A stretch of DNA of 64,000 nucleotides from Oligoflexales bacterium (GCA_045106415.1 JBGCEP010000006.1:1-64000), one strand, 5' to 3'. Counted from the stretch's first letter, positions 1-64,000 are shown. Made by a program: numbers and translations. The notes: a model not told the origin generated them from the sequence alone.

Positions 1-113
1 CTGTGTTTATGGCGGTGAGGAAATACCCGTTCCCATCCCGAACACGGAAGTCAAGCTCACCAGCGGCGATGGTACTGCAGAATTATCTGTGGGAGAGTAG
101 CACGACGCAGCCT
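1..113 (+). rRNA. rrf: 5S ribosomal RNA (5' end clipped by or at the window edge)
   Basis: Conserved 5S motifs CCCGTTCCCATCCCGAACACGGAAGTCAAG, CGATGGTACTG and GGGAGAGTAG. Helix I pairing CTGTGT(1-6)/ACGCAG(105-110). Confidence 0.96.
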
Positions 114-123
114 TACAATATTT

Positions 124-160
124 AAAAGCCCTTTCTGATTCCTCAGGAAGGGCTTTTTTT
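124..160 (+). terminator. Rho-independent terminator of the rRNA operon
   Basis: Stem GCCCTTTCTGA(128-138)/TCAGGAAGGGC(143-153), 4-nt loop, followed by a long T run. Confidence 0.9.
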
Positions 161-586
161 ATTTTTTTTTGAAATTTTTAATATATCAAAACGAGTTTTT
201 TCATGTGTTGTACTTTTGTGTTTAATAACGAGAACCTCTGTTGTTGAGATAAGAAGAATCGAAACAGCAGATCCCCAGCTAAATGCTTTAAAAACTGTAC
301 TGTTGTGGTTTTTCATTTTTTTTTGCAGTCTTTGAGCGAGTTCATTCGTCTCGTCAAGGGTAAGTTGGAATTTTTGAATAAATTTTTCAAGATTCATTTC
401 ATCTTCAAAGATTTCGATTGTAGGCCGTATTCGTTTTTCATCTGAACAACATCGGTAGAGTTTGTCAGATATTTCATCTAGAGCAATCCCTATTTTGGTT
501 TGTGTAAGGTAGGGGTGTAAAATTTTTTTTATCCACTTCGGTGTTGAGTTTAAGATGGAATTTAACTGTGTCTGGCGAACAGTCAT
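143..586 (-). CDS. Hypothetical protein (uncertain, may be a remnant)
   Basis: 147-aa ORF with no recognisable motif; its 3' end runs into the rrf terminator. Confidence 0.3.
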   Translation of the reverse strand: MTVRQTQLNSILNSTPKWIKKILHPYLTQTKIGIALDEISDKLYRCCSDEKRIRPTIEIFEDEMNLEKFIQKFQLTLDETNELAQRLQKKMKNHNSTVFKAFSWGSAVSILLISTTEVLVIKHKSTTHEKTRFDILKISKKNKKSPS

Positions 587-725
587 TTTTTAACCTCTGC
601 AATGTTCTTATATGCTTCTTTGTTATTGATATTATATGAAAATTATCAAGATGGAAATTGACTTCGTATGCCCCCCGGGATATAAGTGTGCCCGCCTGTT
701 TCGTTGAATTCATAAAGGACTTTAG

Positions 726-2069
726 ATGACAAAACAATCAAAATCATGGAGTAGCTGGTTTAGTTTTGTTGTCGTCTCTGTGGGTGCTGCAATTGGTTTA
801 GGGAACCTTTGGAAATTTCCATATATTGTGTGGAAATATGGAGGGGGTGCCTTTGTTGGAGTTTATCTTTTAGCTGTGTGTTGCATTGCTTTTCCCGTAT
901 TAGCTGCAGAGCTTTGCTTAGGCAAAGCAACTCGACAAGATGTTTTTGCGGCTTTCACTTCTTTAAGTCAAGGAAACTGGAAGTGGCGTGCTTTAGGGAT
1001 GATGATAGCAAGTACGCCGTTTATGATTCTTTCATATTATGGAACAGTGACAGGCTGGACCCTATACTACTCTGGGATGAGCGCTGTAGGTTTTTTGGAT
1101 GCTTCAAGTGTTGAAGCTGCAAATCATTTTTTCTTTGAACTTACAAATAATAGTATGTTGCAATTTTCCTTATTTTCCATCGTAATGTTGTTGTCAGGGG
1201 CGATACTGTTTATAGGGCTTAAAGGTCTTGAAAGTTGTGGAAAAATTTTATTACCACTTCTTTTTATCATGATGTTTTTAACGGCTTGTATTGTTTGTTC
1301 CCGTTACGGGGCTTACGACACTGTTATGTTCCTAACGGATTGGAATTTAGAAACATTAAGTTTTATTGGTGTTTTAGAGGCTTTTGGTCATGCGTTTTTA
1401 ACCCTTTCTCTAGGGATGGGCATCACCGTTGCTTATGGTTCTTACCTTGGGGCCGAAACATCTGTTTTTAGAGCTGCTTTAACGATTGCTGCCTTCGATA
1501 CAGTGAGTGCTCTGCTTGCATGTTTTATGATTTTTCCTATTTTATTCGGGACTGATATTGAAGTGAGTGAATCAACTGCCGTGTTGTTTACTTCTTTAGC
1601 TGTTGAGTATGGAAAATTTTCAGGAGGGGAATATTTAACAACGTTTTTCTTTTCCCTGACTTTTGTAGCAGCTTTGACATCTTGTGTGGCTTTACTAGAA
1701 GCTTGTTTGGCCACGTTTGAAGTGGGGTTTCACTGGACACGTTCGAAGAGTATTTGCGTGTCGATAGGTTTGATTTCTGGGATTGGTTGCCTAGGTATCG
1801 TTAGTCAGGGTTATGGCTTTAGGGTTTATGGTAAGTCTATGATGGATACGCTTGATTTTTGGTGTTCAACAATAGCAACTCCTTTAGGTGGAATGGCTGT
1901 GGCATGGTGTTGTGCAACAAAGCTCAAAAAAAGCATAAGAAGAGAGGCCTTGGCCTCACGATCTCATTCTGGTGTATGGTTTATTCCTTTGTGGGAAGGG
2001 TACTTGAAGTACATCTCACCTGTGCTTATTTTTGTTATTATTCTTTCTCAAGTTTATTTGAGTTTATAA
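726..2069 (+). CDS. Sodium-dependent transporter, neurotransmitter:sodium symporter (NSS/SNF) family
   Basis: Signature GAAIGLGNLWKFPY...GGGAF, AELCLG, ILSYY, FLTLSLGMG; about 11 hydrophobic segments. Confidence 0.93.
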   Translation: MTKQSKSWSSWFSFVVVSVGAAIGLGNLWKFPYIVWKYGGGAFVGVYLLAVCCIAFPVLAAELCLGKATRQDVFAAFTSLSQGNWKWRALGMMIASTPFMILSYYGTVTGWTLYYSGMSAVGFLDASSVEAANHFFFELTNNSMLQFSLFSIVMLLSGAILFIGLKGLESCGKILLPLLFIMMFLTACIVCSRYGAYDTVMFLTDWNLETLSFIGVLEAFGHAFLTLSLGMGITVAYGSYLGAETSVFRAALTIAAFDTVSALLACFMIFPILFGTDIEVSESTAVLFTSLAVEYGKFSGGEYLTTFFFSLTFVAALTSCVALLEACLATFEVGFHWTRSKSICVSIGLISGIGCLGIVSQGYGFRVYGKSMMDTLDFWCSTIATPLGGMAVAWCCATKLKKSIRREALASRSHSGVWFIPLWEGYLKYISPVLIFVIILSQVYLSL

Positions 2070-2405
2070 CGAAGTGATTAGGCATCTAATTTTGTAGTGG
2101 TTCTAAAATGAGCCAGTCTATTCTTATTTTAAGCAGATAATGTTTGGAGTGATGCAATAGCTCAATAGCTTCTCTTTGAGCAGGAGCCAAGAAGTTCTGA
2201 TGTGTTGCCTAAGGCAGAGTTTTATTTACGCATTCACAGATACCAAACATTGCTTCAAAATATAGATTTATCAACTTCTTAAAATTCTTAATGCGTCAAT
2301 AAAATAATCTAAACTATATAGCTAGGCGGGTATGCTGCTGATTTTGCAGCTGAGTGTTTATTAAAAAGAATTTAAAGTGATTTCATAGAGATCAAAATGA
2401 GAGTA

Positions 2406-2444
2406 AAACAGAAAGACCACGTTAAAAACGTGGTCTTTCTGTTT
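2406..2444 (-). terminator. Terminator hairpin downstream of rpsU (possibly bidirectional)
   Basis: Perfect 18-bp stem AAACAGAAAGACCACGTT/AACGTGGTCTTTCTGTTT with a 3-nt loop, about 20 nt after the rpsU stop. Confidence 0.8.
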
Positions 2445-2465
2445 ACTAAAAAAGTATGGTGTCGA

Positions 2466-2666
2466 TTAGACGAGACCAAGCTTTCTCATCTGTTTGACGC
2501 GGCGCTTGCGGGCTGCAATTGACTTCTTTTTGAGTCGTACAGATGGTTTCTCGTAATACATATTTTTTTTGAGATCACCAATAATACCGGCTTTTTCAAC
2601 TTGTTTTTTGAAAATTCTAAGTGACTTGTCTATAGGCTCGCCGACTCTAACGATAACTCCTGGCAT
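2466..2666 (-). CDS. rpsU: 30S ribosomal protein S21
   Basis: MPGVIVRVGEPIDKSLRIFKKQVEKAGI...YYEKPS...KKKSIAARKR; AAGGAG Shine-Dalgarno upstream. Confidence 0.97.
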   Translation of the reverse strand: MPGVIVRVGEPIDKSLRIFKKQVEKAGIIGDLKKNMYYEKPSVRLKKKSIAARKRRVKQMRKLGLV

Positions 2667-3143
2667 TCTTTCTCCTTCTTATACTCGAATGTTGCGCCAT
2701 CTTCTTAACCCAGAGGCGCTTTGACCTCAGAGAGAACTCTTTATACCCGAAAGAAAACAGACTGTCTAGTTGTAACTCTTAAATCAATGATAACAATAAA
2801 TAGCTTTAAAAACGAGAAGGGATGTGTGGCTAGTTTTTTCTTTTATTTCCCTTTAATATTAAATGTTTATGTTTTTGTATTAAAAATGGCAAAAGAGTCT
2901 GGTTTGGTCATGGTGTGATTTTTGAATGTTTTTAATGTGAGGCCTTTTATTCATTCTGCTAACTGAGTTTAGGTTGTACCAATGACTGTTGTTTGAAAGC
3001 TGGTGTGGAGTCTTGTCTTGAATCAAGTAGAAAAGGCATGCGTGTTGGTGTTGTTATTCAAAAAACTATGTTTATTAACTATATTGTACATAAAGATGAA
3101 TATCGAATAAAATAACGGGATGCAAGCTTTATAAGAAAGGCAA

Positions 3144-5408
3144 ATGATGAATGATCAGCAACACTTTTTTACTCCTTATGAAAATGAGTTTATAAGACGC
3201 TTGCAACCGATCTTGCCTCAAGAATTTGCACCAGAAGATATGATGTCAGCTATTTTATCTGTGACAGAAGACAGCTTGCAAAAAAATGATCAATACACAC
3301 TTTTCGATGTTGTGTGTCTTAGGAACTTAAAATATAGAATTTATAGAAGTCAGGGCTTACAGCATGATACTCGCGGGGGAGAAGTGATGCTCTCTGCTCG
3401 AGATCAAGCCTTTATTCAGAGGCTTCGAAAGAATTACTTTCCTAATAGTAGTGCGGATCCAGTTGCTTTCTTAAGAGCTATGAATATTTCGAAATTGAGA
3501 TTGATGAGTGGTGTTGGGCTTAAAACAACCACACGTTTGGCTCAGCTACGTAAGATGGTGATGAAAGAAGTTCGAACGCAAATGATGGCTGTGTGCTCAT
3601 CCTTACCTGACTTATCCTCTGTTGAGTTAGAATTGAACCGCAGAGAGAAAAAAGTAATCGAGAGATTGAGAAAGGCAATGTATGGGCCTTATCGCTCGGA
3701 TGCAGAGATGATTATGGCAGCTGGAGAACAGCTCTATGATGAAATTCCCGGTGGGGGGGTGCGGCAAACCGCTATCATTGAGAACCTCCAAGAGCGCATT
3801 ATTACAGAACATTATCGTTCTGATGATCAGATTGAATCTTTGCCTACAGATGATGTTCAACCAGGGGCAAGTTTTTCACAGATAGAAGATTACCTCATTG
3901 GAACTCTTTATAGGATATTTTTTAGTCTTAATCATACGAATCAAGCTATTTTCTCAATGGTGCATGGCTTCGGGACAGCTCGGCAATCACAGAAAAAAAC
4001 TGGTGAAATTATCAATGTCACTGAATCAAGAATATGCCAGTTGCGAACAGGGTTTTTTGATGAATACGCAGAAGGAGATTCTGTTTACGTTAAAAACTCA
4101 TCCTGGATTTCTCATGAATTGATATTTCAAGATATACCTAAAATATTTCCTAGACTTTCTTCTATGTTTCACGACTATCGTGGTTATTATAGTTGTTTAA
4201 GTAGTTTGATTCGTGTGAAGTCAAACTTGTTGCTGACACAAGATGCAAATGAAATGCCTCCTATTCCTGCAACTTTATTTGCTAGAATTTTTTCAGAAAT
4301 GACCGTCCCGTGTGCTGTTGAAGATTTTTACTACGTTTTATCAACACAATTTGGGTTTGATAAGTATCACTTCTGGTTAGCCTTAAATCGTCTAAAACAA
4401 GAAGGTCAACTCCGATGTGATGGAGATCAAATTACATGGGTCCGTTTGGATAAAATGCACAAAATTGAGCAAACAGCTTTGCTTTTTCATGAAGGTGTTT
4501 CAAGCTCAGAACTGGTGACTGCTGCAGGTTTGAAGAGCCCTTGGGTACGATCAGGGCGTGGTGGTGGTGATCGACATATTGTTGAATCAAATTCTAGGCT
4601 ATGCAGACTAAGTGAAGATCAGTTTTGTCATAAAAAATATTTTCATAAACTGCAGAAAAGATCATCTGAATATGACGCTGCCATTCAAAAAGCCCTGGAT
4701 CATAGTGGTCGCCTTTCTGTTGACTCTGAGGAGCTCTATCGGAATTCTCATGTCGCTATGGATCGGTATTTATTTAGGGAATATCTTTGTGATGGTGTTG
4801 CAAAAGGGTATTTAAAAGTTAGTGGTCGTCGTGCACAAGAAGTTTTTCCATACGCTCCGGAGTTTGCCAGCCATCAAGTACTGGCTTATTTGAAAAAATC
4901 TGGGCAACCAATGACAAGAGAGCAAGTTCTAGATCGCTTCCCTTTTCTAGAACGAGTCGATTTGATAGGGGTTTTTCATAACTTACTCGATGAAGGGCAA
5001 CTTGCGAGAGTCTCCCACCGGCAGTTTCAGTATTTTAAAAAAGCATATGCAGATATGAAGGTTGATCATATTAGACCTGTGATCGAATCAGTTGTTAATG
5101 GCTCAGAGTTAGCAATGGAGTCGGACTATTTAAAAGAGATCCTTAATAAAGAATTAAAAAAGAATTATAATAAATACCAATATTATTCTTTAGCAAGAAG
5201 TCTTCAAATTGAAAATGTAGTTGTTGATAAATTTTTGTTTTCGACCAAGAATCTTCCGTGGGATGGTCTTTTAGATGTTGTAGAGTCTGTGAGAGAAGAT
5301 GGGATGAATGCAAATGATATTATTGAAGAAGTGGAAAGCCTTGTAAAGGTGACATCTCATGTTAAAGATAATTTGATTCGATCATATCTTGTGAGACAAG
5401 GTTTTTGA
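3144..5408 (+). CDS. Large putative DNA-binding protein with RNAP alpha-CTD-like repeats and a sigma70 region-4-like HTH
   Basis: Repeats LSARDQAFIQRL...KLRLMSGVGLKT and LNRREKKVIERL...DEIPGGGVRQ. HTH-like SQKKTGEIINVTESRICQL. C-terminal half resembles winged-helix repeats. Confidence 0.55.
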   Translation: MMNDQQHFFTPYENEFIRRLQPILPQEFAPEDMMSAILSVTEDSLQKNDQYTLFDVVCLRNLKYRIYRSQGLQHDTRGGEVMLSARDQAFIQRLRKNYFPNSSADPVAFLRAMNISKLRLMSGVGLKTTTRLAQLRKMVMKEVRTQMMAVCSSLPDLSSVELELNRREKKVIERLRKAMYGPYRSDAEMIMAAGEQLYDEIPGGGVRQTAIIENLQERIITEHYRSDDQIESLPTDDVQPGASFSQIEDYLIGTLYRIFFSLNHTNQAIFSMVHGFGTARQSQKKTGEIINVTESRICQLRTGFFDEYAEGDSVYVKNSSWISHELIFQDIPKIFPRLSSMFHDYRGYYSCLSSLIRVKSNLLLTQDANEMPPIPATLFARIFSEMTVPCAVEDFYYVLSTQFGFDKYHFWLALNRLKQEGQLRCDGDQITWVRLDKMHKIEQTALLFHEGVSSSELVTAAGLKSPWVRSGRGGGDRHIVESNSRLCRLSEDQFCHKKYFHKLQKRSSEYDAAIQKALDHSGRLSVDSEELYRNSHVAMDRYLFREYLCDGVAKGYLKVSGRRAQEVFPYAPEFASHQVLAYLKKSGQPMTREQVLDRFPFLERVDLIGVFHNLLDEGQLARVSHRQFQYFKKAYADMKVDHIRPVIESVVNGSELAMESDYLKEILNKELKKNYNKYQYYSLARSLQIENVVVDKFLFSTKNLPWDGLLDVVESVREDGMNANDIIEEVESLVKVTSHVKDNLIRSYLVRQGF

Positions 5409-5414
5409 TGGTTT

Positions 5415-6470
5415 TTATTGCTCTTTTTGAACATCAATAAGTCCAATATTTATTTTTATTTGTTTTTTATCTCTTAATATTGTGATCTCAACTTTTTTTC
5501 CGATATTTTTCTGATCGAGGATGTGAATGAGATCATCAAAGTTTTTGACAAGCTGGTTGTCGATTGCTGTGATGACATCTCCTAGATGGATCTTCCCTGT
5601 TTGATCTCTGTAAGTTCCTCTTAGCTTTGCAAAATAGGCAGGGGTATTTTTTTGGACCATTTGTATGAGAACACCTTTGATGTTCATACGCTCAGCCACG
5701 TCATGGCCAAAAGCAATGATGCCAATTCCTGGCTGACGAGTTTTTCCATATCTTAAAATTTGATGAACGACCCTATGTATCGTTAGAGATGGAACTGCAA
5801 ATCCAATGCCGACAGAGGCACCGTTTTGGGATAAAATACTTGAATTCATACCGATGACTTCACCTGAAGAGTTTAATAGAGGTCCCCCAGAATTTCCAGG
5901 ATTCATTGCTGCATCGGTTTGAATCATATTGCGAATCGTTAACCCTCCAGGGCCAGGCACGGATCTTCCTAAAGCTGAAATGACACCAACGGTGAGAGTT
6001 TGTTCAAGGCCAAATGGACTTCCAATTGCGATGCTTTTTTGGCCAGGGTAAAGGCGGCCATGGTAGGGTTTGATGGGGTATAGTATTTTAGGCTGTGAAT
6101 TTAACTGTAGAACAGCAATATCTTTATGCTGAGAAGTGCCTAAAATCACAGCTTGATGAGTAGAGCCATCTATAAAGGAAACAAGAAGCTTGTCAGCTCC
6201 AGCCACAACATGAGCATTGGTGATAATGTGACCCTTGTCGTTCCACACAAAACCAGAACCACCACCTTGAGTTACCTCAGTAATACTTTCAGACCACTGA
6301 CCATTTGTTATTTGTTGAATATTACTGATGTTTACAACTGATTTAGACGCGTTGCGAAAAACTTGCATATTGTTTTTTTCGCATGCTTGATAGCCCTGTT
6401 GTGATAGTAGCTGAGTTGAAACAGATAAAAACAGGAAGATGTAGGCTGTAGTTTTTGCTTTTTTTCTCAT
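5415..6470 (-). CDS. Exported HtrA/DegP-family trypsin-like protease with one PDZ domain
   Basis: Signal peptide; ITNAHVV (His), KDIAVL (Asp), QTDAAMNPGNSGGPL (Ser); C-terminal PDZ (GDVITAID). Confidence 0.93.
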   Translation of the reverse strand: MRKKAKTTAYIFLFLSVSTQLLSQQGYQACEKNNMQVFRNASKSVVNISNIQQITNGQWSESITEVTQGGGSGFVWNDKGHIITNAHVVAGADKLLVSFIDGSTHQAVILGTSQHKDIAVLQLNSQPKILYPIKPYHGRLYPGQKSIAIGSPFGLEQTLTVGVISALGRSVPGPGGLTIRNMIQTDAAMNPGNSGGPLLNSSGEVIGMNSSILSQNGASVGIGFAVPSLTIHRVVHQILRYGKTRQPGIGIIAFGHDVAERMNIKGVLIQMVQKNTPAYFAKLRGTYRDQTGKIHLGDVITAIDNQLVKNFDDLIHILDQKNIGKKVEITILRDKKQIKINIGLIDVQKEQ

Positions 6471-6618
6471 AGTGTCTATCCTACTGTAATATATTGATGA
6501 TAGGCATCTATCGAAAATTGCCTATCGTGAATGGTCATGGAATGAAAAAATTACGGTTTTAAAGTACTGTATTTTTATTTGATGAATCTGATGTGGTTTA
6601 TTGCTCGAGGTACTGATG

Positions 6619-6663
6619 TCTTAAGTACCAATGATAGAAAAAAAGTATCATTGATACTTAAGA
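6619..6663. repeat. 18-bp inverted repeat (1 mismatch, 9-nt spacer)
   Basis: TCTTAAGTACCAATGATA ... TATCATTGATACTTAAGA. Confidence 0.85.
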
Positions 6664-6696
6664 GCTATTCTTCTCACTTATGAAGATTCTATGTTG

Positions 6697-6742
6697 GTAT
6701 GCTTATTAAAAATAACATTTATGATTTTTATAATAAGCATAC
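6697..6742. repeat. 12-bp perfect inverted repeat
   Basis: GTATGCTTATTA ... TAATAAGCATAC. Confidence 0.8.
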
Positions 6743-7034
6743 TGAAATTATTTGCAGATAGACAAAAATATTTAAAATTTGAGGGCTAGTAGCATGAACC
6801 TATTTGAGCTTCTAAGTTTTAGAAAGTTGATAATTTTATTCTTCTAAGTGGGATTAAATTTTTTTAAAATTGGATCGCTGTTAATAAAAATATTTTTTAC
6901 GAAGTTGTTTTATGTCGGAGTTATGGCATTGGTAATAGCGTTACAGGAATGAGAGAGCAAATTCATGAAGCTTTTCTTGAATGTTTTTAATATTCGTGAT
7001 TTGATGAGAATTCTCAATTCTTAAGAGGGGTCTT

Positions 7035-8444
7035 ATGAAAACGATAGTGTTTCTTATGAGTATCTACAGTGTACAAGCGTTTGCTGTATCTTCATTTCCT
7101 CCTCATATCAAAAATTTGTTGAAGTGGGAACTGGAATCTAATATCCGTAATGATCCAGAAAAACGTACTCACAGACTTTTTTCTTTGCAGCACTTTGAAA
7201 TCCCACTGCAAACATTAGAACAGTTTGACTATCGTCCTTTGTCTAAAAAAGCACTGGAAAGCTTTGTGATGATAAAAAGAGGGCGCAAATATGTACGCTG
7301 GATCATTAATCCTGAAGATAAGAAATACGCAGATCAATTAGAAAATGTTTTGCGAAGGTTAAACTGTGATACTAGGCGTTATTCTTATTATGTTGGTTAT
7401 TTAACGGCTTCGAGGAGCTTGATGATACAAGACCCTGACTTAGGCCACATTTTTTCAGTGAAAGTTTCAACAGACCATACGGGTGGTTTGTGGCAGAATA
7501 AAGGTGTTAACCGTGTTCAGGTTCAAAAAGCAGTTGGTGTGACTTCTTATTTAGAGGGGATTTTAAAGAAAATAAGCTCTCTACCACATGCTATCATTCT
7601 TCCTGAACCCCTTGGCTGGGTTTTTCATCACCAGGATGTTGAACAAGGAATGGTTATACGTAGTTATGACCGCTTAGATCCTGACTATCAATACCCTCCT
7701 GGTTTTTCAGTCATTCATGAACAAACAGGTGTTGACCTTGCTCAATCTCATAATCCTCATCAATACTGGAAAAAGCACTACGCAGGTGCCCTAGGGACTG
7801 CGATGGCTGAATTTATAGCATCCACAGGTTTAAGCTACAAATCAGCGCATTCGCAGCAGTTTTTAGTTGAGCTTGATCAGCACTCAAAACCGACAGGCCG
7901 AATTGTTATGCGAGACTTTAATGATAGTGTTGCTCTCAAGCCCCTTTTGAATCAGAGTGATTCAGGGCAAACTCTTTTAGACATGTGGTTACGTAAATAT
8001 CAAGAAAACCGGTTGTATGTACGATTTGGGATTTTTCACTCATCGAAAGAGAAAAGGTTTTTGGTTAAAAATATTTATAAGCCTTCTTGGACAGTGTCGA
8101 GCGATTCAGGTGAGTTTACTACGAAGTCGAGCTCATCTATTAAAAAGGGGCGTGTAGCTTGGAAAAATCATTTTGTTCAATCATTCGAAGAACGATTTTC
8201 CTTTTTGACGCAGATTGATATTCAAGAATTAACAAAATCTTTGAAAACTATGGGTGGTGTTTCTACGCATGCTGTACGGCGCTATAATATTACATCATCA
8301 ATTTTATCGAGAAAGCCTTCGATTTTATGGCGACGGCATGCTTCTGTTATGCAGTGCTTACAGTCGAGGACAAGGTCTTTAAGTTATGCAAATATGAATT
8401 GTGATATAAAAATAAACCATTTTTTGGGTAGGTTATATCCGTAA
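7035..8444 (+). CDS. Exported protein with IucA/IucC (NIS synthetase)-like motifs
   Basis: Signal peptide MKTIVFLMSIYSVQAFA. Motifs in NIS order: TASRS...SVKVS, IILPE, GMVIR, AHSQQFLVEL, IVMRDFND. Confidence 0.5.
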   Translation: MKTIVFLMSIYSVQAFAVSSFPPHIKNLLKWELESNIRNDPEKRTHRLFSLQHFEIPLQTLEQFDYRPLSKKALESFVMIKRGRKYVRWIINPEDKKYADQLENVLRRLNCDTRRYSYYVGYLTASRSLMIQDPDLGHIFSVKVSTDHTGGLWQNKGVNRVQVQKAVGVTSYLEGILKKISSLPHAIILPEPLGWVFHHQDVEQGMVIRSYDRLDPDYQYPPGFSVIHEQTGVDLAQSHNPHQYWKKHYAGALGTAMAEFIASTGLSYKSAHSQQFLVELDQHSKPTGRIVMRDFNDSVALKPLLNQSDSGQTLLDMWLRKYQENRLYVRFGIFHSSKEKRFLVKNIYKPSWTVSSDSGEFTTKSSSSIKKGRVAWKNHFVQSFEERFSFLTQIDIQELTKSLKTMGGVSTHAVRRYNITSSILSRKPSILWRRHASVMQCLQSRTRSLSYANMNCDIKINHFLGRLYP

Positions 8445-8478
8445 ATGAAGTCATTTGATTTCATTTGAAAAATTCTTC

Positions 8479-8505
8479 TTAATTTCTTTTTTTTAACGCC
8501 GATCA
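8479..8505 (+). promoter_or_regulatory. Putative sigma28 (FliA)-type promoter of the gasdermin-like gene
   Basis: TTAATTTC-N11-GCCGATCA, 30 nt upstream of ATG 8536; consensus is TAAAGTTT-N11-GCCGATAA. The -35 match is weak. Confidence 0.5.
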
Positions 8506-8535
8506 CTCCTCCTAAGGTTTAGAGGAGTGAGTGAT

Positions 8536-9396
8536 ATGATATTTACAAGAATTATGGCTTTTGTTTTTTTACTTCTTTCTTGTGGGAGCCCAGAAAAAGA
8601 GTTTGAAAAACAACTAAAAAAATTAGGCTATATTCCTTATTCGACTCCACTGCAACATGCAGGCACAGGGACTTTAGTGGGTGGACAACCTTCTCGTTTA
8701 TCTTTAGTGGCACCACCGGAGAGTTGTTTTCCCCGTTTTGATAATGATGATGCTGGTAAGTTAAGGCGTGATGATCCAACGATTCTTCCTGAAATTATGC
8801 GTGAAGTGAATATCGGAGCCAGTGCAAAAGCAGATTTTTTTGCGCAGTTAGCTGCTGGGATGCCCTCTATTCGTGCAGGATTTCATAGCAAATCTATTAA
8901 AAAAATTCATTTAAGGTTTGAAGGAGCAAGAGTTGAGTATTTTGATAGTTTAAGGCTGACTGAGTTTTATCGAAATGGAATGACAGATTTATGTAAAGAC
9001 TATCTAGAAAGAGTCGGATTTATGATCCAAGCTTTACGTGTTGAAAAGATGATTTTTACCTTTTATAAGAAAAAAACTGGGAAAGTAAATCTAGATGTTG
9101 AAGGTATTGAAAGTTTTCTTGATATTGGGTCAAATGTTGATTGGAGAATTGAAGAAGGAAGCTCTTTAATCATTACAACACCCAAATATATTGGCTACCA
9201 GCTAGGGCGTTTAAGAAGAAAAGATAATGGATTTGTTTTCAAAAGATCTACACGAATAAAGAAAGATAAATTTGTATGGAAAAAAGAACGAATTTTTAAT
9301 CCAGGCTTTAAGACGTTTCAATCTTATTTCGACTACGAGCCTTCTGGTGAAGAAAGGTTTTATTTTCCGATAGAAGAAACTTTGAAAATACGCTAA
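8536..9396 (+). CDS. Gasdermin-like lipoprotein (bacterial gasdermin motifs behind a lipoprotein signal peptide)
   Basis: SD AGAGGAG then ATG 8536. Signal MIFTRIMAFVFLLLS-C. Mature 271 aa with LKKLGYIPYSTP, two amphipathic hairpin regions, FMIQALRVEKMIFTF and TPKYIGYQLGRL in the order recalled for bacterial gasdermins. Confidence 0.7.
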   Translation: MIFTRIMAFVFLLLSCGSPEKEFEKQLKKLGYIPYSTPLQHAGTGTLVGGQPSRLSLVAPPESCFPRFDNDDAGKLRRDDPTILPEIMREVNIGASAKADFFAQLAAGMPSIRAGFHSKSIKKIHLRFEGARVEYFDSLRLTEFYRNGMTDLCKDYLERVGFMIQALRVEKMIFTFYKKKTGKVNLDVEGIESFLDIGSNVDWRIEEGSSLIITTPKYIGYQLGRLRRKDNGFVFKRSTRIKKDKFVWKKERIFNPGFKTFQSYFDYEPSGEERFYFPIEETLKIR

Positions 9397-9404
9397 GCCT
9401 ATTG

Positions 9405-10799
9405 CTAAGTGAGAGTGTTTTTTGTAGAAAAACGCTCTAACTTTAATTTAGTGCTTGTCGTAATTTGAGAATCAGCCTTAAGCTCTAAAATAAGAGATTT
9501 ATAAATTGAACTTTTTATAAGATTTAAGCGTTTTAAGCTTAAAGCAGAGTGGGCTATTTTTAAAGCATAGAATGGGTATTCTGGTATTTTTTTATAATTC
9601 AGAATGTAAGATATTAAAGGTATTGAGCTATATGTTGGTATTTCTCCATGAGGAGTCCACATTAAAATAGCATTTGCAATAGTTGGAGTGATAGGAGGAC
9701 GAGTTCTTCGGAGATGTTCTTGAAGAGCTGTGTAAGCGGATTTCTGCCCGTCATCGTTCTTGCTGTAAATTCGTGAAAGCATAGAGATCCAGCTGTGTAC
9801 TGAGAGCCCATGGAAAGACTCTGTTTGAGTCATGATTTTTTTGATAACTATAGTCCAGCGTTGTGCTTCTTTTGGGGTGGGGCAGTGTGTGATGAATTTT
9901 TTTGATCGTGTACAGTCAATCCAATGAGAAGCTGTTTGACATGCTGCTGTCGAGGTTTTAAAAATATCGACATCTCGAGTCGTTGTATTGACTTCTTCAC
10001 ATTTGGTGAGGAGCTTGGTGAAATAGTCTTCTTTGTTTAGTAGGTTGGGCTTGGTAGCTGCATTTCGGTATAGAGAGTCTTTTTGTAGGGCCTCTTCAAA
10101 TGTTGTTGTTTTGAAAATAGAATGAAATTGATCAAGACCAATGTTGTTATCAATAAAATTTGCGATTTGTATAGATGATGTGGAATAACTCCACGACTCA
10201 ATGTGCTGTTTGTTTTTACCATTGTGTTGTTTGATCGATGAGTGATGAATACCTAAAAGGTGACCATTTGCATTTAAAATCGCAGATCCACTACTTCCTG
10301 GTAAGGTTGCTGCGTGAATAAGCATGTTCTTATTTTCATAATTAACAAATCTACCAGTAGACCACTTTAAGTGACTAGCTCGAGGGTAGCCAAGAAAGTG
10401 GATGTCGGCATTTGTAGCTATTTCGTCTTTTGACAGAAGTATATAATTTTTTAGAAAAGGTTTCCTTATTTGGAAAATTGCGATGTCGGCATCTTTACTT
10501 AGAGCCCTTGGTTTGAGAAATACCTTTTTTTGTGAATGAGAGTTTTGATTAGTGTAAATAACTCGGCCGTAACAACCTTCTTGAGCACAGTGCTTATTGC
10601 CATATACGTGGTGATTTGTAATAAGATAAAATTTTTTTTTATGTTTAATAACAACAGAAGTTCCTGTGCCAAGACGAAAAACTGCTGTGCTTTTATTTGA
10701 AATTTTTTTAGGAGCTTCTGAAGTTAAATAGAATTGAGATGCATAAGTAGACATAGAAATTGTCATCAATATCATAAATGAGATGAATATATTCAGCAT
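9405..10799 (-). CDS. Exported trypsin-like serine protease with an unknown C-terminal helical domain
   Basis: Signal peptide; triad LITNHHV, DADIAIF, TLPGSSGSAI; GYP motif; about 230-aa C-terminal extension with four Cys. Confidence 0.85.
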   Translation of the reverse strand: MLNIFISFMILMTISMSTYASQFYLTSEAPKKISNKSTAVFRLGTGTSVVIKHKKKFYLITNHHVYGNKHCAQEGCYGRVIYTNQNSHSQKKVFLKPRALSKDADIAIFQIRKPFLKNYILLSKDEIATNADIHFLGYPRASHLKWSTGRFVNYENKNMLIHAATLPGSSGSAILNANGHLLGIHHSSIKQHNGKNKQHIESWSYSTSSIQIANFIDNNIGLDQFHSIFKTTTFEEALQKDSLYRNAATKPNLLNKEDYFTKLLTKCEEVNTTTRDVDIFKTSTAACQTASHWIDCTRSKKFITHCPTPKEAQRWTIVIKKIMTQTESFHGLSVHSWISMLSRIYSKNDDGQKSAYTALQEHLRRTRPPITPTIANAILMWTPHGEIPTYSSIPLISYILNYKKIPEYPFYALKIAHSALSLKRLNLIKSSIYKSLILELKADSQITTSTKLKLERFSTKNTLT

Positions 10800-10901
10800 A
10801 AGGAAGCCTATAGTGCTAGTGCAAAATTAACGATGAGCATAGCGCTAGAACTGCTATTGCACAATATGAATTGTGCAATAATGCAAAGATAAGGGAATTT
10901 A

Positions 10902-11168
10902 TTATTTTTCTTGAAGAAAGCGTAAGTCGGCCCACCCGCTTGGGAAGATAGGTAGCCACCATTGATTACGAATAGGCTCTGGCCGTCGCGATAAAATTGT
11001 TCCTTTAGGAACAAATTTTATACTGGCCCCTGCAGAGCTAGGATAAGAGCGGATATGAGTCGCGCTAATAAGAACTTTATAATATTTACTTTCCTTATTT
11101 ATTGTGGGGCGAGCATGAAGAGAGCTAGTGAAAAGCGTAGTGCTTAGTAGGACCCATTTGATGAACAA
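10902..11168 (-). CDS. Small exported SH3b-like protein
   Basis: Signal peptide, then HIRSYPS...VPKGT...WWLP...GWADLRFL, the bacterial SH3 pattern. AAGGAGG SD upstream. Confidence 0.65.
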   Translation of the reverse strand: MFIKWVLLSTTLFTSSLHARPTINKESKYYKVLISATHIRSYPSSAGASIKFVPKGTILSRRPEPIRNQWWLPIFPSGWADLRFLQEK

Positions 11169-11199
11169 TGAAATTCCTCCTTCTGGTTTTATAAAATCC

Positions 11200-11227
11200 G
11201 TATCGAAATATTGAAATAAAGTCTTTA
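11200..11227 (-). promoter_or_regulatory. Putative sigma28-type promoter
   Basis: Minus strand TAAAGACT-N12-TTCGATAC, about 30 nt upstream of the 11168 start. Confidence 0.5.
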
Positions 11228-11305
11228 GAGGAGGTCAGAAAGTTATTTTTATGCTGAAAGCTGCACTGAGTAATATCTTGATATTAAAGTTAAAATAGGA
11301 GTCGT

Positions 11306-11333
11306 TTAAGTTTTTTATTTTTTCTGTCGATGA
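11306..11333 (+). promoter_or_regulatory. Putative sigma28-type promoter
   Basis: TTAAGTTT-N12-GTCGATGA upstream of ATG 11359. Confidence 0.55.
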
Positions 11334-11358
11334 GGCTAATGTGAGTAGAGAGGTCAAT

Positions 11359-11814
11359 ATGATCCATCGATATTTTATATTATTTTTGATTTTTTCATTC
11401 CCGTTACCGGTTGCTTTTGGTGTTGTTTTTAATGCCCTACCCTCAACGTCTAGAATATTACGTTTGGAAAGTGTTGAGAAAACAACCTTGCAATGGGTGA
11501 CACTTGGGCATCAAAAAGAAATTATACTAACGACAACAGGTGAAAATCCCAATGGTATAGCAGTCTATGTTAGGCTTAAGTATCCTGATACTCCATATTG
11601 GAACCATTTTTTGAAAGAATGTCAAAGGAGTATGGAAAACCTTGTTGGTAAAAACTTTATTGATATTGGTCCAGTAAAATATCAAGGTCAAACCCTTACA
11701 AGACAAAATTTTAATACACACACGGTTGATCTGTGGAGACCTTGGTATGAAAATACGAAAAATATATTATTGAGTGCTCAGTTGAATCCATCGTGTCATA
11801 TCCAAGCTCATTAA
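11359..11814 (+). CDS. Hypothetical exported protein
   Basis: GAGG SD then ATG 11359; N-terminal hydrophobic signal; two Cys; no family motif recognised. Confidence 0.65.
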   Translation: MIHRYFILFLIFSFPLPVAFGVVFNALPSTSRILRLESVEKTTLQWVTLGHQKEIILTTTGENPNGIAVYVRLKYPDTPYWNHFLKECQRSMENLVGKNFIDIGPVKYQGQTLTRQNFNTHTVDLWRPWYENTKNILLSAQLNPSCHIQAH

Positions 11815-11973
11815 AAAAGTAACTTTTATTTTACTGTAACTTTTCTCCTAGCCTTTTTTTTCTAACCTAAATGCTATTGTTATCAATGACTTACTCTCCG
11901 ATTCGCTATAGATAAAGAGCAACACTGACGATGAACTTATAGAGATCATACATGATGCACTCGTGGAGTTTTT

Positions 11974-14900
11974 GTGAGTAGGGTTCATTTGAAATATTTG
12001 GTTTGTCAAATTCTTTGTCTTTGTATTTGGCCTGCCTCCATTATTCTGGGTCAGTCGAAAGGGCGAGTTGAGTCTCTATTAGCTGTTTCAGACTTTTCAG
12101 AAGCCGGGCTATTAGAAGTGTTGGGATATTTAGATGATGTAGAAAATGGTTCGTTAGAAAAACCCTATAGTGATCTTATTCAAAGTTATAAGGAAGATCT
12201 AAAAAAAGAGAATAAGAATACAAAAAAAATCTCATTGCTATTAAAAAAAGCTGCTGCTGAGCAGGCTCACGGGTTTGACGCATGGCAAAAGAAACTGGAG
12301 TCATATCAGCAAAAAATCGACTCTTGGCGTGGGTTTCAATCGAGAGAAATTCCTCAGGCCCCGTCATTGTATGATTTGATAAATCTTTTAAAAAAATCTG
12401 AACGCAGTTATCAAAAAATATTGCAAGAGAAATCATTAAGAGGGCATGTTAATACCAAATGGAAAATCGGTTTTTTAAAATCAGTTTACTCTCTAAAAGA
12501 GTCTAAAAAAATTCTTTTGAAAAGCTTTGAAATAAGTCGAGGAAGGCTAAAATCTAAAATAGCACTGGTTTTAGCTGAGATTTACTACAAGGAAGGGAAT
12601 AAAGCGAAAGCTAAACAAACCTGGAGATTTATTCTTTCTGGAAAATCAGGACAAGCGTCAAAAGCGGTGAAATCATATGCTTCATATCGGATGAGCTGGA
12701 TGCTTGCCCTAGAAGGCAAAAAAAGAAGTGCGATAAGGCAGATGACCCGCCTTTTGAAGTCTCTTAAAAAGAAAAATAGTTCTTTTTTAAGAAAAGAAAT
12801 AGCAAAAGATCTTGTGAAATTATCAGCAGATGCAAATTCGTTAAATTTAGTTTCCAGATTTAAAAAGTCGGAAGGATTTTCGAAAAATCATTATGAGCTT
12901 GCTTTGGAGAGGCGATCCTGGATTTTGTTAAATCAAAAAAAATATAGTTCAGCATTTAAAATACTCGATGATTTGCAAAAGAATAATCCTTCACATATTT
13001 ATTCTTTATTGAATCAGTTTCAAATTTTAAAGTTAAGTTATAGTACAAATAATTATCAATATATCCCTAGATTTCTGAAAATATTCAGCCAAAATTTAGA
13101 TGTTAAAAATATTTCAGATTTAGAAGAGAAGGGAATTAAAAAATCTTTTTTAAATAAATCGTTGAAGACTTGGGTTTCTATTGTTGCTAAAAATTTATAT
13201 AAAAAAAGTTCTTCAGATAAAAAAATACTTCCTATTTCAGCTTATACGCTGCAATTTTATATTCTTAGACATCCGAAAGATCGTAGTACTTCAATTTTTA
13301 AGTTCTATGCAGCTAAAAACTTAGAGTTATTGGGTCAAACCGAGAGTGCAATTGAATATTATTATTCAACTGCACTCTCTGGACCAAAAGAATTTATCAG
13401 GGAATCTTCTGATAAAATGATGTTGCTTCAAAGTAACCTTGTACGTAAGTATCTTGTGATGCAGCCTTATTTTTCACAAAAAAAATTTGGAATACCTAAG
13501 GAGTTAAGGCGTTATATTGACCTGGGTGATTCTTATATGAAAATAAGATCTGTGAGCCCCCGGCATACTCAAATAAGATTTGAAATAGCGAAAATATTTT
13601 CTAGATTTGGACATCATGTAAAAGCAAGGCAGAGGTATATGACTGTTGTGAACGGTCAACCCTCGTCAAAAGAAGCGAGAGCTTCAGTGACAGTTGTCCT
13701 GGATTTCTTATCGACATCTCGCCAATGGAGAGGTTTAGTGAGATGGAGTGAGGTGTACTTGCGATATGCTGTTGCTCTAGGTGGACTTCTTCAAAAATTT
13801 ATGACTGACCATTTGACAGTAGGTATGTGGCAAATAGCAGAAGAATACTTGAAAAAAAGACAGTATTTAGATGCAGCAAGAGCTTTTGAGAGTTTTCAGA
13901 GACGTCTTCCTAGGTCTAAACAAGCAGATTTAGCTTTAAATAAAGCCTCTCTTTTATATTTAAGTTTAGGAAAAGCCTCTCAAGGTATGAGTGTTGCTGA
14001 GCGTCTATTTCAAGTATATCCAGGTTCTAAATACCGAGGAAACTTAATGTTCCATGTTGCTGAAGCAGCAAGCGGAGTAGGTTTATATGAACGTGCAGCT
14101 ATTTATTATGAATCTTTCGTGGTGACTCTGCCTAAAGATTCCAGAGCTGCAGTTGCTTTATATCGAGCTGCGTCGCTTTATGGAGGGCGAGGAAACTTAG
14201 ATCGTAGAGCTCTTCTCTTAGAAAAATTAGCACAAATATACCCTTCGTCACCTCTTTCTTTAAATGCTTTATTGGAATCTGCCCGTTTAAGGTTGAACTT
14301 AGGGCAATTTGCTTTAGCCCAGAAGTTATTCAAGTTGTATATCCAAGATCCTCAGGCTGATTTAGATCATAAAATTTATGCACATGCTCAGGTTGGTCTT
14401 ATTGCGAAAAAATTTCAAAGGTCAACAAAAGATTTTCAACAAATTGAAAGTTTTCTTAGGTTAAAACCTATTACAACTGGTAAATCTGGGAGAAAAGTTT
14501 TAGCTGACTATCGCTACAATCAAATTGTACCATTTACAAAAGAATTTTCTACGTTGAAGATTAATTATTATGATTTTGATATTTATCAAAAATCATCAAA
14601 ATCTTATTTTGATGCTTTGAAAAGAATAGAGGCGTCATATGCTGCTGCTATTCAAATATCAGACCCTTCGAGTGCTGTGAGAGGTTGGTATCTTATGGCA
14701 AAAATTTATGAAGAAAGTTTGAAGCCTTTTCAAGAATCGTGGGATATGTCTGGTCTTCTTCCTGCTGAGGTGCGAAGAATTGAGCAAGCTAAAAATAATA
14801 TTATAAAAAATCTAAAGTCAAAAGTTTTGATGAGTTATCAGAATTCCTGGGGAATATCTCTAAAATATCGTGTTTTTAGTAATGAAAGGCAAGAGTCTTT

Positions 14901-14997
14901 TGTCAGATTGACAAAACTACAACCAGGCCGTTATAGAAACGTTCATGAAGAGACTCTGTTGCCTGTTGCTGATTCATTTATGCTTTCTGGAGGATAG
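11974..14997 (+). CDS. Large exported TPR protein, resembling gliding-motility AgmU/GltD
   Basis: Signal peptide; 1007 aa of TPR-like helical repeats (YPGSKYR, YPSSPLS turns); size and pairing with a TPR lipoprotein. Confidence 0.6.
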   Translation: MSRVHLKYLVCQILCLCIWPASIILGQSKGRVESLLAVSDFSEAGLLEVLGYLDDVENGSLEKPYSDLIQSYKEDLKKENKNTKKISLLLKKAAAEQAHGFDAWQKKLESYQQKIDSWRGFQSREIPQAPSLYDLINLLKKSERSYQKILQEKSLRGHVNTKWKIGFLKSVYSLKESKKILLKSFEISRGRLKSKIALVLAEIYYKEGNKAKAKQTWRFILSGKSGQASKAVKSYASYRMSWMLALEGKKRSAIRQMTRLLKSLKKKNSSFLRKEIAKDLVKLSADANSLNLVSRFKKSEGFSKNHYELALERRSWILLNQKKYSSAFKILDDLQKNNPSHIYSLLNQFQILKLSYSTNNYQYIPRFLKIFSQNLDVKNISDLEEKGIKKSFLNKSLKTWVSIVAKNLYKKSSSDKKILPISAYTLQFYILRHPKDRSTSIFKFYAAKNLELLGQTESAIEYYYSTALSGPKEFIRESSDKMMLLQSNLVRKYLVMQPYFSQKKFGIPKELRRYIDLGDSYMKIRSVSPRHTQIRFEIAKIFSRFGHHVKARQRYMTVVNGQPSSKEARASVTVVLDFLSTSRQWRGLVRWSEVYLRYAVALGGLLQKFMTDHLTVGMWQIAEEYLKKRQYLDAARAFESFQRRLPRSKQADLALNKASLLYLSLGKASQGMSVAERLFQVYPGSKYRGNLMFHVAEAASGVGLYERAAIYYESFVVTLPKDSRAAVALYRAASLYGGRGNLDRRALLLEKLAQIYPSSPLSLNALLESARLRLNLGQFALAQKLFKLYIQDPQADLDHKIYAHAQVGLIAKKFQRSTKDFQQIESFLRLKPITTGKSGRKVLADYRYNQIVPFTKEFSTLKINYYDFDIYQKSSKSYFDALKRIEASYAAAIQISDPSSAVRGWYLMAKIYEESLKPFQESWDMSGLLPAEVRRIEQAKNNIIKNLKSKVLMSYQNSWGISLKYRVFSNERQESFVRLTKLQPGRYRNVHEETLLPVADSFMLSGG

Positions 14998-15010
14998 AGA
15001 ATTGTCTTTG

Positions 15011-16024
15011 ATGCGCATATTAATTTTTATCATATTTAGTGGCTGTCAGTCAGACCCAGGTCTTTTTTATCATGAAACAGGGGATTCTTATATTGTTTAT
15101 AGTGGTGGTGACCTACGGTCGACATTGACTTATATTCAAAATCAACACATTAAAGATCAAGTTAAAACCCACCTTCAAAAAATAAAGAAAAATCCATGGT
15201 CTATAAATGATTATAATCAATTGGCGTATTTATATTTATCCTCAGGGCAAATTAATCAAGCGCATAAAATTGTTGAAAAAGCATTGAAAATTGATTTTAG
15301 ATCAAGGAGATCACGTATACTGAAAGCAGCTGTTGCATATCGAAAAAATAGAGATATGGAGGCCAAGATGCTTTTAGAGCTACTTGGAGGTGAAAGAGCT
15401 CCTGAGGCAGAAGTCTCTTTTTATCTTTCTAGTATCGCATTAAGAAAAGGGGACACAGAGGAAAGTCGAAGACTTTTGCAAATCGCAATTAGGAAAAACC
15501 CCAAATTTGTTGCCGCATACATGAATTTAGGGTTGTTTTATTTGAAAAATTATCAGGCAGACCTTGCGCGTTCAAATTTTAAGAAGGTTTTGAGACTGAT
15601 ACCAAATCATGATGATGCACGACTGCACCTTGCTATTTTAGATGCAATGTCTAAGCGGTATCAAAAAGCGCGTGATGTCTACGATGATCTTCATTCGAAA
15701 TATCCAAATAATGGTATGATTATATTAAATCGTGGAGTTTTAAGTTTAAAGCAAAACCAGATTTCAGATGCTTATGATGATCTTCTTTATTACCTAGACT
15801 CTATCCCTGAATATCAAAAATCTCGACATTCTGCGCAAACTTTGTGGTCAGGGATTCAATCGATGAATAAAAGAAAAAAAAGTATAAGTTATACTGAAGA
15901 GATTAAAATAAATGAAAAAATCAATAACCTTAGATCATCTTTTCGAAATGTTGACTTAGATGTTGTAGAAACAGTATCTGGTTTTGTGTTTACCCCGAAA
16001 GGGGCAAAACCTATTGGTATTTAA
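15011..16024 (+). CDS. TPR lipoprotein, resembling AglT/GltE
   Basis: Lipobox IFSG-C; canonical TPRs (NPKFVAAYMNLGLFYL, PNHDDARLHLAIL). Confidence 0.65.
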   Translation: MRILIFIIFSGCQSDPGLFYHETGDSYIVYSGGDLRSTLTYIQNQHIKDQVKTHLQKIKKNPWSINDYNQLAYLYLSSGQINQAHKIVEKALKIDFRSRRSRILKAAVAYRKNRDMEAKMLLELLGGERAPEAEVSFYLSSIALRKGDTEESRRLLQIAIRKNPKFVAAYMNLGLFYLKNYQADLARSNFKKVLRLIPNHDDARLHLAILDAMSKRYQKARDVYDDLHSKYPNNGMIILNRGVLSLKQNQISDAYDDLLYYLDSIPEYQKSRHSAQTLWSGIQSMNKRKKSISYTEEIKINEKINNLRSSFRNVDLDVVETVSGFVFTPKGAKPIGI

Positions 16025-16039
16025 AACAGGAGGATTCAA

Positions 16040-16975
16040 ATGTCTGTCGTTAGAAAATCACAAATTGTGAGCTTAATTGTTACCAAAGATCGAGAGTTTA
16101 AAACAAGAGCTGTGAACTTTTTTAATGGTGTGGCTTTCCACGCGGAAAAACTATCCTCTGAAGATTTAGAAACGGCTCAGCTTCAAGTCATGGGTAGGAA
16201 AGAAATTATGAACCTTGTGATTGATGCAAGGTCAACAGAGCTAAAGCCAGAAGACTTATTTAAAGAATGTGTTGCTTTAGGAAAGAAAAAACCTGGCCTT
16301 ATGATGCTTGTATATTTTCCAGAAGAGTCTTGTGAGAAAATGTCTTTTTTAGAAAAATCTCCTGATTATCTTTTGTTTAGAGATCTTCCTTTTGACAAAG
16401 TTCATTATAATGACTGTTTCCACGGTCGAGGGAAAGGTGGAGGGGGTTTTAATAATTTTATGGGAGCTCATCAACCTTTAGACGCGATGGCCAAAAAAGT
16501 TGAAGAAAAAGAAGAAAGTAAGAAACCCAATATTATAGCTTTTGAAGCATCATCACATGTTCGAGATACAATTCAATTGTTGAACTCAATAAAAGAAAAT
16601 TCAGAAGATCTTCAAAGTTTTTTTGATTTTGGACAGAGGTTCAATGGAATTACAGGTGCTTTTGCATATTTAGGTGACCGTCCAGGTTGGTCTCAAATTC
16701 GTGCGATGTCAGTTGTGATTGATGAAGTATGCTTAGCTTATACGAAACATCCTGAGTGGAAATCTCTTGATGAAAAGCATCTCAATATTATTAAAAGCGC
16801 AGCTAAAAATGTATATCTTATTTTAAAAACTTTACGAGAAATGACTCCTTTAAATGATGATGTTTTAAAGGATTGTCAGAAAATTCTAGAAGAAAGAAAA
16901 ATAATGACTGAGATTCCTCAAAAAGAATCACAGACTCAAGATGAAGTTGATGCCCTCCTGTCAACGCTTACATAG
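16040..16975 (+). CDS. Signalling-type protein: degenerate receiver-like domain, His-less HPt-like bundle and CheZ-like C-terminal peptide
   Basis: AGGAGG SD. FGQRFNGITGAFAYLG at the HPt HxxKG position. C-terminus SQTQDEVDALLSTL. Confidence 0.5.
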   Translation: MSVVRKSQIVSLIVTKDREFKTRAVNFFNGVAFHAEKLSSEDLETAQLQVMGRKEIMNLVIDARSTELKPEDLFKECVALGKKKPGLMMLVYFPEESCEKMSFLEKSPDYLLFRDLPFDKVHYNDCFHGRGKGGGGFNNFMGAHQPLDAMAKKVEEKEESKKPNIIAFEASSHVRDTIQLLNSIKENSEDLQSFFDFGQRFNGITGAFAYLGDRPGWSQIRAMSVVIDEVCLAYTKHPEWKSLDEKHLNIIKSAAKNVYLILKTLREMTPLNDDVLKDCQKILEERKIMTEIPQKESQTQDEVDALLSTLT

Positions 16976-17813
16976 ATTCATGTTGTACTAATTTTTTAAA
17001 TAGTTTTTTTTCTTGAAAAGACAGAGATGATATTAAAAAATTTAACGGCTTTTCCTTTTGTAGGATCGTAAAAAATTTTTTCTTACCTAGGGATGTTGCG
17101 ATGAAATCGAGTGTTTTGTATGATTTTTCATATTTCCAACGGCCTTTCCATTTATTTAAAGAAGTATGTTCAAAACTTTTATCTTGAATCATTTTTTTAA
17201 AACTTTTTATTTTTTTAGGATAAATCTTTTCAAGATATTGAATTGCTATCCACTCACTAAGTCCTTCAGAAAACCATTGAGGATGATTTTGTTCAAGCCC
17301 ATGTGATAATTCATGAATCAATGTCTTATGTGTTATGAAATTCCAAGGTTGTTTTTTAATTAAAATAAATTTATAGACAGGATTGTAGCTGCCTAGCTTT
17401 TCCAGTGAATTTACAATAAATACAGCATTTAGTGAGTAGTTTGGAAAATATTTTTTTATATAATGAGCGTATGATATTGTCTCTTCTCTAATTTTTTTCT
17501 CTATATTGTGATCAGAGCTATGATTAACAATTTTTATTGGAAGGCTCGAGCAGTGCCCTTCAGCAGAAGGAAACCATAACCTTTTTAATCTCTGATGGAA
17601 TACAAACCATTGAGATTGAGAAGAGTGTTGCGTGGGCAGTTGATTGTGATGGAAGATTTTTTTTATAGTGATGTGAAAATGATTTTGATCTGGGAGAGGA
17701 AGATCATATGTTACGTAATGGAGTTGGCCTTTGTGGTTTTGTTCCCATGTTAGTAATGGACAGGCTGAGAGAATGGTTGATTGTAAAATTATGAAAATAA
17801 GTAATTTTTTCAT
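16968..17813 (-). CDS. Exported zinc metallopeptidase (gluzincin, MA clan)
   Basis: LIHELSHG followed by WFSEGLSEW; N-terminal signal. Confidence 0.75.
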   Translation of the reverse strand: MKKLLIFIILQSTILSACPLLTWEQNHKGQLHYVTYDLPLPDQNHFHITIKKIFHHNQLPTQHSSQSQWFVFHQRLKRLWFPSAEGHCSSLPIKIVNHSSDHNIEKKIREETISYAHYIKKYFPNYSLNAVFIVNSLEKLGSYNPVYKFILIKKQPWNFITHKTLIHELSHGLEQNHPQWFSEGLSEWIAIQYLEKIYPKKIKSFKKMIQDKSFEHTSLNKWKGRWKYEKSYKTLDFIATSLGKKKFFTILQKEKPLNFLISSLSFQEKKLFKKLVQHESM

Positions 17814-17838
17814 GTAATTCCCGCAGAGGTTTATAGAA

Positions 17839-18387
17839 ATGGTGACGATAAAAAAAGACTTAAGGTTAAAGTATAAAACTTTAAGGGCACAGTGTTGCTC
17901 TTCTGGTTTTTATTTTAGTTCTTTACTTGAATATTTAAGTGCTATAAGTATAGATAGAGTATTTGGTTATGCTGGCCACAATGGGGAACCGGACCCTTTA
18001 TCTGTTGATTGGGATCATCCGATGGCTATTCCTAAGGTAGGAAAAAATGGATCAATGGAATTTTTTTCAGTCAATCCAAAAGAAGCATTAAGTTGTGGTC
18101 ACTTTGGAATTAGAGAGCCATCCCATTGTGCCCAATTGGTAGTGCCAACAGCACAGTCTGTTGTTCTTGTTCCGTGTGTTGCTGTTGATCAGAAGGGAAC
18201 TCGTCTTGGGATGGGTGGAGGTTATTATGATCGTTATTTGTCTCAATATCGAGCGTTAAAAATTGGTATCGTTTACCCAGAGCAGGTGAGTGTAGAATGT
18301 CTTCCCAGAGAAGAGCATGATGTTCTTTTAGATGGATATTATGATGGAAGTATAATTTTTTGGTTTAAACGGGATGAGGAAGTTTGA
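17839..18387 (+). CDS. ygfA: 5-formyltetrahydrofolate cyclo-ligase
   Basis: FGIREP, LVPCVAVD..GTRLGMGGGYYDRYL, LPREEHDV. Confidence 0.93.
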   Translation: MVTIKKDLRLKYKTLRAQCCSSGFYFSSLLEYLSAISIDRVFGYAGHNGEPDPLSVDWDHPMAIPKVGKNGSMEFFSVNPKEALSCGHFGIREPSHCAQLVVPTAQSVVLVPCVAVDQKGTRLGMGGGYYDRYLSQYRALKIGIVYPEQVSVECLPREEHDVLLDGYYDGSIIFWFKRDEEV

Positions 18388-19792
18388 TGATGAATTGAGT
18401 TTGTTTTGAAAGCTCACTTGAACAAGAAATCTCACCTTTGAAACCTTCTTCTATAATATCTTTGATAAGGCTGAGTCCTAGGCCTGTTCTCCCGCGCTTT
18501 GAACCGGTTGTAAACGTAGTTTTAAAAATTTTATCAATATTTTCAGCCGGAATACCGTTGCCGTTATCTATATAGTTCATATGAAGCATTTTTGATGTGA
18601 TGGTTATTCTGACCTGGATATTGCCATTTTCACGATCTTTAAAGCCATGATATACGGAGTTCATAATTAAATTTGTTAATATTTGTGTGATTTCTAAGGG
18701 ATAAGAGATAATTTCCTGAACTCCTATAATCTCGCTTTTGAGGCTAATGTGCTGTTCTTTCGGAAACTGCAAAGCAATTTCTTCAAACATTTCGTCAATA
18801 AATTCACGGATGCGTATGTTCTCTTTTTTATAGTCAGTGGATTGTAGATGTCTGAATTTTTCTGCAAATTTAGACGATTTATGTATGTTGTTCTTTATCA
18901 TTTTAATCGGCTTTGCCGTGTTGTTTAAAAATGATTCAAGGTCTGATTTTTTCAAACCTTTTTTAGTTTGAAGTTGAAGAGTATTGACTGCATTTTCTAA
19001 GTGACTTAAAGCTGAAGTGCAAATACCTAAAGGAGTATTAAATTCATGAGCAATTGCTGCGACACGAATAGAGCTGTCGTGTGATCTGAGTGTAATAATG
19101 TCCTCGTCTTGTGGGTGTAATGACTTGTGAGCGTTGTTTTTAAGCTTCTGCTTTAATCCACTAAAGCTATCATCTGTATCAAGGAAGCTTAAAATAATGG
19201 ATTGCACAGGTTTTCTTAAAGAAAGGATTTGAGTTGTTGCCTCTAATGATAATGTATTCTCAATGTAATGCTGTTGTTGGTAGCAGCATATGTTGAGAAG
19301 AATCTTACCTATAGCTGATAAATGCTGCTGCTGTGAGTACTGTGTATCTTTTTGTTGTAAGTCGGTGTTTTTGATTTCAAAGAGGAGAGGTGATTGATAG
19401 TCTAAGGTGATGAAAAAATCATGAATCATTAAAGGTCGATGAGATAATTTTTGTTCATGGAGACTGATGAGAATGTCTAACAATTTGATAGCGAAAGAAT
19501 GAACTTCCCCTTCATTAAGTGTGTTTCTATGACTTAACCATGTATTCAAAGTTGTCATGTTATTGAATTTTAAAACCAAGGATTCATCTGTTTCAAATGT
19601 TTCTAATGGGTATGCAACTCCAACTAAAGAGGGGTGCTGTTTGAAGAAAGTTAATTGTTTATGTATTTCAGAATGAGGAGCGTTTTTAGAAACTTTGAGT
19701 ATAAAGGTCTGATCTTTATGATCTGTGGCCCTGCATATAACATATGCCTGATCTTCGAAGAAACGTTTATGGATGTGCCAATTATGAAGCAT
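18365..19792 (-). CDS. Cytoplasmic histidine kinase with an N-terminal degenerate Ser/Thr-kinase-like domain
   Basis: H-box IAHEFNTPLG, N-box NLIMNSVYHG, DNGNGI, GTGLGL-like GRTGLGLS. N-terminal FILKV and LISLHEQKLSHRPL. Confidence 0.8.
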   Translation of the reverse strand: MLHNWHIHKRFFEDQAYVICRATDHKDQTFILKVSKNAPHSEIHKQLTFFKQHPSLVGVAYPLETFETDESLVLKFNNMTTLNTWLSHRNTLNEGEVHSFAIKLLDILISLHEQKLSHRPLMIHDFFITLDYQSPLLFEIKNTDLQQKDTQYSQQQHLSAIGKILLNICCYQQQHYIENTLSLEATTQILSLRKPVQSIILSFLDTDDSFSGLKQKLKNNAHKSLHPQDEDIITLRSHDSSIRVAAIAHEFNTPLGICTSALSHLENAVNTLQLQTKKGLKKSDLESFLNNTAKPIKMIKNNIHKSSKFAEKFRHLQSTDYKKENIRIREFIDEMFEEIALQFPKEQHISLKSEIIGVQEIISYPLEITQILTNLIMNSVYHGFKDRENGNIQVRITITSKMLHMNYIDNGNGIPAENIDKIFKTTFTTGSKRGRTGLGLSLIKDIIEEGFKGEISCSSELSKQTQFIIKLPHPV

Positions 19793-19981
19793 GTGTCCTA
19801 CGTATATAGAGAAAAAAAGACATCTATGATGTATTCGGATTGTTTTGTTGAAATATCAAAATAAAATATCTTGAAGTATGGAAAAATGAGAAAACAAATG
19901 GAAAAACAGCATGTTAAATATTGTTTTTCTTTAGTTTTAAGCTTGCTTGTCTAAAAAGAAGTGTGTGAAAGAGTCTTTTTT

Positions 19982-20995
19982 TTATTCGTTTTCCATATTT
20001 AAAGTTTGAAGTTTGCTTTCCCACTCGCAAGCAGAGCGAATCATAAGATTTAAGTTATTGTGTTGAGGTCTCCAGTCGAGAGTTTGTTGAATTTTTTTAG
20101 GAGACGCAATGAGCTGAGGAACATCTCCTACACGCTGCGCTCCTAGCTTTATTTTATTAGCGAATTCTGGGTAGATTTTTTGAATAGCATTTGTTACTTC
20201 ACGAACAGAGAGCCCGTGACCATAACCACAATTCATAGTAAGTGATGTATGTGTTGTTTTTTGAAGATGCTCTAACGCACTGATGTGAGCTGAAGCAAGA
20301 TCTTCAACGTGGATATAATCACGAATACATGTCCCGTCCAAGGTAGGGTAATCTGTACCGTAAATAGTGAGATAGGGACGTTTCCCAGCGACGACTTCTG
20401 CTGCAACTTTAATAAGATGAGTGCTTTTTGCTCCTCTTTGCCCAATTTTTCCGTCTAAGCTTGCTCCTGCAACGTTAAAATAACGAAGAGCAATAGAGTT
20501 CATGTCTTTTGCTTTTGCTATGTCTTGTAAAATCCATTCTCCCATAAGTTTTGACCTTCCATAGGGATGAATAGGGCACGTTTTGTGCTGTTCATCTAGA
20601 ATCTCAGAACTGGGGCCATACACTGCTGCACTTGATGAAAAAATAACATTTTTCACAGAGTTTTTTGAGCATGTCGTGAAAAATTTTTGTGTCTTACTTA
20701 CATTGTTTTCGTAATAGGATGCCGGTTCTTTTATGGAGTCAGGAACAACGATAGACCCAGCGAGGTGTATGACATCTGTAATAGACCATTTTTGAAGTGT
20801 CTCTTGGACGAGCTGAGAATCTCCAATATCACCGATGATCAGAGGTTCATTGTGAACTCTTTGGTCAGGGTGGCCAGAGCTTAAATTATCAAAAACTATA
20901 GGTGAAAAACCTCTTTCGGAGAGTTGTTTGACGATATGACTGCCAATATATCCACATCCGCCTATGATAAGGATAGGCTTGTTTTTTAAAGTCAT
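19982..20995 (-). CDS. galE: UDP-glucose 4-epimerase
   Basis: GGCGYIGSH, FSSSAAVYG, PYGRSK, LRYFNVAGA, DGTCIRDYIHVEDLA. Confidence 0.96.
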   Translation of the reverse strand: MTLKNKPILIIGGCGYIGSHIVKQLSERGFSPIVFDNLSSGHPDQRVHNEPLIIGDIGDSQLVQETLQKWSITDVIHLAGSIVVPDSIKEPASYYENNVSKTQKFFTTCSKNSVKNVIFSSSAAVYGPSSEILDEQHKTCPIHPYGRSKLMGEWILQDIAKAKDMNSIALRYFNVAGASLDGKIGQRGAKSTHLIKVAAEVVAGKRPYLTIYGTDYPTLDGTCIRDYIHVEDLASAHISALEHLQKTTHTSLTMNCGYGHGLSVREVTNAIQKIYPEFANKIKLGAQRVGDVPQLIASPKKIQQTLDWRPQHNNLNLMIRSACEWESKLQTLNMENE

Positions 20996-21064
20996 GTTTT
21001 TCCTTTCTCACATGATGTCTTTTTTATTTTCAAATGAACTTTAGGTCTTATGCTTTCATATCAT

Positions 21065-22540
21065 TCATGATGACTTGTTGCGAGAAAAGGTTTTTATAAA
21101 TCTTGTTGGGAAAATGAGCTGACAAAGAAAAAAAACTAGCCAAGACAAAGAAACCCCTCCACAGAGGGGAGCGTTTGGGGTATGAGAGTGAGGGTAAGGT
21201 GGAGGGGATTCTAGAGCTGCTTTTGCTTGAATTAACCCTTTTCCTAAGAGCCCTCTTTGTTTTTTATTTTTTATGAGTGTGAATTTTTCATTTTCTTTTA
21301 TTTGATAAAGAGATTGCTTTGAACTTGTCGTAATGATGTGTTTCAGCTCCTCTGCTTTTAAATGAGGCTGAACAGCGTAAATTAAACCTGCAACTCCTGC
21401 TACAATCGGGACTGCTTGAGATGTGCCTGTCATAGTTGTTGTACCATAACCAGGGATGGCGGATAGAATTCCTGAATGATGGTCTCCACCAGGGGCTGCA
21501 ATATCAACTGCTGTCCCATAGTTCGCGTATGAAGCGCGGTGAAGCTTGGAGTTGACAGCTGTGACGGTTAAGGCATTTGGATATCGAGAAGGGTATGACG
21601 TTCCTAGGCGATTGTCGTTTCCAGCAGCAGCAACAACAAGAGGCCCAGAACGTTGCTGCAAGTATTGCATCATTAGTCCAAGGGCTTTTGAATGTTTTGA
21701 ACGACCAAAAGAAGCGGTGACGACAGCAATAGGTTCTCCTTTTTCTTTTAAAGTGAGGATGTAGCGTAGAGCGCGAATAACTGAAGCGTCAGATATTGTT
21801 CCATGATGAACAACCTTAAGAACAAGAATGCGGCAATGAGAGCAAGAACCCGGTCTATTGTTTCGCGCATCACCTGTAATGATGCCAGCGATATGAGTTC
21901 CGTGCTGACATGAGCTATAAGGGCTCCCTAAAGGGCATTTTTGAGCATAGCCGTGAGTTCCCTCTGGCCAGACGTTTGGGGATCCTAAATACTCACGTGT
22001 GGGGCGAGAGGTATCACACCCATAGAGGTCATGACCGCAAAACTGTTCTCCAGGGTAAGGGTTAACCCAAATGTGATCACGAATCATAGGGTGCTCTATA
22101 TCGACTCCACTATCGATGACGGCAATAATGGGACTTATTTTAGGATGAAAACCCCTTAAGGCCTCTGGAAGGTGGATGATGTCCCACCATGGCATGTGGG
22201 GCGTGGAGGTGTGGGAGGTTTGAACTTGAAAAGGAGTGTCCCGTTCATATGAGGAAATTTTTTTATTTGCCAGCCATTCCTTGAGTTGCTTGAGGTTGTG
22301 TGGGCTGTTAGGAACTTGAACGATGGCTTGATCGTTATTGTTTTGTTTTAACACTGAAAGTAACGTCATTTTTTGATGATCAAGCTCAGAAGATAATGAC
22401 ACAAACCATTTGGTTTTTTCACTGTGTAGGGATCGAGAGCCGTATTTGTGAATACTTGTATGGTTTATAATAGCCAGCCAATTTGAGTACGCTGGAGCTA
22501 CCCATAATAAGAAAAAAATTTTTATCGTGGCATTAAGCAT
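21065..22540 (-). CDS. Exported subtilase (peptidase S8) with a C-terminal hydrophobic anchor
   Basis: VIDSG, HGTHIAG, AAGN, GTSQAVP; signal peptide; C-terminal CGG plus hydrophobic stretch and basic tail. Confidence 0.92.
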   Translation of the reverse strand: MLNATIKIFFLLWVAPAYSNWLAIINHTSIHKYGSRSLHSEKTKWFVSLSSELDHQKMTLLSVLKQNNNDQAIVQVPNSPHNLKQLKEWLANKKISSYERDTPFQVQTSHTSTPHMPWWDIIHLPEALRGFHPKISPIIAVIDSGVDIEHPMIRDHIWVNPYPGEQFCGHDLYGCDTSRPTREYLGSPNVWPEGTHGYAQKCPLGSPYSSCQHGTHIAGIITGDARNNRPGSCSHCRILVLKVVHHGTISDASVIRALRYILTLKEKGEPIAVVTASFGRSKHSKALGLMMQYLQQRSGPLVVAAAGNDNRLGTSYPSRYPNALTVTAVNSKLHRASYANYGTAVDIAAPGGDHHSGILSAIPGYGTTTMTGTSQAVPIVAGVAGLIYAVQPHLKAEELKHIITTSSKQSLYQIKENEKFTLIKNKKQRGLLGKGLIQAKAALESPPPYPHSHTPNAPLCGGVSLSWLVFFLCQLIFPTRFIKTFSRNKSS

Positions 22541-22556
22541 TCTTTTTTCTTTTTTA

Positions 22557-22584
22557 TCATCGTTTTATGACTAACAAAATTTTA
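22557..22584 (-). promoter_or_regulatory. Putative sigma28-type promoter
   Basis: Minus strand TAAAATTT-N12-AACGATGA, 16 nt upstream of the subtilase ATG. Confidence 0.4.
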
Positions 22585-22709
22585 TGATCTTGCGCAAGGC
22601 TGCGGAAGGATAGACGGCGGTTATTATGTGATGCGACAATGTCATCATAGCGAACAAAAGTCATCTGTGGTATCTAGTAACCTGGATGATCAAACACTTG
22701 GAATGATAA

Positions 22710-23930
22710 ATGATGTCTTCTGATAAGTCTTCGAGATTAAAAGGTTTTTACAAGAAACCCTGGGGTGAGAGAATGAAGGTTCTATCGCAGACGCTTGGTC
22801 TGAACCTTGAAGACAGACTTCCCCTACAACGAAGACATTTAACTCCAGAGTTGGCCGATGCATTTATTGAAAATGCCATTGGTGGATTTGAACTTCCTTT
22901 AGGTGTAGCGACAAACTTTACCATTAATGGTCGAGATGTTCTTGTGCCTATGGCTGTTGAAGAAAGCAGTGTTGTTGCAGCGGCAAGTCATGGAGCTTTA
23001 ATGGCACGTGCAGGGGGCGGTTTTCATGTGTCTTGTGATGATTCCATTATGATCGGTCAGGTGCAGCTTGAGCTGGTTAAAAATTCTAATTATGAAGCTA
23101 CTCTTATTCGAAAAAAACAAGCTGTTTTGGATATTGCAAACAGCTGTCATGAACGTTTGGTAGAAAGAGGTGGTGGTGCTTTAGATCTTAGTTGGAAATG
23201 GATTCCTGAGCTTGAAAGTCTTGTTGTTCATCTTCATATCAATACCTGTGATGCTATGGGTGCAAATATTGTCAACACAATGTGTGAGAAAGTTTCCCAT
23301 TATTTAGGAGACATTCTTCAAGCTTCGGTGGGTTTATGTATTTTAAGCAATCTAGCTGATCAGAGGCTTGCTATGGCAAAGTGTGTGATCCCTAAAGATT
23401 CCTTTCAAAAAATGGATGCTCATGAACGTAGTATTCCTGAGGCCGTTGTAGCGGCATCGCAATTCGCTGAATATGATATTTATAGAGCAACAACTCATAA
23501 TAAAGGGGTCATGAACGGCATCGACCCTGTCGTTATTGCCACCGGTAATGACTGGCGTGCAGTAGAAGCCGGGGCACATGCATATGCAGTTAAAGATGGG
23601 AGGTATAGACCTCTTGCAACATGGAGCTTAAATGAAAATGGAGATCTCTGTGGTGAATTGGAACTACCTCTAGCTTTAGGGACTGTAGGTGGTGTCACCC
23701 GCCTTCATCCGACAGCGCAAACAGCGTTAGAGATTCTTGGATTACCAGATTCAAAAACACTGGCCGGTATTATCTGTGCTGTTGGTTTAGCTCAAAATTT
23801 ATCAGCGCTACGAGCTTTGGCTACAGAAGGGATTCAGCAGGGCCATATGAACTTACATGGAAAAAACCTTATTCTTCAGCAAAAAAAGCATACGGAGCAG
23901 GTTTATGTTAGAAAAACAAATAGCAACTAA
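22710..23930 (+). CDS. mvaA: Hydroxymethylglutaryl-CoA reductase, class II
   Basis: IENAIG, PMAVEESSVVAAAS, DAMGAN, THNKG, GTVGG, EGIQQGHM. Confidence 0.96.
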   Translation: MMSSDKSSRLKGFYKKPWGERMKVLSQTLGLNLEDRLPLQRRHLTPELADAFIENAIGGFELPLGVATNFTINGRDVLVPMAVEESSVVAAASHGALMARAGGGFHVSCDDSIMIGQVQLELVKNSNYEATLIRKKQAVLDIANSCHERLVERGGGALDLSWKWIPELESLVVHLHINTCDAMGANIVNTMCEKVSHYLGDILQASVGLCILSNLADQRLAMAKCVIPKDSFQKMDAHERSIPEAVVAASQFAEYDIYRATTHNKGVMNGIDPVVIATGNDWRAVEAGAHAYAVKDGRYRPLATWSLNENGDLCGELELPLALGTVGGVTRLHPTAQTALEILGLPDSKTLAGIICAVGLAQNLSALRALATEGIQQGHMNLHGKNLILQQKKHTEQVYVRKTNSN

Positions 23931-24858
23931 GGTTCAGCAACCTGTGCGTTTTCCTTCTCAAGTTGAAGCATGTGGGAAAGTGATTTTAGTAGGTGAGCAT
24001 GCAGTGGTGTATGGGGCACGTGCCGTTGCAATACCTTTAAAAGAATTAACAGTCCAAATGAATGTTTGCCTAGAGGGACAAGGCATCGATATGACCATCT
24101 CAGGGCGGCGAGTTTCTAATGAGGTTGCAGGCGTTGTGGAAGATGCTTTCACAGTACTTGGTGAAAAATTGCAACCGTGTAAGATTCGTGGAAGCTCGTC
24201 TCTTCCCACAGGAGCAGGACTAGGGTCTTCAGCTTCTTTGTGTGTTGCTGTTCTTAGAGGAATTGCTATGGCTTTAGGCAAAGAGCTTAGCAATAGTGAT
24301 GTCGCTGTGATGGCAAATAAAATGGAAGAGCGTTTTCACGGGACCCCTTCAGGGCTTGATACTGCTGCTGTTGCCCATGAAAGTGCTTTGTGTTTTCAAA
24401 AAAAAGGTGCGATGACCCCCGCTTCGTGGAACGGTAAAACACCTTTACGGTTTGTTTTGATTGACAGTGGGGTTCGAGCGGCAACCTTTGCGATGGTTAA
24501 ACTTAGTGAGCCTTACTTTAAAGATGCAGTCTATGGTACGCAGCGAGTGAAAGCTTTTGATCGCTGTGCTGAAAGGGTTGTTGAGGGTTTAAAGCATGGT
24601 GATAGAACGAAGATTATCGAAGCCATGGAAGAAACTTCTTGTCGATTAAATGATTCTGGTGTTGTCACAGCGCATTTGATGGATATGATGAAAAGAGCAA
24701 GCGATTGTGGTGTTGATGCTATCAAGCCAACTGGTGCTGGTGGTGGTGGTTATTTGTTGGGGCTTCTGCCTGAAAAAACATGGCAAGAAGTACAAACATA
24801 TTTAGAAAACTGTTTCGGGGCAGGTTGTGTTCTTCAAACATGGCTTTCCCCACACTAA
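23905..24858 (+). CDS. mvk: Mevalonate kinase
   Basis: GKVILVGEHAVVYG, PTGAGLGSSAS, HGTPSGLD, KPTGAGGGG; GGAG SD before ATG 23905. Confidence 0.93.
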   Translation: MLEKQIATKVQQPVRFPSQVEACGKVILVGEHAVVYGARAVAIPLKELTVQMNVCLEGQGIDMTISGRRVSNEVAGVVEDAFTVLGEKLQPCKIRGSSSLPTGAGLGSSASLCVAVLRGIAMALGKELSNSDVAVMANKMEERFHGTPSGLDTAAVAHESALCFQKKGAMTPASWNGKTPLRFVLIDSGVRAATFAMVKLSEPYFKDAVYGTQRVKAFDRCAERVVEGLKHGDRTKIIEAMEETSCRLNDSGVVTAHLMDMMKRASDCGVDAIKPTGAGGGGYLLGLLPEKTWQEVQTYLENCFGAGCVLQTWLSPH

Positions 24859-24871
24859 TGGGGAGAGTTCC

Positions 24872-26626
24872 GTGACTTTTGATAATATCCAGCGAAAAGT
24901 ATTAAGTGGTGAGCGACTCTGTGTTGAGGAAGCTCTTTTTTTATATGATGATTTTGATTTTAATCGTATTTCTGCTTTAGCTGATGAAGTGAATCGTCGT
25001 AAAAATAAAGATGTAGTCTTTTATAATATCAATCGGCATATCAACCCCACAAATATTTGTGCTTTAACGTGTAGGTTTTGCGCATACTCGCGTCGCCCTG
25101 GTGAAGAGGGTGGATATGAATATTCTGTTGAAGAAATTGTAGATAGAGCTAAAGCAGCCTTAAAACAAGGAGCGACTGAAGTTCATATGGTGGGTGGGCT
25201 TCACCCAAGGTGGAAGCTTGAGCGTTATGTTGAGTTTTTACGTGCGGTGAAATCTGAGTGTCCAACACTACATATCAAGGCTTTTACAGCTGTTGAATTA
25301 GATTGGTTATCAAAGCGTTCAAGAAAACCTCTACCAGAACTGTTAGAGATTTTACGTGAAGCCGGTTTAGACTCGCTTCCAGGTGGTGGTGCAGAGATTT
25401 TTCATCCAGATGTTCGTGAAGAAATTTGCGCAAAGTTGACAGCGGAACAGTGGCTGGATATTCATCGCCATGCTCATCAGTCAGGTTTGCATTCAAACTG
25501 TACAATGCTATATGGGCATGTGGAAAGTCGTTTTCATCGTGTGGATCATATGAAGCGTTTAAGGGATCTGCAAGATGAAACTCATGGCTTTAATGCATTT
25601 ATACCGTTGTCTTTTCAGCCTCATAATAATGAAATGGGAATTCAAAGGTACACTCCGGGTCTTGAAGATTTGAAAACCATTGCCATCGCTCGTTTGTTTT
25701 TAGATAATTTCCAACACATCAAAGCTTATTGGATTATGCTTGGCCCTGAAATTGCTCAATTAGCACTTGGATTTGGAGCGAATGATCTAGATGGTACTGT
25801 GACTGAAGAGAAAATTTCTAGAATGGCAGGTGGTCGTGGTGGTATGGAAATGACACGGCTGGATTTAGAGGAAGAGGTTCTTGTGACAGGGCGTCACCCT
25901 GTCGAGCGAGACACACTCTATCATCCCCTGACAGATGTGAAAACGACTGATAAATCTTCTGCGGTTTCTTGGCTTTCTAGTGAAAATTCAAAAGTTCTTA
26001 CATATGTAAGAACTTTTGTTTCGAAGGGTTCTCGCAAAAAACCTGAGCATGAAGAGTATGATGTTGTTTATATAGACAACCCACCCGTTTTTGACGCTGA
26101 GTATTGGAGGAGCTTTTCTCAAGAGAAAGAGTTTGTTTTGAGAACTCAATGCGCAGAAGATATTTCGAAGTTTTCTGAAATCGGCCTTACTACTGTAGTG
26201 ACAGCTTTGGAAAAGAATAATTCTTGCGCAGATATAGCTGTCTACCATGATGTGCCTGTCGTTTTTGTAGTAACAGTGGACAGTCTTGGTTGTGTTGATG
26301 CACTTGTCCATCAGCTTATAGAAACACAAATCCCTTTTATTGGGATTGAATTAATAGCGGGAGACAAAATCTCTCCCTGGGCTTATATGGAGGCTTTATC
26401 AAAGATAGCTGCTCAAGTATCTGTTCCAGTGACGGTGAATAAAAAAGCAATGCCTGTGAGCCGTTCTTTGGCAGATAAAATTTTACCTGTGGCTATGTTT
26501 GCGGGAGCAGATGATTTTGGGTGGGTTGATGTCGATGAAAATTACACAGATGTTTTTCACGATCTTGAAAAAGAAGGGCGAGTTTTACAGCGCCGAACGG
26601 CTCGTTATTCTGAAATTGAAGAATAG
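24872..26626 (+). CDS. mqnE: Aminofutalosine synthase MqnE (radical SAM) with a C-terminal extension of about 230 aa
   Basis: NRHINPTNICALTCRFCAY (CxxxCxxC), HIKAFTAVE, PGGGAEIF, HIKAYWIM, FGANDLDGTVTEE; probable GTG start at 24872. Confidence 0.9.
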   Translation: MTFDNIQRKVLSGERLCVEEALFLYDDFDFNRISALADEVNRRKNKDVVFYNINRHINPTNICALTCRFCAYSRRPGEEGGYEYSVEEIVDRAKAALKQGATEVHMVGGLHPRWKLERYVEFLRAVKSECPTLHIKAFTAVELDWLSKRSRKPLPELLEILREAGLDSLPGGGAEIFHPDVREEICAKLTAEQWLDIHRHAHQSGLHSNCTMLYGHVESRFHRVDHMKRLRDLQDETHGFNAFIPLSFQPHNNEMGIQRYTPGLEDLKTIAIARLFLDNFQHIKAYWIMLGPEIAQLALGFGANDLDGTVTEEKISRMAGGRGGMEMTRLDLEEEVLVTGRHPVERDTLYHPLTDVKTTDKSSAVSWLSSENSKVLTYVRTFVSKGSRKKPEHEEYDVVYIDNPPVFDAEYWRSFSQEKEFVLRTQCAEDISKFSEIGLTTVVTALEKNNSCADIAVYHDVPVVFVVTVDSLGCVDALVHQLIETQIPFIGIELIAGDKISPWAYMEALSKIAAQVSVPVTVNKKAMPVSRSLADKILPVAMFAGADDFGWVDVDENYTDVFHDLEKEGRVLQRRTARYSEIEE

Positions 26627-26685
26627 GTGTTGCATTCATGAATAAGGGATGGTAGAAAATAACCGTTCGGACGTAGTCTGAATGT

Positions 26686-26988
26686 GCTTGCGTGGTGGAA
26701 TTGGTAGACACAGGAGACTTAGTTCCATATTGAGTGCGCTTGGGGAAACCCAGGATGTAGAACCTGTCAAATTCGGGGAAACCTTACAGTTCGCTGTTGG
26801 CAATCCCGAGCCAAGCTTTTCTTCGAAAGAAAAGAAGGTGTAGAGACTTGACGGCAGGGACCTAAAGCTTTTAGCTATGGTCAAGAGAAAGTCCAGACCA
26901 CAAACAGCAATGCTGGCAGTGAAAACTGTAGATGGTAAGAAAATCTCCCGACCTTCGGGTCGTGCCAGTTCAAGTCTGGCCGCGAGCA
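26686..26988 (+). tRNA. trnL: tRNA-Leu(UAA), intron-split: exon 1 26686-26720, exon 2 26940-26988; CCA not encoded
   Basis: Acceptor GCTTGCG/CGCGAGC plus discriminator A. D-arm TGGTGGAATTGGTAGACAC. Anticodon stem GGAGA/TCTCC with spliced loop CTT|AAAA. Long variable arm CGACC-TTCG-GGTCG. T-arm GCCAG-TTCAAGT-CTGGC. Confidence 0.95.
26721..26939 (+). ncRNA. Group I self-splicing intron (IC3-like, 219 nt, no ORF)
   Basis: P AAATTCGGGGAA, Q AATCCCGAGC, R GTAGAGACTTGACGG, S AAGAGAAAGTCC. P1 U-G pair at the 5' splice site, P3 CCTGTC/GGCAGG, terminal G26939. Confidence 0.94.
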
Positions 26989-27009
26989 CTCCCTCTCTTA
27001 AATCATAAC

Positions 27010-27037
27010 TCATGTTTTTTTATATAAAATCCGATAA
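27010..27037 (+). promoter_or_regulatory. Putative sigma28-type promoter
   Basis: TCATGTTT-N12-TCCGATAA upstream of the M28 peptidase. Confidence 0.55.
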
Positions 27038-27061
27038 GCATCCGAGATTACCTTTCTCGGA

Positions 27062-28240
27062 ATGCTGATGGTTGTTTTTGTTAAGTTTTTTACATTATTC
27101 TTTATCTTGCAGTGCAGCGGTGTTGATCTTTCTAGCGAGAGACCTTCCTCTGCTACAAAAGAGTCTTCTGTCGCTTGGGAGGTTCCAGAAAAGTCCCAGG
27201 GTACAGGTAAGATCCGTCAAAATGCTGAGTCTTTAGACAAAAAGAAAAAATTATCGAAGAAAAAAAAATCAAATAAAATTTCTGTTGTTAAAAAATTATC
27301 TAGCCAAAAGAAAAAATCATCAGAATTTGAGCAGGAAGAGAACCTTGAGCCTTTACCCCCAGCAGGGTCTCGACTAGAGATTCTAGAAGGAGTAAAGATG
27401 ATTCAATTGGTTGAAATTGACAGTAATTTTTTACGTACTAAGTTGGATGAGTTTACGGGAGAGTCTCCAGTCGATATTGGAGGGCAAACTATGAGTCTAG
27501 GTGCGCGTAATAATGAACAAGGAAAGCTTTTAGCTCGGCAGTATTTGAAAGGGCAGTTTGAGGAATTAGGGTTTCAAGTCAGAGAGCATGCATATGAAAG
27601 TGGTGTCAATTTTATAGCAGAAAAAAAAGGTCTTTATGAAAACCGTTTTTTATTATTAGGAGCTCATTATGATACTGTTGCTACGGTTGGTGCCGATGAT
27701 GATGCGTCTGGCGTGATTGCAAGCCTGGCAATTGCAGAGTCGATTCGAGAGAAAGATCTCCTATATGGTTTGAGGATTGTTCTTTTTGATGAAGAAGAAT
27801 TAGGGCTTTTGGGGTCGAGCGCATATGTTAAAAAATTGATGCTAGATCAAGAAGAAGACTCTTTGATCGGTTCTATTGTTTTAGAAATGCTGGGCTATGA
27901 TAGTGACGACAATGGAGCGTTTCACATTGTGGATTGTTTGCAAGACCCCAGTAATCCAACAGCAGGGTCGGCTATGTTAAGTGATTTTTTGATGAAGTCA
28001 GTTGTAACACAAGGAGGAATTTTACAAAGAACAGATGCTTGCACCGATCGGAGCGATCATACAGCCTTCTGGCAAGAAAATTTACCGGCTGTTGTGGTGT
28101 CTCAAGATTTTTTTGGTGGAGACAACAATCCGTGCTATCACGATGCATGTGACCAAACAGATCGTATTAATTTTAATTACTATGAAAATCTTACAATTAT
28201 GATTGGCTCTGCTGTTTCTGAACTGTTGTTGCAAGATTAA
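27062..28240 (+). CDS. Exported M28-family aminopeptidase (probable lipoprotein)
   Basis: GAHYDT, GADDDASG, EELGLLGS, LEMLG, SDHTAF, YHDACD; Lys/Ser-rich linker after the signal. Confidence 0.9.
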   Translation: MLMVVFVKFFTLFFILQCSGVDLSSERPSSATKESSVAWEVPEKSQGTGKIRQNAESLDKKKKLSKKKKSNKISVVKKLSSQKKKSSEFEQEENLEPLPPAGSRLEILEGVKMIQLVEIDSNFLRTKLDEFTGESPVDIGGQTMSLGARNNEQGKLLARQYLKGQFEELGFQVREHAYESGVNFIAEKKGLYENRFLLLGAHYDTVATVGADDDASGVIASLAIAESIREKDLLYGLRIVLFDEEELGLLGSSAYVKKLMLDQEEDSLIGSIVLEMLGYDSDDNGAFHIVDCLQDPSNPTAGSAMLSDFLMKSVVTQGGILQRTDACTDRSDHTAFWQENLPAVVVSQDFFGGDNNPCYHDACDQTDRINFNYYENLTIMIGSAVSELLLQD

Positions 28241-28310
28241 ACACTATTTAGCTGAATGATGATGAATGCTTTTACGTCAGAAGAAGTGACGTTAGATAGG
28301 GTATGCTGTT

Positions 28311-29687
28311 CTATAAAGAAATGATGTTTGCGATCATTTTTTTTCGATATGAAAAGATTTTATCAAGCTCTTTACGAACTATAGGGTGTGGTATTTGACC
28401 AAAAGGGAAGAAGGGAAGGGAGTATTCTATTCTGTCTTCAATGAGGATACCGTCACCCATTGGTGTGAAAATGTGATTATGAAACCAGGTTTTATATGGT
28501 CCTTTTGTTTGTTCATCAACAAAACGTGATTTAGGCTCCCATGTAGAAATATGAGACTTCCATTGAAATGGAATCCCGTGCAATTTGAGAGCGTAGGTGA
28601 ATCGAGTGTCTTGTTCAATATCTTTTGTAGAGCATTCGGTGATTTTAAAGCTTAACTCTTTTGGTGTTATTTTTTCTAGATTTTGAGCTGAAGACATAAA
28701 ACTCCAAACCTTATCAAGAGATGCAGGAACCCATTGTTTGACTTTTAAATAATGAGCACTAGGGTGAAACCTCTCGCTTAAGAGACTCTCTAGAGCATAT
28801 TGAAAACTGGGGAGTCGAAATCGGAACTTTTCATCGTGTAGCTTTTTAGGGATGACTTTAGATCCTTCTAGCACAAGAATTGCTCGTTTACCCATGGTTG
28901 TGTAAAGCGCCAACTGTGGTGTTTTGAGCCAAGAAGGACTTGCGGTGTGCTCACAAAGAGCATGGTGGAATTCAGTGTTTGTGATGTTGTCTGGTGCGAC
29001 TGCGTTATAAGGGCCAACCATGTTTGAATTTTCAAGAGCTGTTGTGAATATGTTGCAAAGGTCCTGAATGTGAATCCAGTTCATCCATTGCTCACCATGT
29101 CCAAGTTGTGCTCCAACTCCAGAACTATAAATATCCCACAGCTGAGGGAAAGCGCCTCCCTCCCACCCAAGGACCAAGCCAATGCGAATGGTTACAAGTC
29201 GAGATATAGAGCTGAGCTCTTCTGTCGCTTTTTCCCAAGCGATGCATGTTTCCGCTAAAAACCCTTCTCCGCAATCAGAATTTTCAGATTTTTCTTCAGT
29301 GGGTTGTCGTCCTTGGTAGAAACCAACGGCAGAAGCTTGAACAATGACTTCAGGTTTTGTCTTTTGCTTCTTGAGAGCCATTTTAATAGCTGTTACAGAG
29401 TCTAGGCGAGAGCTAAGAATGGATTGTTTGTAGGATGAGCTCCAGCGTCGATCAAAAATGGGTTGCCCAACAAGATTAACGATTCCATGAACTCCTTGAA
29501 TAGCATCTTCCGGAATGTGTGTTCCGTCCCACTGAAAAAGCTCGCATGGAAATGAAAGCTGATTTTGATAACGTTGAGTAGAACGTGTGAGGATTCGAAT
29601 AGTGTGTTTTTGTATGACGAGTTGTTCGCATACGGCTTGTCCAACAAAACCTGTTCCACCCATGACAAGAAAAATTTTATTTTTCAT
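28311..29687 (-). CDS. TIGR01777-type NAD-dependent epimerase fused to a C-terminal SRPBCC domain
   Basis: GGTGFVG, ASAVGFY, RIGLVLG, WIHIQD; C-terminal NLEKITP...FVDEQTKGPYKTWFHNH. Confidence 0.9.
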   Translation of the reverse strand: MKNKIFLVMGGTGFVGQAVCEQLVIQKHTIRILTRSTQRYQNQLSFPCELFQWDGTHIPEDAIQGVHGIVNLVGQPIFDRRWSSSYKQSILSSRLDSVTAIKMALKKQKTKPEVIVQASAVGFYQGRQPTEEKSENSDCGEGFLAETCIAWEKATEELSSISRLVTIRIGLVLGWEGGAFPQLWDIYSSGVGAQLGHGEQWMNWIHIQDLCNIFTTALENSNMVGPYNAVAPDNITNTEFHHALCEHTASPSWLKTPQLALYTTMGKRAILVLEGSKVIPKKLHDEKFRFRLPSFQYALESLLSERFHPSAHYLKVKQWVPASLDKVWSFMSSAQNLEKITPKELSFKITECSTKDIEQDTRFTYALKLHGIPFQWKSHISTWEPKSRFVDEQTKGPYKTWFHNHIFTPMGDGILIEDRIEYSLPFFPFGQIPHPIVRKELDKIFSYRKKMIANIISL

Positions 29688-29824
29688 AATAAGGCTTTCT
29701 ATAAATTTTGAAAATATTCGAGTTTTATTTCCAAACTGTTTAACTTAATGAAGGCTGTATTAAAAGACTGTGTCTTTAGTGATTATAAGAAAATTGTTGC
29801 TCAGTGTCATGGTTTTGAATTTTT

Positions 29825-29852
29825 TAAAGTTTTTATTATCAACATCCGATAA
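29825..29852 (+). promoter_or_regulatory. Putative sigma28-type promoter (best match in the window)
   Basis: TAAAGTTT-N12-TCCGATAA, 29 nt upstream of the GH5 ATG. Confidence 0.7.
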
Positions 29853-29881
29853 GAGTTTGCTACTGTATAAAGGTTTTAAAG

Positions 29882-31114
29882 ATGCGTTGTTTAAAAATGT
29901 CTATTATCTTGTTTTCTTTGATTTCTTGCCAAAAATCAACACAACATAAAGGTCATCTTCCTGCTGGTTCCTCAGATCACGAGGTTGTTTACTGCTCCAG
30001 CCGTGCTGGTAACCAACAAAGTCAATTTTGTCCGGATGTTGAGAATTCTCAGGCCCAAGACCAAATTGTTGAAAAATTTGGTAGTAAAGACCAACAAGGA
30101 AATAAAAATTCAGGCAGATCTCAAAGGGAAAGCACTCAAAATCAAGATGAAAGAGTTATAAAAAATGATAACTTAAGCAGTGCTTCACAGAACGTGGGCA
30201 ATAGACTTTTTGTATGCGGGACTAAAATATGTAATGCACAAAATGAACCAGTGCAACTTAGGGGGATGAGCACGCACGGTATTCAGTGGTTTTCTCAATG
30301 TGTTACGAAAGACTCTATTGCAGTGATTGCCAATGACTGGGGTGCCAATGTCTTTCGGATTGCTATGTACATTCAAGAAGAAGGTTATGAGACAGATCCT
30401 GAAAAATTTTATCTTCAGGTTGAAGAGTATGTTGAATACGCTACAGATTTAGGTTTATACGTGATCATCGATTGGCACATATTGACTCCTGGTGACCCTA
30501 ATTTTAATACAGAACTTGCAAAAGATTTTTTTGATAGAGTTTCGAAGAAATATAAAGACTACGATAATATTCTTTATGAAATTGCCAATGAACCTAATGG
30601 TGATGATGTAACTTGGGGTCGAATTAAAAACTATGCTGACCAAATAATTCCTGTGATTCGAGCTAATGATAGTGAGGCAATTATTATTGTCGGCACCCCT
30701 GGTTGGTCGTCTTTAGGTGTTTCTGGTGGTGGTGGTACTGAAACTTATATGGAAATTGTTAATAATAAAATAAATGATGATCAAGTGATGTATACGTTTC
30801 ATTTTTATGCGGCATCTCACGGAGATTTGTACCGAGAAGTTTTAGATAAAGCAAAAAACGTGCTGCCCTTATTCGTTACAGAGTTTGGGACAACTCCAGC
30901 GAGTGGAGAAGGAGCCCCTGATCTAGAAAGTACGGAAAAATGGCTGGACCTGTTGGATCAGAGTCAAATAAGCTGGTTGAACTGGACGTATTCAGATCAC
31001 GAAGAAGAATCCGCGGCCTTTATACCAGGGACATGTCAGCAAAAGAGCTGGGCTGACAAGAATCAGCTGAAACCATCAGGCAAGAAAATTGTGGATCGTC
31101 TACTGAACCAGTAG
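29882..31114 (+). CDS. Glycoside hydrolase family 5 endoglucanase-like lipoprotein
   Basis: Lipobox LIS-C; LRGMSTHGIQW, IIDWH, IANEP (acid/base), HFYAASH, FVTEFG (nucleophile). Confidence 0.93.
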   Translation: MRCLKMSIILFSLISCQKSTQHKGHLPAGSSDHEVVYCSSRAGNQQSQFCPDVENSQAQDQIVEKFGSKDQQGNKNSGRSQRESTQNQDERVIKNDNLSSASQNVGNRLFVCGTKICNAQNEPVQLRGMSTHGIQWFSQCVTKDSIAVIANDWGANVFRIAMYIQEEGYETDPEKFYLQVEEYVEYATDLGLYVIIDWHILTPGDPNFNTELAKDFFDRVSKKYKDYDNILYEIANEPNGDDVTWGRIKNYADQIIPVIRANDSEAIIIVGTPGWSSLGVSGGGGTETYMEIVNNKINDDQVMYTFHFYAASHGDLYREVLDKAKNVLPLFVTEFGTTPASGEGAPDLESTEKWLDLLDQSQISWLNWTYSDHEEESAAFIPGTCQQKSWADKNQLKPSGKKIVDRLLNQ

Positions 31115-31127
31115 TTATGTTTTTATA

Positions 31128-31175
31128 AAAAAACTACTGTTGGCACTTTCTTCACGAGGACAACAGTAGTTTTTT
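31128..31175. terminator. Probable bidirectional terminator between convergent genes
   Basis: AAAAAACTACTGTTG ... CAACAGTAGTTTTTT inverted repeat. Confidence 0.7.
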
Positions 31176-31186
31176 AGGATTAAGCT

Positions 31187-32596
31187 TTATTTTTCCAGAT
31201 TTAAAATCGCTTTTTGAATTGCAGAAGCAGCCCATTCGACTTGATCTTCATTGATCGTGAGTGCAGGGGTGAGCATAAGCTTGCCTTTACGACCCATGGT
31301 TATGACTTGGTGGCGATCAGCAAGCTCTGATTTTAGTTTAGCGAATTTATCGTTTGACCAGAGCTCTCCAGAAGGTTCACGGAGTTCGATGACCATAAGT
31401 AAACCTTTATGTCTGATGACAGCATTAGTAGCTGTGTCTTCAAGATAGGTTTCAATTTTTTCTTTCAGAAGATCACCCATAAGGTTGGCGTTTGCGTATA
31501 GGAGATCTCCTTTTTTTTCGAAGGCTTCAAGAACAGCAATTGCTGCCGCACTATCACTGAGAGGAGCGAAAAAAGTCAGGCCAAAGTCCATAGCTTCGTC
31601 ATCATAGATGTCTGCAAAATCAGGGCTAATGATAACATAACCAAGAGAGCCTTCTCCGTTTGTAATAGCCTTTGCTCCTAGAACAATGGAAGGTTTTAGG
31701 CCTGAGTGAGAAATGCCAAAACGGTCGCCTGTTCGTCCAAATCCTGTATAAGTTTCGTCGTCCACGATTGGGATGTCGTGTTTTTTGGCATATTCGAAGA
31801 GTTCGGTGAGGTATTTTTTAGAAAGATGATAACCACCTGATGTTGCAGTGTAGCCTCCGCCTTCAAGGTGAATCGCGGTGAATTTTTCAGGGCCGATAGA
31901 CTCAATCTTCTCAATCATAGGGTGCGAAGATGTTTCAACACCTCCTGCTTGTGGATGATCGATATGGATGACAGAATTTGAGCAGTGAGATGAAAAAGCT
32001 GACCTGCGATCAGCTTCTCCTGTGATGCGAGCTGGTAGCATACTTGATGCTCCAGAGTAGCCTTGTGAAATAGCTGCTATTAAATTCCCGCGAGAAGGGT
32101 CTTTTTTCTGTATAGCTCTTCTGACGATGCTATATGCTGCTTCTACTGCGTTGTTGCCGCCAAGGGTGAAAAAACAACGTCCTGTATTTTCGATAGGTGA
32201 ATAGCATAGAAGGCGTGAATTTAACTCATGACGAAGAGGGTGATCTACATCTGATTGAAGATGGAGCAGGCCGCTGGACCTTTGCGTATTGACAGCGTTC
32301 TCAACCCCAGAATATCTTCTTCCCAAATTGATCGATCCATAGCCAGCAGTCATATCAAGATGATTAACGCCGGTATTTGACATTAAAGTGAGACCTTCTC
32401 CTTGGATAAAGTGAGTTCGGGTGAGGTATCGGGATTCAATAGGGAATTGTTTGGCCCACGGTACGAGAGGTCCAGCTGTTTTCGTAATTAAAGATGCCAT
32501 TTTTGATACCAGTGACTTAGGTGTGGCTGATAATGATGCGGGAAAAAACTCTATGAGAGCGAAAAAAAAGAAAATTTTATAAAAACATTGTCTCAT
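31187..32596 (-). CDS. Class III PLP-dependent aminotransferase
   Basis: LDMTAGYGSINLG, DDETYTGFGRTG, GAKAITNG (PLP Lys), LTPALTI; GGAG SD before ATG 32596. Confidence 0.88.
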   Translation of the reverse strand: MRQCFYKIFFFFALIEFFPASLSATPKSLVSKMASLITKTAGPLVPWAKQFPIESRYLTRTHFIQGEGLTLMSNTGVNHLDMTAGYGSINLGRRYSGVENAVNTQRSSGLLHLQSDVDHPLRHELNSRLLCYSPIENTGRCFFTLGGNNAVEAAYSIVRRAIQKKDPSRGNLIAAISQGYSGASSMLPARITGEADRRSAFSSHCSNSVIHIDHPQAGGVETSSHPMIEKIESIGPEKFTAIHLEGGGYTATSGGYHLSKKYLTELFEYAKKHDIPIVDDETYTGFGRTGDRFGISHSGLKPSIVLGAKAITNGEGSLGYVIISPDFADIYDDEAMDFGLTFFAPLSDSAAAIAVLEAFEKKGDLLYANANLMGDLLKEKIETYLEDTATNAVIRHKGLLMVIELREPSGELWSNDKFAKLKSELADRHQVITMGRKGKLMLTPALTINEDQVEWAASAIQKAILNLEK

Positions 32597-32881
32597 GGAA
32601 GTCTCCAGTGAAGTGATGCACAGATGCGCAATTCTGCCATGAAAAATGAAAATAACAATGAAAAAATGAAAAGTGACTGTGTTTGTCAAGAGCTTTTTAC
32701 TTTTATGAGGCGTGATTTTGATATTTGATCGAGTTTAACTTATGGGGCTGCAGCTGCTGACTTAAAACCTATTCATTGACATTCTTCATAGATCTTACTT
32801 CAACTTTTTTTGTTGATTGTCTCATTTAACGCAATGTATAGCCTTCTGAAAACAATGATTGAGGTTGTTTTAATATTTGTT

Positions 32882-33311
32882 TTTATTGGAAAAGCAACCA
32901 TAATGCTCTAGTTAGGGGTTTTTGTCTCAACTATGAGAAGGTGGAATCGATGCGTTATATTGATTCTCAGTTATCAGGCAGCCGCCAACGTTATACATGA
33001 GAAAACTTCAATCTTTTATGGGATATTCAACGACTCAAGAAAACAGAGTTCGAGTCGGATATGCGAGAGTACCTTGTTGGGGCCAGAAAATGGATCTTGA
33101 GCTTCAATCTGAATGCTTAAAGGCTCATTTGAAGTCTTCTTTAGCCTCAGAATTTGAAGTCATTTGTGCTTTAGAATCCGGCGTGAGCTTTAAAAAGAAA
33201 GGTCTTAATAAGCTTATCAATTGGATTTTGAGTGAGAAGGTTGAACCTACGATGATCACCGATAAGGATCGTTTGTTAAAATGTGGAAGTGAGTTCTTGT
33301 TTAAGATTTGA
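32882..33311 (+). pseudogene. tnpA: IS607-family TnpA (serine recombinase) N-terminal remnant
   Basis: Broken HTH FIGKATIML*LGVFVSTMRRW...GSRQRY, then GYARV...DLELQ...SGVSFKKKGLNKLI...DKDRL and a premature stop. Confidence 0.8.
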
Positions 33312-33442
33312 GTTGGTTTAAAAAGTAAGACGTTGAGTGAAAGGTTCTGAATCATTTTGAGATATTCAAGCAGTATCAAGATTGTATTTTTAAATCAGAT
33401 CTTTTTAGAAAGAAATCTCTAAATCATTTTCATTTTCATTTT

Positions 33443-34111
33443 TCAATTCAATTCAATTTTTGGAAGGCACTCAATATTGATTCGAGTGCTTGGTAGATGC
33501 ATATAAATGATTTCATCGCCAGATATTAACCCATCCATGATAAAGCAAATTTCTGATTCTTTTTCATGTTGAAAACTCATTTGTAGATGAATAACCTCAA
33601 CGGGATTTGTACATATATCAAGGATGAGATTTTCTTGACAGTTTCCTTCGAGTGAGCACTCAAAGGTCTCATCAAGGCACCCATGAACATGATCTTGGTG
33701 GATGCTTTTTGCGAATGAACTTTTATTTCTTTTTCCTACGAAGCTTTCAAATATTTTGTTTTTTTCCAAATAAGATTTAATCAGAAGAGGGAGCTGTTCT
33801 TCTGGGTCTGAGTCAGAGTCATTGACGTGAGAGATAAAAACACCGCTTTCGGTATTGACCTCTATGTCTTCTTGGTCTGATATTTCATCGCCAGCAGCAA
33901 GTAAAAAATCTTGGTTGACTTGAAAATCACCAGCTGATGCAAAGTTTTGTTGAGAAACTGTAGCGTCGAAGCTTTGATCTTTGCTGATGTCTTCATCGAG
34001 TTGAGAGATTTCAATTGTCTTGTCAATAGGAACCTCAGGGTTATTTGGGCGCCTTTGGTTTTGACCACACGCTAGAAAAAATAGTGAAAAAAATGGGACA
34101 TAGAACTTCAC
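33443..34111 (-). CDS. Hypothetical acidic lipoprotein
   Basis: Lipobox FLA-C; GAGGAGG SD; several Cys in the C-terminal part. Confidence 0.7.
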   Translation of the reverse strand: MKFYVPFFSLFFLACGQNQRRPNNPEVPIDKTIEISQLDEDISKDQSFDATVSQQNFASAGDFQVNQDFLLAAGDEISDQEDIEVNTESGVFISHVNDSDSDPEEQLPLLIKSYLEKNKIFESFVGKRNKSSFAKSIHQDHVHGCLDETFECSLEGNCQENLILDICTNPVEVIHLQMSFQHEKESEICFIMDGLISGDEIIYMHLPSTRINIECLPKIELN

Positions 34112-34245
34112 GAAGGCCCTCCTCTAGTCATGGCTTCGAAACCCACCTGATAAAGCTATCGACTTTTATGGGCAAAAGAAAAAACTAGAGAGGTCTTTTC
34201 TTTTTTATCTTGTTTTTTTGAATAGTTATGCAGCAACTGAAAACT

Positions 34246-36114
34246 TTAGCTCTCAGAAGGGGGATAGTCGCAGGCTTTTTTGTCTGTGTGAACACGGACG
34301 AGATAAGGGTTTGACCAGTTCGTAGCACGGGGGACGAAGCGACAATCGAAAAGAAAGGTTTTTTGGTTCCGGCTATAAACCTTAAGGTGATGAGGCTGTC
34401 CAAAAGACACATGATCCATGGCTAAGGGAGGCACTCCTGCAGACATCCCGTTATCGAGCTCAACCCAAACGTTGGCTTTTCCTCTTGCTATGACTTTCAC
34501 TGGGGCTGTTTTTGTTTGCAGAGGTGTAAGGGTTAAGTTTTTACGTAAAGTACCCTCGTCGGGAGTTTGAAGAGTCATTGTTTCAGGTAAAAATCCTTCT
34601 CGACGAATTGTGAGGTTATAACGCTCATTCCCTTCAAGTGGAATGGACCGCCCATCGCTTGTGTCAAGGTAGCGCCCTCCAAACAGGGCTTTTCCGTCAA
34701 TACGAACCTGAACTCTGGATGGCTTTGTTCTTAAAATAAGAGTTGATCCTGTATTGTTATAAAATTTAGCAGGGACGTTTAAGAAAAGAGCGACAGCAGC
34801 GGCGGCGGCAATCATGAATAGCAAAGTGGGTAGGGAGCTCGACTGTCTTTGGTTTCTGTGTTGAGGATAATGAGGGTGTTTTTGATGTTGAACAACCTTA
34901 GGGCGAGGGTTTTGATGTCCATGTATTGATTTTTGTTGTGTGTTTCTTGAGTGTGGTTGCTGTTGGTGTTGGGATGGTGTTGAAAGTAATGAAAAGTCAA
35001 CAGGTTGACCTTGAAGAGGCAGCTGTCCGGATTTTGGTGTGTGCTGTGCGTGCGGTGATTGCACGGAGTGTTGAGATGCTGTTGCCATTGTTGGGGTGTA
35101 ACGTTGAGTTTGATCTTGTTGTCCAGATCCTAATCCTGGATCCCCTGTTGCTGGATCGAGGGCTTGCCTAATGTCTGTTTTTGCTGCGTCTATTTTTTGT
35201 TTCATGAGATCGTGCAAAAAAGACCTTAGGTCGTCAGGAGTGAAGTTAGCGTGATGTTTAGCTAGATAGCGAGTGAGTGTGTTTGCAAACTCACTCGCGC
35301 TGCGATAACGGTCAGCCATATGTTGTTGAAGACCTTTACGGACTATCATCTCAAGTTCTGGGTCAATATCAGGATTTAGTGCTGAGAGGCTGTCTGGAAT
35401 GGTACAGTTTTTGACGAGTTGAATGGTGGCAACTTCACTTTCTCCGTGAAAAAGCCGCTTCATAGATAAGGTTTCCCATAAAACAACGGCGAGAGCAAAG
35501 ATATCTGAGCGAGCATCAAGAGGTCGAGCTGAAATTTGCTCCGGGCTCATATAACTATATTTTCCTTTGACGATTCCTGGTTTTGTTTCAGTGAGTTTTG
35601 AGCTTGCAGCTGCAATCCCAAAGTCAGTGATTTTTGCTTCACCCTCATAGGAAATTAAAATGTTTTGTGGTGAGATATCTCGGTGAATAATCCCTAAAGG
35701 GTGACCGCTTAAGTCATCCACTTTTGTATGAGCGTAATGAAGACCTCGAGCTGCTTCAGCAATAAGATAGGCTGCCATTGCTGTGCTCAGTCTTCGGCCT
35801 TTTCTTTCGCATTCAGATAAAATAGAACGTAAGTCTGAACCGTTGATAAACTCCATTATGATGCCATAAGATCCCTCAACTTGTTCGAAGCTTTCAATGC
35901 CAACGATGTTGACATGATTGAGGCGTTTTCCAATATGCGCTTCGTCTCTGAACATTTCAACGAACTCAGCGTCCTCACTATAATGAGGGAGAATTCTTTT
36001 TACACAGCACAGCCTTCTAAATCCGTCTTGACCGACTTGGATGGCAAGAAATATCTCAGCCATACCCCCTCGAGCAATACGTTTGTGCAATATGTATCGT
36101 GACGCTGCCCCCAA
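34246..36114 (-). CDS. Membrane-anchored Hanks-type Ser/Thr protein kinase with PEGA-like extracytoplasmic domains
   Basis: IARGGMAEIF, HRDISPQN, DFG, GKYSYMSPEQ; Gln/His-rich linker, one TM helix, PEGA-like repeats. Probable TTG start at 36114 after AAGGAG. Confidence 0.92.
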   Translation of the reverse strand: MGAASRYILHKRIARGGMAEIFLAIQVGQDGFRRLCCVKRILPHYSEDAEFVEMFRDEAHIGKRLNHVNIVGIESFEQVEGSYGIIMEFINGSDLRSILSECERKGRRLSTAMAAYLIAEAARGLHYAHTKVDDLSGHPLGIIHRDISPQNILISYEGEAKITDFGIAAASSKLTETKPGIVKGKYSYMSPEQISARPLDARSDIFALAVVLWETLSMKRLFHGESEVATIQLVKNCTIPDSLSALNPDIDPELEMIVRKGLQQHMADRYRSASEFANTLTRYLAKHHANFTPDDLRSFLHDLMKQKIDAAKTDIRQALDPATGDPGLGSGQQDQTQRYTPTMATASQHSVQSPHAQHTPKSGQLPLQGQPVDFSLLSTPSQHQQQPHSRNTQQKSIHGHQNPRPKVVQHQKHPHYPQHRNQRQSSSLPTLLFMIAAAAAVALFLNVPAKFYNNTGSTLILRTKPSRVQVRIDGKALFGGRYLDTSDGRSIPLEGNERYNLTIRREGFLPETMTLQTPDEGTLRKNLTLTPLQTKTAPVKVIARGKANVWVELDNGMSAGVPPLAMDHVSFGQPHHLKVYSRNQKTFLFDCRFVPRATNWSNPYLVRVHTDKKACDYPPSES

Positions 36115-36214
36115 AGGAGGACTCCTTCCAATCAATGATCTTTTAATACTCTTTTCGTTTCGGAATTTTTGCCAGAAGGATGTAGTATCGGATCCTGAGT
36201 TTGACGGGAGAAGA

Positions 36215-36829
36215 ATGTTGGGGCGTTTTATTACAGTTGAAGGCGGAGAAGGGGTTGGTAAATCTCTATTCTGCAAAAAAATAGAAAAACACTTGAATAA
36301 AAAGGGTGTTGAAACCCTCTTGACTAGAGAGCCAGGAGGGGGCCCTTTGGGTGCGGATGTCCGAAAATGGCTGCAAGACCCAAATTTAAACCCTTCCTCA
36401 AAAACCGAGTTGTTGCTCGTGTCGGCTGCAAGAATTGAGCATATTCGTCAATTGATTTTACCATTTGTTGAAAAAAATGGAGTGGTGATCTGTGATCGCT
36501 ATATGGATTCAACTCGAATTTATCAAGGAGTCCTCGGAGGGGTTGACACTGTTTGGGTTGAAAGCGTGATTCAACAAACCATTCAAGGTCTTGAGCCCGA
36601 GGTTACATTCTTGCTTGATTGTCCTGTTGATATCGCCATGAAACGAATGGAATCTCGAGGGTGTGGCAAATCAAGGTTTGATGCTCAAAGTGCAGAACAA
36701 CATGAATGTATCCGGCAAGGGTTTTTGGATTTAGCGCATCAATATAGTTCAAGAATCAAGCTTATTGATGCTTCTCGGAGTCCTGAATACACTTTAGCGC
36801 AAGCTGTTGCTCATTTGGAGGTGTTATGA
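36215..36829 (+). CDS. tmk: Thymidylate kinase
   Basis: FITVEGGEGVGKS, TREPGG, CDRYMDSTRIYQG; GGGAG SD before ATG 36215. Confidence 0.96.
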   Translation: MLGRFITVEGGEGVGKSLFCKKIEKHLNKKGVETLLTREPGGGPLGADVRKWLQDPNLNPSSKTELLLVSAARIEHIRQLILPFVEKNGVVICDRYMDSTRIYQGVLGGVDTVWVESVIQQTIQGLEPEVTFLLDCPVDIAMKRMESRGCGKSRFDAQSAEQHECIRQGFLDLAHQYSSRIKLIDASRSPEYTLAQAVAHLEVL

Positions 36830-37764
36830 AAACGCTCGATTGGCGGTCTTTGTCCGGCTACGGTGATGTATTGCGTCGTTGGCAGAAAATGTTGAACTCA
36901 GGGTTTTGTCCTAGCGTTTTACTTCTTTCAGGCAGAGAAGGGACTGGTAAGTCATTGCTTATGAGAGCCATGATAGCTTTTGCGTTGTGTGAAAAGAAAA
37001 TAGGGTGTGGAAGCTGTGTTGAATGTCAACGAGTCTTGCTCGGTGAGCACAGTGAAATGCTTTGGCTGGACTCAGGTGAAGAGCCGTTGAAAGTTGCTGA
37101 TGCAGAAAAAATGAGAGGACACTTTGCTTATTATTCAAGTCGTCGTCGCAAACGCGCTGTTGGTATTGTTGATATCGACCTTATGACGCATCAAGGAGTT
37201 AATGGCTTATTAAAAACTTTAGAAGAGCCGCCTGAGGATGCTTTGATTGTTATGACGACAAGCCGTTTGATTTCACTACTCCCAACGTTGCGATCAAGAG
37301 CAACAACCTGGCATCTTCACCCCCCTCAATGGGTAGATGTGAGGCATCTGGTTTTAGAAAAAGCTATGAAACATGTGGAAGAAAGAGTTTTAGAAGGTTA
37401 CTTTCATCAAACAGGTTACTCTGTTGGGAGTACTTTAAAGCTTGTTCATCAAGAAGATGACGCCCTGAAAAGGGATGTCGTTGATTTTTTAGAGGCAGAA
37501 ACATTAAAACAGGCGTGGGAAGTTCTTCAACGCTCGAATATAGGGAAGCAACGAACCTTTGATTTGATTCGCAGAATTGAGTATGACATGAATGCTCTTT
37601 ATCGTTCAGAGGGCGATCGGAAACGGGTGCAGACAAGCCTTGTGAAACGTCGTAGACTTTTACAAGATTATAAAAAGCATATGAGTGGTCGACATCATAG
37701 CTTGAATACTCAGCTTTTTGCAGAGGGAGTTGTTTTGTCGCCGCTGCAATATAGAGGGAATTAG
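36826..37764 (+). CDS. holB: DNA polymerase III delta' subunit
   Basis: GREGTGK, zinc motif CGSCVEC, NGLLKTLEEPP, LLPTLRSR; conserved tmk-holB-ricT order. Confidence 0.9.
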   Translation: MKTLDWRSLSGYGDVLRRWQKMLNSGFCPSVLLLSGREGTGKSLLMRAMIAFALCEKKIGCGSCVECQRVLLGEHSEMLWLDSGEEPLKVADAEKMRGHFAYYSSRRRKRAVGIVDIDLMTHQGVNGLLKTLEEPPEDALIVMTTSRLISLLPTLRSRATTWHLHPPQWVDVRHLVLEKAMKHVEERVLEGYFHQTGYSVGSTLKLVHQEDDALKRDVVDFLEAETLKQAWEVLQRSNIGKQRTFDLIRRIEYDMNALYRSEGDRKRVQTSLVKRRRLLQDYKKHMSGRHHSLNTQLFAEGVVLSPLQYRGN

Positions 37765-37765
37765 A

Positions 37766-38899
37766 GTGGAACGTTATCTTGTTGGAGTGCAGTTTCAAAC
37801 TGCAGGTAAAATTTATAGTTTTCTTCCTGGCAACCATGATGTTGCTGTGGGAGAAAGCGTGGTTGTTGAGTCAGATCGTGGTACAAGCTTGGCTCGAGTT
37901 GTGCGTATTCAATTTGATGAAGCGGATGAGGGTCTCGAGTATAAAGAGATTTTGAGAAAAGCGAACTCAAAAGATACGGAAGTGAGCACGCGTTTATTGC
38001 CTGAGGATGTTGTCGACTATACACGCAAAAAAGTTGTAGAACGAGAACTGGGAATGAAAGTTCTTAAGGCGGACGTGGTTTTTGGGGGTAATAAAGTTGT
38101 TGTTTATTTCACAGCTCCTGGTCGCGTAGATTTTAGAGAGCTTGTAAAAGATCTTGCTGGGGGACTCAAGACAAGAGTTGAGTTAAAGCAAGTAGGTGCG
38201 CGTGATGCGACAAAAGTCGTTGGTGGTGTGGGTGTGTGTGGTCGAGCATATTGCTGTTCGACTTTTTTACGTGAATTTGTGCCTGTTTCTATCAGAATGG
38301 CGAAAAACCAAAACCTTGCTTTAAATCCGATGAAAACAGCTGGTGCTTGTGGGCGGTTGTTATGTTGTTTAACCTATGAAGATGATACGTATACGCATTT
38401 AAGAAAACAACTCCCGCCGCGCGGTGTGTTGGTTAAATTTGAACAAGATGGTGTTAACGTTCGAGCTAAGGTTAAAAAGTCTGATCTTCTTAATCAAAAA
38501 GTTGTGGTTGAGGATGAAAGTGGGCAATCCTATCAAGTGAATGTCGCTGATATTGAAATACTAGGTGAAACCAAATCGGCTTCAGCTACTGCTTCTCCAG
38601 AAAAAAGAGCCTCAACCCCAGTTTCTGATGATGATTGGGCTGCAGACCTAGATTTAAGTGAGCTTCAAGACTTTTCTCAAAATAACCAAAAGAAGAAAAT
38701 GGAGCTCCAAAAGCAAGAACATTTTGATGCAAAACAAAAAGATAGTGGCCATAGAGGCGGGCAGAGGCCTAAAGCTCCTTCTAGAAGCTCAAGGTCACAA
38801 TATAAAAAGCCTTCTCATAAAACGAGTCAGGTGGATCCATCGAAATCGAGAGGTGATCAGAAGAAGCGCGGAGATCAAAAGGTGAGGCCTAAAAAATAA
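37766..38899 (+). CDS. ricT: PSP1-domain protein RicT/YaaT
   Basis: RVDFRELVKDLA, GVCGRAYCCSTFL, MAKNQNL, GACGRLLCCLTYE; disordered basic tail. Confidence 0.92.
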   Translation: MERYLVGVQFQTAGKIYSFLPGNHDVAVGESVVVESDRGTSLARVVRIQFDEADEGLEYKEILRKANSKDTEVSTRLLPEDVVDYTRKKVVERELGMKVLKADVVFGGNKVVVYFTAPGRVDFRELVKDLAGGLKTRVELKQVGARDATKVVGGVGVCGRAYCCSTFLREFVPVSIRMAKNQNLALNPMKTAGACGRLLCCLTYEDDTYTHLRKQLPPRGVLVKFEQDGVNVRAKVKKSDLLNQKVVVEDESGQSYQVNVADIEILGETKSASATASPEKRASTPVSDDDWAADLDLSELQDFSQNNQKKKMELQKQEHFDAKQKDSGHRGGQRPKAPSRSSRSQYKKPSHKTSQVDPSKSRGDQKKRGDQKVRPKK

Positions 38900-38936
38900 A
38901 AAAACCTCTGGGAGCGAACAACTCTCAGGGGTTTTT
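38900..38936. terminator. Bidirectional terminator between ricT and rlmN
   Basis: AAAAACCTCTGGGAG ... CTCTCAGGGGTTTTT. Confidence 0.75.
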
Positions 38937-38973
38937 TAGTATTTTATTTTATTTTAATATAATGTGAATATAC

Positions 38974-40047
38974 TTATCGTGAAACAACGTTTAAACGTCT
39001 TGGCTCACTATCAGGTTGTTGATGCTTTGCTGCAAGCTGTCCGCATGCAGCTGAAACTTCTAGGCCTTTGCTGTAACGAACAGGAGCAGGGTAGCCGCGT
39101 TTAGATAAAGAAGCCTGAAATTCACGGATACTTTCGTCATCAGGGCGTTGGTAAGGAAGACCTGGGTGACTATTAAACGGAATGAGGTTGATCTTTGCTT
39201 TTAACCCATGCAGAAAGTGCACAAGCTCGTTTGCATGCTGTTTGCCGCAATTAGTGTCTTTTATCAGGATGTACTCAATGGTGATTTTCTCACCTGTTTT
39301 TTTCTGATAATCCATCAAAGACTGCTTTAAAGCACTGAGCGGGTATTTTTTATTGATAGGCATAAGCGATGAGCGTAGTTCATCGTTGGTCGCGTGTAAA
39401 GAGACAGCAAGACTACAACGATTTTGCTCAGCTAGATCTCCAATTTTAGGAACAATCCCAGATGTGGAAACAGTGACACGACGAGCTGAAAGCCCAATGC
39501 GTTCAGTGAGGTGGTGAACTGAAGCACTTACGGCAGCGAAGTTGTCGAGAGGTTCTCCCATACCCATGTAAACGACGTGAGTGATTTTACGGCCCTCTTC
39601 GCGAACAATTGCATCCGCTTGATAAAATTGGCCGAGAATTTCTTCGGTTGGTAAATGTCTGAAAAAACCGAGTTTTCCCGTTTGACAGAAACTGCAAGCA
39701 AGCTTACAGCCAACTTGACTCGAAACACATAGGCTTGTTCTATCCTTGTAACGTAGAATAACGGTCTCTGTGAGTTGGTTTTTATCAGATTTGATAAGCA
39801 GGCGGCTTGCTCCGTCGGCTGAATCAAATCTTTTAACAATCTCAGGAAGTTCCCAGCGAACTGTTTCATCAAGTTTTTCTTTGAGCTTTTTTGGGAGGTT
39901 TGACATCTTTTCTAGACTACAAACACGTTCGTTGTCAATCCAATGCAAGACTTGCTTGCGTCGAAATTGAGGCTCGCCAGAAAGAATCTGGTCCCAGTCA
40001 GCTTGTTGTAATGTCAGTGCGTGCGGTTTATCCACGTTATGCTCCAT
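38974..40047 (-). CDS. rlmN: 23S rRNA m2A2503 / tRNA methyltransferase RlmN
   Basis: CVSSQVGCKLACSFCQTG, MGMGEPL, NLIPFN, AACGQL. Confidence 0.96.
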   Translation of the reverse strand: MEHNVDKPHALTLQQADWDQILSGEPQFRRKQVLHWIDNERVCSLEKMSNLPKKLKEKLDETVRWELPEIVKRFDSADGASRLLIKSDKNQLTETVILRYKDRTSLCVSSQVGCKLACSFCQTGKLGFFRHLPTEEILGQFYQADAIVREEGRKITHVVYMGMGEPLDNFAAVSASVHHLTERIGLSARRVTVSTSGIVPKIGDLAEQNRCSLAVSLHATNDELRSSLMPINKKYPLSALKQSLMDYQKKTGEKITIEYILIKDTNCGKQHANELVHFLHGLKAKINLIPFNSHPGLPYQRPDDESIREFQASLSKRGYPAPVRYSKGLEVSAACGQLAAKHQQPDSEPRRLNVVSR

Positions 40048-40179
40048 TGGGAGAGATGGAACACGAATATACTGGAAAATAAAATGTTGTCAAATCACTT
40101 GTCTAGTCTTTTCAAAGAAAGATCAAGTGAGTGTCGTTATGAATGTTTGAGTCATTAGGAGGAAGTGAATAGAAAATAT

Positions 40180-40758
40180 TTAGAGAAAGAACATCATTTG
40201 TATCATAGGATGGATGTTTTTTTCTGTGACAGGTGTAAATGATGTTGTTTCTTGCCCGTCGATAGATTGTTCAATGTAGGAAAGTTCTGAATAATACAAG
40301 CTTGGTCCAAGTTCACCCCATCCTGTTGAAAAAAGATAGCCAAGCTCCCAGATGTACCCACCGTCGCCGGAATGAGTTATGGTGCTGGCAGCAGATGTGA
40401 ATGTTTTCTCTGGGGGTAAAACACCCAAATATGTTGCGTTTCCAAACCAGTTGTTTTTTAAAAACCCGAGAGAAAGCCCAACGAAGGAAGTCGTGGTTTT
40501 TTGGTTTGATGCGTCAAGAAGTTGACGATAACCTCCTTTGATACCTATTGATATTCCGGATGCAAGTTGATGATGAAGGCCTAGTGTTGTGAAGTAATTC
40601 CTGCTGTTTACAGTGCTTGTACTGCCTTTAGGAATGATTTCAGATCTATGTAGAAAGCTTCCTAAAGAGAGCACTGTTTTTGCTACAAGTGATTGAGGTA
40701 GACTGAAGGCCATTAAGAGAAAAAGTGGAATAAAAATCTTCAATTTGAATCCTCTCAT
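40180..40758 (-). CDS. Putative small outer-membrane beta-barrel protein
   Basis: Signal peptide; alternating amphipathic strands rich in G/Y; aromatic residues at the C-terminus. Confidence 0.55.
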   Translation of the reverse strand: MRGFKLKIFIPLFLLMAFSLPQSLVAKTVLSLGSFLHRSEIIPKGSTSTVNSRNYFTTLGLHHQLASGISIGIKGGYRQLLDASNQKTTTSFVGLSLGFLKNNWFGNATYLGVLPPEKTFTSAASTITHSGDGGYIWELGYLFSTGWGELGPSLYYSELSYIEQSIDGQETTSFTPVTEKNIHPMIQMMFFL

Positions 40759-40804
40759 TTTTTGTCCGATACGATATATGTGTCACACTGAGGGATCGGA
40801 TGAT

Positions 40805-41506
40805 ATGAGAGGACTATTAAGAGGTCGTTGGAAAAAGGCTTTAAATAACACGAAGCAGCACCGAGAAAAATCCATTGATGAAAGCAAAACTCTTGTAAAA
40901 GAGCGTGAAAAAAAAGGAAGCACCACAAGTGAGCATAAATTGAGTGTTCACTCAGCTAAAAACCACAATGATACCAGCAGTCAATTTGAGTTTGGCAATG
41001 TGAAAGAAAGAGGTGAAAATATTGATTTAGAGCCTTCTGATATTACGCATTCCAGCAACCTCATTGAAAATGAAGAGCAAGAAATTGTATCTACTGCAGA
41101 GAAAATGGAGTTAAGCCCTGGTCCGAGAGTTCTTGTTCTTGATGATGATAATCAAATTCTAGAGATTGTGGGGAATATTATTTTGTCTGTTGGTGGAGTT
41201 CCTTTGAAAGCTTTGAATGGTGCTCATGCCATGGAATGGGTTGAAGTAGACAATATACAGCTAGTACTTCTTGACTTACATATGCCTGAAATGAATGGTG
41301 TCGATTTTTTAAAGGGAGTTCGTCGCATTGGTGCGTTATCGAATATTCCAATTTTTATCCTTACAGGGCGTCCAGATAAAAATATTCTAGAAAAATTAAA
41401 ACCATTAGGTGTGCATGGCTGTATCGTTAAACCGTTTCATCCAGATGACCTAAAAGATATGATTGCTCGTTATTTAAGTTTTTCAGATAATAGAGAGGCT
41501 GTTTGA
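40805..41506 (+). CDS. Response regulator (C-terminal receiver, disordered N-terminus)
   Basis: VLVLDDD, LLDLHMPEMNG, ILTG, IVKPF. Confidence 0.9.
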   Translation: MRGLLRGRWKKALNNTKQHREKSIDESKTLVKEREKKGSTTSEHKLSVHSAKNHNDTSSQFEFGNVKERGENIDLEPSDITHSSNLIENEEQEIVSTAEKMELSPGPRVLVLDDDNQILEIVGNIILSVGGVPLKALNGAHAMEWVEVDNIQLVLLDLHMPEMNGVDFLKGVRRIGALSNIPIFILTGRPDKNILEKLKPLGVHGCIVKPFHPDDLKDMIARYLSFSDNREAV

Positions 41507-43437
41507 TTATGCTGGATAGTTTATGGCAAGAGAAAACAGCATCTGTTGTTATTGTTGATCCTTCTGAGAAAATTAGCGAATTGCATAGGGTATATGTTGA
41601 AGAAGGAGGATTTTCAAACATACAGTGTTTTTCAGATATTGATGACATCGTTGAACTTATTGAAAAACAAGCCGTCGACTGGTTGATTATGTCTTCTTTT
41701 TCAGAGAAAAACCTAAACATTCTTCAAATTTTAGAAAGAACTTGTAAACCTGGTTTATGGTATGGAATTCGAGTGACCTGGCTTATGGACTCTTCGGAAG
41801 ATAAGGATCTTTTAGAACAAGGAATATCCAAAGGTCTTTTTTATGCACAAAAACGCATGACTAAAAAAGACTTGGTTAAAAAAAAATGGGAAGATTTTTT
41901 TAAAAAAGCAGAAGACTGTGGCTGGGATCGCTTGAAAATGTCTGCCTCCTTATTGCGGAGGGTTTTAAGAGGGGATCGTGGACGGCTCATTAAGTTTGAA
42001 AAAAATTACCAGCGTATTTTACCAGCTGACGTTGATAGCTGGTTGAGCTTGATTCCTGTAGAAGCTGAACGCACGGAGGAAGTTTCTTATGCTCAATTAG
42101 ATCTGATAAATATTGTGTTTCCAAACAGAAGTATGGAATGTCAAGATCTAAAAAACCGCTTTAAAGACTCTGAGGCCGGAGTCGATTTTTTTTCTTCAGT
42201 CTGTAAAGTTTATTTTCAATTTCAGAATAAAAATTTCAAAAAAAGTTTTTTCAAAAGTATGGAAAATATGAATCTATTTCATGCTCTTGAAAAAATTCCA
42301 GAAGACCTTTCCTGTTGGGACTTTCTACGTGACATTGATAAAAATTCTCTGGTTGCTTTAGAGGGGAGTGTTAAACAAGCGCGTCTTATTAGTGAATTTA
42401 TAAGAGCGCAAAGGCTTCTTGATATCCCTATTCTTTACTATTCTGATGGCCTTGATCATGATGATGCGCGATTACTGTCGCATGTTGGAGTTGTTGATGT
42501 TGGGAATGTCATTTGGAATGAATCTCAAGTTTCTTTAATGTTTTGTGAGGCTGTGTCAGAATGGATAACCCCAAGAGCAGATGATGTTGTTGTTCAAAAG
42601 GCAAAACAAAAAGCTCTCTACCAACAAGGGTATGAAACTATTTATAAATGCCGCTTTGCAGGTGATATTGCACACGATGCTGAAGGTCTTCTTGATGTCG
42701 CAAATGATAAGGATAGCCAAAGCGCAACTTTAGGGCCTGAAATACCAGCGTTAAGACTCATCCAAAAGGGTGATTTTGCACAAGCTGTTCATAGGCTAGG
42801 ATCTTGGGATGTGAACCAGATGACTTGTTATCATGGGTGCCTTCTTGCTTGGGCTTTGTTTTGCCAAGGCCAGAAAAAAGAAGCGTACTCATTATTAGAG
42901 AAGGTTATCAAATCGGTTCCAAAAGGGTTTTTACTACCAGGTATTTATAAAATTGTTTTTGATACTTTAGAAAATCAAGCTGGAATAGAAAGAAGAATAA
43001 GAGAAACAAGCTCTAGGAAGCTCTATTTCCACCTTTTAACTGAATACACAAATGTAGTGTCTCAATCTATCGATGACATAGAAAAAACATGGAGAAGCTG
43101 TTTAAAATCTCTTCCTGAAGAGTTTTTAGAAGATCAAATTTCTGCTCTTTATAATTTATGTTTAGCTTTTGCAAAACAGCAAAGATGGTCACAGGCACGA
43201 CGAGAAATTAAATTTGCTCTGAAAATAGAATCTCCTTTTTTAAAAAAAGAGATGGTTTCCCTGGATAAGAGGCTCGAAGAGTGTATGAAAACAAAAAAGA
43301 ACTTTGTACCCCTTGTTGAGAAGAAGAAGCAGTATCATAGCTATTTTTATGGACGTTTTGGATGTTTTCGTGTTTTTATGGATCCCGTGAAAACGGTTTC
43401 CAGTCAAAATATGATGAAAAAAAGAAAACCAGCTTGA
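41503..43437 (+). CDS. Hypothetical protein with degenerate receiver-like domain(s) and TPR-like C-terminus
   Basis: N-terminal VVIVDP...VDWLIMS pattern; C-terminal ALYNLCLAFAK TPR-like helix; overlaps the regulator stop. Confidence 0.55.
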   Translation: MIMLDSLWQEKTASVVIVDPSEKISELHRVYVEEGGFSNIQCFSDIDDIVELIEKQAVDWLIMSSFSEKNLNILQILERTCKPGLWYGIRVTWLMDSSEDKDLLEQGISKGLFYAQKRMTKKDLVKKKWEDFFKKAEDCGWDRLKMSASLLRRVLRGDRGRLIKFEKNYQRILPADVDSWLSLIPVEAERTEEVSYAQLDLINIVFPNRSMECQDLKNRFKDSEAGVDFFSSVCKVYFQFQNKNFKKSFFKSMENMNLFHALEKIPEDLSCWDFLRDIDKNSLVALEGSVKQARLISEFIRAQRLLDIPILYYSDGLDHDDARLLSHVGVVDVGNVIWNESQVSLMFCEAVSEWITPRADDVVVQKAKQKALYQQGYETIYKCRFAGDIAHDAEGLLDVANDKDSQSATLGPEIPALRLIQKGDFAQAVHRLGSWDVNQMTCYHGCLLAWALFCQGQKKEAYSLLEKVIKSVPKGFLLPGIYKIVFDTLENQAGIERRIRETSSRKLYFHLLTEYTNVVSQSIDDIEKTWRSCLKSLPEEFLEDQISALYNLCLAFAKQQRWSQARREIKFALKIESPFLKKEMVSLDKRLEECMKTKKNFVPLVEKKKQYHSYFYGRFGCFRVFMDPVKTVSSQNMMKKRKPA

Positions 43438-43449
43438 AGCTGGCTTTCG

Positions 43450-44358
43450 TTATTTTTTAAGACCTACTTTTTCGAGCATGGAACCAATAGATGTGAGATC
43501 TGCAGGGAGAATGATTTCAGTCTTTTCTTGTTTGAGGCCTCTTAATGATTCGATGAATTTCTCTGTAAGCTGAAGCTGAATGGCTTGTTTGCCGCTGGGT
43601 AGCTCGATATTGTGAGCGATTTTAGTGATTGAGGCTGCTGTTGCATCTGCGATTGCTCGTATTTCAGCTGCCGCACCTTCTGCTTCATTGATTATTTTTT
43701 GCTTTTGACCCTCACTGTGATTGATCATCTCCTGCCTTGTTCCTTCCGCTCTGTTGATTCTAGACTGCTTTCCACCTTCGGCTTGAGCGAGAATAGCTCT
43801 CTTTTCACGGTCGGCAGCGACTTGTTTTTCCATAGAATTGTGGACACTGGAGGGAGGCTGTATGTTTTTGATTTCATAGCGATGAACTCGAATGCCCCAT
43901 TCTGAGGCTGTTTGATCTAAAACATCAACAACTTTATTGCTGATCATAGACCTCTCTTCAAAGGTTCGGTCTAAGGTGAGAGTTCCGACTATAGAACGAG
44001 TGGTTGTTTGAGCAAGTTGCATTGAAGCGTACTTGTAGTTTACAACACCGTAGTAGCTTCGACTTGGTTCCAGAACAGAAATATATATCACCCCATCTAC
44101 AAGAACTTTTACTTCGTCTTTTGTAAAAATTTCTTGTGGGGGAACATGAATAGCTTCTTCTTTAAGTGAGAGCTTTCCAACTGCCTGATCGATGAAAGGC
44201 AGAAGAATATGGAAGCCTGCTCCTAACGTTGAGTGATATTTCCCTAGCCTTTCAACGATGACAGCACTTTTTTGAGGTACCAGCTGAAGAGAACGAACAA
44301 GGTTATAAATTAAAGTAGCAAAGATAGTCGTCCAGATGAGAAGGCTTAACATATTCAT
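43450..44358 (-). CDS. SPFH/stomatin-like protein (paralog 2)
   Basis: VERLGKY...GFHILLPFID, TKDEV, LAQTTTRS, WGIRVHRYEIKNI. Confidence 0.93.
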   Translation of the reverse strand: MNMLSLLIWTTIFATLIYNLVRSLQLVPQKSAVIVERLGKYHSTLGAGFHILLPFIDQAVGKLSLKEEAIHVPPQEIFTKDEVKVLVDGVIYISVLEPSRSYYGVVNYKYASMQLAQTTTRSIVGTLTLDRTFEERSMISNKVVDVLDQTASEWGIRVHRYEIKNIQPPSSVHNSMEKQVAADREKRAILAQAEGGKQSRINRAEGTRQEMINHSEGQKQKIINEAEGAAAEIRAIADATAASITKIAHNIELPSGKQAIQLQLTEKFIESLRGLKQEKTEIILPADLTSIGSMLEKVGLKK

Positions 44359-45293
44359 GATGGTGTCTCCGCGTGATTTAGGGATTGAGATACTTGTCCT
44401 ATGCCCTCAAAAAACCCATGCATTTGAGCAAGACTTTCAGGAACAATTTTGACATTTGCTGTTGTAATTATTTTTTCATATTCGGTAATAAATTGATCTG
44501 TAACACGAGCTTGTACAGCATGAGCCCCTCCAGGAGTGTTGATAGCTTCTGCGACCTTTTCAATGCTATATGCTGTGGCTTCTGCAATAATTGAAATATG
44601 AGCGGCTCGACCCTCAGCTTCGTTAATTCTTTTTTGTTTCTCGCCCTCTGAAATTGCGATGCTTTCTTGTCTTTCACCCTCTGAGAGTAAAGAAACAGAT
44701 TCTTTATGAGCAGAAGCTAATGTTACTTCTGCTCTTCTTTCTCTTTCTGCCTCCATAGCTTTTTCGAGCGTATGTATAATTTGTTCGCTTGGAGTAATGT
44801 TCATGAGCTCATAGCGTAGAACTTTGATGCCCCATGAGCTTGAAGCTTTATCAATTTCTTGAACGATCATATTATTTAATTTCTCTCTTTCCGAGAAAGT
44901 CGCGTGTAGGTCAAGTTTGCCAATCTCTGACCGCATAGTCGTTTGTGCTAAATTCACAGCTGCTAATGTGTAGTTCTCAATGCCGTATGATGCAAGCTTA
45001 GGGTCCATAACTTTTAGATAAATAACCCCGTCGACTTCAAGTTGAATATTATCTTTTGTAATACAAGACTGTGAAGGGACATCAATAACCTGTTCTCTGA
45101 TTTCATGTCGATATGCAACACGATCGAAAAAAGGAATGAGAATGTGGAGCCCTGGAGTCATAATACCCGCAAACCTACCTAATCGTTCTTTGACATAAGC
45201 GTGGCGCCCTGGGACGACTATTGCTGTGTGAATGAGAAGAATACCTAAGATAACTAAAGAGATGGTGAGTATTAAAAAATTACTATCAGTCAT
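44355..45293 (-). CDS. SPFH/stomatin-like protein (paralog 1)
   Basis: ERLGRF...PGLHILIPFFD, CITKDN, LAQTTMRSEIG, WGIKVLRYE. Confidence 0.93.
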   Translation of the reverse strand: MTDSNFLILTISLVILGILLIHTAIVVPGRHAYVKERLGRFAGIMTPGLHILIPFFDRVAYRHEIREQVIDVPSQSCITKDNIQLEVDGVIYLKVMDPKLASYGIENYTLAAVNLAQTTMRSEIGKLDLHATFSEREKLNNMIVQEIDKASSSWGIKVLRYELMNITPSEQIIHTLEKAMEAERERRAEVTLASAHKESVSLLSEGERQESIAISEGEKQKRINEAEGRAAHISIIAEATAYSIEKVAEAINTPGGAHAVQARVTDQFITEYEKIITTANVKIVPESLAQMHGFFEGIGQVSQSLNHAETPS

Positions 45294-45762
45294 GCTTTTT
45301 TTCCTGTGAAAGAGGTTCAACTATCCAAAAAATCCCGTCTCTTTTTACAATAGTGGCGAATGAACCTTTTGGAAGATGTTTTTTTTCTGTTTTTGCATTC
45401 CAAGTACTCCCTCGGTACTCAATGCGTCCAGATGTTGTTGTGGCATCTATATCTTCAATAATAAGGACTTGAGTACCAACGGCAATGCTATCATCTTCAA
45501 TATTATCTTTCCACTGGTCACCTGGCGCAAGATGAGCGACAGCGTTTCTTAAAGTGACTAAAAGTACGGAAGAGGTAACAACCCACCACAATAGCATTGT
45601 CATGAATCCATCTATCCACCCCATCCAAATTCCCCCAGCAACAATAAGTGCAGCTAGGCCTAAAAAGATGGCTATAAGTCCAGGTAACAGCATTTCTGAA
45701 AGAGACAAGATAATCGCAAAAACGATCCAATAAAGGATCCATGAATGAAATGAGTTTTCCAT
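45286..45762 (-). CDS. NfeD-family protein (short form)
   Basis: Hydrophobic N-terminus with SEMLLPG; OB-fold GRIEYRGSTWNA; upstream of the SPFH genes. Confidence 0.9.
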   Translation of the reverse strand: MENSFHSWILYWIVFAIILSLSEMLLPGLIAIFLGLAALIVAGGIWMGWIDGFMTMLLWWVVTSSVLLVTLRNAVAHLAPGDQWKDNIEDDSIAVGTQVLIIEDIDATTTSGRIEYRGSTWNAKTEKKHLPKGSFATIVKRDGIFWIVEPLSQEKKHD

Positions 45763-45830
45763 GATAAGACTCTTAAATGGTTCAACTATACTATGAACGT
45801 TGTTAAAAAAATTTGCAATATGTAAAATGA

Positions 45831-48800
45831 TTGAGATTTACTGAAAAAGTGAGAGCTCTTGTGAAAATGATATTGTTTTTCTTAGTTTTTAATATTCTTA
45901 GCAGCTGTGAACAAATACCTGACTCAGAATTAAGTGTCACCAAACTTATGATGGATGTTGATCATCTCTTAAAATTGACAGCGTCAGATCAAGAAATTGT
46001 CATCCCGAGAAATATACCGGAGGGCGCGACACTTAGCGCAAAAGGCTGGTTTTCTTGGCGCCCAGAATCATCACGAGTGCATCACAATGAGTTGATTGAA
46101 GTTTTATATTGGCTTAAAAAAAATGATGAAAAAATCATACAGAAAAGTCTGTTTTTTCAGATTGTGTCATTTGATGAATCTTTGAAGAAATCAGAAGAGT
46201 TAGTTTGTTTAAGAGATTTTAAATTTAAAAAAAATCACCCACATCAAAAATTTTTACTTTTACAAAATCAACCCTTAAATGAAATTATATATAAAAAATC
46301 TATCCATATAATTTCACAGGAAAATAATGAAAACTCTTTATATGAGGTTGATTTAACTTGTGTCTCTCACCCTGATGAAGTGACTGAAGAAAAAAAAGAA
46401 TTTAAGAAATCACACCATGTTTTACTTTTGAATAATTTTTCAACCTGGGATTTTAACCCAGAAGGGAATAAATATGATTATGCGATTGAGAAAGGAGGTA
46501 TAGGTCTTCATTTATCTGAAGATGGTTATCTCCATTTCAAATCAGACATAAGCCAAAAAAAACAACATCCAACAATGATTTCTTTTTGGGTAACAGATGG
46601 TTTTTCTTCATGGAGAGAGCAGGCTCTTATCCGTTTTGACAAGAAGTGCGAAAAGATAGAACACCAGTATTCTCAAGTAAATTCTCCCCGTGTGAATTTT
46701 AGAGATAGAGGAATTGATTATTTTGCTAGTAAGTTTGACCAAAAATCATGTGTGCAAAAAATATTTAATGTAAAGACTCAAGGGGAATTTCCTAATGTGT
46801 TGTGGGAGATAATTCAAAATCAAGGAACTGCAATGCAGTCTATTGTTATAAAAACTTCTCCATATAAAGGTTATTTGAATATTTCATTAAATCCACAGAT
46901 AGATTTTGAGAAAGATATTTTGAGTTTAGATAAAAAGTCTGAATTAGAATGGGTGATTTCTTTTTTACCTGGCCCAGGTTCAGGTGAAAGAAATATTTCT
47001 TTTATTGCTGATAATGGGAGAAGCAAAAAAATATTTCATATCAAGACTCATGTTGAAGAAATTAAAACAAAAAAGTCGCTTTCATCAACGTTTCATACTC
47101 ATGGTGGATTGAAATTATATCTTATTAAAGATTTGGATAAGAATAAACATTTATCAGTTTCAGATCAATTGAAAGAATACTTACATTTATATAGAATTAA
47201 TCAAATAAATTTGATTTTAAATCGTAAAAAAGAGAGTTTTTTGGGGTCTCATTATATTTATGACTTCTACCGTGAGGGGAAAAAATACTTAGATCAAAAT
47301 TTTATCGTGTCAACTTATAGAAATGAAATTCAACAGGAAATTATTTATTCTATTTACAATGGAATTATGTCGCTTTCTGATGAATTTGGATCTAGCGGTC
47401 AAGAAAACACCTTTTTTTCGGGTCGAAGAGAAGTGAGAAGAGAAGTATCAAGGCTTAAAAATCCACCTGTTTCTGTCGAGTATTTAAAAGATGTTCATAC
47501 AGAAGAAGTTCTTTCAAAATCAATGCTTTCTTCTAGCCGTTATCAAATTTATTTGCCTCGTAATTTACACCAAAATAATACTTTAAGAGCAACGTATCAG
47601 AATCATCTTAAAATCGATAGGTCAACGGAACTTACTTCCGGGAGGGCTCTCGTTTTTGAAATAAGTCCTTTTTTCTCTTTGAAAGATCCTTTATTAAGTG
47701 ATTCAAGCCCTCATGAATTGTTTTATCAAGCCTACCAATGGCGTTCTCTTAAAAATATACAATTAGACCGTGGGATTTTTAAATTAGCAGGACCAAGGGT
47801 TCAGATACTTGATCGCCAAGCACCTTTCACAGGGCAAGGTGATCAGTCTCATGATGTATGGAAAAAAGGGAGAGGATCAACGAGTTGGCTTGCCGCACAA
47901 ACTTATTATCATTTGGACTCAATGCTAGGTTATCTTGAGAAAATAGGTTTTTCTGAGGATAAGACTTTAGTTTCTTATCCTCTTACTGCAGATCCAGACG
48001 CTATGAATGGAAGTGATAATTCATCATATGACCCTGTTTTAAAATCATTGTTTTTTGGTAGAGGAGGAGTTGATGATGCAGAAGATCCGGATGTAATTAT
48101 TCATGAACTCACACATGCGTTGCTAGATTCTATGATTCCAAATTTTAAGGGTGGAGATAGTGGTGCTATTGGTGAAGGTGCTGGAGATGATTTAGCTGTC
48201 TCTTACAGGAGAAGGCATAGTATTTCGCATGACGTAAATTCTAAAATTTTTTCATGGGATGGCATGCACTCATGGGGAGGGAGAAGAACAAATGTACTTT
48301 ATAGTTTTTATAATCACGGTGTTGATCACGACGCACACATGGATATGGGAGGATTTTTAAGTGATGAACTTTGGTCAACCCCCCTTGTGACAGCAAGAGA
48401 AATTCTCTTAAAAAAAGGTTATTCACATGAAATTCTAGATAGAGTTATTCTGCAAGGTTATCTTGGTATTGGTTATTCCCCTAAAATGAGAGATGTTGCA
48501 ACACATATCGTACATGTTGCAAAAATTATGGGATATGAAGAGATTGCTGAGGTGTTTTTAGATCGGTTTCACTGGCATGGAATTTTATCCGATAAAACAA
48601 AGAAGATTTTTTTAAAAGTCGGAAAAAATCAGGGATTGTGGGCTTCAAACAAAAAAATAAAAATACCTTTACATCTTGCGAATTATAGTTCTCAAGATTT
48701 AGAGAGCAGTATGGTTTTTATTTCTGGAGAAAAAATTCAAGTTCCTCCTCTTTTTATTCCAAAACTAAAATCAGCAGAGAATAAAAATATTTTTGTTGAT

Positions 48801-49301
48801 TTACAATTACCAGACCTAAAATGTAAAGAATTTTTTGAGGTTCAGGTGTCTTGGGCCACGAATGAAAGTATTTTGGCCACAGAATCAATAAAGAAAAAAA
48901 TTGGAGCTGAGCAAGTTCTTTTAGGAGAGTGGGAGAAGTATCGTGATATTAGGTATGATAATGACGTTGAGTTAGACTTATACATTGATGCTGAGGGAGA
49001 TGTTTCTGATCGTTTTCAAGTAGGTTTAACTTTAACGCACAACTGGTTCGGTGACCTTCAGGTGGATTTGATTCATCCCTCAGGAAAAGAAGTGCGGTTG
49101 ATAGGAGATTCTCGCGATGATGAAAGCTATTTTTCTGGCTGGCTTCCTAAAGATAGGCATCCTGTTGAAAATATGAATAAAATAATTGGCCTCCCATTAA
49201 GAGGCCTTTGGAAATTAAGGGTGAAGGACATTCAACCCGATGAGCATGGCGCGATCACAGGTTGGAAACTCAGAGATTATGTGAATGTAGGGTGCGGATA
49301 A
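45831..49301 (+). CDS. Large exported M36 (fungalysin)-like metallopeptidase with a C-terminal proprotein convertase P-domain
   Basis: Lipobox-like LSS-C; GGVDDAEDPDVIIHELTHA...GEGAGD; C-terminal HNWFGDLQVDLIHPSG...GLWKLRVKD...GAITGWKL. The true start may be 45861 or 45867. Confidence 0.8.
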   Translation: MRFTEKVRALVKMILFFLVFNILSSCEQIPDSELSVTKLMMDVDHLLKLTASDQEIVIPRNIPEGATLSAKGWFSWRPESSRVHHNELIEVLYWLKKNDEKIIQKSLFFQIVSFDESLKKSEELVCLRDFKFKKNHPHQKFLLLQNQPLNEIIYKKSIHIISQENNENSLYEVDLTCVSHPDEVTEEKKEFKKSHHVLLLNNFSTWDFNPEGNKYDYAIEKGGIGLHLSEDGYLHFKSDISQKKQHPTMISFWVTDGFSSWREQALIRFDKKCEKIEHQYSQVNSPRVNFRDRGIDYFASKFDQKSCVQKIFNVKTQGEFPNVLWEIIQNQGTAMQSIVIKTSPYKGYLNISLNPQIDFEKDILSLDKKSELEWVISFLPGPGSGERNISFIADNGRSKKIFHIKTHVEEIKTKKSLSSTFHTHGGLKLYLIKDLDKNKHLSVSDQLKEYLHLYRINQINLILNRKKESFLGSHYIYDFYREGKKYLDQNFIVSTYRNEIQQEIIYSIYNGIMSLSDEFGSSGQENTFFSGRREVRREVSRLKNPPVSVEYLKDVHTEEVLSKSMLSSSRYQIYLPRNLHQNNTLRATYQNHLKIDRSTELTSGRALVFEISPFFSLKDPLLSDSSPHELFYQAYQWRSLKNIQLDRGIFKLAGPRVQILDRQAPFTGQGDQSHDVWKKGRGSTSWLAAQTYYHLDSMLGYLEKIGFSEDKTLVSYPLTADPDAMNGSDNSSYDPVLKSLFFGRGGVDDAEDPDVIIHELTHALLDSMIPNFKGGDSGAIGEGAGDDLAVSYRRRHSISHDVNSKIFSWDGMHSWGGRRTNVLYSFYNHGVDHDAHMDMGGFLSDELWSTPLVTAREILLKKGYSHEILDRVILQGYLGIGYSPKMRDVATHIVHVAKIMGYEEIAEVFLDRFHWHGILSDKTKKIFLKVGKNQGLWASNKKIKIPLHLANYSSQDLESSMVFISGEKIQVPPLFIPKLKSAENKNIFVDLQLPDLKCKEFFEVQVSWATNESILATESIKKKIGAEQVLLGEWEKYRDIRYDNDVELDLYIDAEGDVSDRFQVGLTLTHNWFGDLQVDLIHPSGKEVRLIGDSRDDESYFSGWLPKDRHPVENMNKIIGLPLRGLWKLRVKDIQPDEHGAITGWKLRDYVNVGCG

Positions 49302-49319
49302 ATAAAGGGAGAATTTTAA

Positions 49320-49604
49320 ATGGATCAAAATCTTAAAGAAAATCTTAAGCATGAAGACACATGGAAGCGTGGATTTATTATGCTGCTCTTTATTATCTGC
49401 TATGCGGTTGCAGAAGGTGTTGCTTCAGTTGTCATGATTATCCAATTTTTATGGGTCTTAATCACTCGTCAGCCTAACCCTAAATTGACGATGCTTGGCT
49501 GTGATTTGGCAAGTTACTTTCAGCAGCTTGTCTTATATTTGACATGGAATCATGACCAGAAACCTTGGCCTATTGGTGATTGGCCATCAACGAAGAAAAA
49601 ATAG
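49320..49604 (+). CDS. DUF4389-like small membrane protein
   Basis: WKRGFIMLLF...QFLWVLIT..PNPKL...YLTWNHDQKPWP. Confidence 0.8.
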   Translation: MDQNLKENLKHEDTWKRGFIMLLFIICYAVAEGVASVVMIIQFLWVLITRQPNPKLTMLGCDLASYFQQLVLYLTWNHDQKPWPIGDWPSTKKK

Positions 49605-49614
49605 AGACACTGAT

Positions 49615-51633
49615 ATGCATATTTTTCCAGATTCGAAGAAAATTCGTGTGGTTTTTGCTAGCCGGGCTGAAGAACTCCTCTATGAAGAGTGTGTTTCTCA
49701 GTTAAAGGGTGATTGGCGTGTTTATTATTCCTGTAATTTATCAGATGTCGATCAACAAAGAGGTTTGCAAGATAATGAAATTGACTTTGTTTTATACCAC
49801 CCGAAGTGGGGACTTTTTGTTGTTGAAGTTAAAGGCGGGCGAGTGCGTTATGATAAAGACGCAAGGAGTTATTTTTCTGTAGATCGTTATGATAGGTCTC
49901 ATAGAATTAAAAATCCATTTAAACAAGCTTTAGTGTGGAAAAGCCGTTTTTATCGCTACTTGAAAAAAAGATCTGTTCATGTCCCTATGGTTCACGTGGT
50001 CTGTTTACCTTCTGTTGATGCTCAAAATTTCCCTGAAATGAGCGGTGTCGAAAAAAAGTTGCTAGTTGGTCGCGCAGAAATGAATGATCTGGAGAGAAAC
50101 TTTATTCAAATTGCAGAAGCTTCACATCAGTCTCATTATCTCGATTTTAAAGATGTTGGTACTAAACTTGATACTATTCTTGTCGGTTCAAATTTTTCCA
50201 CCAAACTACACATACGTGATTATATAGATCACCATGAACTTAAAGTGAAAGATTATGAAACGATTTATGAAACATTAATGACTCCTATTGCCAGCCGAGA
50301 GCAACTTGCTGTAGAGGGTGAGGCTGGTACAGGAAAAACGCTGATAGCCATATTATTGGCAACACACTTTAGGGACCAAGATCAAAAAGTTCTTCTTCTT
50401 TCATCCAACCCTGTTTTGAATAGTTTTTTAAAAGATCAGGTTGGTGTTGGGATTGAGGTTGAAACTTATGTTGATTTCGCAAAAAAATTTGGAGTGAATT
50501 TACTTAAGTCTCCTTCAGGTTATGAAGGAAGTAAAACAGACTGGAGTCAAATTGATGCGCCAGTACTTTTTAGAGACTATGTCGATAAATTAGAAGAAAA
50601 TGAAAGATTTGATGTTTTAATTTGCGATGAAGCACAAGATGTCCAACCTTTTTGGTGGGACCCTATTCGAGCTTTAGTGAAAGAAAATGGTCGTTTTTAT
50701 TTGTTTTTTGACCGATCACAAGGAGTGTTTGGTTCAGGTGGTTCGGATAAAAAATTTGATCCAGATGAAGCGTTGCCTATACCTGGCCCATTTTTTCCAT
50801 TAGTGCACAGTTATAGAACTACAAAAGAAATAGCAAGTTTTGCAAGGCCTTTTCGTACAGGTGGAGATGTTCTTCATAGTCACTGTGGCCGGATGGGGTA
50901 TGTTCCAGAGGTTATAGAATATTCGGATGAGAATGATTTTCAAGTTCAAATGACAAGGCTTGTAAGAAAGCTTGTGTTCCAGGAGTTTTTGCAGCCAGAT
51001 GAGGTCACTCTACTCTCAGCAAGAGAGCCTGATCATGAAGCTTCAATGATGAAAAATATACATGAAATAGCAAGGCTGAAAATCCATCGAATGAAAGTAA
51101 AAGAAGGTGATGAATGGAAAAAGATTAATGCTGGAAAAAATCAAATAGCTCTATCTACGATATCAAAATTTAAAGGTTTGGAAACAAAAGTAGGAATTAT
51201 AGTTAATATAAGTGAATATAATCTTCCTTTATCGAATCCAATTATGTCTTCATTGTTTTATGTGGCGTGTACTCGAGCGAAACATATGTTGTATGTTTTT
51301 GTTAAAAAAGACACGGATAAATCTTTTTATCTGAAAAAGTCTCTTGATAATATAGACCACTCAGGAACTATGGTTGTTCGTGGTGGGGAAAGAGATTTTA
51401 GGCTTACAGGTGTGGTTCGCTACTATAACTCAGATAGAGTTGGATGGCTTAGAATATCTGAAAATAATGTTGATAAAAAAATGATCATGTTTTTCCCTGA
51501 AGATGTCAAAATAGCTGGGTTGTCGAACCTTATTGAAAAAGGAACAAAGCTAGATTTTAGATTGCAAGCAGAATCACATGAAGTTTGTGCTGTTGATCTT
51601 CAGTTGTCGAAAAAACCTGAGTTTTCAGAGTGA
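49615..51633 (+). CDS. NERD nuclease - superfamily 1 helicase - cold-shock/OB domain fusion
   Basis: EIDFV...VVEVKGG (NERD); GEAGTGKT, CDEAQD, SYRTT, KFKGLE, YVACTRA; C-terminal GVVRYYNSDRVGWL...AVDL. Confidence 0.85.
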   Translation: MHIFPDSKKIRVVFASRAEELLYEECVSQLKGDWRVYYSCNLSDVDQQRGLQDNEIDFVLYHPKWGLFVVEVKGGRVRYDKDARSYFSVDRYDRSHRIKNPFKQALVWKSRFYRYLKKRSVHVPMVHVVCLPSVDAQNFPEMSGVEKKLLVGRAEMNDLERNFIQIAEASHQSHYLDFKDVGTKLDTILVGSNFSTKLHIRDYIDHHELKVKDYETIYETLMTPIASREQLAVEGEAGTGKTLIAILLATHFRDQDQKVLLLSSNPVLNSFLKDQVGVGIEVETYVDFAKKFGVNLLKSPSGYEGSKTDWSQIDAPVLFRDYVDKLEENERFDVLICDEAQDVQPFWWDPIRALVKENGRFYLFFDRSQGVFGSGGSDKKFDPDEALPIPGPFFPLVHSYRTTKEIASFARPFRTGGDVLHSHCGRMGYVPEVIEYSDENDFQVQMTRLVRKLVFQEFLQPDEVTLLSAREPDHEASMMKNIHEIARLKIHRMKVKEGDEWKKINAGKNQIALSTISKFKGLETKVGIIVNISEYNLPLSNPIMSSLFYVACTRAKHMLYVFVKKDTDKSFYLKKSLDNIDHSGTMVVRGGERDFRLTGVVRYYNSDRVGWLRISENNVDKKMIMFFPEDVKIAGLSNLIEKGTKLDFRLQAESHEVCAVDLQLSKKPEFSE

Positions 51634-51645
51634 TGAGAGGTTGTT

Positions 51646-52338
51646 TTGAATTTCTTTTATTTATTTGTATCTTTTTTTTATAGCTTGTCTGCATTTTCAA
51701 TTGGACAACATGATGTGGTTGAAGTGATGTATGCTGTTGCATATAAGCAGGGAACCAACGATGTTCTTTATAAAGAAGAGCATCAGATGACTTATCGAGA
51801 AGGAAAAATTTTCAAATCAAAGACATTGTATAAAGATTCTTATAATAGCATTATTGCTAGTATGATATCTGATTATAGTCGAAGTGTAATGCTTCCTAGT
51901 TGTGTGTTTAAAGATTTTAAAGCAAAAAAATCTGAAGGCCTTATTTTTAGAAATGGAAAATATTTCATCTTTTCAGAGGAAGAAAAAGGAAAAAGAAAAG
52001 AAAAGCTTTTGGAGAAAACAAAAGAAATTTTCTCTTGTCAAGGATGGCATTATTATCTTGTGAATAGGTTAGATGAAATCGGTGAGGAAGGATTAGAGTT
52101 TAATCTCATTTTTCCATCGCAGCTTGATTACTATGCTTTTGATTTGAAAAAAGAAGGGGGATCAGAGAATTTGTTATCGTTAAGTTTACAATTTAGCAAT
52201 TGGTTTATTCGAATTTTCGCCCCTCGTTTAGACTTGGTCTATGATACACAGAAAAAAAAATTAGTCTCATATCAAGGTCCTTCAAATCTTATGGACGCAG
52301 AAGGTGAAGTTCAGTATGTAAAGGTCATTTATCAATAA
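51646..52338 (+). CDS. Hypothetical exported protein
   Basis: Signal peptide; beta-rich; ends LVYD...LVSYQGPSNL. Confidence 0.7.
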   Translation: MNFFYLFVSFFYSLSAFSIGQHDVVEVMYAVAYKQGTNDVLYKEEHQMTYREGKIFKSKTLYKDSYNSIIASMISDYSRSVMLPSCVFKDFKAKKSEGLIFRNGKYFIFSEEEKGKRKEKLLEKTKEIFSCQGWHYYLVNRLDEIGEEGLEFNLIFPSQLDYYAFDLKKEGGSENLLSLSLQFSNWFIRIFAPRLDLVYDTQKKKLVSYQGPSNLMDAEGEVQYVKVIYQ

Positions 52339-52599
52339 GCAATCTATACGATTGTTTTTTAAAATTCTTAAGCGAAATGGTTGAATAATTTTCTTTCTCT
52401 TTTTTTTAATTTTCTTTTTACTATTGATGCTTTAGCGTGAATTAGCAGAGTCATTCATATTGTGTGTGGATATTGCGGTTGACAAGCATCTTTATTTATA
52501 TGAGTGTAGCCCAGGCATCATTGCTTAATATCTATTTTTCGAGTGTAATTTTTAATTTTTATTACAAAAAATTGACTGGAAAAAATTTAGAGGGTTCCA

Positions 52600-53721
52600 G
52601 TGAAGCGTATTTATATACATGGGGTTGGGGCTGTTTCAGGCCGTGGCTATGGGCTTGAACAGCATCGTCAACCATGGTCGCAATGTCGGATGTCTCGCTA
52701 CGACGGCATAGGGTGGGGCGTTTCTGTTCATGAGAATGTGGAAGCTCAACTTAAGAATTTTTCATCTACATTAAAAAAATTTGATCGAGCAACACAACTT
52801 GGTGTGTTAGCAGCAGAGCTTGCATTGATGAATTCTTCATTTTCTTATGATAAATCGAAAATGGGTGTTGTTGTAGGCTCATCGCGCGGATCTACTCAAA
52901 CTTTAGAAGAACAGTATCGTCTTTTTTTAGAAGGATCTGCTATTTCTAGTTTTTGTAGCCCGTTGACCACTGCAGGGGTGTTTTCAGCAGCGATCGCTCG
53001 TGAATTTGGGTTATTTGGAATGCAGGTAAGCGTTTCAAATGCTTGTGCTACAGGTTTGCAGGCGTTCGGCCTTGCGCTCTCTTTAGTCTCTTCAGGTGTT
53101 GTGCCTGCTTGTTTGACGGGTGGAGCGGAAGCTCCCTTGACTTCTTTTACATTTGAACAATTTAAGAGGTTGCGCTTACTTAGTCAACATTCAGCTCCTT
53201 GGCCATTAAGGCCAAGAGAGTCGACTGGAATGGCTCTTGGTGAGGGAGCGGGATGTCTTGTGATATCAAGTGAAAAATCAGATGTGTTAGTGCGAGGTTT
53301 TGGATCATCTTCTGAAGAAGGTAGCTTAACCGGTGTGAGTAATACAGCTTTAAGTCTACAGGCAGCAATTGTTCAATGTTTAGGTTGTTCTGGTTTAAAA
53401 ATATCAGATATTGACCTCATTGTAGGCCATGGTGTCGGCACTAAAGTAGGTGATCTTGCAGAAAAAGCTGGATTAGAAGCTCTTGGTGCAAAAAACATTC
53501 CATGGGTGTCTCATAAATGGGCTCTCGGCCATACTTTAGGTGCAGCTGGAAGTTTGTCGATTGCGTTCGCTGTTGATATGTTGCGAGGCGCAAAAATAAA
53601 GAATTGCTCATGGTATCAATCAAAAGAATTAGATGTAGATCTTCATAATATATTGGTCGTTGCTATGGGATTTGGTGGTATAGCATCTGCAGTTTTGATA
53701 AGTAAAAATTTAGAAAGATAG
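52600..53721 (+). CDS. Beta-ketoacyl synthase (FabF/FabB-like)
   Basis: NACATG (Cys), HGVGT (His), K..LGHTLGAAG (His), GFGG. Confidence 0.88.
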   Translation: MKRIYIHGVGAVSGRGYGLEQHRQPWSQCRMSRYDGIGWGVSVHENVEAQLKNFSSTLKKFDRATQLGVLAAELALMNSSFSYDKSKMGVVVGSSRGSTQTLEEQYRLFLEGSAISSFCSPLTTAGVFSAAIAREFGLFGMQVSVSNACATGLQAFGLALSLVSSGVVPACLTGGAEAPLTSFTFEQFKRLRLLSQHSAPWPLRPRESTGMALGEGAGCLVISSEKSDVLVRGFGSSSEEGSLTGVSNTALSLQAAIVQCLGCSGLKISDIDLIVGHGVGTKVGDLAEKAGLEALGAKNIPWVSHKWALGHTLGAAGSLSIAFAVDMLRGAKIKNCSWYQSKELDVDLHNILVVAMGFGGIASAVLISKNLER

Positions 53722-53728
53722 GTCTTTT

Positions 53729-54691
53729 ATGCTTGAGTCTTTTCGAAAGTTTTTTCCTGGTTTATGTCTTGTTACGTTTGTAGCATGTGCAGCTAAAATT
53801 TTGTCTCCAACTTTGCCAGGTTTGGGTGCCGCAACCTTAGCTGTGCTTTTAGGAATGATGGTTCGCTTTGTGTTGCCGGATAATGGTATGTGGAAGTACG
53901 GAGTGCGATGGGTTGAAAAAAAGGTTCTTGGGGTCGCAGTAGCCCTTTTGGGTTTTGGTCTTGATGTTGAGTTTTTAGTGAATATGGGTCAAGGAGCTTT
54001 GGCTGTTCTTAGTTTATCTGTGATAGCAACGCTTTTACTAGGCTTGGTAATTATTCGAGTGATCCGAGTCAACTGGCACTGTGGTTTTTTAATTGCTATT
54101 GGCAATGCTTTTTGTGGTGCTTCAGCCATTGTGGCATCAGCAGGAGTTTTGAAAAGTGATAGCAAAGACATAGCGCTTTCGGTTGGGGTTATCAGTCTTT
54201 TAGGTACAGCGGGGATCTTCTTTATGCCGCCGTTGGTTCATTTTTTAGACCTGAGTGTAAGAGATGCTGCATTGTTGTCAGGTGGTGGGCTGCAAGCTAT
54301 AGGACATGTCGCTGCTGTGGGCCATAGTTTGGGTGAAGAAATAGCTGAGTTAGCCATGGCTTTTAAGATGTTTCGGATTATTTTACTCATACCTTTTTTG
54401 ATGATTTTAGGTTTATGGGGTGGTAGTTCAAAAAGAGCTGTTATGCCACCTTATTATGTCTTTGGATTTGCATTAGCTATTCTAATGCGGTGGTTTGAGT
54501 TGATTTCATATGAGTTGGCAGAATCAATTGGTGATGTAGCGCATATGCTCCTTGTGGGCATTATGGCAGGCTTAGGCTTAGGTATTGACCTGCCTTCTCT
54601 CATGAGGCAAGGGTCTAAAATTATAGTTATGGGAGTTATGAGTTTTATGAGTTTGTTGGGTGTTGTATACGGCCTTTCGCAAGTTTTTTGA
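53729..54691 (+). CDS. YeiH/UPF0324 putative sulfate exporter family membrane protein
   Basis: LIAIGNAFCGASAI, KMFRIILL; multiple TM segments. Confidence 0.88.
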   Translation: MLESFRKFFPGLCLVTFVACAAKILSPTLPGLGAATLAVLLGMMVRFVLPDNGMWKYGVRWVEKKVLGVAVALLGFGLDVEFLVNMGQGALAVLSLSVIATLLLGLVIIRVIRVNWHCGFLIAIGNAFCGASAIVASAGVLKSDSKDIALSVGVISLLGTAGIFFMPPLVHFLDLSVRDAALLSGGGLQAIGHVAAVGHSLGEEIAELAMAFKMFRIILLIPFLMILGLWGGSSKRAVMPPYYVFGFALAILMRWFELISYELAESIGDVAHMLLVGIMAGLGLGIDLPSLMRQGSKIIVMGVMSFMSLLGVVYGLSQVF

Positions 54692-54774
54692 TAAGAGTGT
54701 TACAGTATTGGAGGATTTTTTTAATCATAAATTTAATATGTTACGACGGCTGGTGTGAATTTACTTAAATCTAC

Positions 54775-55408
54775 CTACGCAGATTTAAAATCAAATTTTT
54801 GCTTCAGAGAAGATAGTTTCACTTTTCTCATATGAGAAAAGTCAGAGTCTTCTTCTCCACAAACTGACACCGCGCAGCTCGCGGCCATCTTTAGATTTAA
54901 AGTAGCGTTGATATCTCTATCATGCTGCAAAGAACAGTTTGTACATGTCCAAAATCTTTGAGATAGTTGAATGTCATGTCGAGTCAAACACTCCGAGCAC
55001 AGCTTTGTTGAAGGAAAGAAACGGTCTATAACCACAACCTGAGACCGAGTTGTCTTCTAAACTCATAAAAAACCATATCTGCTATAGACCTTGCCCCCTT
55101 TTTTCTTATACTGAGGATAGGAAACTTTCTTCTGAAAAAACCTCTGGTAAGCTGTCCCAAGATTTTTAATAGCCTACTGAGGAGCACACTTATTAACCTC
55201 AAGCATCCAAGGGTATTGCTCCCTTTCAATAGTAAGTATTGAGCTCTTTGCGTAAACCCATCTCGTTTGGTTTTTCACCAAGTTTATAGAGTTTTTTCCA
55301 ACGGCTTAAGCCCCAATTATAGGAAAAACGAGCTATCCCTGCAGATTTATCACAGAAAGCTCTTTGTTTATTATTGGGATTTAAAGCAATTTTATGAACT
55401 CGAATCAT
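54775..55408 (-). pseudogene. tnpB: IS607-family TnpB, frameshifted and internally deleted
   Basis: Fragments MIRVHKIALNPNNKQ...ARFSYNWGL; SIADMVFYEFRRQL; DRFFPSTKLCSEC...CTNC..HDRDINATLNL. The RuvC-I region is missing. Confidence 0.9.
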
Positions 55409-55482
55409 GAGGCCACTTTTTTCTTAAGGTGGCGGCGTCTTCCATAATGGCGAGCGGAGAATACTGTCATCAAAGTGATGAC
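55405..55482 (-). pseudogene. tnpA: IS607-family TnpA C-terminal remnant
   Basis: Minus strand reads VITLMTVFSARHYGRRRHLKKKVAS*; the stop overlaps the tnpB start (ATGA). Not in the ORF track. Confidence 0.85.
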
Positions 55483-55520
55483 TGGAATTCCACAAAAAAA
55501 TTGACACTTGGGGAATTCCA

Positions 55521-56324
55521 ATGTTTAAAACAATCCCGTAAGACGATTTATAAATGGCAATTAAAGTTGAGGACAATAGGGTCTATGGAATCTAATAAAA
55601 ATGGGCCCAAAGGGATGTCGAAAAAAATAAAAGATCTTAATGTTTTAAAATTTGTAGAAAAAAAAGCAGATCACAATTCAGAAGAAATAGCCAAGGATTG
55701 AGGTATATCACTGGTTCTACCATACGATGGTATTTACGCAGTGTGAATTTCACATATAATAAAAATATTTGGATGCAAAAAACGTTGTGAAATAAAGTGA
55801 GGTGTTTTTCAAAAGAAAATCAGTGACAAATCTGAGAAGAAATTATTTTTTGGTATGAAATGTGGCGTTAAACATAATGAAGCATGATCAATATGGTTAG
55901 GTGTACAAAAGCTCAAATCTTTATGGCTTTAAAGGAAGTTCACAATATAATGCTGTGAATATTATTGGATCCTTAACCTTTAAAAGGAGAGCTGATTGCT
56001 CCTTTTGTTTTTGAAGGGACCTGTGACGTCGAGGTCTTCAAGGCTTATATTAAGTTTGTTTTTAAGCTCTTATTTAAATGAAAATGTTGTCGTAGTACTT
56101 GATAACGCATCATTTCATAGTGCTTCAGATATTATCGAAATAGTAAAAGAAAAAGGAACTGAAGTTATTTATCTTCCTCCATATAGTTCAGGATTTAAAC
56201 CAACAAAACATGAATGCAATAGTGTTAAAAAAAAATCAGGAAAATTTTAAAAGATGGATGCGATTCAGTTTTTTAAGCAACTTGTAAAGCACTAAAAAGT
56301 GTGTAAAAAAACGTTAATGCTATA
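55521..56324 (+). mobile_element. Degraded IS630-family element
   Basis: SRKTIYKW HTH fragment; VVVLDNASFH and YLPPYS DDE motifs; multiple stops and frameshifts; possible right end ...GCTATA at 56324. Confidence 0.8.
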
Positions 56325-56464
56325 AAAAAATAAAATTACAAAAATGTCACTTTGGAATGATCAATGTCGGATAAATTGTGTGGGCCTCAGTAACTTATCC
56401 TTTGAATTTTACTGAGAAGTGAGGTGTTTAGAATTTTAAATGTTTCATAGTAGAGAGTTATGTT

Positions 56465-59400
56465 CTATTTCTCATGTGTTTTTTTGATTGCTAAATATAG
56501 ACATGGCAGAAGAATGAGCGTTAGGCAGGTCGATGAAATGATTCCACCAATAACGACTGTTGCTAAAGGCCTTTGAACTTCTGCGCCCGTTCCTGTGGCT
56601 AGAGCCATTGGTATAAAGCCTAAAGCTGCGACTAAAGCTGTCATTAGCACAGGACGAAGCCGAGATGTTGCACCATCAATAACAGCTGAATAAAGATCTT
56701 TTCCTGAGGCTATTAATTGATTAATGAACGTGATTAAGACTAAACCGTTAAGAACAGCGATGCCAGATAGAGCTATAAATCCAATTCCAGCTGAAATGGA
56801 AAGAGGAATTCCTCTAGCCCAGATTGCAAGTATACCTCCAGTCAGAGCAAGAGGTACGCACGCAAATACGATAAGAGAATCAACGATATTACCAAAGCTT
56901 GTCATTAGTAAGATTAATATGAGAAATAATGCCATAGGAATTACGATTTTTAATTTTTTAACAGCAGATATCATGTGCTCAAATTGACCTCCCCTATTGA
57001 TCCAGTAACTCGGTGGTATTTCCACATTTTTTTCAATTTGTATTTGAGTTTTTTCTATAAAAGACCCTAGGTCTCGCCCTCTAATATTGGTTGTTACGTT
57101 CAGGAGTCTTTTTCCATTTTCTCGACTGATTTGGTTTGGTCCATTTTGGAATTGAATATCAGCAATTTGACCTAAAGGGATATACCCCTTCAAAGAATGA
57201 TTGTCTGTAGAGTTTGTGAAATCTCCATGGTCGGGTATGGAAATAGCAAGATTTTTAAGCGTACTGAGGTCTTCTCTTAATGAGTCGTTAAGTCGGACAA
57301 TAATATCAAAGCGACGATCTCCTTGGTATATTTTCCCCACTTTTTCTCCAGCAAGTGCGGCATGAATAGTATTTTGGACATCTTGTAAGCTCAAACTCAT
57401 GCGTGAAATGACTTGGCGGTTAATGTGGATAGAAAGGGATGGGAGGCCATCGACTTGTTCAATGCGAGTGTCTGAAGATCCGTTGATTTTTTCTAGTTGA
57501 GCCTTAATATCAAGTCCAATAGATTGAAGAATATCCATGTTGTCACCAAATATTTTGACTGCTACGTCAGCTCTAACGCCTGATATCATTTCATTGAAAC
57601 GCATTTGAATGGGCTGAGTGATCTCATAATTATTTCCAGGAGCTTCTTGAATTTTCTTTTCTAATATTTCTACAATATCTTTTTGTGTAGAGAGCCCAGG
57701 AGACCAAGAAGATTTAGGCTTTAAGATGACAAAAGTATCTGCAACGTTTGGAGGCATAGGATCCGAAGCCACCTCAGAAGTACCAATTTTTGAAAAAACG
57801 TGTTGGACTTCTGGAATTTCTAAAATCTTTTTTTCAAGGTATGTTTGCATTTTGGTTGATTGAGTTAGGCTTGTGCCTGGAATTCTTAATGCATGAAGAG
57901 CAATATCGCCTTCGCCTAACTGTGGGATAAATTCTGTGCCCATTTTACAAGCGATGATAAGAGCCATAAGAAAAATGCCACAGGAAAAAGAAATGACTTT
58001 CTTACTTTCGTGAAGTGATGAAATGAGAACTTGTTTATATTTATTTATGATGGTGTTTATAACTTTTGAGTTGTGATGATTATTTTTAGATGGTCTGAGA
58101 AAACAAGCTATGGCAGCAGGAACAAAAGTAACAGATAAGAGCATAGCTGAGATTAAAGCGATAATCACTGTGATAGCCATGGGGTAAAACATTTTCCCTT
58201 CAATTCCAGAGAGGGTGAGTATAGGAAAATAGACAATAGTGATGATCATTTCACCGAACATGGTTGCAGAACGTACTTCTTTTGTTGCGCTAAAAACAGT
58301 ATCCAGACGTTCTCTCAAGGTTAAGTCTGAAGTCGATTTTTGTTGAGCCATATTTAGCCTTGAAATACAGTTCTCAACGATGATGACAGCCCCGTCGACA
58401 ATAAGGCCAAAATCGATAGCTCCTAAACTCATTAAATTCCCACTTATTCTTTGAGTGGCCATCCCAGTGGTTGTCATAAGCATGGAAAGAGGGATGACAG
58501 CTGCTGTGATAAGCGCAGCTCTTAGGTTCCCAAGAAAGATAAATAAAATAAAAATAACAAGAAAAGCTCCTTCTAATAAATTTTTTCGAACAGTTGAGAT
58601 GGTTTTTTCAATAAGAGATGTGCGGTTATAAATTTCAGTGGCCTGGACCCCAGGAGGAAGGGAATGATTAATTTTTTTTAATTGTTCTGAAGAGTCTTTA
58701 GCAACTTTCATACTGTTCTCACCTGTGAGCATGAAAACTGTGCCAATAACTGATTCTTTACCATTATATGTTGCAGATCCAGTTTGTTGCTCTTGTCCGT
58801 AGTGAACTGTAGAGACATTGCTAAGATAGATAGGAGTCCCTTGAAAACTTTTAACAGAAAGGTTCCTAATGTCTTCAAGTGTGGACAACTGACCTGGTGA
58901 TCTCACAAGATATTGTTCACCATTTTTCTCAATATAGCCTGCACCTAAATTATTATTGTTATTTGTAATTGCAATCATAATATCTTGTAGTGTGACGTTA
59001 TAAGCGAGCATTTTTTGAGGATCTGGAGAAACTTGATACTTTCTCTCTGATCCTCCAATGGTGTTAATTTCTGTGACGCCAACTACGTTGACCATTTGTG
59101 GTTTTATAATCCAGTCTTGTATCTCTCGTAAATCTTGGAGAGAGTAAGGTGTGTTGTCATTTTTTTTGGCATTATCATCAACTTGAATGACCCAAGAGAA
59201 AACCTCTCCCAATCCTGTTGAAATAGGGCCCAGGGTTGGGGTGATATGATCTGGTATCTGTTCTTTTACTCTTAGTAATCTTTCACTTACAAGTTGTCGA
59301 GCAAAATAGATGTCTGTGGTTTCATCAAAAATAATCGTGACTTGTGATAGACCATAACGCGATAATGACCGTGTATATTTACGATGAGGAATGCCCGCCA

Positions 59401-59614
59401 TAGCTGTTTCTATCGGAAATGTAATTCGCTGTTCAACTTCTAAGGGTGAATACCCTATTGCTTCACTGTTAATTTGAACTTGAATATTGGATATGTCAGG
59501 GACTGCATTAATAGTTAGATTTTGACTTTGGTATAAACCAATAAATAGAATAAGAGGAATGGAAGATAAAACCAACCATCTTTTTTCCACTGCGAAATGT
59601 AATATTTTTTCCAT
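56465..59614 (-). CDS. czcA: CusA/CzcA-family heavy-metal RND permease
   Basis: AVPDISNIQVQI, GAIDFGLIVDGAVIIVEN, RLRPVLMTALVAALGFIPMA, EVQRPLATVVIGG. Confidence 0.95.
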   Translation of the reverse strand: MEKILHFAVEKRWLVLSSIPLILFIGLYQSQNLTINAVPDISNIQVQINSEAIGYSPLEVEQRITFPIETAMAGIPHRKYTRSLSRYGLSQVTIIFDETTDIYFARQLVSERLLRVKEQIPDHITPTLGPISTGLGEVFSWVIQVDDNAKKNDNTPYSLQDLREIQDWIIKPQMVNVVGVTEINTIGGSERKYQVSPDPQKMLAYNVTLQDIMIAITNNNNNLGAGYIEKNGEQYLVRSPGQLSTLEDIRNLSVKSFQGTPIYLSNVSTVHYGQEQQTGSATYNGKESVIGTVFMLTGENSMKVAKDSSEQLKKINHSLPPGVQATEIYNRTSLIEKTISTVRKNLLEGAFLVIFILFIFLGNLRAALITAAVIPLSMLMTTTGMATQRISGNLMSLGAIDFGLIVDGAVIIVENCISRLNMAQQKSTSDLTLRERLDTVFSATKEVRSATMFGEMIITIVYFPILTLSGIEGKMFYPMAITVIIALISAMLLSVTFVPAAIACFLRPSKNNHHNSKVINTIINKYKQVLISSLHESKKVISFSCGIFLMALIIACKMGTEFIPQLGEGDIALHALRIPGTSLTQSTKMQTYLEKKILEIPEVQHVFSKIGTSEVASDPMPPNVADTFVILKPKSSWSPGLSTQKDIVEILEKKIQEAPGNNYEITQPIQMRFNEMISGVRADVAVKIFGDNMDILQSIGLDIKAQLEKINGSSDTRIEQVDGLPSLSIHINRQVISRMSLSLQDVQNTIHAALAGEKVGKIYQGDRRFDIIVRLNDSLREDLSTLKNLAISIPDHGDFTNSTDNHSLKGYIPLGQIADIQFQNGPNQISRENGKRLLNVTTNIRGRDLGSFIEKTQIQIEKNVEIPPSYWINRGGQFEHMISAVKKLKIVIPMALFLILILLMTSFGNIVDSLIVFACVPLALTGGILAIWARGIPLSISAGIGFIALSGIAVLNGLVLITFINQLIASGKDLYSAVIDGATSRLRPVLMTALVAALGFIPMALATGTGAEVQRPLATVVIGGIISSTCLTLILLPCLYLAIKKTHEK

Positions 59615-59621
59615 ATTTACC

Positions 59622-60611
59622 TCAATGGCTATGGCTAGCTTCAGATTTTAAAAGTTCAGCTTTAAACAAAAAACTCTCTTCTTTAATATATTCTGTATTT
59701 TCTTTAATATTCATGATGGCTGTATACAATCCGTTTGTTTTTTCTTTTTTAATTTCTAATTTCTTGAACTTTCCATCACCTAAATTTATAAATATGACCT
59801 CTTTGTGGCGAATCTTTTGTATAGCGGTATTTTTAATGAGCAAGTATTGTTTTTTTGATCGTAAATGAAGAGTTGCTGATAGGAATAGCCCTGGTTTCCA
59901 TAATTTATTTGTATTCTCTAACGAAACTCTGACAATAATGGATTGAGAATCTTTTGACATTACAGGGTCGAATGTTTCTATCTGAGCATTAAAAATTTTA
60001 TCTTGAATAGGGTGAGTAATTGATATTTTAATAAGATTTTTAAATTTATGGATATACTGATGAGGGACTTGAATATCAGCCCAAACACGACTCAAGTCAG
60101 ATATTTCAAATAAAATTTGACTAGGAGTTGCATACATACCTGCTATTGAATTTTTTTGAATAACAACACCAGAAAATGGAGATATCACATTAAATTCCGA
60201 TAATGTATCACTTGCTGTAATTTTTGCGAGAAGATCACCCTTATTAACAGTGTCACCTAGAACTTTGTATGTTTTTTTGATCACTCCTGGGTATTGAGGA
60301 GATATTGAAGAAGTTTTATATGGGTTTTTACGGATATGACCAAAAATCTTGATGTTTTCATCAAGATAGTCTTTTTTCACTTTTCCCACTTTAATGCCAA
60401 GATTTATGAATGAAGAAGAGCTAATTTGCACATATTCATCATCATGATGTTCGTGATTTTTGTCATGTTCGTGATTTTTGTCATGTTCGTCATTCTGATG
60501 TTCATTTCCAACGACGAAGTTAGAGATAGATAAAAAAGAAAAAAATAGAATAAAAATTATATATGATTTTCTATAAATCAATTTTTCTCCTAAAGGTGAT
60601 ATTTTTCTCAT
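59622..60611 (-). CDS. CzcB-like periplasmic adaptor with a His-rich N-terminus and no alpha-hairpin
   Basis: HDKNHE repeats; lipoyl halves GDTVNKGDLL and SPFSGVV only about 14 aa apart; DLSRVW, WKPGLF; C-terminal HSH. Confidence 0.85.
   Translation of the reverse strand: MRKISPLGEKLIYRKSYIIFILFFSFLSISNFVVGNEHQNDEHDKNHEHDKNHEHHDDEYVQISSSSFINLGIKVGKVKKDYLDENIKIFGHIRKNPYKTSSISPQYPGVIKKTYKVLGDTVNKGDLLAKITASDTLSEFNVISPFSGVVIQKNSIAGMYATPSQILFEISDLSRVWADIQVPHQYIHKFKNLIKISITHPIQDKIFNAQIETFDPVMSKDSQSIIVRVSLENTNKLWKPGLFLSATLHLRSKKQYLLIKNTAIQKIRHKEVIFINLGDGKFKKLEIKKEKTNGLYTAIMNIKENTEYIKEESFLFKAELLKSEASHSH
60447..60490. repeat. 18-bp tandem repeat (about 2.4 copies) encoding the His-rich HDKNHE unit
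   Basis: ATGTTCGTGATTTTTGTC twice, then ATGTTCGT. Confidence 0.9.
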
Positions 60612-62073
60612 TTTGATCTAAAGTACCAATGCCTTTTGACATCATTTTCAATATAATTGTATTTTGGTCTTCATCTATAAATCCTGATGCGACTCTTGTG
60701 TTGTTATCAAGCTCGAGAGCTATCCATCCTGTTTGGATATCAAAACTTCCTCCTGTAATAGAGATTGTCCTATGCCGAAATTTTGACTTGTATACAATGC
60801 TTCCATAGAAAGTATAAGGATTAAAAGGATTTGAAGAATTTAGAATGGAGTCTTTTTTTAAGGTTCCTAGTTCCATATCATATTTTTCTGACTGAAAGAA
60901 ACCCTCAAGGCTAGGTCTATCCTTAATGAGGGAGATAGAATTTTTTTGTAATGAAAATTTGCCATAATCACCATAAAATTTATTATACAAATGTCCTTCT
61001 ATTTTATTATTGTGTAGATGAGTGATATGAATCATGAATGGATTTGCTGCAGAATTCTCAAAAAATAATGATTTTTGAATAGCTTGAGTTGTCTTTTTTT
61101 GAAATTTAAAGGATATCGCCTCATTTTTTTGTGAACTTATAAAAAATAAAGAATTTATACTTAGAAAAGATGCTGATTGATCTTGAAAAGAATGAATATT
61201 TAAAGAAAGATTTTTGTGAATATTATTTCCATTGAGTATAAGTTCTCCAGAATAAATGCCATCTGAAATTTGGATATGTTTGTTATTTTTCTTATGTGTC
61301 ACTAAGTTTTGATTGATTTTTTTTTGCTTTATATCTGGAGTTTCTTTTTTATATAAACAAGGTCCACATTGGATTGAGGAATGATTCTTGATCGTGCAAT
61401 CAACGATATTCCTATTACTAGACAGTGAAAGGGAGGCATCGAAAAAATTATAGTTGCCAGAATTAAAATGTTCAGTAATGCAAAATTGATTTTTTGAACA
61501 AGAGAAACTTCCTGCTTCGCTCATTTGACCAGTAATGGAATAGGAGTAGAAGGGTTCACCTAAAGAAGAAAATCCTTCATCATTTCTATATGCGTAAAGA
61601 TGGAGTCGCCTTTTTTTATTTTTGCATAAACTTTTATATGTCCCAGTAATAGATCCTAATTCATTAATATCATGATTCTTTTGTTGTTGTAACTTTAATT
61701 CTCCAATATAACCATGGGTAGAGGAGTGGGCTTTAGCAACTATTTCACCATTCTTAAATTTTGAGGTGTTAAAAGAAATGTTTTGATCTCTCTCACTGAA
61801 AAGTAAAGTGTTTTCGAGTACGTTATAATATACGTTGTTATAGTGATATGTAAGATATTCGTGAGAATTATCTTCGCCAAAATATATTTTTAGAAAGGCG
61901 TGGATTTTAAGTTTTTTATTTTCGTTTCTAAATGTGACAAATTCAAGTTGAACTTTCTGTTTAGAATTTAATGTGTCGTGATAAAGATACCCATAATATT
62001 TTGAGAATGCTGAAGCATTTGAAATGTGGTTATAGAATAAAATGTTTAAAAAAATAATGCTAATGATTTTCAT
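60571..62073 (-). CDS. Hypothetical exported beta-rich protein with an internal duplication
   Basis: Signal peptide; overlaps both neighbours; two-fold internal similarity; six clustered Cys. Confidence 0.75.
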   Translation of the reverse strand: MKIISIIFLNILFYNHISNASAFSKYYGYLYHDTLNSKQKVQLEFVTFRNENKKLKIHAFLKIYFGEDNSHEYLTYHYNNVYYNVLENTLLFSERDQNISFNTSKFKNGEIVAKAHSSTHGYIGELKLQQQKNHDINELGSITGTYKSLCKNKKRRLHLYAYRNDEGFSSLGEPFYSYSITGQMSEAGSFSCSKNQFCITEHFNSGNYNFFDASLSLSSNRNIVDCTIKNHSSIQCGPCLYKKETPDIKQKKINQNLVTHKKNNKHIQISDGIYSGELILNGNNIHKNLSLNIHSFQDQSASFLSINSLFFISSQKNEAISFKFQKKTTQAIQKSLFFENSAANPFMIHITHLHNNKIEGHLYNKFYGDYGKFSLQKNSISLIKDRPSLEGFFQSEKYDMELGTLKKDSILNSSNPFNPYTFYGSIVYKSKFRHRTISITGGSFDIQTGWIALELDNNTRVASGFIDEDQNTIILKMMSKGIGTLDQNEKNITFRRKIDL

Positions 62074-63316
62074 TTTTCACTCTCACTTTTGAACCTAATG
62101 TTTTTTCTAGCTGAATGCGTTCTGATAGAAAAGAAAATTTCAATTTTTTTGATTTTTTCTGTGATTGTATATAGCGTGAAAGAGCATCTAAAAGATCTGA
62201 AGATGTTTTATATCCTCTTTTGTATTCTTTTTCTATAAAGTTAAAATATGTAAGATTCATATCAATGTTTTTGGATTCAAGATCAATTCTTTTTTCAATT
62301 GTTTTCAATCTTCTATATGAAATTTCAATGTTAGTAATAAGGTCTAGTATGTCTTGTTTTAGTTTTAAGTTGTTTTTTTCATATGTGTATCTATCAATAT
62401 TTTTAGTGTGATTCCCAGAAAAACCAGAGAAGAAATTGAAGTCAAAAGAGATGACAGCCTGTGTTTCGAGTTTTCTTTGGCTATTACTGGCATTAATATA
62501 TCCTGATTTTACTTCAAGGTTAATATCTGGTAACCAGTCATTATAATGTCGTTGTAAATAATAAGAACTTTTCTCTATTTCGTAAGAAGTTAGAATAATT
62601 TGTTCATTTGATTGATAACCTTTATTGATATAGAACATGAGATCTTCTTCAATGTGTTGATGTGTAAGCCTCCCTACAGGTCTGATGTAAGGTCCTATTT
62701 TGTTTCCTAAAAGTCTTTTGATCTCAATTCTGGATTCTTCTAAGTCTTGTTTTAAGCCTTCTAAATCTGATTTTAAAGTAGCATTTTGTGCTTCGAAAAA
62801 CATGACGTCTGCTTTAGAAAAACGCCCTTTACTCATAAGGCTTTTGGCAATTTTAATGTGGGACCTGTTTTGTTTTATAGCATATTCTTGTATATAAATT
62901 AAGTCTTGATAATATGTACTTTTGTGGAATTCAAATTCAACATCAAGGGTTATGTGGAATTTTTTGATTTCATTAATTTTTTTTTGTTTTATGATATTTG
63001 ATTTTTCTATGTCAATATTTCTGTGGTCGTTATTTTTATTGAGAATGTTCTGCTTTAAATAAAGGTAAGATTGACCTTGGGATTGAGAGGAATTTATTAA
63101 ATTTGGCGATTCAGCTTGAATACCGATGGATGGATAAAAAAATGATTCATAATATTTTTTTCTCTCAATAAGTTTTTGAATATCAAATTCAGATGAAGAA
63201 ATTTGATAATTATTATCAATAGCAATGTCTTGAGCATCTTCTAAAGTTAGCTCTGTCTTAGCTTGAGAAAAAATAGCTGTAGATATGAATATATTTATAA
63301 AAATAAAGAATTTCAT
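62060..63316 (-). CDS. TolC-family outer-membrane efflux protein
   Basis: LTLEDAQDIAIDNN, FYPSI, WLPDI, YKRG...DLLDA; AGGAG SD before ATG 63316. Confidence 0.88.
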   Translation of the reverse strand: MKFFIFINIFISTAIFSQAKTELTLEDAQDIAIDNNYQISSSEFDIQKLIERKKYYESFFYPSIGIQAESPNLINSSQSQGQSYLYLKQNILNKNNDHRNIDIEKSNIIKQKKINEIKKFHITLDVEFEFHKSTYYQDLIYIQEYAIKQNRSHIKIAKSLMSKGRFSKADVMFFEAQNATLKSDLEGLKQDLEESRIEIKRLLGNKIGPYIRPVGRLTHQHIEEDLMFYINKGYQSNEQIILTSYEIEKSSYYLQRHYNDWLPDINLEVKSGYINASNSQRKLETQAVISFDFNFFSGFSGNHTKNIDRYTYEKNNLKLKQDILDLITNIEISYRRLKTIEKRIDLESKNIDMNLTYFNFIEKEYKRGYKTSSDLLDALSRYIQSQKKSKKLKFSFLSERIQLEKTLGSKVRVKNENH

Positions 63317-63317
63317 A

Positions 63318-63959
63318 TCACACTCCTGTAATCGAACCATGAACGAATTGATTAGGTGTCCAAATATGATGAGGATTTTCTATTTTAGTAATGACTTCAA
63401 AAGTCTGAGTTTGATCTTTTAATATAGGCGATATGTAAATAATTTTAGAAGAATAAATATTTTTCTTTCCAAGATCTGAGATTTTAATAATCATGTTCTT
63501 TTGTATTTTATTAGAGTATTTATTGTGGATGTTAAATATAGACCACAAATGTTTTAAGTCAGTAATTGTTGCAATGATATCTCCTTTCTGAATCATTTGA
63601 CCTTGTGTAGATGCATTTTCTATGATTGTTCCGTCTAATGGGGATTTGAAGTGAAAGTGATTAAATCCATTGCTTTTTTCAAGAGAGGCAAAGGTTGATC
63701 CTTTTTTTATATAATCTCCCTCTTTGAAATATACGTGAGAAATTATACCTGAATAGTGACTAGAAAGATGAGTTGTGTACTCTTTGTCTGTTGTGATTAA
63801 CCCATAACCTTGAATAGGTGTAATATTGGCTATGATATTCTGAGACCAACTTAAAAATATGAATATTCTTATACAAAAGTCCATAATGCGAAACCCATTT
63901 GTTGAAAATGAATATTTGATTTTTGTATGTTTCTTATAAAATTCATCTGGAGGGAACAA
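63318..63959 (-). CDS. Second, short periplasmic adaptor (lipoyl plus beta-barrel domains only); start uncertain
   Basis: GDYIKKG...KSPLDGTI, DLKHLW, YISP, WTPNQFV; ends before the membrane-proximal domain. Confidence 0.75.
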   Translation of the reverse strand: MFPPDEFYKKHTKIKYSFSTNGFRIMDFCIRIFIFLSWSQNIIANITPIQGYGLITTDKEYTTHLSSHYSGIISHVYFKEGDYIKKGSTFASLEKSNGFNHFHFKSPLDGTIIENASTQGQMIQKGDIIATITDLKHLWSIFNIHNKYSNKIQKNMIIKISDLGKKNIYSSKIIYISPILKDQTQTFEVITKIENPHHIWTPNQFVHGSITGV

Positions 63960-64000
63960 TATATATTTGATGAAAGTTGTGTTTTGAGTTGACCACCATA

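Follow-up and report, generated by a model that had tools for sequence, protein, structure and literature searches.

Gasdermins are known as executioner proteins that work from within the cell. In bacteria they attack the inner membrane from the cytoplasmic side and have a short autoinhibitory C-terminal peptide behind a cleavable loop, and the gasdermin gene typically shares its operon with a protease gene (caspase-like, trypsin-like or subtilase, often with fused repeat or NACHT domains). The bacterial gasdermins (bGSDMs) are described as cytoplasmic proteins that carry a palmitoyl group in thioester linkage on an N-terminal cysteine (C3/C4), with helices between the core strands that refold into membrane hairpins, and the canonical bGSDM proteases are described as fused to repeat domains (10.1101/2021.06.07.447441). 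A stretch of 64,000 nt from an Oligoflexales bacterium (GCA_045106415.1 JBGCEP010000006.1:1-64000; referred to here as the window) encodes a gasdermin-like protein close to a trypsin-like protease, and a preliminary description of this locus had proposed a gasdermin–protease activation circuit relocated to the cell envelope. The analysis presented here points to another arrangement, in which the gasdermin-like protein is probably a gasdermin homologue that is anchored in the envelope, lacks a dedicated protease operon and is membrane-active outside the cytoplasm, and the protease is most likely a chance neighbour. The coordinates of the features are given in Table 1.

Table 1. Features of the gasdermin-like locus and its surroundings, in window coordinates
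Feature	Coordinates	Strand	Basis or remark
HtrA-type protease, Trypsin_2 and PDZ	5415..6470	-	context only
469-aa ORF, signal-like N-terminus	7035..8444	+	91 nt upstream of ATG 8536
Shine-Dalgarno-like AGAGGAG	8521..8527	+	8 nt before ATG 8536; read directly in the sequence
Gasdermin-fold lipoprotein gene (predicted)	8536..9396	+	286 aa from ATG 8536; predicted export
Signal peptide (predicted) ending in lipobox L-L-S-C	8536..8583	+	Cys19 codon at 8581-8583
Gasdermin-fold core, residues 20-257	8584..9297	+	Cys67 and Cys156 invariant; also holds the motif TTPKYIGYQLGRLR
Variable C-terminal tail, residues 258-289	9298..9393	+	terminates in ...RFYFPIEETLKIR
Trypsin-like serine protease gene, convergent, 464 aa	9405..10799	-	ORF and Trypsin_2 match
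Cys-rich helical C-terminal part of protease, residues ~215-464	9408-10157	-	
Terminator-like hairpin, 12 pairs and T-rich tail	9412..9438	+	consensus scan only
Trypsin_2 domain of protease, residues 46-184	10248-10664	-	Pfam
88-aa ORF, hydrophobic N-terminus	10902..11168	-	same strand as the protease and upstream of it

The mechanically called ORF for the gasdermin-like protein (8527..9396, + strand) begins with GTG and specifies 289 aa, and all residue numbers refer to this form (GTG 8527 start). ATG 8536 is the likelier start, with AGAGGAG lying eight bases upstream; it is also the start given in the preliminary description, and the database gene call (P0001) is an identical protein of 286 aa. 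The N-terminus, MIFTRIMAFVFLLLS-C-G, consists of a hydrophobic stretch followed directly by the lipobox cysteine. Both features, signal peptide and lipobox, were recognised by visual inspection and with a crude heuristic rather than a trained predictor; on this reading the protein is a predicted lipoprotein, exported by Sec and processed by signal peptidase II, which agrees with the export proposed in the preliminary description. Its stop codon (TAA, 9394-9396) is followed by a gap of 8 nt (9397-9404) and then by the stop of the protease ORF, the two genes being convergent, exactly as had been described. The terminator-like hairpin is situated just 3' of the stop of the gasdermin-like gene and within the 3' end of the protease gene; the consensus scan returned 6 such sites against 2.7 expected. 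Upstream and on the same strand as the gasdermin-like gene, the 469-aa ORF is possibly co-transcribed with it; this ORF matched no family in Pfam, NCBIfam or PADLOC and had no relative in any related locus.

The AF2 model of the gasdermin-like protein had a pLDDT of 82.3 and a pTM of 0.76, with parts of the tail below 50. When this model was used as a Foldseek query, the best nine matches were all gasdermins (7n51, E 7.1e-9), with moderate TM-scores of 0.49–0.53. Alignment of model residues 20..246 with VIA-align gave Z 13.2 for 7n51 (rmsd 4.2, 214 residues aligned), 12.9 for 7n52 and 11.9 for 7n50, and gasdermins filled the first 26 rows; CDC/MACPF toxins came next, at Z 4–5 (Z 3–5 over the two models). 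The ranking was the same for a second model, that of the 32 % identical family member P0081 (Z 12.7 for 7n51, then 11.7 and 11.4); for the two models the best 24–26 rows contained gasdermins alone. The helices between the core strands were kept in both models.

Sequence identity to the solved gasdermins was 11–18 %. The bGSDM model of PADLOC, which has no curated cut-off, matched the protein with E 8.9e-6, and the NCBIfam model prok_gasdermin (NF051890) matched with E 1.1e-4 at 22.1 bits, far under the equivalog cut-off of 100. A profile of 55 homologues compared with PDB sequences gave four matches, all of them bacterial gasdermins, at E of about 1e-3, and more distant exported relatives matched the PADLOC bGSDM model down to E 1.3e-14. 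The Pfam family PF26164 (Bact_GSDM) was precomputed on 28 of the 114 homologues, the window protein not being among those marked; a search with a copy of Pfam that lacks PF26164 gave no match for the window protein and no usable family for eight homologues. The modelled fold and these sequence matches, weak as they are but to gasdermins exclusively, identify the protein as a gasdermin homologue, and the earlier term ‘gasdermin-like’ holds at the fold level (Foldseek, VIA-align and two models). An automatic name, ‘TamB domain’, attached to a look-alike cluster in the Atlas had no counterpart in the Pfam searches of the window protein and of the eight homologues.

The ends of the fold were also compared with those of the known proteins. 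Model residues 19-20 aligned with chain residues 1-6 of three bacterial gasdermin structures, and the near-invariant lipobox Cys fell 2–6 residues before the aligned position of bGSDM C3/C4. The site equivalent to that of cleavage in the Runella and Vitiosangium gasdermins fell in the region of residues 242-249, which separates the last two conserved strands. Beyond the core, the terminal motif of P0081 was modelled as a strand, with low confidence (pLDDT ~58–64).

The family of the gasdermin-like protein comprised 306 representative clusters at E ≤ 1e-3, the closest relative being P0002 (60 % identity). Cys19 was kept in at least 90 % of the 55 aligned homologues, and both Cys67 and Cys156 were invariant in the homologue alignment; the Runella gasdermin lacked a Cys in the column of Cys156, the only one of these two positions that its alignment covered. 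According to the heuristic, a Cys directly followed the hydrophobic N-terminal stretch in at least 101 of 111 full-length relatives in one set and in at least 74 of 93 in another, and on inspection by eye most of the remaining relatives either had such a Cys or resembled truncated gene calls. Six family members without the Cys had an N-terminus of the signal-peptidase-I type (ASA-NPL). Judged from these N-termini, export is the rule in the clade. Members were found in Oligoflexia, Bacteriovoracaceae, Halobacteriovoraceae and Pseudobdellovibrionaceae and in more distant lineages. Presence within the phylum was patchy (29 of 131 genomes, mostly in single copy), and one genus (g54) held all 13 family matches in its taxonomic family (f19).

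The C-terminal tails of the relatives were of different types, with a variable linker and a terminal motif conserved within subgroups, and some members had no tail; one subgroup shared a terminal motif similar to RFYFPIEETLKIR. An inhibitory peptide that can be cleaved off would be expected to look like this, a variable linker followed by a terminal motif, and such a peptide would call for some protease. No longer or fused relatives were found in the range of 588–2000 aa, which is weak evidence.

The neighbouring protease is trypsin-like and has an intact catalytic triad, as had been described. Its Trypsin_2 match was full-length (48.2 bits, against a Pfam gathering score of 27.6), and H63/H64, D105 and S170 together with six Cys were invariant in an alignment of four sequences. 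The protease family is very rare: only three homologues, with 26–27 % identity, were found among 5.8 billion clusters, together with one metagenome locus. The signal peptide previously proposed for the protease would stand if translation begins at the first ATG, which gives a hydrophobic N-terminus; it is lost in the database gene call, which starts at M16. A signal-like N-terminus was also present in one of the three homologues (P0118). The C-terminal 250 residues matched no Pfam family, and the helical character of this part comes from a low-confidence Atlas model (pTM 0.43) in which it resembles a HEAT/ARM-type helical repeat and which serves as a lead only. Compared with HtrA/DegP-type and other Trypsin_2 (PA clan) proteases, the window protease shares a Trypsin_2 match above the cut-off and the conserved catalytic His, Asp and Ser; unlike the HtrA/DegP type it has no PDZ domain, and has the Cys-containing helical C-terminal part of 250 residues instead.

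The HtrA gene reported 2 kb upstream was recovered with both of its domains. The 88-aa ORF had been labelled an exported SH3b-like gene; its N-terminus is hydrophobic, but the SH3b label was not borne out. Neither NCBIfam nor PADLOC gave a family for this ORF, nor did Pfam at a threshold as loose as E ≤ 10, although most weak matches are removed by the HMMER filters. The genome had also been called protease-rich, a description not borne out by the six Trypsin_2 loci (five of them also matching PF00089) and two subtilase loci detected in the assembly of 2.95 Mb (93.8 % complete).

Conservation of the pairing was examined in 43 loci (42 from other genome contigs and the window genome's own paralogue) and in 10 further loci from the same phylum, four of which repeat earlier contigs, giving 49 distinct other family loci in all. 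None of the 49 encoded a relative of the protease, and the 43 and the 10 loci likewise contained no relatives of the 88-aa ORF, of the HtrA protease or of the other flanking genes. A trypsin-like gene was never found at ±1 of a family member (0 of 43 loci). Among 144 neighbour proteins whose domains were searched, the three longest neighbour ORFs being left out, there were one trypsin (+2), one S9 peptidase (+2) and one Met-zincin (−2). The neighbours of family members were unrelated genes with a wide variety of housekeeping roles; genes for defence or toxin immunity were absent from them, and so was any conserved small immunity-like gene. In the reverse direction, no family member was present in any of the four loci encoding relatives of the protease, and the only genome of the same taxonomic family with a full-length protease relative (G006) had no gasdermin-like gene. 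The paralogue on contig 45 of the window genome was flanked by a PepSY_TM protein and a T2SSE ATPase, with no protease at ±1. The proposed activation circuit, for which synteny across genomes had been named beforehand as a check, is thus unsupported by conservation: the appearance of a relocated pyroptosis circuit rested on the protease pairing, and the pairing is not conserved.

The convergent protease is therefore most likely an unrelated neighbour. The competing proposal, that it is an exported cognate activator in this lineage which cleaves the C-terminal segment and senses through its helical C-terminal domain, draws on the distance of only 8 nt between the stops and on the small number of trypsin-like genes in the genome: with six such genes and an estimated ~2,700 genes in total, the probability of such a neighbour arising by chance is roughly 0.4 % per gene, so adjacency is improbable by chance here and a lineage-specific gasdermin–protease pair is possible. 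Export-type N-termini and conserved Cys in both proteins would suit such a pair, as would the HEAT/ARM-like part of the protease, given the repeat domains of the canonical bGSDM proteases, and the tail of the gasdermin-like protein with its linker and terminal motif. Against this, the convergent orientation means that the two genes do not form one operon and share no transcript, and the comparisons in both directions, including the G006 genome and the contig 45 paralogue, failed to join the two families. Moreover, the window was chosen on account of the adjacency, and over the ~86 immediate flanks of the 43 loci one trypsin-like neighbour is about what a background of 0.3–1 % would give. We consider a cognate activator improbable. 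Still less credible is the proposal that the gasdermin resemblance reflects convergence or a prediction artefact in a family unrelated to gasdermins. The low identity, the TM-scores of ~0.5 and the NCBIfam score under its cut-off would allow it, but gasdermin was the sole result from three independent libraries of sequence models and from the profile search of the PDB, two models built from different alignments agreed, the gasdermins scored Z 11–13 where the first non-gasdermin rows reached 5 at most, and distant clade members attained E 1e-14 on the bGSDM model; this proposal can hardly be upheld.

More weight is due to a reading in which the protein is an envelope lipoprotein with a gasdermin fold that never forms pores and serves, permanently closed, in a structural, lipid-binding or partner-binding role. 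The housekeeping context without defence or toxin-immunity neighbours is consistent with such a role, as is the lack of a small immunity-like gene alongside, and the family is mostly single-copy and apparently vertical within genera, as in the genus with all 13 matches. Surface motifs and the Cys pair are strongly conserved, the tail-less members have no obvious cleavable inhibitor, and the look-alike Atlas cluster carries its automatic TamB name. Yet Pfam found neither TamB nor another family in the proteins searched, the best structural matches are all pore formers (gasdermins, then CDC/MACPF), and the inter-strand helices that become membrane hairpins in gasdermins are retained. A permanently closed lipoprotein is accordingly judged unlikely, though well ahead of the two preceding alternatives, and an envelope-anchored, membrane-active gasdermin homologue is preferred.

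For this preferred reading we propose the following course of events. The protein would be exported by Sec and cleaved by signal peptidase II, so that the mature form would begin at an acylated Cys19, a few residues from the site of the palmitoylated N-terminal Cys of the cytoplasmic bacterial gasdermins. At rest in the envelope it would adopt the closed conformation of gasdermins, which a disulfide between Cys67 and Cys156 probably holds together. Candidate triggers are contact with a target membrane, reduction of this disulfide and cleavage by some exported protease that takes off the C-terminal segment. The triggered protein would then form pores in a membrane, or disrupt it, from the side away from the cytoplasm, the target being the cell's own envelope or another cell. 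Pore formation is suggested by the fold, and a shared fold does not in itself show function. A broader proposal is offered tentatively, as possible rather than probable: that there is a widespread clade of envelope gasdermins which take their lipid from the lipoprotein pathway, are held closed by a disulfide (and in many members by a C-terminal peptide), form pores outwards and have no sensor–protease operon, and that with them Oligoflexia and the predatory Bacteriovoracia make other cells, or the outer envelope of their own, permeable. Predatory bacteria and their relatives commonly carry members of the clade, which are therefore candidates for prey-permeabilising or envelope-permeabilising factors.

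No paper describing lipobox-bearing gasdermins was found in a literature search that lay outside subscription journals and bioRxiv supplements. Searches joining gasdermin with Bdellovibrio gave nothing relevant by title or by the start of the abstract, and in searches for bGSDM with signal peptide the terms co-occurred only in unrelated places.

Of the known systems, bGSDMs (7n50, 7n51 and 7n52) are the nearest in structure: the fold is the same, in the resting conformation (Z 11.9–13.2 to the window protein model), the size is similar (~260–290 aa), and a lipid-bearing Cys, predicted in the case of the window protein, lies at the N-terminal end of the fold. Both also have a short C-terminal segment, and the F-x-F/W motif found there in the window protein (F249 and W251; family consensus DxFxFE) recalls the F245/F247 described for the Bradyrhizobium bGSDM. 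The lipid itself would differ, a diacylglyceryl/N-acyl modification supplied in the exported clade by the lipoprotein pathway in place of the palmitoyl thioester. Also unlike bGSDMs, the window protein has a signal peptide and lipobox and two extra invariant Cys, and it scores under the NCBIfam equivalog cut-off; its gene shares no operon with a protease or NACHT/repeat-protease gene and does not lie in a defence island, and some family members end at the last conserved strand, without a tail.

The BSAP family of Bacteroides comprises lipoprotein-type MACPF toxins that are exported, associated with the surface or with vesicles, and used against other bacteria. These toxins provide a precedent and a possible working analogy for an exported protein with a pore-forming fold; the MACPF fold differs, and no homology is claimed. 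Closer in fold are the pyroptolysins, gasdermin-CDC chimeras in which the gasdermin-fold module is proposed or shown, in the preprint that describes them, to act outside the target cytoplasm, as is proposed here (10.64898/2026.10.05.756811). The words lipoprotein, secret* and periplasm are all absent from the main text of that preprint. Unlike a pyroptolysin, the window protein (286/289 aa) extends only ~30 residues beyond the core and has no CDC-like, membrane-targeting β-sandwich domain. Both the pyroptolysins and the window family occur in environmental Gram-negative bacteria, and if the preferred reading is true, the stand-alone Sec/lipobox clade would represent a second, simpler route by which the gasdermin fold has left the cytoplasm.

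The product of the gasdermin-like gene (residues numbered by the 289-aa ORF form) resembled gasdermins in both sequence and predicted structure, as the preliminary description had proposed. No match was obtained in the copy of Pfam searched, from which PF26164 ('Bact_GSDM' according to the ESM Atlas) was absent. The PADLOC bGSDM model matched residues 93–238 (E 8.9e-6), the NCBIfam prok_gasdermin model gave E 1.1e-4 with 22.1 bits, which is below its cut-off of 100, and a phmmer search of PDB sequences recovered the Runella gasdermin (E 0.012–0.015). A profile of 55 homologues retrieved four PDB sequences, all of them bacterial gasdermins (E about 1e-3). When the AlphaFold2 model (mean pLDDT 82.3, pTM 0.76) was compared with known structures, the best nine Foldseek matches were gasdermins only, including 7n51 (E 7.1e-9, TM 0.49/0.53), and VIA-align scored the bacterial gasdermins 7n51, 7n52 and 7n50 at Z 13.2 (rmsd 4.2, 214 residues aligned), 12.9 and 11.9, respectively. 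Rows 1–26 of the VIA-align results comprised gasdermins only, followed by cholesterol-dependent cytolysin and MACPF toxins with Z ≤ 5. The ranking was the same (Z 12.7, 11.7 and 11.4) for a model of another family member, P0081 (32 % identity), that was derived from a separate alignment and reached pLDDT 79.5. The resemblance is real. The fold assignment is not new, since the Pfam Bact_GSDM family already covers part of this family: a precomputed PF26164 mark was found on 28 of 114 homologues, the protein encoded in the window not being among them.

The family profile matched 29 of the 131 genomes of the same phylum (20 of the 83 high-quality genomes), usually with one copy. The distribution was patchy between taxonomic families (f1, 10/15; f5, 3/3; f19, 13/33; f6, 0/12; f16, 0/22), and related loci came from Oligoflexia, Bacteriovoracaceae, Halobacteriovoraceae, Pseudobdellovibrionaceae and Silvanigrellaceae. 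The genome that contains the window has, on contig 45, a paralogue with 32 % identity (62263–63003, minus strand; locus L002/L058), flanked by genes for a PepSY_TM protein and a T2SSE-type secretion ATPase; PADLOC bGSDM detected the window gene only, the paralogue giving no match at E ≤ 0.01. Family matches in two genomes of the same taxonomic family, G007:C1:251798–252571 (TGA) and G008:C19:14149–14910 (TAG), each contain one in-frame stop and could be pseudogenes or assembly errors.

Export of the gasdermin-like protein, also claimed in the preliminary description, was borne out by a signal and a lipobox Cys: the N-terminus, MIFTRIMAFVFLLLS-C-G, is a hydrophobic stretch followed by the lipobox Cys. 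Cys19 was present in 90 % or more of the rows of the 55-sequence alignment, in which Cys67 and Cys156, the only other Cys residues of the protein, were invariant; an alignment of 72 sequences showed the same. A crude heuristic that looks for a Cys immediately behind a hydrophobic segment at the N-terminus was positive for at least 101 of the 111 full-length homologues and for at least 74 of the 93 full-length representatives from an exhaustive profile search. That search yielded 306 representative clusters at E ≤ 1e-3 and, with the stricter limit of E ≤ 1e-10, 165. On inspection by eye, most of the relatives missed by the heuristic had such a Cys or were truncated gene calls. Six homologues of about 258 aa (P0046, P0047, P0049, P0053, P0058 and P0062) lack the lipobox Cys and the C-terminal tail; their 'ASA|NPL' N-terminus, of the signal peptidase I type, indicates that they may be a soluble secreted version. 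The most distant full-length relatives among those listed (P0247–P0259) also have signal or lipobox N-termini and match the bGSDM model better (lowest E 1.3e-14), which ties the family to canonical gasdermins. As Cys67 and Cys156 are conserved and the protein is exported, the two may form a disulfide. The residue of the Runella gasdermin that aligns to Cys156 is not a Cys.

The layout of the locus was largely as first described with regard to the ORFs, the start of the gasdermin-like gene, the 8 nt (9397–9404) between the stops of the gasdermin-like gene and the protease gene, and the presence of an HtrA gene; the ATG proposed for the gasdermin-like gene agrees with a 286-aa database gene call. 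GC skew was positive in 31 of the 32 2-kb bins of the window (1–64000), the cumulative skew climbing almost monotonically, and GC content varied between 0.28 and 0.44 and did not change abruptly at this locus.

Features at and around the gasdermin-like gene (positions in the window)
Feature	Position	Strand	Remarks
ORF	3144..5408	+	754 aa; sub-threshold matches only (Sigma70_r4, E 0.014)
HtrA-type gene	5415..6470	-	
ORF469	7035..8444	+	469 aa; signal-like N-terminus; directly upstream of gasdermin-like gene, 91 nt before ATG 8536; not assigned to a family by Pfam, NCBIfam or PADLOC; none of the related loci searched has a relative
AGAGGAG	8521-8527	+	before ATG 8536
Gasdermin-like gene	ORF 8527..9396	+	289 aa; probable start ATG 8536
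Protease ORF	9405..10799	-	464 aa; convergent to gasdermin-like gene
Terminator-like hairpin	9412-9438	+	consensus scan only
Small ORF	10902..11168	-	88 aa
ORF157	11341..11814	+	157 aa; hydrophobic N-terminus; no family
Subtilase (Peptidase_S8)	21311..22132	-	one of the two subtilase loci of the genome; 12 kb from gasdermin-like gene

The preliminary description envisaged an activation circuit formed by the gasdermin-like protein and the adjacent trypsin-like protease, but conservation of the pair was absent in both directions. The protease, the 88-aa ORF, HtrA, ORF469, ORF157 and two TPR proteins were used as tblastn queries, and relatives of these neighbours were found in none of 43 family loci (42 genome-contig loci and the paralogue) and in none of 10 further loci from the phylum, four of which repeat earlier contigs. 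Conversely, the protease is of a very rare type, with only three homologues (26–27 % identity) among 5.8 billion clusters and one metagenome locus. Four loci that encode relatives of it (L055, L056, L057 and L060) contained no family member; G006, which carries the sole full-length relative of the protease in the taxonomic family, has no gasdermin-like gene. The Pfam scan of positions ±1 and ±2 took in 144 of the 147 neighbours with 100 aa or more, leaving aside the other three, which are very long, and 13 shorter ORFs. These neighbours were unrelated housekeeping genes (LpxD, tRNA synthetases, ThiI, aminotransferases, TGT, PLD, permeases, etc.), with one trypsin domain (L033, +2), one S9 peptidase (L004, +2) and one Met-zincin (L016, −2), and no neighbour family recurred in more than six loci.

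A lineage-specific gasdermin–protease pair appears improbable, despite several points in its favour. Contrary to what had been supposed, the genome is not protease-rich, having only six Trypsin_2 loci (five of which also match PF00089) and two subtilases, so that the chance of a trypsin-like flank is about 0.4 % per gene (about 2,700 genes estimated from 2.95 Mb), and two of the six Trypsin_2 loci lie less than 4 kb from the gasdermin-like gene. Six Cys residues of the protease are invariant, which is consistent with export, and its helical C-terminal part of 250 residues, without a Pfam family, resembles HEAT/ARM repeats in a low-confidence Atlas model (pTM 0.43). On the other side, the inspection covered about 86 immediate flanks of family members, and it was the adjacency that led to the choice of the window; a single neighbour of this kind is close to what would be expected. 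The most fitting description of the gene is that it belongs to a large branch of exported, putatively lipid-anchored bacterial gasdermins without a dedicated activator gene. Judged by fold and analogy only, the preferred mechanism is that its product would form pores from outside the cytoplasm.

The 2021 preprint uses four features to define bacterial gasdermins: the fold, a palmitoyl-Cys, a peptide of about 20 aa at the C-terminus, and an adjacent protease that activates the protein (10.1101/2021.06.07.447441). No description of lipobox-bearing gasdermins was found in the searchable literature. Gasdermin-CDC chimeras are introduced in another preprint as outside-acting toxins (10.64898/2026.10.05.756811); the words 'lipoprotein', 'secret*' and 'periplasm' are absent from its main text.

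At the C-terminal end, the Runella gasdermin is reported to be cut after L247 (10.1101/2021.06.07.447441), which the phmmer alignment places near residue 249, and the last chain residue (233) of the active Vitiosangium form aligned near residue 244 of P0081; the site equivalent to cleavage is therefore located between the two final conserved strands (residues 238–245 and 248–254). The tail past F257 is variable, missing from some members and of low confidence in both models, ending in '...FVPxxF(K/R)VxxE(D/E)VxxIE/IR' in the subgroup resembling the window protein and in '...D(E/N)N(A/S)(V/I)(Y/F)L(K/E)' in most Bacteriovoracia-type members. On the last strand, F249-x-W251 (family consensus DxFxFE) recalls F245/F247 of the Bradyrhizobium inhibitory peptide. 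At the other end, a palmitoyl thioester is described on C3 of the Bradyrhizobium and C4 of the Vitiosangium protein, and a Cys at that position is stated to be common to most bacterial gasdermins (10.1101/2021.06.07.447441). The VIA-align alignments began at residue 19–20 of the window model against chain residues 1–6 of the three bacterial gasdermins; in P0081 the lipobox Cys is residue 27, and the alignment to 7n51 began at residue 33, opposite chain residue 4. Compared with bacterial gasdermins, the lipobox Cys of this family thus lies 2–6 residues before the C3/C4 equivalent, an approximate distance taken from the first and last aligned residues.
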